Part shown: one piece after another, positions 1 to 64,000 of the stretch
Layout: each line of letters starts with the position of its first letter
How positions within the stretch are numbered: position 1 is the first letter of the stretch
Origin: Acidobacteriota bacterium
GTDB taxonomy: Bacteria; Acidobacteriota; Thermoanaerobaculia; Multivoradales; UBA5704
Reading direction: 5' to 3'
Assembly (NCBI GenBank): GCA_040005235.1
Contig: JBDTZG010000027.1
Span: 8,900 to 72,899, forward strand
DNA: 64,000 nt
Notes under the pieces: generated by a model
The model's database searches: none
The model's input: the letters and a program-made list of their open reading frames with translations, nothing else
What the model was told of the DNA's origin: nothing
Position numbers and translations under genes: made by a program

Positions 1-39
1 CTTTCCGCCTATTCCAATCTTTGAGCCGCAACCCGAGCT

Positions 40-387
40 TCAAAACTTCGCGTTGCACTTCTTGCAAACGCGCACGCCTTTGCCATCCTCAAGTCGAGCG
101 CGACCGACCCGCGTCGGCTCGCCGCACTCCGGGCAGATCACCTTGACGTTCGACAAGTGAATCGTCCCTTCGCGCTCGAGGATGCCGCCCTGCACGCCCT
201 TCTGCGGGTTCGCCCTAGTGTGGCGCTTGATCATGTTCACGTGCTCGACGACAGCCCGACCTTCGCCCGGCATGACGCGAAGCACTCGGCTTCGCACGCC
301 CCGGTTCCGTCCGGCCATCACCAGCACCTGGTCGTTCTTTTTGACCTGCGCCTTCGGCGCCTTCTGCGTTTTTTCCATCTCGCTCAT
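40..387 (-). CDS. rplX: 50S ribosomal protein L24
   Basis: KOW-like VKKNDQVLVMAGRNRG and EGTIHLSNV motifs; follows rplN. Confidence 0.97.
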   Translation of the reverse strand: MSEMEKTQKAPKAQVKKNDQVLVMAGRNRGVRSRVLRVMPGEGRAVVEHVNMIKRHTRANPQKGVQGGILEREGTIHLSNVKVICPECGEPTRVGRARLEDGKGVRVCKKCNAKF

Positions 388-424
388 GGTGTGAGCTCCC
401 GTACTTAATTCCAGCCCTGACCTG

Positions 425-793
425 CTAGATGACTTCCGGCGCGAGCGAGACGATCTTCATGAACCGACGCTCACGAAGCTCTCTGGCCACCGGGCCGAAG
501 ACGCGCGTTCCGATCGGCTCGCCGTCGTCCTTGATCAACACCGCGGAGTTCGTGTCGAACCGAATGTAGCTGCCGTCTTTACGACGCTGCTCCTTGGCCG
601 TCCGCACGATCACCGCTTTGACCACCTGGCCCTTCTTGACCGTGCCGTCGGGCGACGCCTCTTTGACCGACGCCGTGATCGTGTCGCCCAAGCGGCCGTA
701 CTGGCCGGTCGAGCCACCCCGCATGTGAATGCAGAAGATCTTCTTGGCGCCCGAGTTGTCGGCCACGTCCAGGATCGTTCCCATTTGAATCAT
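425..793 (-). CDS. rplN: 50S ribosomal protein L14
   Basis: MIQ...[28 protein letters not shown]. Confidence 0.99.
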
Positions 794-803
794 GGCTCGC
801 TCC

Positions 804-1118
804 TCACTTCGCCCGCTTCAAGATCTCGCGCACGCGCCAGCGCTTGGTCCGCGACAAGGGGCGGCTCGAAACGATCGCCACCTGGTCGCCGATGTTGCAC
901 TGCAGCTCGTCGTGCGCCGCGAATTTGGTCGTCTTCTTCATCCGGCGGTGATAGAGACGGTCGTTGACCAGGATCTCCACCGCAACGATGACCGTCTGGG
1001 TCATCTTGTTGCTGACCACCGTGCCCACCTTGGTCTGGCGCCGGTTCTGGCGCGCGGCCGCAGGTTCGATCGAACTGATCGGGCTTTCGACTGTTGCTTC
1101 CTCGGTCATCTCGCTCAT
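804..1118 (-). CDS. rpsQ: 30S ribosomal protein S17 (with N-terminal extension)
   Basis: [22 protein letters not shown]; operon position. Confidence 0.97.
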
Positions 1119-1160
1119 GGTGCTTTCGTTCCTTTATCCATCGACCCGCCGGTCCCTGAT

Positions 1161-1388
1161 TCAGCCGCGCGCGGAGCTGCCGGCGGCAGTCCGCTTCGCG
1201 GTGAGGACCGTCAACACGCGTGCGAGATCCCGGCGTACCTGACGCACGCGGGCCGGCTTCTCCAGCTGCCCCGTCACCTTCTGCAGACGCAGGGCGAAGA
1301 GCTGCTCGGCGAGATCCTTCTCTTTTTGCAGCAGCTCGTCGACCGTACTGTCGCGCAGCTCCACAGGCTTCAACGTGGCATTGGCCAT
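1161..1388 (-). CDS. rpmC: 50S ribosomal protein L29
   Basis: [31 protein letters not shown]; between rplP and rpsQ. Confidence 0.97.
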
Positions 1389-1395
1389 GATCGAG

Positions 1396-1815
1396 TTACC
1401 TCAGCTCCTCGTGCCGGGACACGAAACGGGTCTTGATGCCCAGCTTGTGGGACGCGAGGCGCATCGCCTGCTCGGCGATCTCCTGGGTCACCCCTTCAAG
1501 CTCGTAAAGGATGCGAGCCGGGCGAACCACCGCGACCCACTCCTCGGGATTTCCTTTGCCCTTGCCCATGCGGGTTTCGAGCGGCTTCTTGGTGATCGGC
1601 TTGTCCGGGAAGACCCGAATCCACATCTTGCCGCCGCGCTTGACGGCGCGCGAGATCGCGATGCGGGCGGCCTCGATCTGACGGGCGGTGACCCAGCCCG
1701 GTTCGAGCGCCTGCAAACCGTAGTCACCGAAGGCGATATAGCTACCGCCTTTCGACATCCCGGCACGCCGGCCGCGATGTTGCTTTCTGAACTTGACCTT
1801 CTTCGGCATCAACAT
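1396..1815 (-). CDS. rplP: 50S ribosomal protein L16
   Basis: [22 protein letters not shown]. Confidence 0.99.
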
Positions 1816-1845
1816 GGCTGAATCCCCTGACTTGCCGCAGCGCCC

Positions 1846-2496
1846 TTAGGCCGCGGTCCGACGGCTCTTTTCCTTGAGCAGATCGCCTTTGTAAACCCAC
1901 ACCTTGACGCCGATGATGCCGAAAGTGGTGTTCGACTCGGCGAGGCCGTAATCGATGTCCGCCTTGAGCGTGTGGAGCGGCAGGCGTCCTTCCTGGTACC
2001 ACTCGGTGCGCGCGATCTCGGCGCCGCCCAAGCGACCCGCGACCATGATTTTCACGCCCTTGGCGCCGAAGCGGAACGCCGACTCCATCGCCTTCTTCAT
2101 CGCGCGACGGAACGAGACGCGGCGTTCCAGCTGACCGCCGATCGATTCCGCCACCAGCTGGGCGTCGAGCTCGGGGCGCTGGATCTCCTGAATGTTGATA
2201 TGGACCTCGCGGCCCATCTCTTTCTGGAGATCGTCGCGCAGCTTGTCCACTTCCGCGCCGCGCCGGCCGATGATGATGCCCGGCCGCGACGTATAGATCG
2301 TCACCCGCAGCTTGTCGGCCGCCCGCTCGATGTCGATTTCCGAGACGCCGGCATGGCCGAGGCGTTTCTTCAACTGACGCCGAAGCTTCAGGTCCTGGTG
2401 CAGGGTGTCGGCATAGTTGGCGTCCGCGTACCAACGCGAATGCCAGGTCTTGTTATAGACGAGCCGAAACCCGTAAGGATGTGTTTTCTGGCCCAC
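1846..2496 (-). CDS. rpsC: 30S ribosomal protein S3
   Basis: [14 protein letters not shown]-domain [28 protein letters not shown]. Confidence 0.99.
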
Positions 2497-2508
2497 AGTG
2501 TCTCTCCC

Positions 2509-2901
2509 TTACCTTGAGTCTTTTCGAGCCAGGCCTGAGGCCTTGCCGTCGGCCTTCTTGGTGTCGAGCTTGGTGTCCAGCTTGATGGTGACGTGGCTCT
2601 GCCGCTTCAGGATGCGGAACGCGCGTCCCATCGGCGCCGGCTGGATGCGCTTGAGCATCGGCCCGCCGTCGACGAAAATCTCTTTGACGTAGAGCTTGTC
2701 CACGTCGACATGGCTGTCGCGGTTCTCGGCATTGGCGATCGCCGACTTGAGCAGCTTTTCGATCGGCGCCGCCGCGCGCTTGTTGGTCGAGCGCAGCAGG
2801 TTCACCGCATCTTGTACCGCTCTGCCGCGAATCAGGTCGGCCACCAGCCGAACCTTCTGCGCCGAGCCCTGGAGAAAGCGAAGTCGAGCTGTTACTTCCA
2901 T
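2509..2901 (-). CDS. rplV: 50S ribosomal protein L22
   Basis: KVRLVADLIRG, SAIANAE, GRAFRILKRQSHVTI. Confidence 0.98.
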   Translation of the reverse strand: MEVTARLRFLQGSAQKVRLVADLIRGRAVQDAVNLLRSTNKRAAAPIEKLLKSAIANAENRDSHVDVDKLYVKEIFVDGGPMLKRIQPAPMGRAFRILKRQSHVTIKLDTKLDTKKADGKASGLARKDSR

Positions 2902-2944
2902 GATCTCATCCCCTGTAACCGAAAGGCGCTTGCCGTACGGCGCC

Positions 2945-3232
2945 TCACTTCGGCCTGGCGCCCTTCTCCGCCTTCTTGCCGGTGTGCCCGCGGAACGTGC
3001 GGGTCATGGCGAATTCGCCCAGTTTGTGCCCGACCATGTTCTCGCTCACGTACACCGGGATGAACTTGGTCCCGTTATGCACCGCGAACGTGTGACCCAC
3101 CATGTCGGGCGTGACCGTCGAGCGTCGCGACCAGGTCTTGATCACTCGCTTGTCGCCCTTCTCGTTCATCGCCGAGACCTTGGCGAGCAGGTGGTCGTCG
3201 ATGAAATAACCTTTTTTGAGCGAACGCGCCAT
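2945..3232 (-). CDS. rpsS: 30S ribosomal protein S19
   Basis: [23 protein letters not shown]. Confidence 0.99.
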
Positions 3233-3257
3233 GTGTCACCGTCCTCCGGACGAATTC

Positions 3258-4085
3258 TTACTTACGATTCCTGCGCCGCACGATCATTTCGTCCGTACGC
3301 TTGTTGTTGCGTGTCTTGTAACCCTTGGTGGGCACGCCCCACGGAGTCGTCGGATGACGTCCGCCGGAGGTCTTGCCCTCGCCGCCGCCCATCGGGTGGT
3401 CGACCGGGTTCATCGTCACGCCGCGGTTGTGCGGCCGGCGACCGGTCCATCGCGTGCGCCCGGCCTTGCCGAACGACACGTTCTCGTGGTCGAGATTGCC
3501 GACCTGGCCGATCGTGGCGAAGCACTCCACGTGGACCTTCCGGACCTCGCCCGAAGGGAGCTTCACCTGCGCCCAGGCACCGTCCCGGGCCATCAGCTGC
3601 GCTCCCGCTCCGGCAGCGCGGACCATCTGGCCGCCCTTGCCGATCTTGAGCTCGATGTTGTGGATCACCGTGCCAAGCGGAATCAACCGCAAGGGCAGGG
3701 CATTTCCCACGTTCACTTCAGCCTTCTCGCCCGACATCACCTGCGCGCCGACCGCGAGGCCGTTCGGGCAGAGAATGTAGCGCTTCTCGCCATCCACATA
3801 GTGCAGCAGCGCAATGCGCGCCGAACGGTTCGGATCGTATTCGATCGCCGCCACTTCACCCGGGATGCCGTGCTTTTCCCGTTTGAAATCGATCGCGCGG
3901 TAACGCCGCTTATGACCGCCGCCACGCCACCAACTGGTGAGCGCACCACTATTGTTCCGGCCGCCCGTCGAGCTCTTGCCCTGGGTCAGGCTCTTTTCAG
4001 GCCGATCCCGGGTGATCTCGTCGAGCGTCAGGTGTGTCTGGAATCGGCTCGCCGCGTTGGTCGGCTTCCTTTGCTTGATCGCCAT
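3258..4085 (-). CDS. rplB: 50S ribosomal protein L2
   Basis: [25 protein letters not shown]. Confidence 0.99.
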
Positions 4086-4126
4086 CTTCCGTGATTCCTT
4101 CCCTGGGCGGTTATCGAACTACCGCC

Positions 4127-4417
4127 TCAAGCACCCTCGAAGAACTCGATCGGCTTTTCGCCGTCGGCCAGCCGCACGTAAGCTTTCTTCCAGTCCGGAC
4201 GCCGGCCGACCGAACGGCCCTGACGACGAACCTTCCCGTGCTGATTTGCAATGCGAACCTCAGCCACTTTGACCTTGAACTGGGCTTCGATCGCCTTCTT
4301 GACCTGAATCTTGTTCGCGGTGACCGCGACCTCGAAGGCGACGATGTTGCGCTCTTCGCGCAGCTCGGTCGACTTCTCGGTGATCAGGGGACGGCGAATC
4401 ACATCCTGGACTCTCAT
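4127..4417 (-). CDS. rplW: 50S ribosomal protein L23 (start moved to ATG 4417, ATGA overlap with rplD stop)
   Basis: C-terminal 96 aa of ORF 4127..4795: RRPLITEKS, ANKIQVKKA, WKKAYVRL. Confidence 0.96.
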   Translation of the reverse strand: MRVQDVIRRPLITEKSTELREERNIVAFEVAVTANKIQVKKAIEAQFKVKVAEVRIANQHGKVRRQGRSVGRRPDWKKAYVRLADGEKPIEFFEGA

Positions 4418-5040
4418 TTCGCGAGCACCTCCACCAGCCGGTCGAGAGCGGACGTGCTGATCACGAAGTGCCGCCGGTCCACGACGTCGTAAACATTGAC
4501 CGCGAGAGCGTCCACCGTCTTCAGCTTCGGATGGTTGCGCACGGCGAGGTTGAGCTCGCGGTTTTCGTGGGTGTCGACCAGCAGGACTTTGCCCTCGAAT
4601 CCGAGCTTGGCGAGCTTCGCTCCGAGATCCTTGGTCTTGTGCGAGCTGAGACCCAAGGTGTCGATCACGAAGATCTCGGACTCGGCGAGCTTCCTCGAAA
4701 GCGCCGACTTGAGCGCATTCCGCTTCTCGCGCGGCGAGATGTCCTTCTCGTAGCTGCGCGGCTGCGGACCGTGCACCGTGCCGCCATGGCGCCACTTCGG
4801 GTTGCGGATGTCGCCGGTGCGGGCCCGCCCGGTCCCCTTCTGGCGCCAGAGCTTCTTGCCCGAGCCGGAAACCTCGGAGCGATCCTTCACCTTGTGGGTG
4901 CCGCTGCGGCGAGCAGCAAGCGTAGCCACCACGACCTCGTGGATCAGGTGCTCGTTGTAGGGATAGGCGAACACCGACTCCGGCAGCTCGATCTCGCGCA
5001 CCGCCTGGTTATCGAAGTTCTTGACCGCGATCTTCATCAT
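4414..5040 (-). CDS. rplD: 50S ribosomal protein L4
   Basis: GTHKVKDRSEVSGSGKKLWRQKGTGRAR. Confidence 0.99.
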   Translation of the reverse strand: MMKIAVKNFDNQAVREIELPESVFAYPYNEHLIHEVVVATLAARRSGTHKVKDRSEVSGSGKKLWRQKGTGRARTGDIRNPKWRHGGTVHGPQPRSYEKDISPREKRNALKSALSRKLAESEIFVIDTLGLSSHKTKDLGAKLAKLGFEGKVLLVDTHENRELNLAVRNHPKLKTVDALAVNVYDVVDRRHFVISTSALDRLVEVLAK

Positions 5041-5069
5041 TTATGTCCTTGAGCTGGGTCCTTGGCAAA

Positions 5070-5696
5070 TCAGCCGCGCTTGGCCCGGCGAATTTGAACG
5101 TAGCTGTTGATGGCCCCGGGTACCGCACCGCGCACGTAGATCAGGTTCTTCTCGGCGTCGACTTTGACGACCAACAGGTTCTTGGTCGTGATCCGATCGC
5201 CGCCCATCCGGCCGGGAGCGCGCATTCCGGGGAAGACCCGCGACGGATAGGCCGAAGAGCCGATCGAACCGGGAGCGCGGTGATGCATCGAACCGTGGGT
5301 GTCCTTGCCGCCACCGAAACCGTGGCGCTTGATGACTCCCTGAAAACCCTTGCCCTTGCTGGTTCCGACCACATCCACGTACTCCTTTTCGGAGAACATG
5401 GAGGCCTTCACCTCGTCGCCCGGCTTCGGATCCTCGTCGGCGCCGAAATCGAACTCGGCGAGGGTGCGCGTCGGCGCAACGCCGGCCTTCTTGAAGTGGC
5501 CCGCAATGGGCTTGTTCGCCTTATACCGCTTGGCTTCCACGAGGCCGAGCTGGACCGCCTCGTAGCCGTCTTTTCCCGCCGTCCGCCGCTGGACCACCAG
5601 GCACGGACCTGCTTCGATCACGGTCACCGGAACGGCGTGGCCGTTCTCGATGTAGATCTGGGTCATGCCCAACTTTCGTCCCAACATGCCATCCAT
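5070..5696 (-). CDS. rplC: 50S ribosomal protein L3
   Basis: [32 protein letters not shown]. Confidence 0.99.
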
Positions 5697-5729
5697 CGCC
5701 GAGTCTCTCCTGGCCGCTTGCCGCGCCGC

Positions 5730-6047
5730 TTACTTACCGAATGCCTTGATCTCGACGTCCACACCTGCGGGCAGCTCGAGTTTCATCAGCGCGTCGACGG
5801 TCTGGCTGGTCGGTTCGAAAATATCGAGCAGCCGCTTATGGGTACGAATCTCGAACTGTTCCCGCGACTTCTTGTCGACGTGCGGAGAGCGGTTCACGGT
5901 ATAGCGCGAGATGTGCGTCGGCAGCGGGATCGGTCCCACCACGCGCGCACCGGTGCGCCGTGCCGTATCCAGGATCTCGTGCGTCGAGGTGTCCAGGATG
6001 CGGTAGTCGAAAGCCTTCAGGCGGATCCGAATCTTTTCGTTGACCAT
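5730..6047 (-). CDS. rpsJ: 30S ribosomal protein S10
   Basis: [30 protein letters not shown]. Confidence 0.99.
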
Positions 6048-6083
6048 TGTCTGTTCTTTCCGTTCCGTCCGTTGCGGGTCGGT

Positions 6084-7289
<1,206 letters not shown>

Positions 7290-7383
7290 GGCGCCCGAAT
7301 CCTCTCTCGACTCTCTGCTATCGCTCTAAAACCGGAATCTCGTTCGAAGTCTCGACTCGTAACTCGTTCTTGCTCTCGAAGCC

Positions 7384-9465
7384 CTAGCCTGCCGCCTTCG
7401 CCACAACCTCTTCGGCGACCGCCTTCGGCGCCTGCTCGTAGCTCGCGAACTGCATGCTGTAGTTGGCGCGCCCCTGGGACATCGACCGCAAGTCGGTCGA
7501 GTAACCGAACATCTCCGAAAGGGGTACCCGCGCCTCGATCACCTGGGCGTTGCCGCGCGCTTCCATCGACTGGATGCGACCGCGGCGCGAGGTGATGTCA
7601 CCGATCACGTCGCCCATATAGGTGTCCGGGGTCACCACCTCGACCGCCATCACCGGCTCGAGCAAAACCGGACGCGCCCGTTTGAGGGCATCCTGGAGCG
7701 CCATCGATCCGGCGATCTTGAAGGCGATTTCGGACGAGTCCACGTCGTGGTACGAACCGAAGATCAAATCGACTTCGAGCCCGACCAACGGGAACCCGGC
7801 GAGCGGTCCCGTCGAGGCCGCCTCGTGGATGCCCTGGTCGACCGGCTTGATGTACTCCTTCGGGATCACGCCGCCGACGATCTTGTTGTTGAACACGTAG
7901 TCTTTTTCGCCCGGACGGATGGTGATCTTCGCGTGGCCGTACTGGCCGCGACCGCCGGTCTGACGAACGAAGCGTGCCTCGCCCGTAGCCTCGGCCGTGA
8001 TCGCCTCTTTATAAGCGACCTGCGGCTTGCCGACGTTGGCGCTGACGTTGAACTCGCGCACCAGGCGATCGACGATGATCTCCAGATGCAGCTCGCCCAT
8101 GCCCGAGATCAGGGTCTGGCCGGTGTCCTTCTCGGTGTGGACGCGGAAGGTCGGGTCTTCCTGCATCAGCTTGCCGAGCGCCATGCCCATCTTTTCCTGG
8201 TCGGCTTTGGTCTTCGGCTCGATCGAGACCGAAATGACCGGCTCGGGAAAGTTCATCGCTTCGAGCACGACCGGATGCTTCTGATCGCAGATCGTGTCGC
8301 CGGTGGTGACGTTCTTCAAGCCGACCGCCGCCGCGATATCACCCGCCCACACTTCGGAGATTTCCTCGCGCTTGTTGGCGTGCATCTTCAAGAGCCGGCC
8401 GATCCGATCGCTGGTGCCCTTCTTCGCGTTGAGCACCGAGGTTCCCGATTCGACGCGTCCCGAATAGACGCGGAAGAAGGTGAGCTGGCCGACGTACGGA
8501 TCGGTCATGATCTTAAAGATCAAACCCGCGAACGGCTCATCGTCGGCCGCGCGGCGCGAGGTCGGCTGATCGGTCCCCGGATCGATGCCCTCGATCGCCG
8601 GTACGTCGAGCGGCGAGGGGAGCAGATCCACCACCGCGTCGAGCAGAGGCTGAACACCCTTGTTTTTGAATGCACTGCCGCAGACCACTGGATGAAGCTT
8701 GCCTTCGAGCACCGCTTTGCGAAGAGCAACCTTGAGCTCGGAGACCGAGATCGCCTCGCCGCCTAAGTACTTCTCCAGCAAAGCATCGTCGGTCTCGGAG
8801 ATCGCTTCGACCATCTTCTCGCGCGATTCGATCGCATAGTCGCGATCCTCTGCGTCGAGCGTGTCGATGCCAACGATCTCGTAGTCGGCACCCATGGCCT
8901 CGTCTTTATAAAGGATGCCGCGCAGCTCGATGAGATCGATGATCCCCTTGAGCTTGTCTTCCTTTCCCCAAGGAAGCTGGATCGGAACCGGACGCGCGCC
9001 GAGGCGCGAGACCATCATCGAAACGCAACGCTCAAAATCGGCGCCGACGCGGTCCATCTTGTTGACGAACGCGATGCGCGGGACGTTGTAGCGATCGGCC
9101 TGGCGCCAGACGGTCTCGGACTGGGGCTCGACGCCCGCGACCGCATCGAACACGGCGACCGCGCCATCGAGAACGCGAAGCGAGCGCTCCACCTCGGCCG
9201 TGAAGTCGACGTGACCGGGCGTGTCGATGATGTTGATCCGGTGGCCCTTCCAGAAGCAGGTCGTCGCGGCGGACGTAATGGTGATGCCGCGCTCCTGCTC
9301 TTGCACCATCCAGTCCATGGTGGCCGTTCCCTCATGAACCTCACCGATCTTGTAGTTGACCCCGGTGTAGAAAAGGATCCGCTCGGTGGTGGTCGTCTTA
9401 CCGGCATCGATGTGGGCCATGATGCCGATGTTTCGCGTGTCTTTGAGGGGTGATTGCCTGGCCAT
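7384..9465 (-). CDS. fusA: Elongation factor G
   Basis: [32 protein letters not shown]. Confidence 0.99.
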
Positions 9466-9553
9466 GATTTCGACTGCCTCTGCGATCTACCTTACGAGTT
9501 CGGTTACGGGCTGCAGCGTTTCGGTCGCGACTTGACGAATCGGGTCGCGCGGA

Positions 9554-10024
9554 CTACCAGCGGTAATGGGCGAAGGCTTTGTTCGCCTCGGCCATACGGT
9601 GCGTGTCTTCGCGCTTCTTGATCGCGGTGCCGCGCCCTTCGGCGGCGTCCATCAGCTCCGCCGCGAGGCGGGCGCGCATGGTCTTTTCGCCCCGCGCCTG
9701 AGCGGTCGCGATCAACCAACGCATCGAAAGGGCCAGGCGACGGGCCGGCCGCACTTCGACGGGTACCTGATAGGTCGAACCGCCGACGCGGCGCGATTTG
9801 ACCTCGACCGAAGGCTTGACGTTCTCGACCGCCTTCTTGAACACCTTCATCGGATCGTCGCCGGTCTTTTCCCGGATCGCGTCCAGGGCGGCGTACAAAA
9901 TGCGCTCGGCGGTGGTCTTCTTACCGTCGCGCATGACGACGTTGACGAACTTGGTCACCAGCTGCGAGTTGTACAAGGGATCCGGCAGGATCTCTCGCTT
10001 GGGTACTTCTCTGCGCCTCGGCAT
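9554..10024 (-). CDS. rpsG: 30S ribosomal protein S7
   Basis: [27 protein letters not shown]. Confidence 0.99.
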
Positions 10025-10071
10025 TGTTTCGTGTTCCTCTGGCCGTGTTCTCTAGCTCTAGATCGGAGAAG

Positions 10072-10446
10072 TTACGACTTCGGCCGCTTGGTGCCGTACT
10101 TGGAGCGGCTCTGTTTGCGGCCGTTGACGCCGACGGCGTCCAGCGTGCCGCGGACGACGTGGTAACGCACGCCCGGGAGATCCTTCACTCGGCCGCCGCG
10201 GATGAGCACGATCGAGTGCTCCTGCAGGTTGTGGCCGACGCCCGGGATGTAGGTGGTCACCTCGATGCCGTTGGTCAACCGCACGCGAGCCACCTTGCGC
10301 AGCGCGGAGTTCGGCTTCTTCGGCGTCTGGGTATAGACGCGGACACAGACGCCCCGCTTCTGAGGGGACCCCTGAAGGGCCGGAGCTTTCGTCTTGTAGA
10401 CGACCTTCTCGCGCCCCTTGCGCACCAACTGATGAATCGTAGGCAT
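10072..10446 (-). CDS. rpsL: 30S ribosomal protein S12
   Basis: [30 protein letters not shown]. Confidence 0.99.
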
Positions 10447-10682
10447 ACCGTTCCAATCTCCGTCGTATGTCCTGTTCCAAAATTCCCTATGGCCGTTACG
10501 GAGCGAGACGGGCCATCAGCCGCCAAAAGCTGGCAGCGAGACCCTGAGGAACCGCTCCTCACGATGTCCCGAGCGAGGAAGTGCGGCTCGGGAACTTGTC
10601 TTTAACTCTCGCGGGGAAATCCCCGCGGAGAAGACTCCGCCCCGGTCCCGGGAGGGACCCTCGGCGGCTGGGAAACCCGCGT

Positions 10683-10711
10683 ACCTTACCCGAAGGTGCC
10701 AGACCCGTCAA
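10683..10711 (-). promoter_or_regulatory. Putative sigma70 promoter of the str/S10 operon
   Basis: Minus-strand TTGACG (10711-10706), 17 nt, TAAGGT (10688-10683), about 230 nt upstream of rpsL. Confidence 0.6.
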
Positions 10712-10806
10712 GAGACGGTTCGAGCAGCCGGACGGGAACCAGTTCGGCGGTGAGGCGCAAGATAGCGCATCGGGACCTGAAGGGGAAGGGGGTTAGAGAA
10801 GTTCGC

Positions 10807-11718
10807 TCATTCCGGCCCCCACCGCCCAAAGAGAGCGGTCGGCAGCACCCGGCCGGTCGCCCGTTCCGCCAGGCAGATCTCGCCGCTCTCGATGGTTCCT
10901 CCCAGCCCTCCGAGCGTCTCTAGAAGCAGGTAGTGCAGGCTCGCAAACGAGGCGCGGATGGCGTAGGTGGTGAGCACAAGGAAGAGAGCCTCGGGCGCAA
11001 GAAGCTGGCGGCAGAGCGCGAGAACCTCGGGGAGGTCGTCGAAAAGCTTCCAGACCTGCCCCTGATCGCCGCGGCCGAATTTCGGCGGGTCGAGGAAAAT
11101 GCCGTCGTAGCTCCTGCCGCGGCGGACCTCGCGACGCAGGAACGCGACCACGTCTTCCGCGATCCAGCGGATCGACCGCTCGTCGAGCCCTGAGAGCGCC
11201 TGGTTCTCTTTCGCCCATGCGATCGCCTTCTTCGACGCGTCGACGTGAGTGACCTCCGCCCCGGCGAGCGCTGCGGCGATCGACGCCGCTCCGGTGTAGG
11301 CGAACAGATTGAGAACGCGCGGCGCGCGGCCGGTCGCCCGGGCGGCGGCAATTCTCTTTGCCGCCCAATCCCAATGGCTCGCCTGCTCGGGAAAGAGGCC
11401 CAGATGACGAAAGGGCGTAAGACGCGCCGCGAGCACTACACCCCCCGCCCGGCCCGGATACGAGATCGGCCAGCTCTCGGGCAGCGGTTTCGGGCTGCGC
11501 CAGTTCCCCGAGTCCTCCGCGCTTCCGGCCTCGAAGATCGCATCCGCGGCAAGCCATTCGCGCTCCGGCAGCGACCGCCGCCACATCGCCTGCGGCTCAG
11601 GGCGGATCACCCGGACCGCACCGTAGCGTTCGAGCTTGGCGCCCGCGCCGCTGTCGAGCAGGGCGTAGTCGGTCCAGGCCGCGGCGACCAGGAGGCGGCA
11701 TTCAGGGTTTTTCGGCAT
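10807..11718 (-). CDS. Class I SAM-dependent methyltransferase (RlmI/RlmK-like)
   Basis: VLNLFAYTG SAM-binding motif, VDAS, LDPPKFG; N-terminal YALLDSGAGAKLERYG. Confidence 0.88.
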   Translation of the reverse strand: MPKNPECRLLVAAAWTDYALLDSGAGAKLERYGAVRVIRPEPQAMWRRSLPEREWLAADAIFEAGSAEDSGNWRSPKPLPESWPISYPGRAGGVVLAARLTPFRHLGLFPEQASHWDWAAKRIAAARATGRAPRVLNLFAYTGAASIAAALAGAEVTHVDASKKAIAWAKENQALSGLDERSIRWIAEDVVAFLRREVRRGRSYDGIFLDPPKFGRGDQGQVWKLFDDLPEVLALCRQLLAPEALFLVLTTYAIRASFASLHYLLLETLGGLGGTIESGEICLAERATGRVLPTALFGRWGPE

Positions 11719-11789
11719 CGGCCGGGATTCTAGCCCGACCGCTATGGGCCTCGCTTCGCGGCCGGAGACCTGATAGAAACCGCCGCACC

Positions 11790-12749
11790 ATGACCCAAAT
11801 CGGATCTAGTTCTCGCCGTCAGGCGATCTGCCCTTGGCTTGCCTTCGCTTTCTTCTCCGTTATTTTTTCCGCCTGTGGAGGCAGCGGCTCTTCGGAGCCC
11901 GCCACTCCGGCGGGTCAGGTCGCCGCGGCAACGACTTCCGAGATCGGCTCTACCGATGCGACCAATGGCCCCCGGCGCCATATCTCGCGCTCCGGCCGCA
12001 CCGCTTCGGAGCGCGGGCACTTGCGCTTCAGCTACGCCAAGGTCACCAATCCGGACCACGTCGAGCTCAAGAAGATCTTCCACGACGAACGTTACTTCGA
12101 AGAGGTGGTGGAGGATCTCGACAAGACGTTGGTCCTGCCGCGCAATCTCGACGTCAAGCTGCAGGAATGCGGTGAAGTGAACGCCTTCTACGACCCCGAG
12201 GACAAAGCGGTCCATCTTTGCTACGAGCTGCTCGACCATTTCCTGGAGATCTTCGGCACAGACGCCAAGACCGACGAGGAGAACGAAGAGGCGGCAGGCA
12301 AGGCGATCGCCGCCCTGACCTTTGTCTTCTACCACGAGCTGGGGCACGCGCTGATCGATCTATACGACCTCCCGGTTACCGGTAAAGAGGAAGATGCCGT
12401 CGACCAGCTCGCCACCGTGATGCTGCTCGAAACCTGGGATGGCGAGGAAAGCGAGCTCGCCCTTACCGCGAGCGCCGAATGGTTCGACTCCTCCGCCGCG
12501 GAGCGCGAAGAGGACCCCGACATGGCCGACGAGCACGCCTTGGACGAGCAGCGCTATTACAACCTTCTCTGTTGGACCTACGGCAGCGACCCCGACTACT
12601 TCAAGGACCAGCTGGAAGACTGGCAACTCCCGGAAGAGCGCGCCGAACGCTGCCCCGAGGAGTACCAGAAGATGTCGCGCTCCTGGGACCAGCTCCTCGG
12701 TCCGCACATGGTGGAGGTGCCGGAGGATGAGGAGACTCCGGCGTCGTAG
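11790..12749 (+). CDS. Lipoprotein, DUF4344-type putative metallopeptidase
   Basis: Lipobox-like IFSAC; CGEVNAFYD, HELGHAL zinc motif, EEDAVDQLA, DEHALDEQR. Confidence 0.8.
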   Translation: MTQIGSSSRRQAICPWLAFAFFSVIFSACGGSGSSEPATPAGQVAAATTSEIGSTDATNGPRRHISRSGRTASERGHLRFSYAKVTNPDHVELKKIFHDERYFEEVVEDLDKTLVLPRNLDVKLQECGEVNAFYDPEDKAVHLCYELLDHFLEIFGTDAKTDEENEEAAGKAIAALTFVFYHELGHALIDLYDLPVTGKEEDAVDQLATVMLLETWDGEESELALTASAEWFDSSAAEREEDPDMADEHALDEQRYYNLLCWTYGSDPDYFKDQLEDWQLPEERAERCPEEYQKMSRSWDQLLGPHMVEVPEDEETPAS

Positions 12750-12794
12750 AGAGGCGAGGCGGCTCGGAAACGAAGAAACCGCTATTCTTCCTCA

Positions 12795-13712
12795 ATGCCC
12801 TCCACTCTCGTCAAAATTGCCCGTAGGATCGGCATAGCGGCGCTCTCAATCGTCGGGGCCGCGGGCTTGCTGGAGCTGGTCGCCGCGATCCGGGTCCATC
12901 GGTTGCGAGATGAGCGCTCGGACCTCGGCGACCGATTGTTCGCCGAGATCCGTGGCGAGGGCGAGCCGGTTGTGTTCATCGCCGGGCTGCCGGCCACCAC
13001 GTGGTTCTGGCAGGGGGCATTCGATCCTCTGGCCGCGGGGCATCGTCTGATCTTCGTCGATGCGCTCGGTTTCGGCCGGTCGCCGTTCCCGAATGGGGAC
13101 TACACCCTCGACGACCAACTCGGCGCCCTGCGGCGAACGCTCGTCGCGGCGGGTGCCACCCGGCACGTGACGTTCGTCGCACACTCGTTCGGCACGGTAC
13201 TCGCGGCCTATTACGCGGCGCGTTACCCCGGCGAGGTCGATCGATTGTTCCTGCTCGGAACGCCGGTCTTCGACGACGAGGCCGAGGGGCGGGCGCACAT
13301 CCGCGAGATGTCGTCCATGTCGGGGCTGTTCGTGCTCAATCCACTGCTCGCCCGGGAAGCCTGCAAATTTCATGAGGCGCTCGCCTCTCCCGTTCTGGCG
13401 CGGCTGGTGGCGGCCTCTATGCCCGATAGTCCGCCGGAACTCGCGAGCGAAGCCATGAAACACACCTGGCGGTCGTTCCGCGGCAGTCTGGACATCCTGC
13501 TGCACCGGCCGATCGCGACTCCGCTCGCGGAGATCGGATCTAAGGTCACTTTCGTCCAAGGGCGGCAGGATCGCGTCACCTCGCTCGGGCGAATCCGCAC
13601 CCTCGCCGCGGCGATCGGCGCCAGGGTTCTCGCCACGGACGACGAGCACCTCACCTATCCGCGGCGCAGCGCGGGTCGGATTCGGGCGGCGATCGGGCTG
13701 GCGGAGCCCTGA
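12795..13712 (+). CDS. Alpha/beta fold hydrolase
   Basis: N-terminal TM segment, VDALGFGRS, nucleophile elbow AHSFG, C-terminal D and H. Confidence 0.85.
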   Translation: MPSTLVKIARRIGIAALSIVGAAGLLELVAAIRVHRLRDERSDLGDRLFAEIRGEGEPVVFIAGLPATTWFWQGAFDPLAAGHRLIFVDALGFGRSPFPNGDYTLDDQLGALRRTLVAAGATRHVTFVAHSFGTVLAAYYAARYPGEVDRLFLLGTPVFDDEAEGRAHIREMSSMSGLFVLNPLLAREACKFHEALASPVLARLVAASMPDSPPELASEAMKHTWRSFRGSLDILLHRPIATPLAEIGSKVTFVQGRQDRVTSLGRIRTLAAAIGARVLATDDEHLTYPRRSAGRIRAAIGLAEP

Positions 13713-13741
13713 TCGCAGCCACGACAACTTTTGTTCACACC

Positions 13742-13770
13742 TTGAAATGTCTATTTTTTGGCCTTACTCT
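13742..13770 (+). promoter_or_regulatory. Putative sigma70 promoter for the Cys-rich peptide gene
   Basis: TTGAAA (13742-47), 17 nt, TACTCT (13765-70); SD AAAGGAG at 13786-92. Confidence 0.5.
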
Positions 13771-13800
13771 GTCGCTCTCTCTCACAAAGGAGAAGTGACA

Positions 13801-14088
13801 ATGACGCGACGCGTTGCAGTCCTCGGGTTGCTCCTGCTTTCGATCCCGCTCTCGCTTTTGGCGGCCGAAACCAACACATCCACCAAGAAGGATCCGCAAA
13901 GCGAGAAGCGAGGAGGAGCAGTGACCCTTCAGCAGCTTTTCGGCGACCAAGCTGAATCGGGAACGTGCTGCATCACTTGCTCAAGCGGAAGCCACTGGAC
14001 GCTCCCGGTTGAATCCGTCGATGAATGCCTCGCGACCTGCGAAATAATCTGCGGCGGCCCTTGCGTTGAGGGCGGGGGCTGTTTCTAG
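13801..14088 (+). CDS. Small secreted Cys-rich protein (95 aa, 8 Cys in the C-terminal 40 aa)
   Basis: Strong SD before ATG 13801; signal peptide MTRRVAVLGLLLLSIPLSLLA; core TCCITCSS...CLATCEIICGGPCVEGGGCF. Confidence 0.75.
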   Translation: MTRRVAVLGLLLLSIPLSLLAAETNTSTKKDPQSEKRGGAVTLQQLFGDQAESGTCCITCSSGSHWTLPVESVDECLATCEIICGGPCVEGGGCF

Positions 14089-14230
14089 GCCGCCCGGAAC
14101 GCCGGCCCGAAGATGTCGCCGAATCCTGCCCTGTGCTCCACCAACTGGCCGATCGTGACCTTTCGCGCGACGGCGGCGTTCGGGTACTTGGGCAGGACCT
14201 CGATCAACTTGTCGTCGAGCAGGAGACTCG
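14085..14230 (-). pseudogene. Internal fragment of a serine hydrolase/beta-lactamase-family gene
   Basis: LLLDDKLIEVLPKYPNAAVARKVTIGQLVEHRAGFGD resembles the LDDxxxxYLPxxP...ITIxQLLxHxSG segment that follows SxxK; no N- or C-terminus. Confidence 0.6.
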
Positions 14231-14340
14231 CCCTCCTGGCAAAGCCGGGCGATAGCCTTCTTGGTGAAGATCGGGGTTCTCTACCTCGCGGTAGGCGGCA
14301 CACCCAGCCCACGCAGGAGGCGTGCAAAGTTCCCCGATCT

Positions 14341-14694
14341 TTAAAGGAACGACGGAGGGGCAGCCTCACGCCGACTTCGGCGGCCGATGAAGATCCAGCA
14401 AAGAAGTCCCGAGACGCTCGCCGCCAGGAATCCGAGTCCCCATCCGTTCTCTCGGAGAGGCTGACCCTCCGAGACGGCCCAGATCAACCCATAGAGAAGA
14501 AGGGCTCCCGCCGCGGCGTGGATCGCCACGAACCAGCGGGAGAGGATGGCGAAGAGGTGGGGAAGCGGTCGCCAGATCGCGACCCCTGCGAGAATCCAGC
14601 CCACCGGAGCGGCGAACACTCCGATCAGAGAAATCGGTCCGAGCACCCCCTGTAAGGTTGCGGCGAAGGGGTCGGGGTAAAACGCCGGATCCAT
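14341..14694 (-). CDS. Hypothetical membrane protein (about 3 TM)
   Basis: 117-aa ORF with ATG start and several hydrophobic stretches. Confidence 0.55.
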   Translation of the reverse strand: MDPAFYPDPFAATLQGVLGPISLIGVFAAPVGWILAGVAIWRPLPHLFAILSRWFVAIHAAAGALLLYGLIWAVSEGQPLRENGWGLGFLAASVSGLLCWIFIGRRSRREAAPPSFL

Positions 14695-14697
14695 CGC

Positions 14698-14835
14698 TCA
14701 GCGTCTGGAGGCGATGAGTGCCGGCCCGTTCTTGGACGGAATCATGGCTTCCACGATCCCGTTCGAAGGAGCCGGAGCGATCACGGGAGGCGGCGGAGGT
14801 TGCGGCGCGGACGGCGGACCTGAAATCGGATCCAT
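14698..14835 (-). pseudogene. Short Pro-rich ORF, probable truncated DUF4190-like membrane protein N-terminus
   Basis: GGAGG SD then MDPISGPPSAPQPPPPPVIAPAPSNGIVEAMIPSKNGPALIASRR*; IPSKNGPALIA recalls the IPxKNxxALxAYY start of small membrane proteins, but the ORF stops before the TM helices. Confidence 0.35.
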
Positions 14836-14926
14836 GAGGCTTCCTCCCCGGAAGAGTCAGACATCGGCACGGCAGGGAACGAGTGTGGGAGCATCGTCTC
14901 CCAGCGAGAAGGAGTACGCAAGTGGC

Positions 14927-15460
14927 GAAGTCACGCGAGCCTTGCCACGAAGCAACGCATCGAGGGCACGCGACCGAGCGTGAAGCAACGCAAAAGAGGC
15001 CCCAAACCGGCCGACCGGCGGGCGAAGCCACAAAGAAATTCGCTGAAGCCACCGAGAAATTCACTGAAGTCACGCACAAAGGCGGTGAAGCAACGCATTC
15101 AGATACTCAGGTCACCCACCGAACTGCAAAAACTACCGAGCCCAGGGGTGAAGCCACCGACAAATACGCCAAAATGGCCAGAGAATCCGGCCGAGTGGGC
15201 GACGATGGAGTCCGCTTGCGTGACTTCAGCGAATTTCTGTGTGACTTCAGGGGTTTTCTGGGCGACTTCAGCGAATTTCTCGGTGGCTTCAGTGAATTTC
15301 TCGGTGGCTTCAGTGAATTTCTCGGTGGCTTCAGCGAATTTCTGGGTGGCTCGACCGCTCTGCTCTGTGGCCCCGGCGATCGCCGCGGTGACTTTATCGT
15401 TTTGCCAAGGGGCTTGAGTGCTCGTCGCGATGGCTCGGGTGATTTCCTGCGTGGCTTCCG
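14927..15460. repeat. Two inverted arms of degenerate 21-bp tandem repeats
   Basis: GAAG(C/T)(C/A)AC-like core at 15024, 15045, 15066, 15087, 15108, 15129, 15150; reverse-complement core GTG(A/G)CTTC-like every 21 bp from 15220 to 15451; 15035-15073 matches the reverse complement of 15304-15342 at 38/39 nt. Confidence 0.9.
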
Positions 15461-15597
15461 GTCCCGCGAGGTTGCCGACTGCGGCATGTCGCCCTGAGCG
15501 ATCTCGTCCAGCGCGGCGACAAGATCCGTGGCCGGCTCGCGCGTCCCGAGTATGTTCCCAGAGAGGGGGGGTTGTTCATCCAAAGTGGTTGCCATCC

Positions 15598-15626
15598 TTG
15601 CCCATTCGTCCTACTCGAAGTAGGAT
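15598..15626 (+). promoter_or_regulatory. vapBC promoter with overlapping operator palindrome (likely leaderless mRNA)
   Basis: TTGCCC, 17 nt, TAGGAT; inverted repeat TCCTACT-cga-AGTAGGA at 15609-15625; ATG 6 nt after the -10. Confidence 0.7.
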
Positions 15627-15632
15627 TTCGGC

Positions 15633-15884
15633 ATGGCTACCGAAAAAGTTTCCCTCTCCCTGGAAGAAGACCTTCTGGCCGAGGCTCGCGCCGTCGTTGG
15701 AATCCGTGGCCTCTCGGGCTACGTCAATCGCGCCCTCAGCCACCAGCTCCAGCGGGATCGAGTCGCGGCCCTGCTGGCCGATCTCGATTCCGAATTTGGC
15801 CTTGTCGATCCCCGAGTGGTAGAGGAGGTACGCAGAGCATGGCCGGCGCCCGCAGAAGCGATCAAGAAGCGCCGCACCGCCTGA
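15633..15884 (+). CDS. Ribbon-helix-helix (CopG/VapB-like) antitoxin
   Basis: TEKVSLSLEEDLLAEAR...GLSGYVNRAL RHH pattern; upstream of and overlapping a PIN gene. Confidence 0.8.
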   Translation: MATEKVSLSLEEDLLAEARAVVGIRGLSGYVNRALSHQLQRDRVAALLADLDSEFGLVDPRVVEEVRRAWPAPAEAIKKRRTA

Positions 15885-16258
15885 TCCTCGATTCCGGCGC
15901 AGTCATCGGCTTGGCGCGGGGAGATCAAAGAGCCCGGGCCTTCTTGGCGCGCGCCCTGGATATGGATGCCTCAATCGAGATTCCGGTAGTGGTGGTCGCC
16001 GAGACGATTCGAGGCGACCCGCGCGACGCCCCGATCCATCGAATCCTCAAAGCTGTGGGTTCGGTCCCCGAAGCGCGCGAGTCTCATGGTCGAACCGCGG
16101 GGCGATTGCTCGGAGCGGCCCGGTCGGCGTCAACGATCGACGCACTGGTCGTAGCTCATGCCGTGGAAGCCGGGGGCGGCCAGATTCTCACTGGGGACCC
16201 CGATGATCTGGCGCCGCTTGCGGCGCCGCATCCTGAGGTCTGGATCCAGGCCCTCTAA
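15839..16258 (+). CDS. PIN-domain toxin (VapC-like)
   Basis: LILDSGA, VVAET, TIDALVVA, LTGDPDDL acidic PIN residues; SD GAGGAGG before ATG 15839. Confidence 0.85.
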   Translation: MAGARRSDQEAPHRLILDSGAVIGLARGDQRARAFLARALDMDASIEIPVVVVAETIRGDPRDAPIHRILKAVGSVPEARESHGRTAGRLLGAARSASTIDALVVAHAVEAGGGQILTGDPDDLAPLAAPHPEVWIQAL

Positions 16259-16320
16259 ACAGGCGCACGAATCCCCGAGTCGGTGCAGCTCTAAATTCAA
16301 TTTTTAGGCTGAGAGGAATT

Positions 16321-16396
16321 TGGTGGCCAGGGACGGAATTGAACCGCCGACACCGTGATTTTCAGTCACGTGCTCTACCAACTGAGCTACCTGGCC
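16321..16396 (-). tRNA. tRNA-Phe (GAA)
   Basis: Reverse complement GGCCAGGTAGCTCAGTTGGTAGAGCACGTGACTGAAAATCACGGTGTCGGCGGTTCAATTCCGTCCCTGGCCACCA: cloverleaf, GAA anticodon, encoded CCA. Confidence 0.98.
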
Positions 16397-16452
16397 AGGA
16401 AGGATCGGGCGATCCCAAGGGGACGCTTTTTAACAGTCGGCGGGTGGGCGCG

Positions 16453-16707
16453 TCAAGGCCGATCCGGCTGGCCGCGCTCGATCAGGCAGCGGACGGTGCC
16501 CGGGACGCCTTCGATTTCGCCGATTTCGATCAGACGATGGCCGGAGCGCTCGCACCAGATCGGCATGTCTTCGTTCATCGTCGGGTCGTCGCCCCAGACT
16601 TCGAGCAACTCGCCCGGCGCGACCTTGCGGATCTCGCGGACCGAGAGCAGGACCGGCAGGGGGCAGAGGGCTCCACGGACATCGAGGCGGTGCGGGGCGT
16701 CAGCCAA
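16453..16707 (-). CDS. tusA: Sulfur carrier, TusA family (TTG start)
   Basis: LDVRGALCPLPVL CPxP motif, DDP; SD AAGGAG before TTG 16707. Confidence 0.85.
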   Translation of the reverse strand: MADAPHRLDVRGALCPLPVLLSVREIRKVAPGELLEVWGDDPTMNEDMPIWCERSGHRLIEIGEIEGVPGTVRCLIERGQPDRP

Positions 16708-16766
16708 GGTGGGGCTCCTTAAGGGGACTGCGCGCAATGGCGACCTAACCCCTAGAATAGCCGCGA

Positions 16767-17603
16767 ATGGAGTCGCCACGACAGGGTAGGGACGGGTTTC
16801 GACCGGCGGAGCGGAGAATTGCCCGGGTCTTGGTCGCAATGCTGTGCTTGGGGTTGGCGCTCCCCGGCCTCGCTTGGACCCCCGAAATGCAGCGCCGGAT
16901 CGCCACCGAGGCGGCGCGGCTGGGTCCGCGCGATCTCTTTCGCCAGATCGACAAGCACCGGCCGGAGTACGAGAAGGGGGCACTCGCGCCGTTTTCCGAT
17001 CGCGATCCTAGCCGCCACAGCCGCAACGCGGACGGTACGGGAACTCTCGACCGGACCGTCGCCGAAGAGTCCGCCGCCGTGATCGCGGCGATCCGCGACC
17101 ACCGGCCGTTCGTCGAGATCGTCTCTCGACTCGGCCGGGTGAGCCACTACGTGGCGGACGCCAACAACCCTCTGGCCGCGTCGAACGAGGACCCCGAGGA
17201 GGGGCGCTACTTCGCCGATTTCTTGATCTACGCCGAGAGCGCCGAGCCGCGGCTGCCTTTGGTGTTTTACGGCCTGCCGCGCGGCTGGGACCGGCGACCA
17301 GACCTTTCCGCGCTGGTGCGCGACGCCCTCACCCGTTCGCGCGGGTTCTACCCGACGATCGGCCGGGAGTATCGCCGGATCGATTTCGGCTCCGGCCGGT
17401 CGCTGTTCGACGACCGGTCGAGCGCCTTCGCGATCGCTTCGCTCGCCTTCAGCCACGCGGTGACCGACGCGGCGATCGCTCTGCGCACGATCTGGCTCCA
17501 AGCCGGCGGCGGCGACTCGCGAAGCCACTTACCTACGGCGGGAGACCGCATTCTTCCGGTTCCCAAGAGCGACGACCGCGCCGATCGGAGCCAAGGGCGG
17601 TAA
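16767..17603 (+). CDS. Secreted S1/P1 nuclease / Zn-phospholipase C-like helical protein
   Basis: Signal peptide ending before Trp (AWTPEM); RLGRVSHYVADANNPL resembles the LGxxxHYxxDxxxP motif. Confidence 0.55.
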   Translation: MESPRQGRDGFRPAERRIARVLVAMLCLGLALPGLAWTPEMQRRIATEAARLGPRDLFRQIDKHRPEYEKGALAPFSDRDPSRHSRNADGTGTLDRTVAEESAAVIAAIRDHRPFVEIVSRLGRVSHYVADANNPLAASNEDPEEGRYFADFLIYAESAEPRLPLVFYGLPRGWDRRPDLSALVRDALTRSRGFYPTIGREYRRIDFGSGRSLFDDRSSAFAIASLAFSHAVTDAAIALRTIWLQAGGGDSRSHLPTAGDRILPVPKSDDRADRSQGR

Positions 17604-17727
17604 GATGGGCGAACCGAAACGTTAGAGCACGGTGCCACAGGTGGCACCCGCAGGGAGATTTCCCCGCCTTCCAGTTGTCGCCTGATCTCCGGGCGCTTCG
17701 GCGATCGGCAGATTTCGACCCTCGGCC

Positions 17728-20700
17728 ATGACGACGACCCACCCGCCCTCGACCGCGACGACTTCTTGCCCCAATTGCGGCACGCGGTTGCGCTTTTCCT
17801 CGCCAGGGGACGCCCCGGTGCGGCTGCGCATCACCTGCGGCTCGTGCCAGACCAGCTTCGCCGTCCAATGGCCGGGCTCCGGGGCGATCGCCCAAGCCAC
17901 CGTGTCGGCCGCGATCTCACAATCCGTTCCGGTCGCTTTCTCCGCGCCCACCACGCCGATCGCGACGCCCCAGGAGATCCGTCGCTCCGGTCATGGCGTC
18001 GCGGAGGGGGGTAAAAGAAGAGGTCCGACCTTTGTTCCGGGCGACGTTCTCGCCGAACGCTACCGGGTGCTGCGCTTTCTCGCCGAAGGGGGCATGGGCG
18101 AGGTGTTCGAGGTACTGGATTTGGAGCTCGGCGGGCGGCTGGCGGCAAAGACCGTGCGCGCCGACGTCGCGGCCGATCCGACGGCGCTCGAACGGTTCCG
18201 CCGCGAGATCCAGCTCGCCCGAAGGGTGACCCATCCGAACGTCTGCCGGATGTTCGACGTCGCCTACCACCGCCCGGAGCCGAGCGCGGCCGGCACGATC
18301 TTCCTTACCATGGAGTTACTGCTGGGGCCCACCCTCGCCGAGCGGATCGCGGCCGGCCCGATGGCGCCGGAGGCCGCCCTGCCGATCCTCCGCCAAATCG
18401 CCGCGGCGCTCGATGCGGCCCACGAAGCGGACATCGTCCATCGAGATCTGAAGCCGGCGAACGTGGTGCTGGTCCCCGGCCAGACCCCCCGCAAAGAAGA
18501 CATGGTGCGCGCCGTGGTCACCGACTTCGGCCTGGCGCGGATCGACACCGCGAAAGGCTCGGCGGCCGAAGCGGCGATGACCATGACCGCGGCGGGATTC
18601 TTCATCGGCACGCCCGCCTACGTGGCGCCGGAGCAGGTCGAAGGGGGCGCGGTGACCTCCGCGACGGATGTCTATGCGTTCGGCGTCGTGATGTTCGAAA
18701 TGCTAACCGGCAAAGTGCCCTTCCTCGGCGAGACCGCTCTCGCGACAGCGGTCAAGCGCCTTCAACAGCCGGCGCCGTCGCCTAGGCTTCATGCCGCCGC
18801 GATCGACGCGCGGTGGGAGGCGGCCATCCTGCGCTGCCTGGAGCGGCGGCCGGAGGATCGCTTTGCCCGGGCGGGCGATCTGATCGCCGCGCTCGAAGAC
18901 CCGAGGCCCGTGCTCGCGCGGCAATCGGATCCGGCCCTCCCGATCGCCCAGCCGCCAGGCTCGTTTCCACCGACCGCCGAACCCTCCGAGGCTTTTGAGA
19001 CCCCTGGAGTCACCGAGATCCTCGGGCGCGGCCCGACGGTCCCCGTGCCGCCACGGCAAAAAGCTGCTATGTCGCGCAAACCGTTGCAGCTCGCTGCGCT
19101 CGCCGTCGTGATCCTGCTGTCGTTCTCGTTCGTCGCCTATCGCATCGTCGCCTGGCGCAACGAGCGGCGCCTGCAGGAGCAGATGCTCGACGCCACTCTG
19201 CCGGCTGAGCCGGTCGCCCCGCGGCGGGCGATTGCCGTGCTCGGCTTCCGCGACCGCTCCGGACGACCCGGGGCGGAGTGGCTCTCCGGAGCGCTCGCCG
19301 AGATGCTCGGCACGGAGCTGGCGGCCGAAAAGGGAGTGCGGGTGATCGCGGGAGAAGAAGTCGCCCGAATGAAGAGCGACCTCGCGCTCACCGACCCCGA
19401 AAGCCTGGCGCCCGACACTCTGGCGCGGCTGCGTACGGCCTCCGGCGCCGATTTCCTGGTGCTCGGCTCGTACACGGCGCTCGGGGCGGAAGCCGGCGGC
19501 AAGATCCGGCTCGACCTTCGTTTGCAGAACACCCAGAGCGCCGAGACCACCTCGATCGGCGAGACCGGCACCGAGGCCGCCCTGTTCGATCTGGTGACGA
19601 AAAGCGGCGCACGGCTGCGCCAGGCGCTGGGGCTCGCGGGGGAGAACGGCACGGGCGACGGCGGACCGGTAGGGGCCGCGCGCGCCGCGCTCCCGGCGAA
19701 TCCCGAAGCGGCGCGGCTTTATACCGAGGGCCTGGAACGGCTGCGCCGTTTCGAGCCGCTCGCGGCGCGCGACCTGCTGGTCCGCGCGGTGGCGGTCGAC
19801 CCGAACAACCCGCTCGCCCACTCAGCCCTGGCTTCGGCCTGGGCCGCCCTGGGCTATGCCGGGCGGGCTGCGGAAGAGGCAAAGAAGGCAATCGACCTCG
19901 CGCGAGATCTGCCCCAAGAGCAGCGCTTGGTGATCGAGGGGCGCTACGCCGAAGCGAATGAAGACTGGGCGCGGGCGACCGAGATCTACCGTTCGCTGTT
20001 TCGGGTCTTCCCCGACGATCTGGACTATGGCCTACGCCTGGTGGCGGCGCAGACCGCGGCAGGCCAGGCGCAAGGAGCGCTTGCCACCGTGGCCGCCCTG
20101 CGCGCCCTTCCCGCACCGGCGCGGGAAGATCCGCGGATCGACCTCTCCGAAGCCACCGCGGCCGAGGCGCTCGCGGATTTTCCGCGCCAGCGCCAGAGCG
20201 CGGCCCAAGCGGCGGCTCGGGCGAGCGAGCGGGGCGCCCGGCTGCTCACCGCCCAGGCCCGCCTGTCTGAATGCCGGGCGCTGCGCAACTTGGGGCAAGC
20301 GGACGCGGGCCAGGCGGCTTGCGAAGCGGGCCGGGTGCTTTACGCAGAGGCGGGCGATTCCTCCGGGGTCGCCGATGCGCTCACCCAATCGGCGAACTTG
20401 GCGTTCGATCGCGGCGACCTTCCCGGCGCCCGCCAGCTCTACGAGCAGGCGCTCGCCACCTTCCGGACGCTGGGCAACAAGGGGGCCGAGGCAGGCGCGC
20501 TCAACAACATTGCGGTGGTCCTCCGGCGCCAGGGGGACGGAGCGGCGGCGGTGGGGCTTTACGAGCAGGTCTTGGCACTCTCCCGGGAGATCGGCAACCG
20601 TTACGGCGAGGCGAGCACCCTGGGCAATCTAGGAACCCTGTCCACCGGGCGCGGCGAGTTGGCCAAGGCGCGCGATCTGCTCGAACGCTCGCTGGCGATC

Positions 20701-21579
20701 CGGCGCGAGCTGGACGATCCCGCGGGTGTGGCCTCAGGCCTCGACAACTTGGGCGCCGTGCTCCGCCGTCAGGGCGATCTCCTGGGCGCCCGCCAGCGCC
20801 AGGAAGAATCGCTCGCGGCGCGCCGAAAAATCGGCCAGAAGGGGGGGCAAGCCGCCTCCCTCGTCGGCCTCGGAACGACGCTGCTCGACCAGGGTGATCT
20901 CGCCGCGGCCAGGAAGCGGTTCGACGAATCGCTCGCGCTGTGCCAAAAGCTGGGTAATCGGAGCCTCGAAGCCTCGGCACGGCACGGCATCGCGGAGGTG
21001 CTCGTCCGCCAGGGCGATCACAAAGGAGCGCTGGCCGCACACGAGGAAGCCTTGCGGCTGCGCTCCGACCTGGGCGAGAAGAGCCAGGAGGCGACCAGCC
21101 GGACGGGCCTGGCGGGTGCGCTGCTCGCCGCGGGCGATGCGCCGAGCCTAGCAAGGGCAGAGACCGAAGCCCGCGCCGCGGCCGAAGAATTTGGCAGAGA
21201 AGGAGCGATCGCCGATCAGGCGGTGGCGCTGAGCCTGGCGGGAGAAGCGGGCGAAAGGTCGGGGCACACAGCGCCCGCCCGGGCGGCGATCTCTCAGGCG
21301 CGCCACCTGATCGGTGGAGACGTCGCCAAAGAAGACGCCAAAGCGCGGCTGATCGTCGCCGTTCGCACCGCGCGATCCCTCCCCCCGGCCACCGCTCAAA
21401 AGGAGCTCGAAGCGGTGCTCGCCGAAACCGAAAAGCTCGGGCTCGTCGAGCTCCGCTTCGAAGCGAGCTTGGCGCTCGCGAACCTGGATCACTCTCCCGC
21501 CGGAGCCGCCCGGCGCGCCACGATCGCCCGCGAGGCGCAGGCCAAGGGCTACCTCGAATTGGCGCGCCGGGCGGGGTGA
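17728..21579 (+). CDS. Ser/Thr protein kinase with N-terminal Zn-ribbon, TM, TolB-N-like region and TPR repeats
   Basis: CPNC...CGSC; EGGMGEVF, HRDLKPAN, DFGLAR, GTPAYVAPE; TM LAALAVVILLSF; many TPR-like repeats (LNNIAVV, LGNLG, LDNLG). Confidence 0.92.
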   Translation: MTTTHPPSTATTSCPNCGTRLRFSSPGDAPVRLRITCGSCQTSFAVQWPGSGAIAQATVSAAISQSVPVAFSAPTTPIATPQEIRRSGHGVAEGGKRRGPTFVPGDVLAERYRVLRFLAEGGMGEVFEVLDLELGGRLAAKTVRADVAADPTALERFRREIQLARRVTHPNVCRMFDVAYHRPEPSAAGTIFLTMELLLGPTLAERIAAGPMAPEAALPILRQIAAALDAAHEADIVHRDLKPANVVLVPGQTPRKEDMVRAVVTDFGLARIDTAKGSAAEAAMTMTAAGFFIGTPAYVAPEQVEGGAVTSATDVYAFGVVMFEMLTGKVPFLGETALATAVKRLQQPAPSPRLHAAAIDARWEAAILRCLERRPEDRFARAGDLIAALEDPRPVLARQSDPALPIAQPPGSFPPTAEPSEAFETPGVTEILGRGPTVPVPPRQKAAMSRKPLQLAALAVVILLSFSFVAYRIVAWRNERRLQEQMLDATLPAEPVAPRRAIAVLGFRDRSGRPGAEWLSGALAEMLGTELAAEKGVRVIAGEEVARMKSDLALTDPESLAPDTLARLRTASGADFLVLGSYTALGAEAGGKIRLDLRLQNTQSAETTSIGETGTEAALFDLVTKSGARLRQALGLAGENGTGDGGPVGAARAALPANPEAARLYTEGLERLRRFEPLAARDLLVRAVAVDPNNPLAHSALASAWAALGYAGRAAEEAKKAIDLARDLPQEQRLVIEGRYAEANEDWARATEIYRSLFRVFPDDLDYGLRLVAAQTAAGQAQGALATVAALRALPAPAREDPRIDLSEATAAEALADFPRQRQSAAQAAARASERGARLLTAQARLSECRALRNLGQADAGQAACEAGRVLYAEAGDSSGVADALTQSANLAFDRGDLPGARQLYEQALATFRTLGNKGAEAGALNNIAVVLRRQGDGAAAVGLYEQVLALSREIGNRYGEASTLGNLGTLSTGRGELAKARDLLERSLAIRRELDDPAGVASGLDNLGAVLRRQGDLLGARQRQEESLAARRKIGQKGGQAASLVGLGTTLLDQGDLAAARKRFDESLALCQKLGNRSLEASARHGIAEVLVRQGDHKGALAAHEEALRLRSDLGEKSQEATSRTGLAGALLAAGDAPSLARAETEARAAAEEFGREGAIADQAVALSLAGEAGERSGHTAPARAAISQARHLIGGDVAKEDAKARLIVAVRTARSLPPATAQKELEAVLAETEKLGLVELRFEASLALANLDHSPAGAARRATIAREAQAKGYLELARRAG

Positions 21580-21583
21580 GGGG

Positions 21584-22039
21584 TCAGTTCTTGTCCGCCA
21601 AGTCCTTCCACCCCTTGTCGGCGTCGACGATGAACTTCGCCTGATCCTTCTCCCACGACTTCTGGACCCCCTTGTCGTAGTTCACATAGAGCTTGCCATC
21701 CACCACCTTCCAGATCGTCGGATCGGCGGTGACCAGGTGGCCTTTGGCCAAGCCGTAGGCGCAGTGGCCGCCGTATTGCGGGGCGTATTTCGCCGGGTTG
21801 GCCACAAAGGTGTCGCGGTGGGCTGCGCTGGCGAAACGCCATTTGGCGCCGTTCCACTCCTGGATGAACTCGGCCTTGCCAACAAGCGGCTTGCCCTCGA
21901 AATAGCTGACGGCATCCCAACCCCGGAGGGCGAAGCCGTTTTTGTCCAAATCGAGCGGCGGAGCCCCGAAGGCCGCCCCGGCCAGCACGAACGAGAACGC
22001 GAGGACGGCGAGCAAGGCGAACGTGTATCGGTGACGCAT
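21584..22039 (-). CDS. YHS domain-containing secreted protein
   Basis: Signal peptide; GWDAVSYF, WRFASAAHRDTF, PQYGGHCAYG, VDGKLYVNY; start moved to ATG 22039. Confidence 0.88.
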   Translation of the reverse strand: MRHRYTFALLAVLAFSFVLAGAAFGAPPLDLDKNGFALRGWDAVSYFEGKPLVGKAEFIQEWNGAKWRFASAAHRDTFVANPAKYAPQYGGHCAYGLAKGHLVTADPTIWKVVDGKLYVNYDKGVQKSWEKDQAKFIVDADKGWKDLADKN

Positions 22040-22205
22040 GGTGTGAATCTCCTGAAGTGCAGCGGGTTTGCCGCGAAAGCCCTCAAAGCAGGATACCAGG
22101 GGCCGCCGGGGACGGTTCTGCGAGATCGAGGGTGGCACACTCCGATCCCGACATCTGGTTTGCCGGTCGGCACCGATCGGTTTCAACGAGTGGTAGTTTC
22201 CGCAG

Positions 22206-24635
22206 GTGTTTCAAGCCCTGATTCTCAGCGTGCTCTATTTGGCGACCGCTCTCGCCATGGCTGCGATCGCCCGGGCTGGCGTCGGATCGTCCTCCCGGGC
22301 GGCGCTGCTGATCCTCGCGCTTCTGCCGCTCGCCTATACCGCCGCGGGCTTCCTCCCCGGGCGGACGCTGGCGCCGACCGCCATACTTGCCGGAGTACCG
22401 CCCTGGGCCGGGCGCGAAGTCGCGGCCCTTTTCTCAACCGACGCCTCCGCGGCAAACTTGATGCTGCTCGATCCGGTGTCGCAAATGGAGCCCTGGCGCC
22501 GGGCGGCTCGCGAAGACTTGCTGTTCAACCCGGCGCAGGACGCCGGCGCGGCGCTCCTCGGGAACGGGCAGTCCGCCGCGCTGTTTCCGCTTGAGCTGGT
22601 AGCGCGCCTGCTCGAGCCCGCCAACGCGACCGTCTATTTGCAGGCTACGCGCTTGCTTCTTGCGGCGTTTGGAATGTTCGTCCTGTTGCGTTCGCTCGCC
22701 CTGTCCGAGCTGGCAGCGTTGGCGGGTGCAGCGATCTTCGTCGGCACCGGCTTCATTCAACTCTGGCGCACTCACCCCCATTCGTATGTGGCGGCGGTCG
22801 CCCCCTGGATTCTCTGGGGCCTGCTCGGCGTGGCGCGCCGCCCGCGACCGGGCGCGGCGCTCGCGCTCGGCGTGGCCGGTGCGCTTGGGGTAGCCGCTGG
22901 CCACCCGGAAACTCTTTTCCAAATTTTCCTGTTCGTCCTCCTCGTAGCGCTCCTAGCCCTCGCTATGTTCAAGCCGGATCGCCGTCGGCTGGTGCGCATC
23001 CTGGTCTGGGGTGGCGCCGCCGCGCTCCTTGCCTTTTTGCTCGCTGCCCCGGCGCTCCTGCCGTTCGTCGAAACGCTACGCACTTCCGCAGAATGGGACC
23101 GGCGGCAACATCATGTACCTCAGCGGTTCGAGATTCCGCTGAAACGTGCTCTGCCGAGGCTGGCTCCTGCGTTCGACCTTCTGGCGTTTGGCGATCCGAT
23201 TGGAGGCACCTGGCTCGGGCCTGAGAACCTCGCGGAGCTAGGCGGCGGCTCTCTGGGGTCGGCGGCGCTGCTGCTCGCCCCGCTCGCCCTACTTGCACGC
23301 AAGCGGCGTGGGCTCGCCTTCATCCTGCTCGGTCTGGGCTTGGCCGGTCTGCTTGCCGCAGCCCACATGCCTTGGATTTGGTGGCCGTTCGGCGCAGTGC
23401 CCTTCCTCGAACGGACGCTGGTCAAACGCCTATGCCTCTGGTGGGCGCTCGGCGGCTCGGTCGCGGCGGCCATCGGCCTCGAGAACCTGCGCCGCGGACG
23501 CGGGCGGCGAACCGCAACTGCGGTCGGGCTGGTTCTTGCCGCCGGCCTGGCTGCCTTGGCCCTGGCGTATCCGACCGCTCGCACGATCTCCAACTTAGGG
23601 CTCGAGCTGGGCGCACTTGGGATTGCGCTCTGCGCCGGACTCGCGCTGCGGTCGAGGCGGAGCGGAAGGTTGGCAGCCGCTCTCGTGCTCGCCGCATTGA
23701 TCGCCCCCCGCGCGGGACTTTTCTCGCGCTGGGTCCCGCTCTCTTCGGCGGCGAGCTTCTACCCGGAAACCGAGCCGATCCGGGCGGTTAGAGGTCGGGC
23801 GGCCGGCTGGAGAGTCGCTGGTTTAGGCTCGGCACTCCTGCCTCAGTCGGCAGCCTTCTTCGGGCTCGAAGAGGTACGTGGGTACGATCCGATGACGTTC
23901 GCACCCTATGCCGAATTCATCGGCCACGCAGGAACTCCCACGTACCCAGGATGGACCAGGCTCTCCGAGCCGGCACAGCCGATTCTGTCGTTTCTGGGAG
24001 TGCGATTTATCTTCGGCCCGCCGCGTATGCGCGTACCGGCCGGCCTATTTCGGATCTACGGCGGCCGTGAAGGTACCGTTTTTGAGAATCCTGGCGCCCT
24101 GCCGCGATTGTTCATTCCCGCCTCGGTCGCCCTGGAACAGGTCCGGGAAAAGGCGATTGAGCGCGCTGCGAAGATCGGCGATTTTCGCCGGCTCGCGATC
24201 GTCGGAGAGGCCTCCGATCCAACCTTCGCGGTTCGGACCAACGGCGACGCGCGGGTCATGCATCTCGCCGTCTCGACCGGCCGAATCAAGGCAGCCGTCG
24301 CGTCAAGGACACGGAGCTTCGTCGCAACCAGCCAACCGGCGATCCCTGGATGGTTCTTGAAGATCGATGGAGTGGAAGCAACACCCGCCCGCGCGAACGG
24401 CGCCTTTCTCGGCGCCTGGGTCGAACCCGGGAATCATCTTTTAGCGTTTCGCTACACGCCCGCAAGTTGGACCTTGGGCAAGGGCTTGTTCGGAATCGGG
24501 CTTCTACTGGCGGGTCTCCTTGCCGTTAAGTCGCAGCGCGAGCGCCGAGGCGGGCCAAGCCGCCCCGGCGGGGTCGGAATCCGGGATGCGAAGCCGGCGA
24601 GTCAGTTCACGGTCCCGGTGACCGTAAACGAGTAA
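22206..24635 (+). CDS. YfhO-family (GT-C) membrane glycosyltransferase
   Basis: Many TMs; GAALLGNGQSAALFP, AGHPET, VRGYDPM, C-terminal IPGW...ANGAFLG...GNHLLAFRYTP. Confidence 0.8.
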   Translation: MFQALILSVLYLATALAMAAIARAGVGSSSRAALLILALLPLAYTAAGFLPGRTLAPTAILAGVPPWAGREVAALFSTDASAANLMLLDPVSQMEPWRRAAREDLLFNPAQDAGAALLGNGQSAALFPLELVARLLEPANATVYLQATRLLLAAFGMFVLLRSLALSELAALAGAAIFVGTGFIQLWRTHPHSYVAAVAPWILWGLLGVARRPRPGAALALGVAGALGVAAGHPETLFQIFLFVLLVALLALAMFKPDRRRLVRILVWGGAAALLAFLLAAPALLPFVETLRTSAEWDRRQHHVPQRFEIPLKRALPRLAPAFDLLAFGDPIGGTWLGPENLAELGGGSLGSAALLLAPLALLARKRRGLAFILLGLGLAGLLAAAHMPWIWWPFGAVPFLERTLVKRLCLWWALGGSVAAAIGLENLRRGRGRRTATAVGLVLAAGLAALALAYPTARTISNLGLELGALGIALCAGLALRSRRSGRLAAALVLAALIAPRAGLFSRWVPLSSAASFYPETEPIRAVRGRAAGWRVAGLGSALLPQSAAFFGLEEVRGYDPMTFAPYAEFIGHAGTPTYPGWTRLSEPAQPILSFLGVRFIFGPPRMRVPAGLFRIYGGREGTVFENPGALPRLFIPASVALEQVREKAIERAAKIGDFRRLAIVGEASDPTFAVRTNGDARVMHLAVSTGRIKAAVASRTRSFVATSQPAIPGWFLKIDGVEATPARANGAFLGAWVEPGNHLLAFRYTPASWTLGKGLFGIGLLLAGLLAVKSQRERRGGPSRPGGVGIRDAKPASQFTVPVTVNE

Positions 24636-27600
24636 GGGCTGTCGTTCGGATCATCGCTCAGGATCGAAACGGTGCCGCTCCAGTTGCCGGCGGTTGCGGC
24701 GAGAAGTCGCACTCGGAAATAGGCCGATGAGCCTGGTGCGACAGGCCCGACCGGCGTTTCAATCTGCGAGAATCCGGCGCCACCGACCAGGCTTGTCGCG
24801 TTGGTCAGATTCAGATTGCCGCTGCCGTTGTTGTCGATCCGAAAGCGAACAGAGATCGTAGTGTTGGCCGTTGTGGTGCCGATCGACACTGAAGTTCCCT
24901 TCGCCACAGCTGTGCCGTCGAATGCTTTCCATACCGAGATGTTTGGCACCGAGGCTGAGACTGTTCCTTGAACGCCGAAGGTGAACGGCGTTGCGCCAAT
25001 TTCGTTGGTCTGTAGACTCACCGCACCGGTGTAGCCTCCGGCCGAGGCTGCAAGTAGGCGGACCCGAAAGATACTGCTCCCACCTGGGGCGATCGAGCCC
25101 GAAGGGGCGGTCCCGATCTGGCTGAACCCGGTACCGCTGACGAGCGCCGAAGGATTGGTGATTGTGAGCGCTTCATTTCCGTCGTTGAAGAGCGTGAACT
25201 GCCGCGAGACCGACGCTCCAACGACAGTGTTCTGCATGGTGTAAATCGTACCCAGCGAAATCAGGGTTCCGTCCTCACAAACGATACGGACCTGAGGGTG
25301 GACATTGTCGACCGTCACCGACCGAGTGGCAATGCCGACGTTGGGGACGCTATCGTACGCCTTGAGGGTAAGAGTGTGCGTCCCTTCGCTCGCCGATGTC
25401 GTGTTCCAGGAAAAGGCGTACGGCGCCGTGGTATCACTGCCGATCAGGGCACCATCCAAATAGAGTTCGACGCGGGTTACCGCCACATTGTCAGCTGCGG
25501 TCGCCTGGACGGAAACTGTGCCGCGGAGAAGCGCTCCGTTCACCGGGGCCGTAAAGTTCACGCTCGGTGCACCGGTGTCGTTGTTAATCGTAAAGTTCCT
25601 CTGAAACGACCACGGATTGCCCGCGCCGTCCGTTGCGGTCACGGCCAGCGTGTGAAGTCCCGCGGAAAAGAGCGTCGAGTCGAAATAAGCTCGCCAACCG
25701 ACGAACGGACAATTGGGATCCCCAACCGGCACCGCGGCGCAAGCATCGGCCCGCCCCAGGCCGAAAGTGTAAGGACCATTCAGCGCGAGCGCCTGACCGT
25801 CGAGCTGGAAAGCCAGCGACACGACCCGATTCGCATCGATCGCCCAGCCGTTGATGAGTACCGCGTTACCCGAAACGACCAGGCCGGCGCTGGGACTGTC
25901 GATATACACGTTGGGCGCGACGTTGTCGACCGTCACTGCCACGCTCGGCGACGTGCCACTGTTACCCGCGGTGTCGTACGCCTTGGCCAGCAGGCTATGG
26001 GCTCCCGCGGTCGTATTCGCGGTGTTCCAATTGATCGAGAACGGCGCGGTCGTGTCGGTCGCCAAGACCACGCCATCGAGATAGAAATCAACCTTGGCTA
26101 CCCCAACGTTGTCCGACGCTGCTGCCTGAATGGAAACTGTGCCGCGAAGTTGGGAGTTTGGGGCAGGCGAGGTCAGGATCGCTGTAGGAGCAGAAGTTTC
26201 GCCGAGGACTTGTATCGTGCGAAGTGGAGACGAGGTGCTGTTGCCGCAGGCGTCATAGGCCTGTGCCCGAACGGAGTGAGGGCCGTTCGCAACAGCGGCC
26301 GCATTCCAATTAACGGAGTATGGAACAGTCATATCCCCGCCCAAATTTTGCTCATCAACGTAGAAATCGACCCGTGCCACACCTCGGTTATCGGATGCGG
26401 CTGCCACCAGGGTCACTGCGCCGCTAACCGTGGCACCGACCGAGGGTGAGGTGATCTGCGTAGTAGGCGGCAAAATGTCACCGCAAGGACCGTTATCAAC
26501 CGAGAACGGAATGCTGACTTCGGTTGGCCAGCCGGCGGGATCGATCGCGACAACCCCCAAGAGATGGCTGCCGTTAGTGAGTGAACTCGTGTCGTATGAT
26601 CCAGAAAAACCTGAATCGTCGTTGCAGGCGGAGTGCTGGATGCCGTGAGGCAGCTCGCATGCCCTGGCATCCTGGAGGTTCGAGACGAAACCCTGAGGCC
26701 GGATTCCAATGCCGTCGATTCCGAAGGAGATGCTGACAGCACCGGTCAAGTCGGTAGCGAAGCCAGCCAAGCTTAGAAGGCCGGAGACGGCCTGGCTTTG
26801 TTGCGGGGAGTCGACCAGTAGAAAAGGTGCCAGCCCTGCCTGAAGATTGCCAACGGAATTTTCACCACTTACTCCAACCGAAGTACATTGCCAATCGCAG
26901 CTCGTCGAACTCCCACCACCCTCTTCGGTCACTGTAATGCAGGCGTAGGTGCAATCTAAACCACCACCCCATCGAGGAGAACTATCGTTGTAACAGGACC
27001 AGGGCGACTCGGAGCAGAAATCGACCGAGTGTCCACCCGCTACAAAACCCCCTGGACGGCCGAAAATGCGCGCGTTCTCGCACGGGTTTGCTTCCCCTGG
27101 TTCGGTCGCCTCAGAATTGCAAGCGTTCTGGCTATCATTCGTCGCATTAACAAATCTACAGTACTGACTGGCGCCGAGACCTGAGTCGGTCTCGGTTGAT
27201 GGCGATTTCATCAAACCATGGCTACACCCGTCGTTGGGGTCGTCGTCCAGTCCCAAAGCATGACCGATCTCGTGCGCTATGACGAACGCCCCCCATTCGG
27301 AATCCCAGCGGATCGTCCCGCCGGCAGAGTTAGGGAAGCACTCAAGGCCATGAGTACCGTCGCTGGGGCATTTTCCATAAAGCACTATCGTGTTCGACCC
27401 GCTGTCCCAAAGTGCCGGCGAAAAACCGCCGTGAGAGGAATCGGGGATAGCGGCCTCGTTAGGCCGGTAGTCGACGAGCATCGAGGTTCGGTACACGTCG
27501 GTCTTCATATCATCACCGCCAGCCGGACGATTTTGTTTCCAATTGACCTGAAAGGTGGGGAGACTTTTCTTCACAGGGCAGCCGCTGTTCCAGCGCTCGG

Positions 27601-27829
27601 TACCCTGCTGCACTCTTGCCAGCGGGAGGAAGGTGGCGTTCCGGGCGGCTTCGTTCCCGTATAGAGTGACTGAACTAAAGCCGCTCTCTGTATTCCCAAA
27701 AAAGGGAAAGATCTTATCTGTGGTTCGGCCCTTTACGCAGATGGCTTGCGCAGGAAGCTTCGCAGAAAGACTCATCAGTATGACTGAAAAAATGACCGCA
27801 CTAAGACGTTGTACTTTCAAGATATTCAT
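24602..27829 (-). CDS. Large secreted protein: zincin metalloprotease-like domain, several bacterial Ig-like repeats and two ASH/choice-of-anchor-D-like domains
   Basis: HEIGHALGLDD plus downstream GLMK (Met-turn-like); repeated ASDNxGVxxVxFYxD...APYSxxWNT...G.HxLxAxAYD; C-terminal FxxxNxGxxxLxxxN repeats; SD AAGGAG before ATG 27829. Confidence 0.8.
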   Translation of the reverse strand: MNILKVQRLSAVIFSVILMSLSAKLPAQAICVKGRTTDKIFPFFGNTESGFSSVTLYGNEAARNATFLPLARVQQGTERWNSGCPVKKSLPTFQVNWKQNRPAGGDDMKTDVYRTSMLVDYRPNEAAIPDSSHGGFSPALWDSGSNTIVLYGKCPSDGTHGLECFPNSAGGTIRWDSEWGAFVIAHEIGHALGLDDDPNDGCSHGLMKSPSTETDSGLGASQYCRFVNATNDSQNACNSEATEPGEANPCENARIFGRPGGFVAGGHSVDFCSESPWSCYNDSSPRWGGGLDCTYACITVTEEGGGSSTSCDWQCTSVGVSGENSVGNLQAGLAPFLLVDSPQQSQAVSGLLSLAGFATDLTGAVSISFGIDGIGIRPQGFVSNLQDARACELPHGIQHSACNDDSGFSGSYDTSSLTNGSHLLGVVAIDPAGWPTEVSIPFSVDNGPCGDILPPTTQITSPSVGATVSGAVTLVAAASDNRGVARVDFYVDEQNLGGDMTVPYSVNWNAAAVANGPHSVRAQAYDACGNSTSSPLRTIQVLGETSAPTAILTSPAPNSQLRGTVSIQAAASDNVGVAKVDFYLDGVVLATDTTAPFSINWNTANTTAGAHSLLAKAYDTAGNSGTSPSVAVTVDNVAPNVYIDSPSAGLVVSGNAVLINGWAIDANRVVSLAFQLDGQALALNGPYTFGLGRADACAAVPVGDPNCPFVGWRAYFDSTLFSAGLHTLAVTATDGAGNPWSFQRNFTINNDTGAPSVNFTAPVNGALLRGTVSVQATAADNVAVTRVELYLDGALIGSDTTAPYAFSWNTTSASEGTHTLTLKAYDSVPNVGIATRSVTVDNVHPQVRIVCEDGTLISLGTIYTMQNTVVGASVSRQFTLFNDGNEALTITNPSALVSGTGFSQIGTAPSGSIAPGGSSIFRVRLLAASAGGYTGAVSLQTNEIGATPFTFGVQGTVSASVPNISVWKAFDGTAVAKGTSVSIGTTTANTTISVRFRIDNNGSGNLNLTNATSLVGGAGFSQIETPVGPVAPGSSAYFRVRLLAATAGNWSGTVSILSDDPNDSPYSFTVTGTVN

Positions 27830-27940
27830 TCTTTCCAGCTCCTTGATCAAAACGTCTTACGAACGATCCGTCTTCCTGAAATCGTCCAAAGCCAACCTCG
27901 GCTGAGCCCGCGTCAGGAATGCCAAACTTCAGAATTTTCG

Positions 27941-28753
27941 TCAGGTTGGATCAGGTCTACTCGAAAAAGCTCGAAGAATTTCTTCGAGGTTTCGGGGGCG
28001 ACGGTCACGGAGATACGAGTACGGTTGAGGTTCGATCTGCCCGTCGCGGATGACAAAGAAACTTCGCGGAGCGATGACCCAGTGAAGTCCGGATGGCCCG
28101 AAAGAACCTAAGATCAAGATTCGCTCGCCAGGCCGCGGCTGATGGAACCAAGGGTTTTGGTCGGTGCAGATCTTCTTCCCTTGAACCGTCATTGATCCGC
28201 CGGAGAGGACGACCGACACCTCGTCCGATGCCAGGCTGATTGGCTTGATCGTGCGCTCCACTCTCACGACAAGACGGGTTGCAACGACTCTTCGCCAAGC
28301 ATCCCAACCGGGCTCTTCGGATTCGACTGTCCCCACGAAGGTGACCTGGCTGTCCGCGATCATCCCTTCGAGGTCTGTCGCTTCTGGAATTGGATATGGA
28401 AACTGAACGGAGCCGCTGTCAGTGCAAAGACTGACTTTGCCGGATGAGTTGAATGGACGATTTGATTTCGGCGGCCAATTTTCGATCCGCGCTCGGAGGA
28501 CTTCTCGTTGATCAGCGGAGAACGGAAGCTCCGTCAGCGGATAAGCCGCGATCAAAACTTCTGGAATGAACCAGGCCGATTCTTGGTTGGGGTCAAGCCA
28601 TAGGATCCCCTCACTCGAAACCTTCGGCTTCCTCACGGCCGCACCTGCGAAGCTTGATGCCGACTGGCAACTGCAAAGCAGGGAATATATGAAGACTGCA
28701 AAAATGAACACCGCTCCTCGGCCACCAAAATTTTGCGACATTGACTCTCCCAC
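27941..28753 (-). CDS. Hypothetical lipoprotein
   Basis: 270-aa ORF, hydrophobic N-terminus with LLCSC; co-oriented upstream of the Ig-repeat protease; visibly lower GC. Confidence 0.65.
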   Translation of the reverse strand: MGESMSQNFGGRGAVFIFAVFIYSLLCSCQSASSFAGAAVRKPKVSSEGILWLDPNQESAWFIPEVLIAAYPLTELPFSADQREVLRARIENWPPKSNRPFNSSGKVSLCTDSGSVQFPYPIPEATDLEGMIADSQVTFVGTVESEEPGWDAWRRVVATRLVVRVERTIKPISLASDEVSVVLSGGSMTVQGKKICTDQNPWFHQPRPGERILILGSFGPSGLHWVIAPRSFFVIRDGQIEPQPYSYLRDRRPRNLEEILRAFSSRPDPT

Positions 28754-28810
28754 CTATTGCTCCCTAATCATACCTGAAGGACCAACACCACGGCGTTGCA
28801 CGCAAATGCA

Positions 28811-29872
28811 CTATCTGCCCAAAGCTTCCAGATCCAATACCTCGGCCGGATCGATACCCCGCGCCTGAACCAGCACCCGAATCTCCTCGCCCATCCCTTC
28901 GCCGTCGAGCAGATCCATCGCCTGGCGGCGAATGGTCGCATCGGCTCCGCGCAGCTCGTCGAACAGGCCGCAGGCGGTAAGCCAGAGCGCCTGGCGCCCG
29001 AGGACCACGGTGGTCAGGCCCTCCTGCTCTCCCGCGCCGATCAATGCCGAGAAATCGACGTGCGCGGTGAGATCCTGCCGGCCCACTTCGCGGAACGGAT
29101 CGCGATGCGCCCGATGATGGCGGTAACAGCCGAGCGTGCCGTGAAACCGGATGCGGCCGTCCACCAGCTGCATTTTGGGGAAACCATAATCGCAGGTGAC
29201 CAGCAGGCCGCGATCGAGCCGTCGAGCCAGCTCGCCGTAGAGCGGGCGCCAGCCGGGGGCGAGGTCGGCGATCTGGCCCGGGGCGAGATCGACATGCGGA
29301 CCGTCGAGCAGCTCGACCAGCGCGCGGTCCGACAGCTCGCCATGGCGCCAGGCGAAAGCGCCCTGCTCGTCGAGGTCGACCCACAGCTCCCCCACCCGCC
29401 CCGCTTCGCGCCCGACCAGACGGTGGACCGGCAGGGCGTCGAACAGCTCGTAGGAGAAGATCAGGCCGCGGACCGAGCGCGCTGGGATGAGGTCGAGCCG
29501 CTCGACGGATTCGACACCGGCGGGGAGCGGCCGGGCGACACGATCCCAAGCGCGCAGCCACCGGACGGGGCTACCCGGTGGAAAGGCCGCGACGGTGTTG
29601 GCCAGATGGACCCCCGTGCCGTACCCCGCCTCGAACAGCTCGGCCGGCAGCCCAAGCGCTTGGTCGAGCCGGCCGAGCAGCCGCGCGGTGACTTTACCGA
29701 ACAGCGGCGACCAGGAGGCGCCGGTGATGAAATCGCCCTCCTCGCCGATCGGCAGCTCGATCCGGTTGTAGTAACCGCCCACACCGTATAGAGCCTCTTC
29801 CATGAACGTCGAGAAGGGGATCGGCCCGCCGGATCGAATGCGGGCCCTCAGGCGGTCGGCAGGAGTGGACAT
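28811..29872 (-). CDS. SAM-dependent methyltransferase, MidA/NDUFAF7 family
   Basis: GPIPFSTFMEEALY...GYY, GDFIT, EAGYGTG, ELFDALP, DYG, QDLTAHVDF. Confidence 0.88.
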   Translation of the reverse strand: MSTPADRLRARIRSGGPIPFSTFMEEALYGVGGYYNRIELPIGEEGDFITGASWSPLFGKVTARLLGRLDQALGLPAELFEAGYGTGVHLANTVAAFPPGSPVRWLRAWDRVARPLPAGVESVERLDLIPARSVRGLIFSYELFDALPVHRLVGREAGRVGELWVDLDEQGAFAWRHGELSDRALVELLDGPHVDLAPGQIADLAPGWRPLYGELARRLDRGLLVTCDYGFPKMQLVDGRIRFHGTLGCYRHHRAHRDPFREVGRQDLTAHVDFSALIGAGEQEGLTTVVLGRQALWLTACGLFDELRGADATIRRQAMDLLDGEGMGEEIRVLVQARGIDPAEVLDLEALGR

Positions 29873-29954
29873 GGAGGCGGACTCTATGGGATCTCCGCCG
29901 GAACGCGGGGCCGGCCCGGGCCGGCCCGCCTCTCAGGCTACAATCCCCCTTCGC

Positions 29955-31016
29955 ATGAGCGAATCCCGCGCCACCGCCTCGACCGCGCCGACGACCGAAC
30001 GCCTGCTCGACCTGATCGACGCGATGGCCGGTCGGCCGGTCGTACTGGTCGCCGATTTGGTGGTCGACCGGTTCCTGACCGGCACGCCGAAGCGGATCAG
30101 CCGCGAAGCGCCGGTCTTGATCCTCTCCTACCAGGGCGAACGGATCGCGCCGGGCGGCGGAGCGAACGCGGCGGCCAACGTGATCGCGCTGGGTGGCCGG
30201 CCCCTCCTGCTAGGCGCGGTGGGCGACGACGCGAACGGCTCCGACTTGCTCGCCGACCTGACGGCACGCGGCATCGACGTTTCCGGAGTGCTGGTCCGCT
30301 CCGACTACCGGACGCCCACCAAAGTGCGCATCCTGGGCGGCGGCCGGCATTCGATCAAGCAGCAGATCGTCCGCTACGACATCGAAGACACCTTGATTTT
30401 GACCGACGCCGATCGCGCCGCGTTCGTCGCCCGGCTGGAAGCGTGGCGCGCCGCGACGAACGGCGACCTTTCGACCGCGATTCTCTCCGACTACGGCTAT
30501 GGCACCGTCGAGCCGGCATTCCTCCCGCTTCTGCGCGCGGCGCTCGGCCCCGATTCGACCCTGCTGTGCGACAGCCGCTACCGGCTGGGCGATTTTCGCG
30601 GCCTCGACGGCGCGACGCCGAACGAAGAGGAGGCCGAGGCTCTCCTCGGACGGCCGATCGAGGACGCTCCGGAGCCGCTTTACCAAGCGGGCAGAAAATT
30701 GCGCGAAACGCTCGGCGCCGGCTTTCTTCTGGTCACCCGCGGCAGCCGCGGCATGAGCCTGTTCGAAGAGCGGGGCGCCGTCCACCTGCCGGTTCATGGC
30801 ACCGACCAGGTGGCGGACGTGACCGGCGCGGGCGATACGGTGATCGGCACTTTCGCCCTGGCGCTCGCCGCGGGAGCGATGCCGCTCGAAGCCGCGCTGC
30901 TCGCCAACTATGCCGGCGGCATCGTGGTGATGAAAATGGGCACCGCGACACTTTCGCGCGAAGAGCTGGCCCTCGCCGTGCGCAGAGATCGCCGGCCGAT
31001 CGAAGGGCTCCGATGA
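29955..31016 (+). CDS. D-glycero-beta-D-manno-heptose-7-phosphate kinase (RfaE domain I / HldA)
   Basis: RISREAPV, GGGANAAAN, SDYGYG, TPNEEEA, DVTGAGDTV PfkB motif. Confidence 0.9.
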   Translation: MSESRATASTAPTTERLLDLIDAMAGRPVVLVADLVVDRFLTGTPKRISREAPVLILSYQGERIAPGGGANAAANVIALGGRPLLLGAVGDDANGSDLLADLTARGIDVSGVLVRSDYRTPTKVRILGGGRHSIKQQIVRYDIEDTLILTDADRAAFVARLEAWRAATNGDLSTAILSDYGYGTVEPAFLPLLRAALGPDSTLLCDSRYRLGDFRGLDGATPNEEEAEALLGRPIEDAPEPLYQAGRKLRETLGAGFLLVTRGSRGMSLFEERGAVHLPVHGTDQVADVTGAGDTVIGTFALALAAGAMPLEAALLANYAGGIVVMKMGTATLSREELALAVRRDRRPIEGLR

Positions 31017-31489
31017 GCCGGATCGTCACGGTCGACGAGCTGGCCTCCGAGCTTCCGGCGCTCCGCGCCGCGGACAAGAAAATCGCGTTCGCCAACGGCC
31101 ATTTCGACCTGATCCACGTCGGCCATCTGCGTTACCTTCAGGCGGCGAAGGCGGAAGGGGACGTGCTGATCGTGGCGATCAACGACGACGACTCGGTCGC
31201 CCGGCTGAAGGGCGGCGGACGGCCCATCGTTCCGGCGGCGGAACGGGCCGAGCTGCTCGCCGCGCTCTCGGCCGTCGATTTCGTGGTCGTCTTTTCGGGC
31301 GACTCCCCCGCCCCTTTGCTCGCCAAGTTGCAGCCGGACGTTCATTGCAAGGGCACCGACTACGGAACCCCCGAGCGGGTGCCGGAGTTCGAGACGGTGC
31401 GCGCCTATGGCGGACGCACCGCCCTGGTCGGCGACCCGAAGGACCATGCGACGAGCGATTTGATCTCGAAGGTTCGGGCGCTGCCCTGA
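31013..31489 (+). CDS. Heptose-1-phosphate adenylyltransferase (RfaE domain II / HldC)
   Basis: FANGHFDLIHVGHLRYL HxGH motif, LKGGGRP, KGTDY; ATGA overlap with the kinase gene. Confidence 0.9.
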   Translation: MSRIVTVDELASELPALRAADKKIAFANGHFDLIHVGHLRYLQAAKAEGDVLIVAINDDDSVARLKGGGRPIVPAAERAELLAALSAVDFVVVFSGDSPAPLLAKLQPDVHCKGTDYGTPERVPEFETVRAYGGRTALVGDPKDHATSDLISKVRALP

Positions 31490-31505
31490 CCGGAAAGCCG
31501 AGCCT

Positions 31506-32546
31506 TTGCGCATTCTGATCGTCAAGACGAGCGCGCTCGGCGATGTCGTCCACGCCCTGCCTGTCCTCGGCGCGCTTCGCCGGCACTTTAGCGCGGCACG
31601 GATCGCCTGGGTCGTCGAAGAGTGGATCGCGCCGCTGCTCGCCGGGCATCCTGACCTCGACGAGGTGATTCCGGTCCGGCTCGGCGCCTGGCGAAAGCGT
31701 CCCTTCTCCGGAGCGACGCTGCGTGAGATTGCGGCGCTTCGCCGTCGCGTCGCCCTGTTCGCCCCGGAGATCGCGCTCGATCTGATGGGCAACCACAAGG
31801 CGGGGTTGCTTTCGGCGCTTTCTTTTGCCGATCGGCGCCTAGGGCCGGCGCGGCGGTTCCGCCGTGAACCTTCGAGCGCGATCTGGATCAACGAGGGGGT
31901 GGATCTGCCCGAAGGGCAAGGCGGTCACGCGGTGGATCGTATGCTCGCCGTGCTCGGCGGGCTGGGGTTGCGGCAAGAGCCCGCGGCGTTTCAGCCGGAA
32001 AAGATCCTCTCAGGATCGGACGCCGAAATCCTCGGCGGTATCGAGCCACCGCCGAGATTCGCCCTGCTCCACCCCGGCGCCGGCTGGGGCAACAAGAAAT
32101 ATCCCGCGGCGCGCTGGGGCAGGGCGCTGGCCGCCCTCGCCATCGAGTCCGGTCTGCAGGGTCTCGTCGCGTCAGGTCCCGGCGACCGATCGCTGGCCGA
32201 CGAGATCGTCGCGGCGAGCGGCGGTGCGGCACGTTCGGTCTCCGCGGAGATCCCCGCTTTTGCGGCGCTCGCCCGGCGGGCGGAGATCGTCCTCGGCGGC
32301 GATTCCGGACCGACCCACCTCGCCCACGCGCTGGGCCGGCCGGTGCTGATGGTGATGGGACCGACCGATCCGGTGCTTCATGGGCCTTATGGTGCCCCAC
32401 AGCTCGCGCTCGCGAAAAGGCTGCCGTGCAGCTTCTGCCATCGCCGGTTCGCCGAGGCGAAGGCCTGCCTCTTGGAGATCGCCCCACGCGAGGTTGCGGC
32501 GCGCGCCGTAGAGATCCTCCGATCTAACGGTTTCTCAAGCAGTTAG
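31506..32546 (+). CDS. waaC: LPS heptosyltransferase I-like (GT9)
   Basis: RILIVKTSALGDVVH, WVVEE, HPGAGWGNK, GGDSGPTHLAHALG. Confidence 0.8.
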   Translation: MRILIVKTSALGDVVHALPVLGALRRHFSAARIAWVVEEWIAPLLAGHPDLDEVIPVRLGAWRKRPFSGATLREIAALRRRVALFAPEIALDLMGNHKAGLLSALSFADRRLGPARRFRREPSSAIWINEGVDLPEGQGGHAVDRMLAVLGGLGLRQEPAAFQPEKILSGSDAEILGGIEPPPRFALLHPGAGWGNKKYPAARWGRALAALAIESGLQGLVASGPGDRSLADEIVAASGGAARSVSAEIPAFAALARRAEIVLGGDSGPTHLAHALGRPVLMVMGPTDPVLHGPYGAPQLALAKRLPCSFCHRRFAEAKACLLEIAPREVAARAVEILRSNGFSSS

Positions 32547-32559
32547 GCCGCTCCCGGAA

Positions 32560-32589
32560 TTGACCCTCGATTCGAGCGGCTGTTATGCT
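32560..32589 (+). promoter_or_regulatory. Putative sigma70 promoter for pilB
   Basis: TTGACC, 18 nt, extended TGtTATGCT. Confidence 0.5.
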
Positions 32590-32656
32590 CGATCTCGAAT
32601 ACAACGCTTTCTGTCAGTCTTAAGCGCGCCTGCTCCGACTCCCCCGAGGACTTGAC

Positions 32657-34453
32657 ATGGCTTTCGGCAAGACCCCTGCACCTCCCGAGCCCCGCATCCG
32701 GCCGTCCGGCTCCTCGGCCCAATCGACGAACGCCGCCAACTCCGCGAAATTCGGCGAGATGCTGATCCGTGCGGGCAAGATCAACGAGATGCAGCTCCAG
32801 GAGGCGCTAAACCTACAGAAGGATCAGGGCGGACGGCTGGGCACCAACCTGGTCAAGCTCGGCTATATCAGCGAGAAGGCGCTGGTCGAGGCGCTGTCGC
32901 AACATTTCGGCGTTCCCGCGGTCGATTTGAACTCGATGGAAATCGACGAGAACGTGCTCAAGATCATTCCGGCCGACATCGCCCGGAAGTACACGATCCT
33001 GCCGGTCTCCAAAGCGGGGGCGACGGTCACCGTCGCGATGATCGACCCGACGAACGTCTTCGCGATGGACGACGTGAAGTTCATGACCGGCTACAAGGTC
33101 GAGCCGGTGGTCGCCTCGGAAACCAGCATCCGCGGCGCGATCGATCGGGTCTACGGTTCGACCCACGCGATCGAGCTCAAGAAAGTGATGGAGGGGCTTT
33201 CGGAAGAGGCGAGCAGCGACCTCGAAGTGCTCGACGAGGACGAAGACCTCGACCTTGCGACTCTCGAAGAGGAATCAGAGCAGGCGCCGGTCGTCAAATT
33301 GGTCAACATCGTCCTTTCCGATGCGATCAAGCGCGGCGCCTCCGACATTCACATCGAACCGTACGAAAAAGAGTTCCGCGTCCGCTACCGGATCGACGGC
33401 ATCCTCTACGAGATGATGCACCCGCCGATCAAGCTGAAAGAGGCGATCACCAGCCGCATCAAGATCATGGCGAAGCTCGACATCGCCGAGAAGCGGATGC
33501 CGCAGGACGGCCGCATCAAGATCAAGACCAAAGTCTCCGGCCGGGTGAAGGATCTCGACTTCCGCGTCTCGGTGCTGCCGACCCTGTTCGGCGAGAAGAT
33601 CGTCATGCGGCTGCTCGACAAAGACAAGTTGATGCTCGACATGAGCAAGCTTGGCTTCGAGGGCGACGCTCTGCGCCGCTTCGAAAACGCGATCTTGAAG
33701 CCGTACGGCATGGTGCTGGTCACCGGGCCGACCGGTTCGGGAAAGACCAACACGCTCTATTCGGCGCTGTCGCGAATCAATACCCCGGAGGTGAACATCC
33801 TCACCGCCGAAGACCCGGTCGAGTTCAACCTGCCGGGGATCAACCAGGTCCAGATGCGCGAACAGATCGGCCTCAACTTCGCGGCCACGCTCCGCTCGTT
33901 CTTGCGCCAGGATCCGAACATCATCCTGGTCGGCGAGATCCGTGACTTCGAGACCGCCGAGGTGGCGATCAAAGCCGCGATGACCGGCCACCTCGTGCTC
34001 TCGACCCTGCACACGAACGACGCGCCGTCCTCCGTGCACCGTCTGATGAACATGGGGATCGAACCGTTCCTGGTCGCCACTTCGGTCCACATGATCGTGG
34101 CGCAGCGGCTGGTCCGGCGGACCTGCACGTTTTGCAAGGAGCCGGCCGACGTGCCAGCGACCGCCCTCTTGAACGCCGGCTTCTCGGAAGCCGAATCGCG
34201 CACGCTCAAGCTGTTCAAGGGACGGGGCTGCGAGCGCTGCAGCGCCACCGGCTACAAAGGCCGGATCGGCCTCTACGAAGTGCTGGAAGTGGATGACGAC
34301 ATCCGCGAGCTGATCCTCTCCGGCGCCAGCTCCTACGAGCTGCGGGCCAAGGCGATTCAGCGCGGCATGCAGACCCTGCGCGACAGCGGCATGCAGAAGG
34401 TCCGCGACGGCATGACGACGGTCGAGGAAGTCCTGCGCGAAACGGTTTCGTAG
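32657..34453 (+). CDS. pilB: Type IV pilus assembly ATPase PilB
   Basis: MshEN-like N-terminus, ASDIHIEP, GPTGSGKT, EDPVE, LRQDPNIILVGEIRD, tetra-Cys CxxC...CxxC. Confidence 0.95.
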   Translation: MAFGKTPAPPEPRIRPSGSSAQSTNAANSAKFGEMLIRAGKINEMQLQEALNLQKDQGGRLGTNLVKLGYISEKALVEALSQHFGVPAVDLNSMEIDENVLKIIPADIARKYTILPVSKAGATVTVAMIDPTNVFAMDDVKFMTGYKVEPVVASETSIRGAIDRVYGSTHAIELKKVMEGLSEEASSDLEVLDEDEDLDLATLEEESEQAPVVKLVNIVLSDAIKRGASDIHIEPYEKEFRVRYRIDGILYEMMHPPIKLKEAITSRIKIMAKLDIAEKRMPQDGRIKIKTKVSGRVKDLDFRVSVLPTLFGEKIVMRLLDKDKLMLDMSKLGFEGDALRRFENAILKPYGMVLVTGPTGSGKTNTLYSALSRINTPEVNILTAEDPVEFNLPGINQVQMREQIGLNFAATLRSFLRQDPNIILVGEIRDFETAEVAIKAAMTGHLVLSTLHTNDAPSSVHRLMNMGIEPFLVATSVHMIVAQRLVRRTCTFCKEPADVPATALLNAGFSEAESRTLKLFKGRGCERCSATGYKGRIGLYEVLEVDDDIRELILSGASSYELRAKAIQRGMQTLRDSGMQKVRDGMTTVEEVLRETVS

Positions 34454-34485
34454 ATCCACGCGACCCTTCGGGCCGCAACAACAAT

Positions 34486-35049
34486 TCAGGCCCGGCTGTC
34501 CCACAGGACGTCGGCGATGCCGCGCCGGTGGTTTTCGGCCCGGGCGATGACGAACAGGGCGTCCGACAGGCGGTTCAGGTAGCGGATCGTCCAAGGGCCG
34601 ATCTGTTCCAGTCGCCCGAGAGCGACCAGCTCTCGTTCGGCGCGACGACAGACGGTGCGCGCGACGTGAAGCTGCGCGGTTCCGAGCGCGCCGCCGGGCA
34701 GGATGAAGTTCTGGAGCGGCCCCACCTCTTCGCTCAACCGGTCGATCAACGATTCGAGCGCGAGAACGTGGCGTTCCTCGATCGTCGGGACGGGAAACCG
34801 CGCCTTGTCCTCTTCGAGAATGCACAGGTCGGAACCGAGATGGAATAGCTCGTTCTGAACCCGTAGAAGCTGGCCGCAAAGCTCCTCGTCCAGACCGCAG
34901 GCGATGGCGACGCCGATCTGAGAGCTCAGCTCGTCCACCGTGCCATAAGCCCCGATGCGAGGCGAATCCTTCTCCACTCTCTGGCCGCCACCGAGCGCCG
35001 TCGTTCCATCGTCGCCGGTGCGGGTGTAGACCTTCGTGATGCGTGGCAT
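34486..35049 (-). CDS. pduO: Cob(I)alamin adenosyltransferase, PduO type
   Basis: [45 protein letters not shown]. Confidence 0.93.
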
Positions 35050-35224
35050 GGCTGGCTTTTCCGAGATTTAAGGGGAGAACGGCGCTACTGAAGGAAAGCA
35101 TTCGCCTGTCGACGAAGCGATCGAGCTTCGCAACAACGGCTCACCCCTCCCGGCTCTCGACGGCGACCGGCTCGATCGACTGCTACGATTTCGATCGACA
35201 CCGGCCCTTGATCGAAACTGCGGT

Positions 35225-35434
35225 TTACTTGGCGGCCCGGGCGGCGGCACGGGCAGCGCGACGCGCCTGTTCTCGGCGCTCGGCGACGTTCATGGGCGAT
35301 TTGTCCGCTCGTCCCTGGCCGGAGAGCTTGCGGATGACATCGGCAAAATCAACCGGCTCGGGCGCCGGCTTGGCAGACTTGGGCTTCACGGGCACAGTGG
35401 GGCGCTTGGCCACCGCTTTCGCTGGTTTCGGCAT
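35225..35434 (-). CDS. Small basic Lys/Ala/Pro-rich hypothetical protein (69 aa)
   Basis: MPKPAKAVAKRP...RREQARRAARAAARAAK; GC-typical codon pattern; co-oriented with pduO. Confidence 0.55.
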   Translation of the reverse strand: MPKPAKAVAKRPTVPVKPKSAKPAPEPVDFADVIRKLSGQGRADKSPMNVAERREQARRAARAAARAAK

Positions 35435-35616
35435 GGCGTAAGCATGCCACAGCCAAGCCCCGAGAGGAAGATCCAATTTTCGTCCGCCTGATACTAGAAA
35501 TTGCATGATTTCAATGACTTCGCGGTCCATCGAGGATTTGAAACGGCTTCCTGAATCTCCCCAGCGAGCGTTCGTCGACACGCTGTGAAAGCCTGAGCGG
35601 CGATAGACTACCGCTC

Positions 35617-36012
35617 GTGAGCGTCCGCCTCGACAAGTGGTTGCAGGTCGCCCGAATGTTCAAAACCCGCACCCAGGCGACCCACGCCTGCGAGCTGGGC
35701 CGCGTTCAGGTGAACGGACAAAATGCCAAGGCCCACCGGCATTTATCCCTGGGTGACAAAGTGGAGCTGTCCCAGGGAGATTGGCTGCGAATCTTGATCG
35801 TCCTTGAGCTGGTGGACCGTCCGGTGCCGAAAGCGGCGGCCGCTACAGTGTTCGAAGATCTGAGCCCGCCCCGCCCGGAGTTGGAAGTCGACCCGATCCG
35901 CCGCCTGCAACGCCGGCCCCCGGCTCTTCGCGAGGCCGGCGCGGGCCGGCCAACGAAGAGGGATCGCCGGGATATCGAGCGCTGGGAGGGAGGCGAGGGT
36001 GAGCCGGAGTAA
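35617..36012 (+). CDS. hslR: S4-domain ribosome-associated heat shock protein Hsp15
   Basis: VRLDKWLQVARMFKTR...GRVQVNG; GRPTKRDRR. Confidence 0.88.
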   Translation: MSVRLDKWLQVARMFKTRTQATHACELGRVQVNGQNAKAHRHLSLGDKVELSQGDWLRILIVLELVDRPVPKAAAATVFEDLSPPRPELEVDPIRRLQRRPPALREAGAGRPTKRDRRDIERWEGGEGEPE

Positions 36013-36051
36013 GGCTGTTAAAGTTTTGTCACGAACCTATCTGGCTTTCGA

Positions 36052-36080
36052 TTGACCAAAGGTGGACGAGGGTCTACGAT
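36052..36080 (+). promoter_or_regulatory. carH promoter with TnnAC repeats
   Basis: TTGACC, 17 nt, TACGAT; TTGAC/TGGAC/TCTAC at 36052, 36063, 36073. Confidence 0.55.
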
Positions 36081-36088
36081 CCACCGCT

Positions 36089-37051
36089 ATGGCGGACATC
36101 CCATTCGACCTGGCCCGGCACCCCATCGGCGTGGTGGTCCGCAGGACCGGACTCAAACCGGACCTGATCCGCGCCTGGGAACGGCGCTACGCGGCGGTCG
36201 AGCCTTCGCGCTCCGCGACCGGGCGCCGCCTCTACTCCGACCTCGACATCGAGCGGCTGGTCCTTTTGCGTCAGGCGGTTCAGGCAGGTCGCGGGATCAG
36301 TCACGCCGCGGCTCTCGACAAAGAGCAGCTGCGCACTTTGATTCGAGAGGATCGACCGAACCCGGGTCCCGCCCGCCTTCCCCCCGCCGACCTCTGGAAC
36401 GGCCAGGTCACGGCGGAGGCGGTCCTCGCCTCATGCATTTCCGCGGTCGAGCGCCTGGACGTGATCGAGCTGGAGTTGCAGCTCGAAAGGGCGGCGGTGG
36501 CGCTCTCCCAGATCCACATGATCGAGAGGGTGCTGGTGCCCATGATGCACTCGATCGGCGACCTCTGGCAGCAGGGCACCTTGCGCCCCTCCCACGAGCA
36601 CATGGCCTCCGCGGTGATCCGCTCGTTCTTGGGCGAGATGCGCAGCGCCTACCAGCCGCCGAGCCAGGCGCCGCATCTGATCGTCACCACCCCGGCCCGC
36701 CAGCACCACGAGCTGGGGGCGTTGATCGCCGCGGCGACCGCCGCCACCGAAGGGTGGAGCATCGTTTACCTCGGCCCCGACCTGCCGCCGGAGGACATCG
36801 CAGCTGCCGCCCACCAGCGGGGGGCGAAGGCGGTAGCTTTGAGCATCACGTTTCCGCCCGACGACTCTCGCCTCGCCGACGATCTGCGCCGCTTGCGGCG
36901 CATGCTGGACCCGCGAATCCAGGTGGTCGTAGGAGGGCGCTCGGCGGGACACTATGAGCCCGTGCTCAAGGAGATCGGTGCCCATTCCGTGGCCGATCTG
37001 ACGGAGTTCCGGCGCGCCTTGGCCAAGCTGCGCGTTCCGTCCTCTGTCTGA
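36089..37051 (+). CDS. carH: MerR-family B12-dependent photoreceptor repressor (CarH/LitR)
   Basis: MerR HTH IRAWERRY...GRRLYS; W-x9-EH (WQQGTLRPSHEH), HHELG B12-binding His, YLGPDLP. Confidence 0.88.
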   Translation: MADIPFDLARHPIGVVVRRTGLKPDLIRAWERRYAAVEPSRSATGRRLYSDLDIERLVLLRQAVQAGRGISHAAALDKEQLRTLIREDRPNPGPARLPPADLWNGQVTAEAVLASCISAVERLDVIELELQLERAAVALSQIHMIERVLVPMMHSIGDLWQQGTLRPSHEHMASAVIRSFLGEMRSAYQPPSQAPHLIVTTPARQHHELGALIAAATAATEGWSIVYLGPDLPPEDIAAAAHQRGAKAVALSITFPPDDSRLADDLRRLRRMLDPRIQVVVGGRSAGHYEPVLKEIGAHSVADLTEFRRALAKLRVPSSV

Positions 37052-37058
37052 GCATTCC

Positions 37059-37113
37059 CAGACAAGATCTGGACAGAAACATTGACACGCCGTTGACGAG
37101 AATCTAGACTGAC
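37059..37113 (+). promoter_or_regulatory. Near-consensus sigma70 promoter overlapped by CarH-type 11-12 bp direct repeats
   Basis: TTGACA (37082-87), 17 nt, TAGACT (37105-10); GAC cores at 37061, 37072, 37084, 37095, 37107. Confidence 0.7.
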
Positions 37114-37152
37114 TTCCGTGGAGCCTAGGTTCTCTGCTTCGGAGGAATGATC

Positions 37153-37434
37153 ATGGAACGGTCAGCCGTCGGTTTTCTCCGCGTCGCATCGGCGCCGCGC
37201 ATGATGGAACGCCTACAGCAGGGGGACGACGGAAGCGGGCCTCGGCTGATCAATCGCCGACGCCCCGACTTCCTTCCCGACTTCATGGAAGTGGAAAGGC
37301 TGCACGCTCTCGGCAGCCACGGGTCGGATCGGACCGCACGCGTGGCCGCCCGAATCCTGGCTCTTGCGGCGCTTACTCGCCGAGAAACTCGCCAATCGAC
37401 GCCAGCGGCGCAATCCGATCGCAAAGGATCTTGA
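37153..37434 (+). CDS. Hypothetical protein behind the CarH-type operator
   Basis: SD GGAGGA at 37141-46, ATG 37153; 3' end overlaps the convergent AI-2E gene. Confidence 0.5.
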   Translation: MERSAVGFLRVASAPRMMERLQQGDDGSGPRLINRRRPDFLPDFMEVERLHALGSHGSDRTARVAARILALAALTRRETRQSTPAAQSDRKGS

Positions 37435-38482
37435 GGACGGCGGTGATCGGCACGGCGAGAATGGCTCCCGCGACACCCCACAGCCAGGTCCAGAACGTCA
37501 AGCTGAGGAAAATGACCACCGGATTAAGGGTCAGGCGGCGTCCCAGGACCAGCGGCGACACGATGTAGGCCTCGGTCACGTTGAGCACGAGGAACGCCCC
37601 GATCGGCAGCAGCGCCTGCGCCAAAGGCTCGAAGGTCAAGAAACCGAGCAGGCCGAACAAGACGTAACAGACGCCGGCCCCCAGGTAGGGAATGTAGTTG
37701 GCGATCGCGACGACGACTCCCCAGAGCACCGGGTTCGGCAATCCGATCCACCACATGGCAAGGCCCGTGCTCGCGCCCAACCCGACATTGATGAACGTGA
37801 CCGTCATCAGATAGCGCGAGACCTCGCCTTGGAGGGCTCGGACGATCTCCGCTCCTTGGCGCTTGCTGGCCATGGTGGGCAACACCCGGATCAGCTTGCG
37901 CAGGAACAGATCGCCCGAGGCGAGCAGAAAGAAGACCAGGATGAACATGACGAGTGCGCCCGCGGCGATCTCGGTGGCCTGGTTGGCCAGGCGGATGCCA
38001 AGCGATGGCTGGTTCACCGTCACGTTTTGACTGGTCGCCGATCCGACCTGGGTGATCTTCTCGACCTGCTCGGTCGCCTTGCCCAGCGTTTGGACCGGCT
38101 TTTTCAGGTCGCGGAGGCGCCGCTCGACCCGACGCATGCTCTGCGGCGCTTTTCCCATCCAGTCGTAAGCGGGCTGCGCCAGCTGATAGACGGCAAAACC
38201 GAGGCCGCCGAGCAGAGCGAACAGGACGATTCCGGCACCCAAGGGAGCGGGAATGCGCAAGCGCCGCTTGAGAAACCGGACCACCGGTTCGAGCAGAAGG
38301 GTGAGAAGTCCGGCGAGGACCACCGGGAGCAGAAACGACCGCGCGGCGTAGAGCGTGTAGAAGGCGGCGAGCAGAAACAACCCGGTGAGCGGCCCATTGC
38401 GGATGCCCAGGGCGCGGGCGATCGAACCTTGCGGCGCTTCGTCCGGAGATTCGGTTTGAGACTCAAGGGTTTCGGGGGGCAC
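37373..38482 (-). CDS. AI-2E family transporter
   Basis: LLEPVVRFL, NPVLWG, NYIPYLG, LNPVVIFLSLTFWTWLWGVAGAILAVP; start moved to GTG 38482. Confidence 0.9.
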   Translation of the reverse strand: MPPETLESQTESPDEAPQGSIARALGIRNGPLTGLFLLAAFYTLYAARSFLLPVVLAGLLTLLLEPVVRFLKRRLRIPAPLGAGIVLFALLGGLGFAVYQLAQPAYDWMGKAPQSMRRVERRLRDLKKPVQTLGKATEQVEKITQVGSATSQNVTVNQPSLGIRLANQATEIAAGALVMFILVFFLLASGDLFLRKLIRVLPTMASKRQGAEIVRALQGEVSRYLMTVTFINVGLGASTGLAMWWIGLPNPVLWGVVVAIANYIPYLGAGVCYVLFGLLGFLTFEPLAQALLPIGAFLVLNVTEAYIVSPLVLGRRLTLNPVVIFLSLTFWTWLWGVAGAILAVPITAVLKILCDRIAPLASIGEFLGE

Positions 38483-38505
38483 GCAACATCCTTCCGCAAG
38501 AGACT

Positions 38506-39687
38506 CTAGCAGGGTTCTGCGAAAGACCCCCGCTTCCCGCCGGCTTGCGCCAACAAGGCGACGGTCTCGGTGAAATTTCCGACCACTTCGCAGCATTCAT
38601 CGAACAACCAAGTAGAAACGCCCGCGGCCTCGCGAGCCCGGATCGCCACGGACCTTTCGGGCAACGGCAGGCGGAGCTGCGCCGGGCGTTCGGACGGTTC
38701 TCGGTCGGCTTTGGTGTCGAGCACTCCGGCCTGCCATCCCCGTTCACCGAGGAACCGGGCGAGCGCCGCCGAATAGCCATGGGTCGCGAGAACGCGTTCG
38801 GCACCGCTCTCTTCGATCGTCTTCAGCAGATCCCCCCAGCCGGCGTGATCGGAAACGACGAAGCCTCGGTCGAAGCTCGAACGGCGCACCCGGTCGGGCA
38901 GGAGCATCCAGCCCGAGGCGAATGCGGTCTTCGCGCGACCGAACCGGCGCATCCAAAGCGAGCCGAAAGCCGCGGGCGGAGCGACGATCAGATCGCCCGC
39001 GAACGAGCCGCGGCTTTGCGGATCGATCCGCCGCGTGGCCGGCAGAACGACGCCCGCGCGGAGGTAGATCTCGTTGATCGCCTCGATCGCTCCATGGGTC
39101 CGAATCGTTCGTCCCGCGACGTGCGGCAGCAGCTCGGCGAGCAGCCGCTGCGCTTTGCCGAGCGAATAGGCGCAGAGCACCGAAGCGCGCCCCGCCGCCG
39201 TATTTTCCCGCCACCAATCGGCGATCTCGGCAGCCACCGTCGAGGTCTCCTCCCAGCGGTAGATGGGCAGAGCGAAGGTCGCCTCGGTGATGAAGGTATG
39301 GCAGCGGACCGGCTCGAACGGCGCACAGGTAGGGTCGGCCTGGCGCTTGTAGTCGCCTGATACGACCCAAACCTCGCCGCGGTGCTCGATCCGCACCTGC
39401 GCCGAGCCGAGCACGTGCCCGGCGGGATGAAACGACACGTCCACCTCGCCGATCCGCCGCTTCTCTCCGTACGGCATCGCTTCGATTCGCGCCTTCGGCA
39501 GGCGGTGCTCCAAGACGCCAAGCCCGGGGGAGGCGGCCAAGTACCCCGCCGATCCCGAACGGGCATGGTCGCCGTGAGCATGGGTGAGCACCGCCCGCTC
39601 GACCGGCCGCCAAGGATCGATCCAGAAACCGCCTTCGGCGCAATAGAGGCCGCGACCGTCGAGCGCCAGGAGCGGAGCGCGGATCAG
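38506..39687 (-). CDS. Ligase-associated DNA damage response exonuclease (MBL fold), probable CTG start, C-terminal ligase-like tail
   Basis: GLYCAEGGFWIDPWRPV, THAHGDHAR, AGHVLGSAQ, SGDYK, ITEATF, YSLGKAQR, SDHAGW, THGY. Confidence 0.88.
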   Translation of the reverse strand: MIRAPLLALDGRGLYCAEGGFWIDPWRPVERAVLTHAHGDHARSGSAGYLAASPGLGVLEHRLPKARIEAMPYGEKRRIGEVDVSFHPAGHVLGSAQVRIEHRGEVWVVSGDYKRQADPTCAPFEPVRCHTFITEATFALPIYRWEETSTVAAEIADWWRENTAAGRASVLCAYSLGKAQRLLAELLPHVAGRTIRTHGAIEAINEIYLRAGVVLPATRRIDPQSRGSFAGDLIVAPPAAFGSLWMRRFGRAKTAFASGWMLLPDRVRRSSFDRGFVVSDHAGWGDLLKTIEESGAERVLATHGYSAALARFLGERGWQAGVLDTKADREPSERPAQLRLPLPERSVAIRAREAAGVSTWLFDECCEVVGNFTETVALLAQAGGKRGSFAEPC

Positions 39688-40784
39688 ATCTCTCCCTCAT
39701 CCTCAAACAGCTCCAGCTGCGTGAGGCCGGCGCCGTGGACCAGGCTCGATAGCGTCACGCCGAGCAGGCGAACCGCGCGGGTCGGCGCGTCGGTGGCATG
39801 GCGCAGCAGGCCGCGCGCCGCGCGCAAGATCGTTCGGGCCTCGCAGGTCGGCCAGGCGAGGGTACGCGATCGGGAAAGGGTGGTGAAATCCGAATAGCGG
39901 ACCTTGAGCGTCACCGTGCAACCCGCGAGGTTCCGTTTCTCCAAAGACGCCGCCACTTCGACCGCCATCCGTTCGAGCTCTTGTTCCATCGGCTCCAGGC
40001 CGCGCAAATCTTCGGCGTAGGTGTTCTCGGTCCCCAGGCTCTTCCTTTCTTGGTGGATTTCGACCGGCCGCTCGTCGACGCCGTGGGCGAACTCCCAGAG
40101 TACCCGGCCGTGCCGGCCGAAGCGGACGACGAGATCCTCGGGCTCGCGAAAGCGGAGGTCCGAGACGGTCGCGATCCCCATCTCGGAAAGCGCCCGCTCG
40201 GTCGCGGGGCCCACGCCATGCAGCCGGCGAACGGGCAGCGGCGCCAGGAATTCGAGCACCTTCCTCGGCGGCACCACGGTCAGGCCATCGGGCTTGTTGA
40301 AGTCGGAGGCGATCTTGGCGATCAGCCGGCTGGGGCCGACACCCACCGAGACCGTGAGACCGCGCTCCTCGCGCACCCGGCGGCGGATCTCTTTGGCAAC
40401 CGCGGTCGCCGTGCCCCAAGAGCCAAGGTGCTCGGTGACGTCCAGGTAGGCCTCGTCGATCGACACCGGTTGGAGGATCGGCGTGATCTCGCGATAGATC
40501 GCAAAAATCTTCTCCGATTCCTTGCGGTAGCGCCGAAAATCGGGCGGCAGAAAGACCGCCTGCGGGCAGAGCCGGACGGCGCGGGAGGACGGCATGGCGG
40601 AGTGAACGCCGAACGCCCGCACCTCATAGGAGGCCGCCGCGACCACCCCACGCGACTCGGGCCGCCCGCCCACGATCACCGGCTTGCCGCGCAACGAAGG
40701 GTCGTCGCGCATGTGAACCGCGGCATAGAAGCAGTCCAGATCGCAATGCAGGATGCGGCGAAAGGCGGTGTCGGATTCGGACAA
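39684..40784 (-). CDS. dinB: DNA polymerase IV
   Basis: ILHCDLDCFYAAV, ASYEVRAFGV, SIDEAYLD, AKIASDFNKPDG, GVG HhH. Confidence 0.95.
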   Translation of the reverse strand: MSESDTAFRRILHCDLDCFYAAVHMRDDPSLRGKPVIVGGRPESRGVVAAASYEVRAFGVHSAMPSSRAVRLCPQAVFLPPDFRRYRKESEKIFAIYREITPILQPVSIDEAYLDVTEHLGSWGTATAVAKEIRRRVREERGLTVSVGVGPSRLIAKIASDFNKPDGLTVVPPRKVLEFLAPLPVRRLHGVGPATERALSEMGIATVSDLRFREPEDLVVRFGRHGRVLWEFAHGVDERPVEIHQERKSLGTENTYAEDLRGLEPMEQELERMAVEVAASLEKRNLAGCTVTLKVRYSDFTTLSRSRTLAWPTCEARTILRAARGLLRHATDAPTRAVRLLGVTLSSLVHGAGLTQLELFEDEGEI

Positions 40785-40891
40785 AGTGGGCCTGGGCGAC
40801 CCGGCATCACACCGGGAACGCCGCCGACTTTACGCCGCGATCACGCCTCAATTCAACCACAGACCCGGACGAGCTTTCCACTAGCGATCGC

Positions 40892-40926
40892 CCGAGCGTT
40901 TGAGGTCGCAAATTGCGACCTCAAAC
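40892..40926. repeat. Palindrome copy 1 (35-bp direct repeat with copy 3)
   Basis: CCGAGC+GTTTGAGGTCGCAA-A-TTGCGACCTCAAAC, perfect 14-bp arms. Confidence 0.95.
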
Positions 40927-41017
40927 ACGGGGCGCGGCGGCATTCTCAAACTCGTTTCCCGGAATCATCGAGAAGTTGACCCCCCTTTTACGTCTTAGCT
41001 GGCAAAGGAGAAAGTAC

Positions 41018-41569
41018 ATGGCGAAAAAACCAGCCACCACCGCCCAGCTACGTAAAGCCACCCAAGCCGTCGAGAGCGCAATCATCGTCCTCAGGGGAGA
41101 GCGAGTCCTGCTCGACTCCGACCTTGCCGAGATCTACGGCGTTCCGACCAAGCGACTCAACGAACAGGTGAAACGGAATCGCCGCCGGTTCCCTGCCGAT
41201 TTCGCGTTTCAACTGAGCGCGCCGGAGACCGACGGTTTGAGGTCGCAAATTGCGACCTCAAACGCGGGGCGCGGCGGTCGCCGCACGCGGCCCTTCGCGT
41301 TTACCGAGCACGGCGCAATTATGGCGGCCAACGTCCTCAGCTCGCCTCGGGCGATCGCCGCGAGCGTTCTCGTGGTCCGAGCCTTTGTTCGAATGAGACA
41401 GGCACTGGCGCCTCATGGGGAGATCGCCCGCAAGCTGGAAGATCTGGAACGGCGAACGGACGAGCGGTTTCACGAAGTCTTCGCCGCAATTCGAGCTTTG
41501 ATGTCCTTGCCGGCTGCTTCGCGTCGGCGCCGCATCGGCTTCTCGGTTGCTGAAAAAGCTGGCCCGTGA
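41018..41569 (+). CDS. ORF6N (KilA-N-like) DNA-binding domain protein
   Basis: RGERVLLDSDLAEIYGVPTKRLNEQVKRNRRRFPADFAFQL, LRSQIATS, PFAFTEHGAIMAANVL; SD AAAGGAG before ATG 41018. Confidence 0.92.
   Translation: MAKKPATTAQLRKATQAVESAIIVLRGERVLLDSDLAEIYGVPTKRLNEQVKRNRRRFPADFAFQLSAPETDGLRSQIATSNAGRGGRRTRPFAFTEHGAIMAANVLSSPRAIAASVLVVRAFVRMRQALAPHGEIARKLEDLERRTDERFHEVFAAIRALMSLPAASRRRRIGFSVAEKAGP
41235..41263. repeat. Palindrome copy 2, inside the ORF6N CDS (encodes LRSQIATSN)
   Basis: GTTTGAGGTCGCAAATTGCGACCTCAAAC, identical to copies 1 and 3. Confidence 0.95.
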
Positions 41570-41587
41570 GACTTGAATCTGGGGTCG

Positions 41588-41622
41588 CCGAGCGTTTGAG
41601 GTCGCAAATTGCGACCTCAAAC
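41588..41622. repeat. Palindrome copy 3
   Basis: CCGAGCGTTTGAGGTCGCAAATTGCGACCTCAAAC, identical to 40892-40926. Confidence 0.95.
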
Positions 41623-41646
41623 GTCCGGGCTCGCCAACGGCGGGAA

Positions 41647-43065
<1,419 letters not shown>

Positions 43066-43139
43066 GGGATGGAATGTCCTTTCGGTGGAGAGTGCTTCCA
43101 GGGCGTATGGTAGCGAGTGGCTATCCCATCGTCCAAAAT

Positions 43140-44177
43140 CTAGGGTGGAGACGCGGCGTGTTCCGCCGGATCGCGCCAGGGCTCGACGGGAACGTCGCGG
43201 ATCGGCCCGGGCGGCGGCTCTTCGAGCACCCACAGCAGATGCGAGACGAATTCCTCGGGGCACTCAGCCTCCGGGGTATGGCCGCACGCCGCGATCAGGA
43301 GGAATCGAGCTCTGGGCAGCTCTCGGGCGTAGCGTCGTCCGAGGTCGGGAGGAAACAGCTTGTCGGCGCCGCCCCAGATAAGATCGGTGGGGGTATTGAT
43401 CGCTGCGAGCCGGCCGTCGAGAAAATCGCGGCGGGAAAAGCTCGCGAAAATGCGCGGCGCCGGCCCTTTCTGCATTTTCTCGACCACATCGTCGAGCAGG
43501 AATCCCGGCAGCGGAGGAATCCGCGGCCCGAGGATCGCCTCGGTGAAAATTCGCGCCTCGGCCCGGTTGTGCACCAGGAACTGAACCTTCGGCGGGTAGA
43601 GCAGGCCGCCGGTGTCGACCAGGACCATGCGCGAGATCCGCTCCGGATGGCGCTCCGCATAGAGCAGGGCGACCCAACCGCCGAGCGAATTGCCAATCAG
43701 GATCGGCGGCGGCCGGGTCCCGGCATGCGCCGCGAGCAGCGCTTCGAGCCCGGCCACCTCGTCGGAGATCGACAGCGGCCCCTTGGCCGGTGCGCTGTCG
43801 CCGTGCCCGGGCAGATCGATCACGATCAGCCGGTGGCCTTTCAACAGTGCGGGGACCGACTGCGCCCAGACCCCCGCGTCGTTGCCCAGACCATGGATCA
43901 GGACGAGATCCGGACCGGGAGATTCTTTGACGCCGCCGATCCAGTAGCTGAGCTTGCCGCGTGGGCCGGGCATCGTTCGATGTTCGAGCCCGGCCCACGA
44001 CAGTCGCAGGCGAACGAACGCGCGCCAAAGGCCGAGCGGGTTGACCCAGATCGCGAGGCCGGCCGAGACGACCAGGATCGCCAAGGCGGCAAGTAGAGGC
44101 AGCGCCCGCCGCAGCCGGGTCTTCTTCCGCGGCGGAACCGAAACGTCGCCCTCTTCGAGCCGGGACATTTCGCTCAT
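43140..44177 (-). CDS. Membrane-anchored alpha/beta hydrolase
   Basis: LIHGLG, DLPGHG, GNSLGG, CGHTP. Confidence 0.88.
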
Positions 44178-45554
44178 TCAGCCGACTTCCATGACGTCCG
44201 CGAGCATCGCCCGGACGATGGGCAGCTCCTCGGGCAGCCAGCTCGCAAATCCCTCGCTCGCAAACAGCTCGGCGTCGCCGGGGTAGGTCGGGACCAGGTA
44301 GAGCGGAAAGCGGGCGAAGATCTCGCGGTCGGAGCGCTTCCTGCGGGCCTGGATCGCGCTCCGCTTCGCCGCCGCATCGTCCAGATGGCCGAGCAGGTAG
44401 GCCACGGTGCGAAACTGCGCGATCGTCCGCTCGTCGGTCACCCGGGGCGAGCGCGCCTCGGCATCGCGCGCCGGATCGGACCCGAGGCGCGCGGCGATCT
44501 TGACCAGCACCCGACGGAGCGATTCGCGCCAGCCATGGCGGCGAAACCTGCGGACGATTCCCGCCGGGGTCCAGGGCTCGCGGGGCGGCGAGATCGGAGC
44601 GGCGCGGGCGGCAGGCACAGCCCCCGACTCCCCCGCCGGACCGCGTTTGCCGGGCGCGGTGTTGGCGATCCAGCCGGCATAAGGGTCGATCGCAAACGCC
44701 GCGCCGCCCGGGTTGTTTTCGACCAGCATGCTCTGAGTGCGCGAGAGGAAGGCCAGCAGGACCGCGGGCATCAAGCGTTCCCAGGTCCCCGCCTCGTAAT
44801 TCTTGTAGGCGGTCAAAAACGCGTTCCGTTCAAACAGGAAACCGCGATTGAACAGGCCGAGCAGGTCGCTCGTGGCGCTCGATCGATGATGGACGACGGC
44901 TCCCGGGGCAAACGTCACCCGCTCGCCGCCCGACCAAAGGCGCCAACCGAGATCGACGTCCTCGAGGTAGGCGAAATAGGCTTCGTCGAATCCGCCCGCG
45001 GCGAGAAACGAGCTCTTGCGGATCAGCAGATTGCCGCCGCAGGCAAACAGCAGCTCCTCGCCCTCGGCGGGCACTTTCGCCCGGTCGAGCGGCCGGCGGT
45101 AATCGATCTGAAATGCATGCCCGTCGAAAGTCATCGCGCCACGCGCGAAGTCGAGCCGCTCGCCCGTCCAATCGACGATCTGGCCGGAAACCGCCGCGAC
45201 ATCGTCGGCCGCGGCCGAGAAAGCCGCCACCAGCCCCAAGAGCCAATCCGGACGGGGGCGCGTGTCGTTGTTCAAAAACGCCACCGCATCGCCCGAAGCT
45301 TCGGCCACCAGGCGGTTGTTGCCGGCGCAGAATCCGAGGTTGACGGGGCTCTCGACCCACCGCAGGTTGGGGAGCCCCGAGGGCGGGTTGCCGCGCAGCC
45401 ATTCCGCCGTGCCGTCGGTCGAGCCGTTGTCGAGCACCAGGATCTCCCACGGCACGCCCGGGTCGTTCTGCCGGCCGAGCGCTTCGAGACAGGTTTCGAG
45501 GTGATGACGGCCGTTCCAGGAGAGGACGGCGACCGATACTTTGGCTGGCTTCAT
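44178..45554 (-). CDS. Glycosyltransferase family 2
   Basis: LDNGSTDGT, NLGFCAGNN, FLNNDT, GFDEAYFAYLEDVDLGWR. Confidence 0.92.
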   Translation of the reverse strand: MKPAKVSVAVLSWNGRHHLETCLEALGRQNDPGVPWEILVLDNGSTDGTAEWLRGNPPSGLPNLRWVESPVNLGFCAGNNRLVAEASGDAVAFLNNDTRPRPDWLLGLVAAFSAAADDVAAVSGQIVDWTGERLDFARGAMTFDGHAFQIDYRRPLDRAKVPAEGEELLFACGGNLLIRKSSFLAAGGFDEAYFAYLEDVDLGWRLWSGGERVTFAPGAVVHHRSSATSDLLGLFNRGFLFERNAFLTAYKNYEAGTWERLMPAVLLAFLSRTQSMLVENNPGGAAFAIDPYAGWIANTAPGKRGPAGESGAVPAARAAPISPPREPWTPAGIVRRFRRHGWRESLRRVLVKIAARLGSDPARDAEARSPRVTDERTIAQFRTVAYLLGHLDDAAAKRSAIQARRKRSDREIFARFPLYLVPTYPGDAELFASEGFASWLPEELPIVRAMLADVMEVG

Positions 45555-46846
45555 CGGTTCCCAAACATCCTTCGGACCCGCCGCCTCAGACGAAACGCGA
45601 GAGAATCGGCGGGGGCCGAAGTGGGCAGCGCCCGGGCGAAGCGCTCCTTGGTCGGGTCGAGCCGCGGCTCACGGCAGAACGCGACCAGCGGCGCGAGCGC
45701 CCGCTCCCAACGAAACCCTTCGAGCAGCCGGGCGGCGCCGGCTCGATAGGCTCCGCCCTCGACGTCTTCGACCGCTTCGACCAGGGCCGTCCCGAGCGCC
45801 GCAGCGTCTCCCGCGGGAACCACCCGACCGGCGCCGTGCTCGACCAGCATTCGGCTCATCGCGCCCCCTTCGCTCGTGATCACCGGGCAGCCCGCGGCGA
45901 GCGCATCGAGAAACCGGGTGCGCAGCGAAAGTCGCGTTTCAAGGGTCGGCCGGTGCGGGGCGACCAGAACGTCGACGTCGCGCAGCAGGTCGTAGCGCCG
46001 TTGGGAAGGCACCCAATCGAGCAGCTGCACCCGGGTTCCCCAGATGCCGCGGCGACGGCAGCGGGCTTCGACTTCGCCAAGCAGGCGCTGCGGCGTGCTT
46101 TCGGGGTTCGGGTTGGCGATCAACAGGAGGGTCCAATCGGGGCGGTCGAGGCCGTCTAGGGCGTCGAGCAACGTCCAAGGATCGTACCAGTCGTAGAGGC
46201 CGCCGAAGAGCAAGCGCTTCTCGCCCGGCCGACGCGGCGGAAGATACGCCGCGTGGGGCGGCAATTCCTCCGGCACCCCGAACGGCACCGGGGCGATCAA
46301 CCCCATGAGATCGGGATCGCCCGCCAGCCGCTCCGGATTCACCCGGCCGAGCGCGGCCAGGAACCCGAGATAAAACGTCCGCTGTTCCTCCGACGAGCAG
46401 AGAAAGAAATCGCCGCGCGACATCTGGAGCACCCAGGTCGCATGGTCGTTGCGGTAGGGATCGAGCCCAAGGCTCGGGACGTAGGCGAAGTTTTCGATCA
46501 GCCATGGGTCGTAGAGGTCGATCGCCACCGGCAGCGCACCGCCACCAAGGCCCGAGGCCGAACCGAGCTCGACCACCGCATCGTTGCCGAGCTGGCCCTG
46601 GGCGACGACCGAGGTGCAATCTGCACACAGCGCCCGGAGCCGGCCGCGCTCGAATCGGGCGACCTCGGAAGCCTTTAGCGGCACCGCGGCGAGCATCTCT
46701 TCCGTTGTTGCGGGGGAGATCAGCCGGACCTCAACCCCCAGACCGGGCAGCCGGCGCGCCAGCTCGGCGTAGCGGATGCCGATGCCGGCCATCCGCGGAC
46801 GGATCGGCTCGCTCGACAGGATCGCGACGCGGGGGGTGGGAGGCAT
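45551..46846 (-). CDS. GT-B fold glycosyltransferase (GT4-like)
   Basis: MAGIGIRY, DLYDP, LFGGLYDWYDP, RTRFLDALAAGCPVI. Confidence 0.8.
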   Translation of the reverse strand: MPPTPRVAILSSEPIRPRMAGIGIRYAELARRLPGLGVEVRLISPATTEEMLAAVPLKASEVARFERGRLRALCADCTSVVAQGQLGNDAVVELGSASGLGGGALPVAIDLYDPWLIENFAYVPSLGLDPYRNDHATWVLQMSRGDFFLCSSEEQRTFYLGFLAALGRVNPERLAGDPDLMGLIAPVPFGVPEELPPHAAYLPPRRPGEKRLLFGGLYDWYDPWTLLDALDGLDRPDWTLLLIANPNPESTPQRLLGEVEARCRRRGIWGTRVQLLDWVPSQRRYDLLRDVDVLVAPHRPTLETRLSLRTRFLDALAAGCPVITSEGGAMSRMLVEHGAGRVVPAGDAAALGTALVEAVEDVEGGAYRAGAARLLEGFRWERALAPLVAFCREPRLDPTKERFARALPTSAPADSLAFRLRRRVRRMFGNR

Positions 46847-46861
46847 CGGAATTCGGCGAAA

Positions 46862-48820
46862 TCAGCGGAGCAGCTTGTGCAGGCGCCAGGCGCGCGTCGC
46901 TTCCATGGTCCGGATCAACCCGTTCAGCCGCTCGATCTCGGCATACGTGCGACCGAGGTGCGCCGTCTGCTCGTCGATCGTTCCGCGCAGCGCCTGCGCT
47001 TCGGCGTAGAGCCGGGTCAGATCCTCGACCTGGCGGGCGAGATCGGCCGTAAGCCGCTCGTTCTCCCCGCCAAGCGCCGCCTCAGCGCCGTGGGCGGAAT
47101 GGTAGCGCTCCTCCCAGGCGAACCGTTCGGCGGAAACCTGCGAGTGCGCCCGTTCGAGCAACTCGAACTGAGCGGTCTCCGCGGCCAACTCTCCGCGCAA
47201 ACCTGCCACTTCGGCCTTCCGGCGCGCCGCCTCTTCGCGCGCCTCGACCTCCTCGCGACGGAGGGTGTCGACCGCGCGGGCGAGCAGATCCGGCCCGATC
47301 CGCCCGGCGTGCTTGCCGATCACCCGCTCTTTGACCGCGAGAAAATCGCTCCGCTCGCGCGGCCGTTCGCCGAAAACGTGGTGCGGCGCGCCGCGGAAGT
47401 GGCGGTATTCGCAGGTGACGGCCGCCAGGTGGTGAAACGGCGCGAGCGCCGCGAGCCGGATCAACAGGTCCCAATCCTCGAAGAACGGCAGCGACGCATC
47501 GAGCGGCCCCGCCGCTAGAAGCAACTGCCGCTCGATTAAAACGGTATTGAACGGGATGTAGTTGTCGAGCAGCAGCAGATCGGGATCGAAATCGCGGCTG
47601 TAGGGTAGGCGCCGCTCCCGGCAGATCCACCCCGCGGCGCCAGTCGAACCGCCCAGCTCATAGATCGCCACCGCGGCGTCGGTATAGGCGATTTGGACTC
47701 CCGCCCCTTGGACCAGGGCTGCGAGCGTCGCCAGATGCTCGGGGGCGGCCAGATCGTCGTCGTCGAGGAACGCGAGATAAGCCCCGGTCGCCGCCTCGAT
47801 GCCCGCCTGGGCCGCCGCGGCCCGGCCGCGGGTTTCCCCCAGATCGACGCGCACGATCGGAAAGGGGAAATCCGCCGGAATTTGCGGCGGCGCCCCGCCG
47901 TCGTTGACCAGCACGACCTCCACCCGAGTATAGGTCTGTAGGGCAACAGAGGCGAGCGCCTCGCGCAACAGCTCCGGGCGGTCTTTCGTCCGCACGACGA
48001 CCGAGACGCTGGGGCCCTCCCGCACCTCCAGCAGGTCGGGCAGGCCGCCCAGATGGCGGATCAGCTGGGCGCCGCTGCGGGTGCGGAAATCATCCACGGT
48101 CAACCGGCGATAGCCCTCCGCAAGATCGACCCCCGGCGCCAGCGACAGCGTCCGGTGGCGCCGCAGCCCCAGCGCCGCGTTCCAATACGGATGGCGCTCG
48201 GCCTGGCTCCGGTGCGCGGCAAACGCCCGTTCGAGCAGATCGGCCTCGGCCGAGACATCCACCAGCAAGTCCGGATAACCCGGGCGGTTCACCTCGTAGA
48301 CCAGGATGCGCAGATTTTCGAAATCCGAGAGGGCGCCGTCGGAGGACGTCGATCCCGACCGCAGCGGCGCGAGGAGGCGATGGAGAGCCGCAAATGCCGC
48401 GCGATGATCGGGGCTCGCTTCGAGCGGCGAGGGAACCAGCAGCAGCTCCGGCCGCTGGGACAGGATCGCGCGCCGGATGCCCGCGGCGATCTCATCGAGG
48501 TGATCGGAGAGAGCGCCGTCCGGCAGATCGAGGGCGTCGCATCCGGAAAGCCCCAGAATCTCCGCCGCGCGCGCCGATTCGTCGCGGCGCCGCGCCCGAT
48601 AAGCCGCTCGATCTTCCACTCTTTCAATTCCGCCTTCCGTTCCTCCACCGCCGTCGGACAGGAACAGCACCCGGACGGCGGAGCCCGAGGCGGCGAGTTG
48701 GGCGAGCAGGCCGCCAGGACCGAGCACCTCGTCGTCGGGATGCGGGGCGATCGCGAGCGCGCTCGCCGCGGCGACTCGTTCGCTCGTGCCGGGGGGTGAG
48801 GTGTTGAAGGTCGAGGTCAC
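46862..48820 (-). CDS. PIG-L family deacetylase + GT2 + coiled-coil fusion protein
   Basis: APHPDDEVLG and SPDH (PIG-L); VVRTKDRP, VNDGG, FLDDDD, EDWDL (GT2); heptad-rich C-terminus ending MEATRAWRL. Confidence 0.85.
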   Translation of the reverse strand: MTSTFNTSPPGTSERVAAASALAIAPHPDDEVLGPGGLLAQLAASGSAVRVLFLSDGGGGTEGGIERVEDRAAYRARRRDESARAAEILGLSGCDALDLPDGALSDHLDEIAAGIRRAILSQRPELLLVPSPLEASPDHRAAFAALHRLLAPLRSGSTSSDGALSDFENLRILVYEVNRPGYPDLLVDVSAEADLLERAFAAHRSQAERHPYWNAALGLRRHRTLSLAPGVDLAEGYRRLTVDDFRTRSGAQLIRHLGGLPDLLEVREGPSVSVVVRTKDRPELLREALASVALQTYTRVEVVLVNDGGAPPQIPADFPFPIVRVDLGETRGRAAAAQAGIEAATGAYLAFLDDDDLAAPEHLATLAALVQGAGVQIAYTDAAVAIYELGGSTGAAGWICRERRLPYSRDFDPDLLLLDNYIPFNTVLIERQLLLAAGPLDASLPFFEDWDLLIRLAALAPFHHLAAVTCEYRHFRGAPHHVFGERPRERSDFLAVKERVIGKHAGRIGPDLLARAVDTLRREEVEAREEAARRKAEVAGLRGELAAETAQFELLERAHSQVSAERFAWEERYHSAHGAEAALGGENERLTADLARQVEDLTRLYAEAQALRGTIDEQTAHLGRTYAEIERLNGLIRTMEATRAWRLHKLLR

Positions 48821-51144
48821 TGGATGTATCCAAGAGCGCGCAGGCTCTTTTCGGTTTCCTCGCTCGCGGCGGCCGAGGCCGGCCGCGAGAGATCCCCGCG
48901 GCGCCAGAGCCAGAGCGTGCCGCCCGGCGCGACCAGCGGGAAGCGCCTTGCTTCGAGCGCCGAGCCGGCCACCGGGCCGCCGGCATAAGGCGATCCGGCA
49001 CCCAGCCGGATTTCGGTCGATCCAAGCGGCTTGCGGGCGATCTGCGCCGCGATCGAGACCGGCGCGCCGGTCTCGCCGTGGATCAGAAAGCCCTTGCCGC
49101 GCAACGCGCTCGACTCGCAGAGCAGATCGAAGCGCACCGCGGCGCCGACGATCTCGACCCGATCTCCCTGCGCCAGGAACAGCGGCAGGATGCTCTCCGG
49201 AGCCCGCTCGAAGGCGATGCTACCACCGAGTCGGGCACCGGCCGGGCAAGGCCGGACCGCCACGCGTAGGCCGTGCAACTGCTCGTCGAGCTGGGCGGAA
49301 AGGATCGGGTCGATCGACGAAAGCGGCGGCCGAGCGGCGGCCGGATCACCGATCAGATTCTTCTTTTCGTGCGGATCGGCCACCAGGTCGAACAGCTCGT
49401 CGGTCGGCATCCGTCCGAGATCGAGCGTCCAGAGGTGGGCCTGCAGCTCGTCCTCGGGCGCGAACGGCTGCGATCGATTGAAGCGAATCCGTTTGCTCCG
49501 GTCGAGAATCGTGGCGACCCGCAACGGACCGCTCGCCAGGTGTTGGGCAAAAGCCGGCTTCCTCGGCACCCCCCCTCGCCCTTCGAGCGCCGGCAACAGG
49601 TCGACGCCGTCCCAGGCCGGATCGGCCTTCGCCCCGATCGCCGCGGCGAACGTCGGCGCGAGATCGAGCAACCGGACGACGCCAGGCAGGCGCTTGCCCG
49701 CCGGGATTTTGCCGTCCCAACGGAAGAACAACGGCACATGGATCTGCTCGTCGTAGAGCGTCTGGCCATGCTTCCAGCCGCCATGGTCGAACAACTCCTC
49801 GCCGTGATCCGCAGTCACCACGACCAGGGTGTTTGCCAGGACCTCGGGCGGGATCGCCGCGAGCAGCCGGCCCACCTGGGAATCCGCGTAATGGATCTCG
49901 CTGTCGTACAGCGCCGCGATGTGTACCAGGTCGCGCGCCGGATCGTCGAGCTTCAGGCGGCCGGTATAAATGCCGTGAATCCAATCGACGCCGATCTTGC
50001 CGTGGTAGTCCGGATCGAACGTGGAGACGCCGTTTTTCAATTCCGGCGAGTCGTACGGGTCGTGCGGATCGATGTAATGAACGTAGAGGAAGAACGGCCG
50101 TTCGGCGCCCTGCGAATGGGCTGAGAGCCATGGGAGCGCCCGGTCGGTCAAGCCTCCGCCATGGAGGTTCATCGAAACCGGATCGGGCAGCGGGGTGTAG
50201 AACGTGCCGAAGCCGCGGGCGAAGCCGTTGCCCTCATGGAGGGTCGGATTGCCGACGAATCCGGCGGTCGCATACCCCGCGAGCGCGAACCTTTCGGCGA
50301 TCGAAGGAACCTCTTTCGGCAGCGCGAACGTTTCGACCGGATCGCCGAGAAACTCGCCCGGGTAGCGTCCGCTCATGATAGCCGCGAGCGACGGCAGGGT
50401 CCAGGGCGCCTCGCTGTAGGCGGTCTCTACGGTGGTCCCTTGCTCCGCCATCCAGTGTGCGATCTGCGGCGAAGTGTCGCGCTTGTAGCCGTAAGGCGTC
50501 AGATGGTCGGCGCGCATCGTATCGATCAGGATGAACAGGACGTTCGGGCGCGCATCCCCTGGCCGCGCCTGATCGCTTGTCTCGGTCGAAGAGAGCCGCG
50601 CCGGACCCCACGCGATTAGCGGCGTTGAGCGGTCCTCGGCGAGCAGGCCGATCAGGGTAGGCCGGACGGTGAGCGCGACCTTCTCGCCGGCCCAGGGCGA
50701 AAGATCGGCTTCTAGATCGAGCCAGCGCGGCGCTTCGGCCTTCGTCCTCTTCGCGACCGCCACCACCTCGCGACCGGATTCCCCTTCGACCTCGACCGAA
50801 ACTTCGAGCGCTTTGGCCACCTGCCAGCCGAGCGGCAGGGCTTGGATCCCCAGGTGCAACCGTCCCCCCTCCGGAACTTTCCCCCGCCAGACCCAAGGCT
50901 CGACCGAGGTGATCACCACCGGCCGGCTCTCGCGGTCGATCTCCAGAAGTTGGAGCGCCGGGCTGCGGGTGAACGCGAGGCCGGGGCGGCTTTGCCTCCC
51001 TGCGGCCACCGCGGCGACCCCGACCGAATAGCGCTTCGCGCGCACCTGCTCGCCGAGGTCGAAACGCGACGCCGGGCCAGGGCCGCAAGCGACCAGCGCC
51101 AGCGACGCGAGAACCAGCAGAGGAGTACGTTCAGACCAGGTCAT
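48817..51144 (-). CDS. Sulfatase-like (alkaline phosphatase superfamily) lipoprotein
   Basis: LVAC lipobox; NVLFILIDTMRADHL, APWTLPS, DPHDPY, TADHGEEL, LRALGYI. Confidence 0.85.
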   Translation of the reverse strand: MTWSERTPLLVLASLALVACGPGPASRFDLGEQVRAKRYSVGVAAVAAGRQSRPGLAFTRSPALQLLEIDRESRPVVITSVEPWVWRGKVPEGGRLHLGIQALPLGWQVAKALEVSVEVEGESGREVVAVAKRTKAEAPRWLDLEADLSPWAGEKVALTVRPTLIGLLAEDRSTPLIAWGPARLSSTETSDQARPGDARPNVLFILIDTMRADHLTPYGYKRDTSPQIAHWMAEQGTTVETAYSEAPWTLPSLAAIMSGRYPGEFLGDPVETFALPKEVPSIAERFALAGYATAGFVGNPTLHEGNGFARGFGTFYTPLPDPVSMNLHGGGLTDRALPWLSAHSQGAERPFFLYVHYIDPHDPYDSPELKNGVSTFDPDYHGKIGVDWIHGIYTGRLKLDDPARDLVHIAALYDSEIHYADSQVGRLLAAIPPEVLANTLVVVTADHGEELFDHGGWKHGQTLYDEQIHVPLFFRWDGKIPAGKRLPGVVRLLDLAPTFAAAIGAKADPAWDGVDLLPALEGRGGVPRKPAFAQHLASGPLRVATILDRSKRIRFNRSQPFAPEDELQAHLWTLDLGRMPTDELFDLVADPHEKKNLIGDPAAARPPLSSIDPILSAQLDEQLHGLRVAVRPCPAGARLGGSIAFERAPESILPLFLAQGDRVEIVGAAVRFDLLCESSALRGKGFLIHGETGAPVSIAAQIARKPLGSTEIRLGAGSPYAGGPVAGSALEARRFPLVAPGGTLWLWRRGDLSRPASAAASEETEKSLRALGYIQ

Positions 51145-52087
51145 AGTCTCCCATCGAGTAGAAGAAGCCCGCGGCGCTTGCCACCGGATCGGGTCCATCT
51201 TGCCGGCCGCGGCAGCCGAGGACGATCCGCTCCTCGGTGGGGTGAAGCCCCAGCTCGGCCAACTCGTCGTCCAGGTCCTCCCGCCCCGCCGGGGCCGGCC
51301 AGACCGTCCAGCGCTCGATCCCGGCGGCGGCGAGATCCGCGGCGATCCCGGCGAGGCTCGTCCGCCAATCGACGCCGGGCGGCAGCCAAAGCTCGGTCAC
51401 CTGCGCCTCCCGGCCGGCGAACGAGACGACGGCCAGTCCAGCCGCCCCGGAAACCTCCGGACGGTAGACGCGGTAGTAGCGTTCCGGCCGGGCATGGTAG
51501 CGCCAGTTGAGGAACGCCGCCGAGCGCACCACGCCGAATTCGCCTCCCGAAGCCGCCCAGATCTCCGCGGAATCGTCGGGCGCGACGTCGCTCCAGGGGA
51601 TCTCGTGCCCTTCCGCCACGGCCGCGACGTCGCCCACGAGCGGGCCGATCTCGGCTAGCGGCCGATAGCCGAACACCCGTTGGCCGAGCCGGAAGTGGCG
51701 GTCGCTCGGGAAACCGAAGATCCACGGCGCGTCGCCTTCGGCCGGCAGGTCGGCGAGCAGGGCGCGCCCCAGATCGACCAGCGGCGGCCGGAGATGCGGC
51801 GACCGCTCGGTCGCGACCCAATCGACCAACTGCCAGATCCCCCCTTCGCCGCCGCGCCAACGGGCCGCCAGGCGGAGCGCTCCGGCGTGGGCGAGGATCT
51901 CCCCGCCGGGGGTGCCGGCCGCCCCGATCGCCGCCACCCAACTGCGCCCCTCGCCCGGGAGGTGGCGGTATTTCCACAGCCACTCGGCTTCTCTAAGCGG
52001 CCGGCCGAACCGGCGGTCGAACAACTCGGAAAGGCCCGGTAGATCGTCCGGCTCGGTCGGCCGGATCTGGAGCACGGAGGAGATCAC
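51131..52087 (-). CDS. GNAT-like acyltransferase-domain protein
   Basis: IRPTEPDDLPGL...F, WLWKY, FGFP, VRSAAFLNWRY, C-terminal GDYD; GTGA overlap with the upstream gene. Confidence 0.65.
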   Translation of the reverse strand: MISSVLQIRPTEPDDLPGLSELFDRRFGRPLREAEWLWKYRHLPGEGRSWVAAIGAAGTPGGEILAHAGALRLAARWRGGEGGIWQLVDWVATERSPHLRPPLVDLGRALLADLPAEGDAPWIFGFPSDRHFRLGQRVFGYRPLAEIGPLVGDVAAVAEGHEIPWSDVAPDDSAEIWAASGGEFGVVRSAAFLNWRYHARPERYYRVYRPEVSGAAGLAVVSFAGREAQVTELWLPPGVDWRTSLAGIAADLAAAGIERWTVWPAPAGREDLDDELAELGLHPTEERIVLGCRGRQDGPDPVASAAGFFYSMGDYDLV

Positions 52088-54396
52088 GCCGGCCGTTCTC
52101 CCCGCTCGCGGCGTCGGAGGGCAAAGGCGGCCAAAAGAGAAAGCGGCGTGAGGAGAGCCCCAGCCGCGAGCCCCGGCGGCCGATAGGTCAGATCGATCTC
52201 CCACCGTTCCCTCTCCCCTTCGGGAAGATCGATCGCGAGAGCTGTCCCAGCATCGGCCGGTTCGACCGCCAGCTCGCGCTCGGCCCGCTCGGTTCGTAAG
52301 ACGCCCCGCCAGCCGCGCGCCCAGGTTTCCGCCACGACCAAGCGGCGAGGGGGTGGATGCCTTGCGCCGTCGGCAGGCACCGCGATCCGCCAGAGCCCCG
52401 GCTCCGCCTCCTCGACCGTCAAATCACCGGCCGCCCCCCCCGAACCCGCCCAACGCACCCGCGGCAACGCCGTCGGCCGTTCCCAAACCCGGGCGTCGCC
52501 CCCGGCGTAGGCGAGGCGCCAGCCGGACACCGGAGCCGCCTCGGCCGGTCCCCCGAGCACCCAGCGCAGGCCCCAACGGTCGAGGCGCGGATCGCCCCAG
52601 CGCTCGATCGGCCGCAGATAGACCGGGTCCGAAGCCCCAAGCGCGCCATAGGCGGCTTCGAAGCTTGCGAGCTTCACCGGATCGTCGCCGCGCAGATCGC
52701 GCAGGCCGTACACCATCCCCGCGTTCGGGCGGAGCTGCTCGCCGAGCGCCGCTACCCTGCCGGATTGGCCCTTCAGGAAGCGCACCGCGCCGGTCTCCGG
52801 ATAGAAGCGGGAGAACGGCAGCCCCGGCACGATCCGCCCGTGAGCGATCAGCAGATCGATCACCAACAGGGCCGGCAGGCAGAGTACGACCCGCCAACGC
52901 CCTTCGATCGAGAGCTTCAACGAGAGCGCCGCGGCGAGCGCCAACCCTAAAACCACCAAGGTCCACGCGAGCTGCCCGGCGGCGAGATCGTGCTCGCGGA
53001 GCGGCCCGCCGAGGGCGATCCAAGCTGCCGCGAGCATCGCCGCCGCGACCGCGCCCCCCGCGAGCAGGCCGCGCCCTTTGCCGGCCAGCCAGCGATCGAT
53101 TCCGACCGCCCCGAGCAGCGGCAGGCCCAGCTCCAGGCCGAAGATCAACCGATGGTGGGCTGCCCGACCGAGCAGCGGCAACGCGGCGAGCAGATCGTGG
53201 ACGCCCGGCAGGTGGTAGGCCCCGAGAAAGCAGAACGCCACGATCGCCGCGAGACCGAGAACACGGCGATCGGTTCGCCAGCCGCCCAACCCCGCCGCCG
53301 CGAACGGCAGCCCGAGCGCCCCGGCGTAGACGGCGGTCGCCGAATAATTGAACGGCCCCCACCAGGTTCCGAGCGCGGGATGGCCGTAGAGCTGCGGCAG
53401 AACCAGCCGCAGCGGCTGGAGCAGCAGAAGGCCAAAGGGAGGCGAGGGACCCGAAGCCGTCGCGGCGCTTCCCCATTTGGCTGTAGCCGGAAGGAGCAGC
53501 GCGAGCGGTAGGATCTGGACCGCGGCGATCCCCGCGGCGAGCGCCCAGGCCGCGACGAAGCGGCCCCAGGTCGAAAGCGTCCGGCCGGCCGAACCGCGAA
53601 CCAGCAGATAGAGCCCGGCGAGCAGCGCCGTGTGCATCGACGTTTCCGGATGGCCGCCGAGCAGTTGAAACCCGGCCCCAAGCGCAAGCAACGCGCCGCC
53701 CGATCGGCCTGCCGCCAGCCGCTCGACCGCCCAGAGCACCCAGGGAACCAGCGCAAGGGCGTTGCCCATCGGGAAAAGTAGAAAGCTCACCAGCATGCCG
53801 GAGAGCGGAAATCCGATCGTCGCCCACAGGGCGGCCGGCCGCGAAAGTCCGATCTCCCGCGCGAACAACCAGGCGCCGCAGCCGGCGAGAACGATCCGCA
53901 GCCAGGGGAGGACGACGAAACCGATCTGGAGCGGCAGCAGAGCGAACAGCAGGTGGAGCGGAAAGAGCGGCGCCGATTGGCCGTTGGCCCCAAACGGCGC
54001 ACCGGCGAAGGAATAAGGATTCCAGCCTGGCCACCGCCCGGCGGCCAGCTCGCGCTTTAAAAACACCAGCCAGGGCTGGATCTGGAACGTGACGTCGCGT
54101 AGGACCGGATTGCCGGAGAGGCCGGCGAGCCCCGCTTCGCTCCCCGCCCAAGGGGCCACCGCTGCGAGATCCGCCGCCGGGCTGGGAATGCCGTCAGGGA
54201 TCGACAGTGCGGGGGCGAGCAGGGCGATGCCCATGCAGCCCGCGACCGCCCAGGGGAGCCCCAACTCGCCGAACCGGGACCGGAGCCCCGTCTCGTCGGG
54301 AGTCTCCGCCGAAACCGCCGGTTGCCGTCTCGGCCAGATCAATGGGAGGAGCGCCGCGAGCGCAAGCCACGGCAACGCGGGATTTATCGGACTCAC
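52084..54396 (-). CDS. YfhO-family (GT-C) membrane glycosyltransferase
   Basis: WNPYSFAGAPFGANGQSAPLFP, GGHPET, LRGDDP; many TMs; GTGA overlap. Confidence 0.8.
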   Translation of the reverse strand: MSPINPALPWLALAALLPLIWPRRQPAVSAETPDETGLRSRFGELGLPWAVAGCMGIALLAPALSIPDGIPSPAADLAAVAPWAGSEAGLAGLSGNPVLRDVTFQIQPWLVFLKRELAAGRWPGWNPYSFAGAPFGANGQSAPLFPLHLLFALLPLQIGFVVLPWLRIVLAGCGAWLFAREIGLSRPAALWATIGFPLSGMLVSFLLFPMGNALALVPWVLWAVERLAAGRSGGALLALGAGFQLLGGHPETSMHTALLAGLYLLVRGSAGRTLSTWGRFVAAWALAAGIAAVQILPLALLLPATAKWGSAATASGPSPPFGLLLLQPLRLVLPQLYGHPALGTWWGPFNYSATAVYAGALGLPFAAAGLGGWRTDRRVLGLAAIVAFCFLGAYHLPGVHDLLAALPLLGRAAHHRLIFGLELGLPLLGAVGIDRWLAGKGRGLLAGGAVAAAMLAAAWIALGGPLREHDLAAGQLAWTLVVLGLALAAALSLKLSIEGRWRVVLCLPALLVIDLLIAHGRIVPGLPFSRFYPETGAVRFLKGQSGRVAALGEQLRPNAGMVYGLRDLRGDDPVKLASFEAAYGALGASDPVYLRPIERWGDPRLDRWGLRWVLGGPAEAAPVSGWRLAYAGGDARVWERPTALPRVRWAGSGGAAGDLTVEEAEPGLWRIAVPADGARHPPPRRLVVAETWARGWRGVLRTERAERELAVEPADAGTALAIDLPEGERERWEIDLTYRPPGLAAGALLTPLSLLAAFALRRRERGERPA

Positions 54397-55163
54397 ACTT
54401 TGCCTCGGGGGTTTTTGAAGCCAGGACGTCGCCGCAGGCGCATCAGGACGACGTCTCGCAGCGCCGAAAACGCCGCGCGCAACGGATCGACTTTCGAAGC
54501 GGCGGAATTGACCCAGATGACCCCCACCTCGGCGATCCGGAGCCCGCGCTTCCTGGCCAGCCAAAGCAGCTCGACGTCGTAGGCGAAACCGTCAATCGAA
54601 AGATCCACGGCGAGAGAGCGCGCCACCTGGCCATCGAACAGCTTGAAGCCGCATTGGGTGTCCGCGATCCCGCCCACGGCGAACAGGCGGATCACTTTGT
54701 TCCCCGCTTTGCCCAAAAGCACGCGGTAAAACGGCTGCCGCTCGCGCACGTCGGCCCCGCGGATCGCGCGGCTGCCGATTGCGATCTCGGCCTGATCTAA
54801 GTGCCCTTCGAGCTTCTCGATCTCCTCGATCGGGGTCGAGAAGTCGGCGTCCGAGACGAGCACCCGCTCGCCGACCGAAGCGAGCAGACCGGCTTTCACC
54901 GCCGCCCCTTTGCCGCGATTTTTCGGCAGGCGGATCGCGCGCACGCCCTGGCCGGCGAACCGCTCGGCCACCTCGACCGTCCGATCCAAGCTGCCATCGT
55001 CGGCGACCAGGATCTCGAAGCCCTGACCGGTCCGCGCCTGCCGTGCCGAGAGAAAGGCGATCGCGCTCTTTAAGCTCGGCCCCAGCCGCTCCTCCTCGTT
55101 GTAGGCGGGGATCACCACCGAGAGCGCCACCGGGGCGCCGGGCTCACAAAGGGGTTCGGTCAT
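54393..55163 (-). CDS. Polyprenol-phosphate glycosyltransferase (DPM/DPG synthase-like GT2)
   Basis: SVVIPAYNE, DDGS, NRGKGAAV, DADFS, DTQCGFKLF, FAYDVELL. Confidence 0.92.
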   Translation of the reverse strand: MTEPLCEPGAPVALSVVIPAYNEEERLGPSLKSAIAFLSARQARTGQGFEILVADDGSLDRTVEVAERFAGQGVRAIRLPKNRGKGAAVKAGLLASVGERVLVSDADFSTPIEEIEKLEGHLDQAEIAIGSRAIRGADVRERQPFYRVLLGKAGNKVIRLFAVGGIADTQCGFKLFDGQVARSLAVDLSIDGFAYDVELLWLARKRGLRIAEVGVIWVNSAASKVDPLRAAFSALRDVVLMRLRRRPGFKNPRGKV

Positions 55164-55236
55164 GGCCGGCCGATTCTAATGCCCCGGACGGCGAGCACGG
55201 CGCGGAGGCGAGGCCAGCACGTAGAATCCCGTCGTC

Positions 55237-56400
55237 ATGGCATCGCTCCGCATCTTGAAGGCCCTCGACCCCGAAAGCGCCGGCTCGCCGGAGTTTCGCT
55301 ATCTGCTCTCGCATCTCGTGCTCGAAGCGCGCCGCGTTTTCGACCCGGTCACCCTGTTCGAAAACCCGGCCGAGCTGCCGCCGGGCGACCCGGAAGGCAC
55401 CGACCTGTATCTGTTGCTCAGCCCGCAAAACGTGCTGCTGCTCGCGGCCAGCTTCGCCGCGATGCGCGAGCGGCTGGGGGAAGGCGCTACGCAGGTGCGG
55501 CCGGTGCGCCTCACCGACGCCGGCCTTACCCTCGCCGAGCCGGTCTATACCCTCCGCGGCTTCGAACGGGTGGAGGCCCGGTATCTGGCCGCCGTCAAGA
55601 CGATCGACGAAGGTTCCGCGCCTCGGCCTTCCTCGCATCTGCCCGCCGCTCTGCTCACCGCCGAGGCGCTGCGCGAGCTGCTCGATCGCGTGCCGCTCGA
55701 CCGGCTGCTCCAAAACTCCGATGCGCCGACGGCCTCGACAGGCGCCATCGAGACCGCCGGCTTGTGCCACGAATTCATCGACTATTACGGCGAGGTACGG
55801 GAAGACGTCGTGCCGTTCCTCCCGCCCGGCGTGCGCGACATCCTGGAAGTCGGCTGCGGCCGAGGTGTGACCGGCGCCTATCTCCAACGCCGGCTCGGAT
55901 GCCGGGTGACCGGTGTGGAGCTCCATCCGGAGGTCGCGGCCGACGCGGCAACCCGGCTCCATGCCGTCTTGGTGGGCGACCTGCAAACGCTCAACATCCC
56001 GGAGCGTTTCGATGCCGTGCTCGGCTGCGAGATCATCGAGCACCTTCCCGAGGCGGAGGCGTTTCTCGCCCGGGCCGGCGAGCTGATCCGCCCGGGCGGC
56101 CGGATCGTCCTATCGATCCCCAACGTCGGCCACTGGTCGGTGGTCGAAGACCTGCTCGCCGGCCGCTGGGATTACCTGCCGATCGGCCTGCTCTGCTACA
56201 CCCACTACCGGTTCTTCACCCAGAAGACCCTCGACGACTGGCTCCGCCGCGCCGGCTGGAAGCGTTTCGAGATCCACCCCCAGACGACCGAGCTGCCCGA
56301 GCGCTTCGACCGGCTCGCCGAGGCCGGAGCGCCGCTGGGTTTCCATCTCGATCGCGAGAGCCTGGCGACCAAGGGTTTCTACGCGGTGCTCGAAGGGTAG
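55237..56400 (+). CDS. Class I SAM-dependent methyltransferase with extra N-terminal domain
   Basis: ILEVGCGRG, EIIEHL, SIPNVGH, THYRFFT. Confidence 0.85.
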   Translation: MASLRILKALDPESAGSPEFRYLLSHLVLEARRVFDPVTLFENPAELPPGDPEGTDLYLLLSPQNVLLLAASFAAMRERLGEGATQVRPVRLTDAGLTLAEPVYTLRGFERVEARYLAAVKTIDEGSAPRPSSHLPAALLTAEALRELLDRVPLDRLLQNSDAPTASTGAIETAGLCHEFIDYYGEVREDVVPFLPPGVRDILEVGCGRGVTGAYLQRRLGCRVTGVELHPEVAADAATRLHAVLVGDLQTLNIPERFDAVLGCEIIEHLPEAEAFLARAGELIRPGGRIVLSIPNVGHWSVVEDLLAGRWDYLPIGLLCYTHYRFFTQKTLDDWLRRAGWKRFEIHPQTTELPERFDRLAEAGAPLGFHLDRESLATKGFYAVLEG

Positions 56401-56427
56401 AAATCCAACGGTCGCCGCGTCCCTGGG

Positions 56428-56714
56428 CAAAAATCAGCGATCCCGCCCGAAGGAAAGGCGATCCTTCGCCAAAATCACCGATCCCGCAGGAGGGATCAGC
56501 GATTTTGGCCCAAAATCGGTGGTCCCTCGGGAGGGAAGAGCGTTTTTGGCCCAAAATCAGCGATCCCACGGCAGGGAAGTGCGTTTTTGGCCCAAAATCG
56601 GTGATCCCTCGGGAGGGAAGAGCGTTTTTGGCCCAAAATCGGTGATCCCTCCGGAGGGAAGGGCGATCCTGCGGCAAATTCGGTGATCCCGCGATAAAGC
56701 GGATCGATCCTGGC
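56428..56714. repeat. Tandem array of about 7 palindromic 41-bp units (REP/BIME-like, no spacers)
   Basis: AAAATC (last copy AAATTC) at 56430, 56471, 56512, 56553, 56594, 56635, 56676; consensus CCAAAATCGGTGATCCCTCGGGAGGGAAGAGCGTTTTTGGC. Confidence 0.92.
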
Positions 56715-56826
56715 CCGGGAAAGTGGTACGGCTTTTGTCTGGGCCGGACCCCGACTGTTCGAAGCAGCTGTCACCCCGGGGACGCAACGCAAGGCGGTCT
56801 CAGAAGGAGCCCTCATCTCCCGGCAG

Positions 56827-56856
56827 TTGCGGATAGTCCCGTTTTGGGACTATCCT
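56827..56856 (+). promoter_or_regulatory. higBA promoter with perfect operator palindrome (likely leaderless)
   Basis: TTGCGG, 18 nt, TATCCT; GGATAGTCCC-gtttt-GGGACTATCC at 56831-56855; GTG start 6 nt after the -10. Confidence 0.75.
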
Positions 56857-56862
56857 CTAGTT

Positions 56863-57165
56863 GTGCGTGTCATCTCGGTGTCCAGACTCAGAACTTTCTG
56901 GGAACAGAATCCGGGGTACACGGATGCGCGGGAATCCGCCCAGGCCTGGTACCGCCACGCTTTGGCGGCCGACTGGAGCTCGCCAGCTGAGGTCAAGGCA
57001 GCGTTCGGCCATGCGAGCATTCTCAAGGATGGACGGGTCGTGTTCAACCTGGCCGGTAACAAATATCGCCTGGTCGTCTGGATCAACTACGCCTATCGAG
57101 TGCTCTACATCCGCTTCATGGGCACCCACTCGCAATACGACCGGATCGACGCTCAAACGATTTGA
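56863..57165 (+). CDS. higB: HigB family toxin
   Basis: MRVIS...LRTFW, RVVFNLAGNKYRLVV, IRFMGTHSQYDRI. Confidence 0.92.
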   Translation: MRVISVSRLRTFWEQNPGYTDARESAQAWYRHALAADWSSPAEVKAAFGHASILKDGRVVFNLAGNKYRLVVWINYAYRVLYIRFMGTHSQYDRIDAQTI

Positions 57166-57176
57166 CGGGGGACCTC

Positions 57177-57551
57177 ATGGACATTCGCCCCATCTGTAAC
57201 GACGTTGACTACCGAGCGGCTCTCGAAGAAATCGAGTCGCTCATGATGGCCGGTCCCAACACGCCGGAAGGCGAACGGCTGGACGTATTGGCGACGCTGG
57301 TTGAGGCCTGGGAGCGCAAGCACTATCCGATCGACCTGCCCGATCCGATCGCGGCCATCCGCTTCGCCATGGACCAGCGCGGTTTGACCGTCAAGGATCT
57401 GGAGCCGATGATCGGCCGGTCGAACCGTGTCTACGAAGTGCTGAGCGGCAGCCGCCCCCTGACCTTGAAAATGATCTGGCGTCTCCACCGGTCTCTCGGC
57501 ATCCCTGCGGAATCTCTGATCCGCCAACCGGAAGAGTCTCGCGCGGCGTAG
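57177..57551 (+). CDS. higA: HigA family HTH antitoxin
   Basis: IRPI...DYRAAL, TPEGERLDVL, PDPIAAIRFAMDQRGL, RPLTLKMI. Confidence 0.92.
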   Translation: MDIRPICNDVDYRAALEEIESLMMAGPNTPEGERLDVLATLVEAWERKHYPIDLPDPIAAIRFAMDQRGLTVKDLEPMIGRSNRVYEVLSGSRPLTLKMIWRLHRSLGIPAESLIRQPEESRAA

Positions 57552-57595
57552 ACCCACCCCTTCACCGGTCGCCTCCAGCCTAAGAAAAAACTCCT

Positions 57596-58075
57596 TCAGA
57601 CCACGTAGGCGAAAATAAACAACCCGAGCATCGTGAACGCCAGCGCGATCTTCGCCGCGGTGCCGAACAGGATGCCGAGCCAGGTGGCAAGACCCACCTT
57701 GCCGGCCTGCTTCAGGTTCCGGAGCGAGATGTATTCGCCGAGCGCCGCACCCAAGAACGGGCCGAGGAATAGCCCGGGCAGGCCGAAGAAGAAGCCGACC
57801 AGGCCGCCGACCACAGAGCCGGCGATCGCGAGGCGGCTCGCGCCGACCTTCTTGGCCCCCAGGCTCGATGCGAAGAAATCGACCGCGAGCGACGCGGCGG
57901 TGAGGAGAGCGAGCAGCACCAGAGGGAACCAGCCGACTTTCGTAAAGCCGTCCGCCCAGGCCGCGAGCAGGAGGCCCACGAACACCAGCGGCGTTCCCGG
58001 CAGGGCGGGCAGCACGGTGCCGGCCAGGCCGACCAGGATGAGCGCCACGGCGGCGACCCAGAGCAGTGGACTCAT
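57596..58075 (-). CDS. DUF456 family membrane protein
   Basis: GLAGTVLPALPG, LGAKKVGAS, LGPFLGAALGE; ATGA overlap. Confidence 0.88.
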   Translation of the reverse strand: MSPLLWVAAVALILVGLAGTVLPALPGTPLVFVGLLLAAWADGFTKVGWFPLVLLALLTAASLAVDFFASSLGAKKVGASRLAIAGSVVGGLVGFFFGLPGLFLGPFLGAALGEYISLRNLKQAGKVGLATWLGILFGTAAKIALAFTMLGLFIFAYVV

Positions 58076-58965
58076 GATTTGCCCTCCTCGTTTTCCGATG
58101 CGATCCAGGTGCTGATCGTCCCTTCGACCCGTACTCGACCCGCCTGCTCGACCCGGATGGCGTAGATCGACAGCGGCAGGGCGCTGGCGACAAAAAAAAC
58201 GATCACGTCGAGCGGTTCGCCGACCGGCAGGCTCCGGACGAAACACCGCGCCTGACGGATCGCGACCACGTAACCCGCCCGAGGCGCCGACTCTTCGCCT
58301 GCGTCGCGCGAGCGATCGAGCGTTTCGGCCAATGCCGCGGCCTGCGCGGCCATTTCAAGCCCCAGGTAGGACGGCGCGTGCCCGGCGACGGCGAACGGGC
58401 TGTCGGCCGGGATCACTCCCCTGCCCCGGGCACCGGACGGTCCATGAGCGACGAGGCTCTGGATCAACAGGGCCGGCGGAAAGTGCGGCACCCGGCCGAG
58501 CGCCGAGATCTCAGCGACAGCTTCGAAATCAGCCTCCGCGCTCGCGGCACTCGGTGCAGTCGGTGCATCCGGCTCCCCCGTCGCCTCCTCCGATCCGGCA
58601 CGGACCGAGCCGCCGCTCACCGAGGCCTCGCCGGCTCGGATCTCGAAGCGGCGCAGCCCCGTGGGGTTCGCCGCCCCGAGCTGGAGCGTCAGCCGGTCGC
58701 CCGGACCAACCGTCCGGCGTAGGCGCAGACCCGAGATCTCGACGATCGCCGGCGATCGGGAGGAATCCGCCTGGGCGAGGCGCGCCAGCCCCTGCTCGAC
58801 CAAAGCGAGCTGGGCGACCGCCGGAAGGATCGGCCGGCCGGGAAAGTGCCCCTCAAAGGCGGGACTTTCCGCCGGGATCTCGACCGTGAACCGGGTACCA
58901 TCCGCGCCATCTTCCCGGTCGATCCAGCGAAAACCGAGGTCGGGGCGATCGGTGGCAAAGCTCAT
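58072..58965 (-). CDS. Double hot-dog dehydratase (ApeI-like + ApeP-like fusion)
   Basis: FEGHFPGRPILPAVAQL (FabA/Z-type); second domain VPHFPPALLI...LEMAAQ...GYVVAIR. Confidence 0.7.
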   Translation of the reverse strand: MSFATDRPDLGFRWIDREDGADGTRFTVEIPAESPAFEGHFPGRPILPAVAQLALVEQGLARLAQADSSRSPAIVEISGLRLRRTVGPGDRLTLQLGAANPTGLRRFEIRAGEASVSGGSVRAGSEEATGEPDAPTAPSAASAEADFEAVAEISALGRVPHFPPALLIQSLVAHGPSGARGRGVIPADSPFAVAGHAPSYLGLEMAAQAAALAETLDRSRDAGEESAPRAGYVVAIRQARCFVRSLPVGEPLDVIVFFVASALPLSIYAIRVEQAGRVRVEGTISTWIASENEEGKS

Positions 58966-59119
58966 CGGCACCGAGGGTACGGGCGATTCCCCCCCGGGTC
59001 AAATCGTGCCGCTCGCCGCCGCCTGCCCTCCGCTGCTAGGATCGCGGCATCGATCGCGGCCCCCTGTCGGTTTTCGTCTCGCTCGCCATGGGGCCACGCG
59101 CTCAGGAGAATCCAACGCA

Positions 59120-61108
59120 ATGCAAACAGGTCACTCCGAGAGTCCTGCCGCCTCGGCGGAGAAGGGCTCCGAAGACGGGCCGGCGCATGCTCGGGGCGTT
59201 TCTCAGGTTCCGCCCCATAGCCACCACTCGAAGCCTTGGCTCCCTTTGGCACTCGGCGCCCTGGGGGTGGTCTACGGCGACATTGGCACCAGCCCTCTGT
59301 ACGCCCTGCGCGAATGCTTCCACGGCGCGCATGCTCTGGTTCTAACCCGCGCCAACGTGCTCGGCATCCTGTCGCTGATCTTCTGGTCGCTGCTGATCGT
59401 CATCTCGATCAAGTACCTGCTCTTCGTCATGCGGGCGGACAACCGAGGCGAAGGAGGCATCCTGGCGCTGATCTCGCTCATTCCGCTCAAGGTCCGCGAG
59501 ACCAAAAACGGCTTCTTCCTGGTGGCGATCGGGATCTTCGGCGCCGCGCTGCTCTACGGCGACGGCATGATCACCCCGGCGATCTCGGTACTCTCCGCGG
59601 TCGAAGGCTTGACCGTCGCGACCCCCGTGTTCGCCCATTGGGTGGTGCCGATCACGATCGGCATTCTGGTCGCGTTGTTCCTCATCCAGCGCTGGGGCAC
59701 CGGGGGCATCGGCAAGATCTTCGGCCCGGTCATGGTGCTCTGGTTCGGCACTCTCGCGGTCTTAGGAGTCATGGGCATTGTGCGCGATCCCTCGGTGCTC
59801 TGGGCGATCGCGCCTTCCAATGCCGTGAGCTTTTTCCTGCGCAACCGGCTCGCCGGGTTCTTGACTCTCGGCTCGGTCTTCCTGGTCGTCACCGGCGGCG
59901 AGGCGCTCTACGCCGACATGGGGCATTTCGGCAAAAAGCCGATCCAGGTCGCCTGGTTTGCGATGGTGCTGCCCGCCCTACTACTCAACTACTTCGGCCA
60001 GGGCGCCATGCTGATCAGCCAGGCGACGCTCGCCGAGCAGAAACGGGTCGCCGAAAATCCGTTCTTCCACCTGGCGCCCGACCAGCCGTGGATTCTCTAT
60101 CCGCTCGTCGCCTTGGCCACCCTGGCCACGGTGATCGCCTCCCAGGCGTTGATCTCCGGCGCCTTTTCGCTCACCCGCCAGGCGATCCAGCTCGGCTACT
60201 GTCCGCGCCTGGAAATCGTCCACACCTCGGGCGAGGAATACGGCCAGATCTACGTCCCCGGCGTCAACTGGCTTCTGATGGTCTGCACGATCGGCCTGGT
60301 GATCGGGTTCAAGACCTCGACGGCGCTCGCCGCGGCTTACGGCATCGCGGTCACCATGACCATGGTGATCACGACGATCCTCGCCAAAGTGGTCGCCCGG
60401 GAGGTTTGGGGCTGGAAGCGCCGCTGGCTGTTGCCGATGACCGCGTTCTTCCTGGTGATCGACCTGTCGTTCTTTGGCGCCAACATCGTCAAAGTCCACC
60501 TCGGCGGCTGGGTTCCCCTGCTGGTCGGGTCGATCATCTATTTCCTCATGGCCACCTGGCGTCGCGGGCGGCAGATCCTCGCCGAGCGCCTGGCCCGGCA
60601 GGCGCTTCCGTTCAATTCCTTCGTCGCGAGCATCCAACCGGAGACCCCGCCGCGGGTGCCCGGAACCGCCGTCTTCATGGCCCGCGATCCAGACGCGACG
60701 CCGACCTCGCTGCTCCACAACCTGAAGCACAACAAGGTGCTTCACGATCAGGTGATCCTGCTCACCATCGCGACCGAGGAGATCCCCGAGGTACCGAAAA
60801 AGGAGCGGATCACGATCGACGGCTACGGCAAGGGCTGCTACCGGGTGCTCGCCCGCTACGGCTTCATGCAAGATCCGTCGATCGCCAGCATGCTCGAAGG
60901 GATGCGCGCCCAGGGCATTGACCTGAACATGATGAAGACGACGTTCTTCCTCGGCCGCGAGACACTGATCCCGTCGAAGCGCCCCGGCATGGCGATCTGG
61001 CGCGAAAAGCTGTTCGCCATGATGTCGAGAAACGCCCTACGCCCGACCGACTACTTCCGCATCCCCGCCAACCGTGTGATCGAGCTGGGCATGCAGGTCG
61101 AGCTGTAA
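59120..61108 (+). CDS. kup: Potassium transporter Kup (copy 1)
   Basis: GVVYGDIGTSPLYAL, ADNRGEGG, GDGMITPAISVLSAVEG, EALYADMGHFG; SD AGGAG before ATG 59120. Confidence 0.95.
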   Translation: MQTGHSESPAASAEKGSEDGPAHARGVSQVPPHSHHSKPWLPLALGALGVVYGDIGTSPLYALRECFHGAHALVLTRANVLGILSLIFWSLLIVISIKYLLFVMRADNRGEGGILALISLIPLKVRETKNGFFLVAIGIFGAALLYGDGMITPAISVLSAVEGLTVATPVFAHWVVPITIGILVALFLIQRWGTGGIGKIFGPVMVLWFGTLAVLGVMGIVRDPSVLWAIAPSNAVSFFLRNRLAGFLTLGSVFLVVTGGEALYADMGHFGKKPIQVAWFAMVLPALLLNYFGQGAMLISQATLAEQKRVAENPFFHLAPDQPWILYPLVALATLATVIASQALISGAFSLTRQAIQLGYCPRLEIVHTSGEEYGQIYVPGVNWLLMVCTIGLVIGFKTSTALAAAYGIAVTMTMVITTILAKVVAREVWGWKRRWLLPMTAFFLVIDLSFFGANIVKVHLGGWVPLLVGSIIYFLMATWRRGRQILAERLARQALPFNSFVASIQPETPPRVPGTAVFMARDPDATPTSLLHNLKHNKVLHDQVILLTIATEEIPEVPKKERITIDGYGKGCYRVLARYGFMQDPSIASMLEGMRAQGIDLNMMKTTFFLGRETLIPSKRPGMAIWREKLFAMMSRNALRPTDYFRIPANRVIELGMQVEL

Positions 61109-61114
61109 AGGCGG

Positions 61115-63046
61115 ATGCCTACCCCCCCGGTGGCGGACGACCGGCTGGAACCTTCCGACGCCCCTTCGGAAGGCCGACCGACTCCCACCGGCAAGCGCCT
61201 CGCCCTGTTATCGCTCGGCGCGCTCGGCATCGTCTACGGCGACCTGGGAACAAGCCCGCTCTATTCCCTGCGGGAGTGTTTCCATGGTGTCCATTCGGTC
61301 CCGCCCAACGCCCAAAACGTGCTCGGCGTCCTCTCGCTCGTTTTCTGGGCCTTGGTGGTCGTCGTCACGATCAAATACAACGTGTACGTTCTCTCGGCCG
61401 ACAACCGCGGCGAAGGAGGAGTCCTCGCCCTGATGACGCTGGTCCGCGGCAAGATCGACGGCCCCAAAGCGCGCAAAGCGGTGGTTGCCGTCGGCTTGTT
61501 CGGCGCGGCTCTCCTCTATGGCGACGGCATGATCACCCCGGCGATCTCGGTGCTCTCGGCGGTCGAAGGGCTGTCGGTCGCAACTTCCACCTTCACCCCT
61601 TACCTGGTGCCGATCACGGTCGCGATCCTGGTTCTCTTGTTCGCTTTCCAAAGGACCGGCACCGGCGGCCTGGGCAAGGTGTTCGGCCCGATCATGCTGC
61701 TCTGGTTCGGCACGCTCGCGGTGCTCGGAGCGCGCTGGGTGGTCCAAGCGCCCGAGGTGCTGAAGGCGGTGAACCCCTACTACGCCTTTCGCTTCTTCGA
61801 GCTGAACCACGGCCGCGGCTTCCTGGTGCTCGGCGCGGTTTTTCTGGTCGCGACCGGTGGCGAGGCGCTCTACGCCGACCTCGGGCACTTCGGCGAAAGG
61901 CCGATCCAGATCGATTGGTTTTCGATCGTCGCCCCCTCCCTGCTGCTCAACTACTTCGGCCAGGGCGCCCTCCTTCTCCACGACCCGAGTGCGTCGTGGA
62001 ATCCGTTCTACAACCTCGCACCGCCTTGGGCGCTCTTCCCGCTGGTGGGGCTTGCGACCGCCGCCACCGTAATCGCCTCGCAGGCCGTGATCTCCGGCGC
62101 TTTTTCGCTCACCCATCAGGCGGTCCAACTCGGCTATTTGCCGCGCACCACGATCATCCACACCTCGCAAGGCGAGATCGGCCAGATCTACGTTCCGGCG
62201 GTCAATTGGTTGATCGCTGCAGCCACCATCGGCCTGGTCCTCGGCTTCCGCTCGTCGAGCAGCCTCGCCGCGGCCTACGGCATGGCGGTGACCACGACGA
62301 TGGTCATCACGACTCTCCTCGCCCACATCGTGACGCGGCGGATCTGGCGCTGGCCGATTTGGGCGACGATCGCGACCACGGTTTCCTTCCTCGCGGTCGA
62401 CCTGTCGTTCTTCGGCGCGAACGCGATCAAATTCCGCGACGGCGGCTGGGTGCCGATCGTGGTCGGCCTCCTCGTCTTCGTTCAGATGACGACCTGGGAA
62501 CGGGGACGCTGCCTCTTGGCCGAAAAGCTCGCCCGCGACCGGTTCAACGTTCGCGACTTCATCTCCCAGCTGGACGCCGACCGCCTGCCGCGCAATCCGC
62601 GCACCGCCGTCTTCATGGCGCGCGACCCGGAGGGAGTCCCCTCCGCCCTGCTCCACAACTTAAAGCACAACGGCGTCCTGCACGACCGCATCTTGCTGCT
62701 CAACGTCCAAACCCTGGAAGCCCCGGAAGCGTCGAAAAAAGAACGTCTTGAGGTCATCGACCTCGGCCGCGGCTTTTACCAAGTGAGCGTTCGCTTCGGC
62801 TTCATGGAAGCCCCCAATGTTCCAGAAGCCCTGTCCGGCCTCCCCGCCTTCGGTCTCGACCTCTCGCCGATGAAGATCACCTACTTCCTGGGCAAAGAGA
62901 CCCTCATCCCCAAAGGCAGCAAAGGTATGTGGCCCCTGCGCAAAAAACTCTTCGCCCTGATGGCCCGAAACTCCCAAACCGCCAGCCGCTTCTTCCACCT
63001 ACCGCCCAACCGGGTGATCGAGCTGGGGCAGCAGTTGGAGTTTTAG
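61115..63046 (+). CDS. kup: Potassium transporter Kup (copy 2)
   Basis: Same motifs; HNLKHN, PPNRVIELG. Confidence 0.95.
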   Translation: MPTPPVADDRLEPSDAPSEGRPTPTGKRLALLSLGALGIVYGDLGTSPLYSLRECFHGVHSVPPNAQNVLGVLSLVFWALVVVVTIKYNVYVLSADNRGEGGVLALMTLVRGKIDGPKARKAVVAVGLFGAALLYGDGMITPAISVLSAVEGLSVATSTFTPYLVPITVAILVLLFAFQRTGTGGLGKVFGPIMLLWFGTLAVLGARWVVQAPEVLKAVNPYYAFRFFELNHGRGFLVLGAVFLVATGGEALYADLGHFGERPIQIDWFSIVAPSLLLNYFGQGALLLHDPSASWNPFYNLAPPWALFPLVGLATAATVIASQAVISGAFSLTHQAVQLGYLPRTTIIHTSQGEIGQIYVPAVNWLIAAATIGLVLGFRSSSSLAAAYGMAVTTTMVITTLLAHIVTRRIWRWPIWATIATTVSFLAVDLSFFGANAIKFRDGGWVPIVVGLLVFVQMTTWERGRCLLAEKLARDRFNVRDFISQLDADRLPRNPRTAVFMARDPEGVPSALLHNLKHNGVLHDRILLLNVQTLEAPEASKKERLEVIDLGRGFYQVSVRFGFMEAPNVPEALSGLPAFGLDLSPMKITYFLGKETLIPKGSKGMWPLRKKLFALMARNSQTASRFFHLPPNRVIELGQQLEF

Positions 63047-63949
63047 GGGGCAACTTGGGCGGACGACCACTGCCAGCCGAACCAAAGCACCGAGCCCAAC
63101 TAGAGCTGCGGCGGCAGCTCGATCACCAACCCGACTCCGCCAAGCGAGCGCAAGTTCCTCCACACGCAGCTCCGCCCAGGCAAGGGCTTCTGAAATGGAG
63201 GAGCCGATTTCGATGACCTTTTGCAGCCTAGCCTCCAAACTTACTGGAGTTCGAGCAAACCTGGGCTCGCCCCCGAGGAATTGCTGCTTCCACACGCAGG
63301 AAGGCAATCGCCAAGTCCTCTCGAAAGCCTCAACTAAAATTGTTGCGTGACGCTGAAACCAAACGGCGAGTTGCGGATACTTAACTGGAGACGTCGTTCC
63401 CTGATTTTTGTCGCGAATTTCTGCCGCACCCCAAATCCCGAGCAGCTGTTCAAAAAAAACAGCTGACTCGACTATCGCCTGAATCTCAGCACCATTTGAT
63501 TCCTGAAGCACGCCAAGCAAATAATCAGTGACTGCAGGGGTGAAGTATTTGGCGCTGCGCTCTCCTGACCGAAGTGCATCGATAGCGACAAAGCTTCCTT
63601 CCAGATTCTTCAACTGGGTCATAAATTCAATTCCAGAGAGATATCTACCATTACGATTTAAAGAGAGCGATTGAACCGCGGCAACCAAGTCGTCAAGAGG
63701 AGTCGCCGCCGGCAGAAAAAGCATACCTAGCAGGATTGTCTGCGCATCTGTCGAGAGCTGACTCTTAAAGGCATGGTCCCACAAACTAGCCGGGTCATTC
63801 AGTACATCTAGCATAAATGATCTCAAATCTCGATACTCTGAGTCAGGCACTTCAGCGCGTCGTATCGCGAACTCGACCAGTCGTGGACTAAAGTTTGAAT
63901 GCTTCACAACCTCTCTATAACTGCGCTTTTCACAGAACTCCCGAACGGC
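62999..63949 (-). pseudogene. Fragment resembling the post-NTPase region of nSTAND-type (defence-associated) proteins
   Basis: YREVVKHSNFSPRLVEF...LNDPASLWDHAFKSQLS pattern; lower GC; in-frame stop at 63986-88 upstream and no P-loop in the frame; family call from memory. Confidence 0.45.
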
Positions 63950-64000
63950 TAGCAGCCCGTGGCAGAAGGGCCGTTTTCCTGAGGTTCAGGTCCACTGAGC
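63949..64000. mobile_element. Probable end of an IS5/IS1182-type insertion sequence at a CTAG target
   Basis: CTAG-CAGCCCGTGGCAGAA...; the minus strand reads TTCTGCCACGGGCTGCTAG, like the TTCAACAGCCTGCTAG-type termini of these families; coincides with the break in the ORF. Confidence 0.5.

Follow-up and report, generated by a model that had tools for sequence, protein, structure and literature searches.

The window analysed here, a stretch of 64,000 nucleotides from the genome of an Acidobacteriota bacterium, contains a gene encoding an ORF6N-domain protein of 183 aa (positions 41018–41569, + strand) that lies between dinB (39684–40784, − strand; PF00817) and fumC (41647–43263, − strand; PF00206/PF10415). 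A ribosome-binding site, AAGGAG (41005–41010, + strand), is located 7 nt before the ATG at 41018 and is conserved in three genomes of the same genus (G002, G003 and G007). The ORF6N domain was reportedly defined by Iyer et al. in 2002; the window protein matches its Pfam profile, PF10543, with an E-value of 6e-31 and 107 bits against a cut-off of 27.8, over residues 21–106 and profile positions 2–86 of 86, and its gene is the only PF10543 gene in the whole genome. No integrase or transposase is encoded among the 16 large ORFs at 28.8–54.5 kb, in agreement with the preliminary description of this DNA, and all 16 are either of housekeeping type or have no Pfam match. The locus is chromosomal, between housekeeping genes, and, judged from these 16 neighbouring ORFs, is not part of a prophage or defence island.

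A PADLOC search matched the ORF6N protein to three models of the candidate defence family PDC-S05 (PDLC04869, 5.9e-47; PDLC04856, 6.8e-44; PDLC04849, 2.1e-33), and its PHROG matches were anti-repressor families; NCBIfam placed the protein in no family, and a PDB profile search gave 0 matches. An AlphaFold2 model with a mean pLDDT of 77 predicts a winged-helix-like N-terminal domain (helices 33–40 and 44–53) and long C-terminal helices (110–162). Residues 80–86, with pLDDT <50, place the motif peptide discussed below in a low-confidence part of the model. Fold searches gave winged-helix-like matches that were weak throughout, the best by Foldseek having an E of 0.13 and those by VIA-align all being below the informative level: the Dachshund/SKI DHD (Z 5.9 and 5.5), the N-domain of baculovirus Orf22 (5.6), Par DNA-binding domains (5.3) and Mbp1 (4.2).

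A 29-bp palindrome is present at this locus in three identical copies, which were recovered as exact matches on the + strand at 40898–40926, 41235–41263 and 41594–41622; the sequence on the − strand differs from that on the + strand at the centre base only, and 100 dinucleotide shuffles yielded 0 matches to the 29-mer. Copy 1 (40898–40926, assigned to no strand) is non-coding and lies in the spacer between the divergent dinB and ORF6N genes, where its centre precedes the ORF6N start codon by 106 nt. Copy 2 (41235–41263, + strand) is coding: its codons, TTG AGG TCG CAA ATT GCG ACC TCA AAC, specify L74–N82, so that the ORF6N frame reads LRSQIATSN and the opposite strand reads LRSQFATSN. Copy 3 (41594–41622, likewise without strand) is non-coding and lies between the convergent ORF6N and fumC genes, with its centre 39 nt past the ORF6N stop codon. 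The copies are spaced by 337 and 359 bp, and a comparison by eye of the helical phasing of these spacings with that at other three-site loci revealed no consistent pattern. The two outer copies are contained in exact 35-bp direct repeats (40892–40926 and 41588–41622) that are 696 bp apart. Copy 1 equals the coding copy at 42 of 43 nt, comprising the 29-mer and 13 of the next 14 nt; this tract to the right of copy 1 (40927–40940, + strand) corresponds to 41264–41277, the A/GRGG codons to the right of the coding copy, and is read as a conversion tract or remnant. The three identical copies, the direct repeats and the 42/43-nt match had all been described beforehand, and direct matching and reading of the sequence confirmed each of them.

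Beyond the three locus copies, a search of the 6,224,448-base genome that allowed as many as 3 mismatches did not find the 29-mer, and the half-site of 14 nt was found nowhere but in these copies; neither a second locus nor any other copy of the site was detected in eight genomes of the genus (G000–G007). A genome-wide REP unlinked to ORF6N genes, which would have undermined the original proposal, is therefore excluded. Short (near-)perfect palindromes flanking a small gene are reportedly also a feature of REP elements with RAYTs and of TIR-associated tyrosine transposases (Di Nocera and co-workers, 2013). However, REPs exist in tens to hundreds of dispersed copies together with a tyrosine transposase, whereas the ORF6N site has three copies at one locus, and no IS200-like tyrosine transposase is encoded among the 16 neighbouring ORFs; a REP/RAYT or MITE-like dispersed repeat was thus rejected. 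It is also unlikely that the triplication is an assembly artefact, because the three-copy layout stands in the separate assemblies G002 and G007 (and in G003 up to the end of the contig), and because a 1590-bp contig from an unrelated run covers copies 1 and 2 at 95% identity. In Logan data from four runs, unitigs break at the 35-bp repeat, where contigs of 7014 and 14960 bp end; one unitig of 721 bp corresponds to 40897–41617, and one of 35 bp to 40892–40926. The joints listed for these runs included none that leads back on itself, although breaks at the repeat would hide the junction of an excision circle.

As single-stranded DNA, each copy can form a hairpin with a 13-bp stem (−15 to −19 kcal/mol; z −6 to −7). 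A scan of 40700–41750 gave 0 sigma-70-like promoter sites, so none was called at copy 1, and no terminator at the palindromes. An intrinsic terminator was rejected as an identity for the palindrome, since the stem is present but a T-run is absent after every copy. The single terminator-like site in the scanned interval, at 41721–41737, lies inside fumC and is unrelated to the palindromes. A search of Rfam returned nothing at the gathering score and two sub-threshold chance matches.

The palindrome is constrained at the DNA level, and this constraint is a feature of the ORF6N family. More than 8000 ORF6N homologues were scored in one search, and 211 ORF6N genes in 203 loci were surveyed using a definition of the site that comprised at least 10 of 11 arm pairs, CA..TG around the centre and codons aligned to residues 74–82. 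At least 10 of the arm pairs are kept in 200 of the 211 genes, and all 11 in 134, as in the window site, against a background of 3e-4 per position for at least 10 pairs. Nine of the 211 genes carry the same core in another reading frame, where it encodes EVVANCDHL; conservation of the core spans phyla as well as these two frames. Within the window gene, five of the nine motif codons are rare in the genome (relative use: TTG 0.09, AGG 0.03, CAA 0.20, ATT 0.10 and TCA 0.02), the joint probability of the nine codons under genomic codon usage is 1.2e-7, and 20,000 synonymous recodings produced a mean of 4.5 and a maximum of 10 of 12 pairs, none reaching 12/12. Changes in the arms are compensated, including some that alter the protein (R to M with ACC to ACA, S to L with GCG to GCA, and R to T with T to M). 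Positions ±3, 4, 6, 10 and 11 are almost never mismatched, and the centre triplet varies freely and symmetrically under inversion (AAT 76 and ATT 73; AAA 15 and TTT 18; GAT 9 and ATC 7). These findings bear out two earlier suggestions, namely that the motif is constrained as DNA and that the alternation of I and F in the peptide reflects a flip of the palindrome centre. The site looks sequence-specific and appears to behave as duplex DNA.

Extra sites were sought in the same loci using a detector that is independent of each locus's own sequence, which identified a total of 80 in 55 of the 203 loci and 0 in reversed sequences. Extra non-coding copies are present in 47 of the 203 loci, mostly just upstream of the start: among the 68 non-coding extra sites, 39 are no more than 100 nt upstream of the extrapolated start, 17 are 101–300 nt upstream, and nine lie at −10 to +100 of the stop. 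Copies on both sides of the gene are rare (4–5 of 203 loci). Of the two properties by which the preliminary description would have judged homologues, palindromic constraint was thus found family-wide, and flanking copies proved to be a minority feature. Extra sites differ from the coding site of their own locus by 4.06 mismatches and from those of other loci by 5.68, and 0 of 5000 permutations gave a value as low; in about 20 of the 68 non-coding extra sites, the class differs from that of the site in the neighbouring gene. Within the genus, and with G000 as the reference, the non-coding copies are conserved well beyond their surroundings: the flanking copies are identical to those of G002 and G007 at 110 of 116 positions (95%), against 322 of 519 (62%) in the adjacent spacer (P = 1.5e-16, or 6e-7 at a conservative 78%). 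Copy 1 is 100% conserved in G002 and G003 and 93% conserved in G007, where an outer pair is compensated (adjacent spacer, 55–78%), and copy 3 is 100% conserved in G007 and 86% in G002 (adjacent spacer, 33–62%).

In a set of 183 distinct proteins, the sequence of the site co-varies with residues of the helix that is predicted to be the reading helix (residues 44–53) and with residue 89. A G at ±4 is accompanied by R46 in 141 of 143 cases and by E49 in 131 of 143, and an A at ±4 by a residue other than R at position 46 in 31 of 32 and by Q49 in 32 of 32; similarly, G at ±10 is found with R89 in 160 of 162 cases and A at ±10 with K89 in 15 of 15, and K45 co-varies with G at ±7. The co-varying columns were chosen by highest mutual information, which constitutes a selection bias. 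In tests of independent pairs on a tree built without the tested columns, six pairs for R46 changed in the same direction, none in the opposite direction and one was unchanged (n = 7), and E49, K45 and R89 behaved alike (6–8 pairs per test, p about 0.03). Non-coding sites follow the neighbouring protein as well, with G, A and C at ±4 in 23, 11 and 3 sites beside R46 proteins (n = 37), and A in 21, G in 1, C in 1 and an unpaired position in 1 beside non-R46 proteins (Fisher p = 1.6e-6 for the base against residue 46, with phylogeny ignored).

Two considerations temper these correlations. In the main class of sites, the base at ±4 also sets residue 79 (A/V), and the signal could partly reflect a contact within the protein. 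The sole counter to this reading is a group of eight frame-shifted genes with a recognisable helix, in which ±4 encodes other residues and the rule is obeyed in six of eight (G with R46/E49 in 4/5, and A with non-R/Q49 in 2/3, the third A site being degenerate). In addition, if the non-coding copies derive from the coding site by copying, their share in the correlation could be passive. K45, R46, E49 and R89 are all present in the window protein, and G occupies ±4, 7 and 10 in each of the three sites, which would make these sites cognate under the inferred code. As the helix residues and R89 vary together with the site, and as non-coding copies track the protein encoded beside them, the palindrome most likely represents the ORF6N protein's own site. 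The self-referential model first put forward, according to which part of the protein is encoded by the very site it recognises, thereby gains support from the comparison.

These observations suggest, with a probability that we put at about 0.55, that the ORF6N protein of this locus has the 29-bp palindrome as its cognate DNA site, that the palindrome serves to control the protein's own gene, and that the three copies are kept alike. The ORF6N genes of this clade would hold the cognate site inside their own coding sequence, and the lineage of the window would have gained the two further sites that flank the gene, at distances of 106 nt from the start codon and 39 nt from the stop codon. Given that the site is symmetric and that long C-terminal helices are predicted, it may be supposed that a symmetric dimer or a higher oligomer docks on each site, where the inner bases would be read by helix 44–53 (R46/E49 with G at ±4, and K45 with G at ±7), and the outer bases by the Arg-rich loop that follows the motif (R89 with G at ±10). 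The three sites would bracket the promoter and the gene, an arrangement in which self-control would most likely be exerted by occlusion, roadblock or looping. Since the host chromosome contains no other cognate target, any further targets would be on incoming DNA. Selection, together with occasional transfer from copy to copy, would keep the three copies alike, and recombination between the flanking direct repeats would delete the gene and leave a solo palindrome.

Auxiliary operators inside coding sequences that act through looping are well known from lac O1/O2/O3, of which O2 lies in lacZ, and from gal OI in galE. As in those systems, several copies of a symmetric site are located upstream of and within the transcribed region, hundreds of bp apart, and the regulator there is oligomeric. 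However, the lac and gal operators lie in the target gene and not in the regulator's own coding sequence, and are not known to be conserved across phyla or reading frames or to dictate residues conserved in the regulator. Binding sites that lie within their own binder's gene are represented by parS within parB/spo0J and by the lambda ori iterons within gene O, where, as at the ORF6N locus, neither recombination nor transfer can part the site from the gene of its binder; parS and the iterons function in partition or replication, whereas the ORF6N gene is a single chromosomal locus without ParA or replication genes nearby.

A broader extension of the preferred reading, which we consider doubtful, is that ORF6N genes are self-addressed modules whose codons spell a DNA address, that matched protein–site pairs mark kin or self when phages are fought off or elements excluded, and that the LRSQ[IF]ATS peptide exists mainly through constraint on the DNA. 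The readout code would then diversify in step with the site, giving rise to many mutually exclusive protein–site pairs; the three-site cassette would keep the protein at home until cognate or near-cognate foreign sites arrive; and the non-cognate arrays that precede some genes, like the solo sites in phages, would represent decoys or else cross-talk among sister systems.

Among the alternatives to self-control of the gene, the one that survives best, although we regard it as unlikely, is that the palindromes are the self-immunity or addressing element of a defence gene, which would hold, silence or mark the protein or act as a decoy instead of serving ordinary transcription control; the same sites could also fulfil both roles. 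Its closest parallel is BstA, an abortive-infection protein with a KilA-N-like N-terminal domain, each homologue of which has its own matching aba element that acts as DNA and by which the protein is suppressed (PMC8585504). The aba element is 63 bp long, overlaps the gene by spanning its start codon and needs terminal direct CCCGCC repeats, and BstA is prophage-borne (Owen et al., 2021, PMC8585504). The two systems would have in common a cognate DNA element within the gene of a KilA-N-like, defence-linked protein; for ORF6N, the element is judged cognate by sequence comparison, the KilA-N-like fold is putative and the link to defence is that of a candidate family. They differ in that BstA is larger and prophage-borne, whereas the ORF6N gene is a chromosomal locus between housekeeping genes, outside any prophage or defence island; in that aba sits at the 5′ end of its gene and is built on direct repeats, in contrast to a mid-gene palindrome; and in that flanking copies, present at the ORF6N locus, are not described for aba in the parts of that report considered here. 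Moreover, PADLOC at E-values up to 0.01 returned PDC-S05 models only and no BstA model. The PDC-S05 match (E 6e-47) speaks for a defensive role, as does a PDC-S05 representative with which E. coli showed a drop of about 1000-fold in the plating of T7 and T5 (bioRxiv 10.1101/2024.09.26.614923). PDC-S05 is, however, a candidate family defined by genomic association, and the tested member is described, in the portion of that preprint considered, as a RhuM-domain protein, whereas the window protein matches ORF6N alone in Pfam. Other findings that fit self-immunity are the lack of another cognate site in the host chromosome, the arrays of palindromes of several classes at some loci and the presence of the exact 25-mer on six viral contigs. 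One of these contigs is a complete 176-kb phage record without a PF10543 match; cultured phages with an ORF6N homologue amounted to just four records, which were unannotated.

It is distinctly unlikely that the palindromes merely perpetuate themselves by mutation, with hairpin-templated repair keeping the arms complementary and flipping the loop, and gene conversion keeping functionless flanking copies alike. Template-switch mutagenesis at quasi-palindromes, reportedly described by Ripley and by Lovett and co-workers, would offer a one-step route to compensatory arm changes and inversion of the centre; the centre triplets show the symmetry that loop inversion would give, and the single-stranded hairpins are stable. 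Copying between sites is also evident from their flanks. In G000, copy 1 shares its left flank with copy 3 and its right flank with copy 2; the tract to the right of copy 1 is common to G000, G003 and G002, and G007 has there instead a flank that matches copy 3's. Such sharing, in combinations that differ between species, shows at the level of sequence that copying has taken place among the three sites, as had been surmised under the heading of templated copying between coding and flanking copies. Nevertheless, arm-to-arm correction preserves symmetry and not sequence, yet the core is kept across phyla and in two frames, and certain positions of the site are nearly invariant. The extra copies occur at regular places, before the start or after the stop, which would not be expected from random copying, and template switching, being a mutational mechanism and not a function, leaves both the conservation across phyla and the regular placement unexplained. 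A gene-less solo copy in G004 is identical to that of G000 at 29 of 29 positions (P about 0.013 at 86% identity), which also argues against functionless copies, but a recent deletion would also explain this identity.

That the locus is a minimal mobile cassette, whose palindromes would be recombination sites for an enzyme supplied in trans or for the ORF6N protein itself, is very improbable. The dinB–fumC spacer does exist in three allelic forms in the genus: G000, G002, G003 and G007 have the full cassette, G004 has a solo palindrome and G001, G005 and G006 are empty. The one-copy site anticipated in relatives was thus found in G004, but the other three genomes without the gene have no copy. 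The block that is present or absent (approximately 40890–41643, no strand, 754 bp) runs from a few bases outside one flanking palindrome, through the gene, to a few bases outside the other, and it is missing in its entirety from a low-depth contig of a 95–99% identical relative in run X5, in which 40877 is joined to 41644 through 12 letters resembling 40878–40889. Mobility would also accord with the palindrome–gene–palindrome layout in other gene neighbourhoods (L009, L021 and L144/L162), with truncated ORF6N fragments that start at the palindrome, as at L040, and with mosaicism in 4 of 31 close protein pairs (N-half 71–75% and C-half 92–96% identical, with the step near the palindrome). A recombination breakpoint at the palindrome was itself rejected, the 4/31 pairs being too few and the steps too blurred.

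On the other hand, no integrase or transposase is encoded within about 12 kb on either side, each genome has one locus, no other copy of the site exists in the eight genus genomes, copies on both sides of the gene are confined to the few loci mentioned above, and the empty X5 allele ends outside both palindromes. Divergence of the cassette is similar to that of the adjoining genes (ORF6N, 91–92% aa; fumC, 90% nt; dinB, 88% nt) and the genomes that carry the cassette group together (dinB tree, 0.98; fumC trees, 0.74 and 59/84), as vertical descent would give; its inheritance looks vertical. A rooted fumC tree has just two well-supported inner branches, and the alleles may have arisen either by a single gain followed by losses or by two independent gains. 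The solo palindrome of G004 fits loss by ordinary recombination between the 35-bp direct repeats. An integron-type or other site-specific gene cassette was rejected on the lack of a nearby recombinase and the single locus per genome, and the integrating or excising element of the preliminary description fares badly on the same grounds and on the vertical-looking inheritance. Finally, there is only a very slight chance that the copies act in RNA, as RNase III sites, as stem-loops that stabilise the transcript or, downstream of the gene, as a terminator: each can form the 13-bp stem, the genes on either side of copy 3 converge, so that a terminator would be expected there, and several loci have a downstream copy at or just after the stop codon, but sense-strand mismatches show no G·U excess (G.T 23, A.C 32, other 37), the T-run, terminator and Rfam searches described above were negative at the palindromes, conservation extends beyond pairing to the sequence, and some upstream copies, at 100–300 nt before the start, may be outside the transcript.

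A palindrome that is most likely the protein's own site therefore recurs in and around ORF6N genes across bacteria, and no printed description of it was found. The literature on ORF6N and PDC-S05, judged mostly from titles and abstract openings, and the PADLOC entry for PDC-S05 mention no palindrome; titles and abstract openings of the papers listed on KilA-N, palindromes and coding sequences contained nothing relevant; and four 15-mers of the site did not occur in the main texts searched. If the protein binds the palindrome, this would be a very widespread case of a recognition site that is embedded in its binder's own coding sequence and shapes a conserved motif there, and regulator and site would travel as one inseparable unit. 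Binding would also make the family a natural collection of matched protein–site pairs with a readable specificity code, provide a mechanistic handle on PDC-S05, a common and uncharacterised candidate phage-defence family, and call for caution in evolutionary analysis, as "conserved residues" can be by-products of constraint on DNA. The three-site locus, with one gene, three identical sites and no other genomic targets, constitutes a compact test system, and its natural full, solo and empty alleles can be used for comparison.

The 29-bp palindrome GTTTGAGGTCGCAA-A-TTGCGACCTCAAAC occurs in the window as exact matches at 40898, 41235 and 41594 (copies 1, 2 and 3), and it was not matched in any of 100 dinucleotide shuffles. 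Copies 1 and 3 each form part of a 35-bp direct repeat, whose two units (40892-40926 and 41588-41622) are identical and stand 696 bp apart, and the sequence to the right of copy 1 agrees with that to the right of copy 2 at 13 of 14 nucleotides. The ORF6N gene (41018-41569; PF10543, E 6e-31) has dinB and fumC as neighbours, carries AAGGAG 7 nt upstream of its ATG and encodes a 183-aa protein, in which copy 2 specifies residues L74-N82 (LRSQIATSN); the reverse strand reads LRSQFATSN. Proteins that are 91-92% identical to it bear source names indicating Thermoanaerobaculia (Acidobacteriota). The reported absence of a nearby integrase or transposase was upheld, as none is present among the 16 larger ORFs at 28.8-54.5 kb, all of which are housekeeping-type or without a match. 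No promoter call was obtained around the gene. Between copy 1 and the ribosome-binding site, the spacer (40941-41000) holds two blocks, AACTCGTTTCCCGGAATCATCGAGAAG and TTTACGTCTTAGCTGG, that are kept in this genome (G000) and in three others of the genus (G002, G003 and G007) within variable surroundings; they may be candidate promoter elements, though neither matches the sigma-70 consensus. Directly to the left of copy 1 (40880-40890), GCGATCGC, the octamer called HIP1 in cyanobacteria, is seen once. A search for more copies in the genome (6.22 Mb, 140 contigs, 66% G+C) found neither the 29-mer, even with 3 mismatches allowed, nor its 14-nt half anywhere but at the three positions of the locus, which rules out a dispersed repeat; 10 further matches of the 10-nt core are unrelated and non-palindromic, and the genome contains one PF10543 gene. 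An assembly artefact is also unlikely, because the three-copy layout recurs in the assemblies of other species and a 1590-bp contig of an unrelated run spans copies 1 and 2 with 95% identity.

Across the ORF6N gene family, the coding palindrome is maintained at the DNA level. A survey of 203 loci (17 from relatives, 80 from species genomes of many phyla, 80 from metagenomes and 26 from viral contigs) provided 211 ORF6N reading frames covering the motif, and at least 10 of the 11 arm pairs (±2 to ±12 from the centre) are complementary in 200 of these genes (all 11 in 134), at a background rate for at least 10 pairs of 3e-4 per position; of the other genes, seven have 9 pairs and four have 8. 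Arm changes are compensated, a residue change on one arm often being matched by a synonymous one on the opposite arm, as in LMLQIATS, LTSQIAMS and LRSQFATL; in 9 of the 211 genes, the same core is shifted by one base and encodes EVVANCDHL, not LRSQIATS. Five of the nine motif codons in this genome are rare (joint probability of the nine, 1.2e-7), and none of 20,000 synonymous recodings of the motif was fully paired (mean 4.5 of 12, maximum 10). The DNA-level constraint proposed in the preliminary description is supported across the family. Its inference that I and F correspond to a flipped palindrome also stands, because the centre triplets are symmetric under inversion (AAT, encoding I, 76 vs ATT, encoding F, 73; AAA 15 vs TTT 18; GAT 9 vs ATC 7).

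Several side observations concern gene structure at the palindrome. ORF6N pairs between loci L043 and L141 and loci L165 and L184 are mosaic, their N-terminal halves being 71-75% and their C-terminal halves 92-96% identical, and DNA identity changes stepwise close to the palindrome; they are 4 of the 31 pairs in which one half reaches 90% identity or more. At L040:1719-2036, a truncated ORF6N 3′ fragment just 3′ of an intact ORF6N gene starts exactly at the palindrome (..ALRSQIVTLKRGQHSKYLSFTFTEEG..), which hints that breaks or joins happen there. In two homologous proteins (P0008 and P0017), the called N-terminal extension ..FEVA(K/D)CDLK.. comes from translating, in a different frame, a palindrome copy that lies upstream; therefore, the starts annotated in databases for some ORF6N proteins are probably incorrect.

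A constraint on pairing alone, in RNA or single-stranded DNA, was weighed against recognition of a duplex. The mismatched pairs on the sense strand comprise 23 G.T, 32 A.C and 37 others, so wobble pairs are not favoured; 50 of these 92 fall at ±7 and ±8, positions ±3, 4, 10 and 11 are nearly mismatch-free, and the non-coding copies, which are without coding constraint, keep to the same few sequence classes. This pattern fits better with a symmetric duplex site that is recognised by its sequence and whose centre would be uncontacted. The predicted folding energy of each copy as single-stranded DNA is -15 to -19 kcal/mol, and hairpin extrusion is compatible with the pattern.

In an AlphaFold2 model of the ORF6N protein (mean pLDDT 77), helices 33-40 and 44-53 make up a helix-turn-helix-like pair, the Gly/Arg loop right after the motif (80-86) is of low confidence and the C-terminal helices (110-162) are long; the fold matches of the model are weak and winged-helix-like, and no PDB sequence match was found. 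In 183 distinct proteins, the strongest associations between site bases and residues outside the palindrome-encoded ones involve residues 45, 46, 49 and 89. At ±4, R46 accompanies G in 141 of 143 and a non-R residue accompanies A in 31 of 32, and residue 49 is E with G in 131 of 143 and Q with A in 32 of 32; the base at ±7 is associated with K45, and G or A at ±10 goes with R89 or K89, respectively (160 of 162 and 15 of 15). When those columns were left out of the tree, seven independent pairs for R46 gave six changes in the same direction, none opposite and one unchanged, and E49, K45 and R89 behaved like R46, the columns having been picked by top mutual information and the independent pairs being few. 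The base at ±4 additionally fixes residue 79 in the main class, and a contact within the protein could add to the signal. Six of eight frame-shifted genes with a recognisable helix obey the helix-site rule, which counts against such a contact. The non-coding sites likewise vary with the protein encoded beside them: next to R46 proteins, 23 have G, 11 have A and 3 have C, and next to non-R46 proteins, 21 have A and one each has G, C or an unpaired position (Fisher p = 1.6e-6 with phylogeny ignored). Under the code suggested by these associations, the window protein (K45, R46, E49, R89) and its three sites, all with G at ±4, 7 and 10, are predicted to be cognate.

Within the genus, the site is restricted to the dinB-fumC spacer, with three copies in G000, G002 and G007, two in G003, one in G004 and none in G001, G005 and G006. 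The expected third palindrome of G003 lies garbled at a contig start (G003:C81:1-95, locus L006; 22 of 29 identical) and is probably contig-end noise at a repeat. The flanking copies are conserved between G000 and G002/G007 at 110 of 116 positions, vs 322 of 519 in the adjacent spacer (P = 1.5e-16; 6e-7 if a conservative 78% is assumed for the spacer), and copy 1 of G007 carries a compensated outer change (GATTGAGG...CCTCAATC). Copy 1 of G000 shares its left flank with copy 3 and its right flank with copy 2; copy 1 of G007 instead has the flank of copy 3 on its right. These differing combinations indicate copying between sites more than once, in line with the templated copying between coding and flanking copies envisaged previously.

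Across the survey, a detector blind to each locus's own sequence identified 80 extra sites in 55 of the 203 loci and none in reversed sequences. Sixty-eight, in 47 loci, are non-coding; by start positions extrapolated from alignments and hence approximate, 39 lie within 100 nt and 17 at 101-300 nt upstream of the start, nine between -10 and +100 relative to the stop, and three farther 3′. Copies are upstream only in 37 loci, downstream only in six and on both sides in four, and by eye also in L162. The suggestion that flanking copies co-vary with the internal copy held in part: extra sites differ from their own coding site by 4.06 mismatches vs 5.68 from those of other loci (0 of 5000 permutations as low) and 31 of the 68 have at most 2 mismatches to it, but about 20 belong to other classes. 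In a metagenome contig (L207:690-810), four back-to-back family-type palindromes of four sequence classes, approximately 30 nt apart, end approximately 15 nt before an ORF6N start, and the second alone matches the gene's coding site; similar arrays are present in L040 (six extra sites) and L057 (three). The exact 25-mer of the window's site is present on six viral contigs: inside ORF6N genes on three, in a decayed ORF6N remnant on one, approximately 250 nt after an ORF6N gene on one and alone on one. The lone site (701-725, in A+T-rich intergenic DNA) is in L239, a complete 176-kb large phage record with terminal repeats that gave no PF10543 hit.

The predicted dinB-fumC site with a single copy exists in G004, whose spacer contains exactly one palindrome, identical to that of G000 at 29 of 29 nucleotides; the spacers of G001, G005 and G006 lack it. 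In sequencing run X5, from a close relative, one low-depth contig (2.3x), with 95-99% identity to the window, links 40877 with 41644 through 12 letters resembling 40878-40889, and therefore represents an empty allele with ends outside both palindromes. The contigs available for the sequencing runs break at the 35-bp repeat, which would hide any circle junction. Genomes with the cassette (gene plus flanking palindromes) cluster in the dinB tree (0.98) and the fumC tree (0.74, FastTree; 59/84, IQ-TREE), and cassette divergence approximates that of its neighbours. Four other genera, all lacking a family-type palindrome in the 400 nt that follow fumC, served to root the fumC tree. In it, the empty genome G005 is the first to split off and the solo-site genome G004 groups with the empty genome G006 (93/96); the tree does not resolve the deeper nodes. 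The simplest reading of these sequences would be one old acquisition followed by vertical descent, in which the gene of G004 would have been lost by recombination between the direct repeats and the empty alleles would reflect larger deletions; the solo site may instead have reached G004 by separate arrival.

Most likely, the palindrome is the ORF6N protein's own docking site, tripled around the promoter and gene. Autoregulation through occlusion, roadblock or looping would be the most economical function, and is favoured because of the positions of extra copies across unrelated loci. A defence-linked role as a "self tag", compatible with autoregulation, is a live rival because the protein belongs to the PADLOC candidate defence family PDC-S05 and has its best-studied analogue in BstA, the gene of which is overlapped by aba, the cognate DNA element of the protein, as described in PMC8585504. 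According to a preprint, one RhuM-domain member of PDC-S05 gave approximately 1000-fold protection of E. coli against T7 and T5 (bioRxiv 10.1101/2024.09.26.614923).

The literature searches made for this analysis turned up no paper mentioning the palindrome. Known sites within the gene of their own binding protein include parS and lambda ori. The aba element of BstA is, by the account in PMC8585504, a further precedent. The ORF6N palindrome is unusual in its conservation across phyla and reading frames, in its imprint on a conserved protein motif and in the apparent protein-site read-out code suggested by sequence comparison; to this, the window contributes a conserved three-site cassette, natural full, solo and empty alleles, and evidence of inter-site copying.
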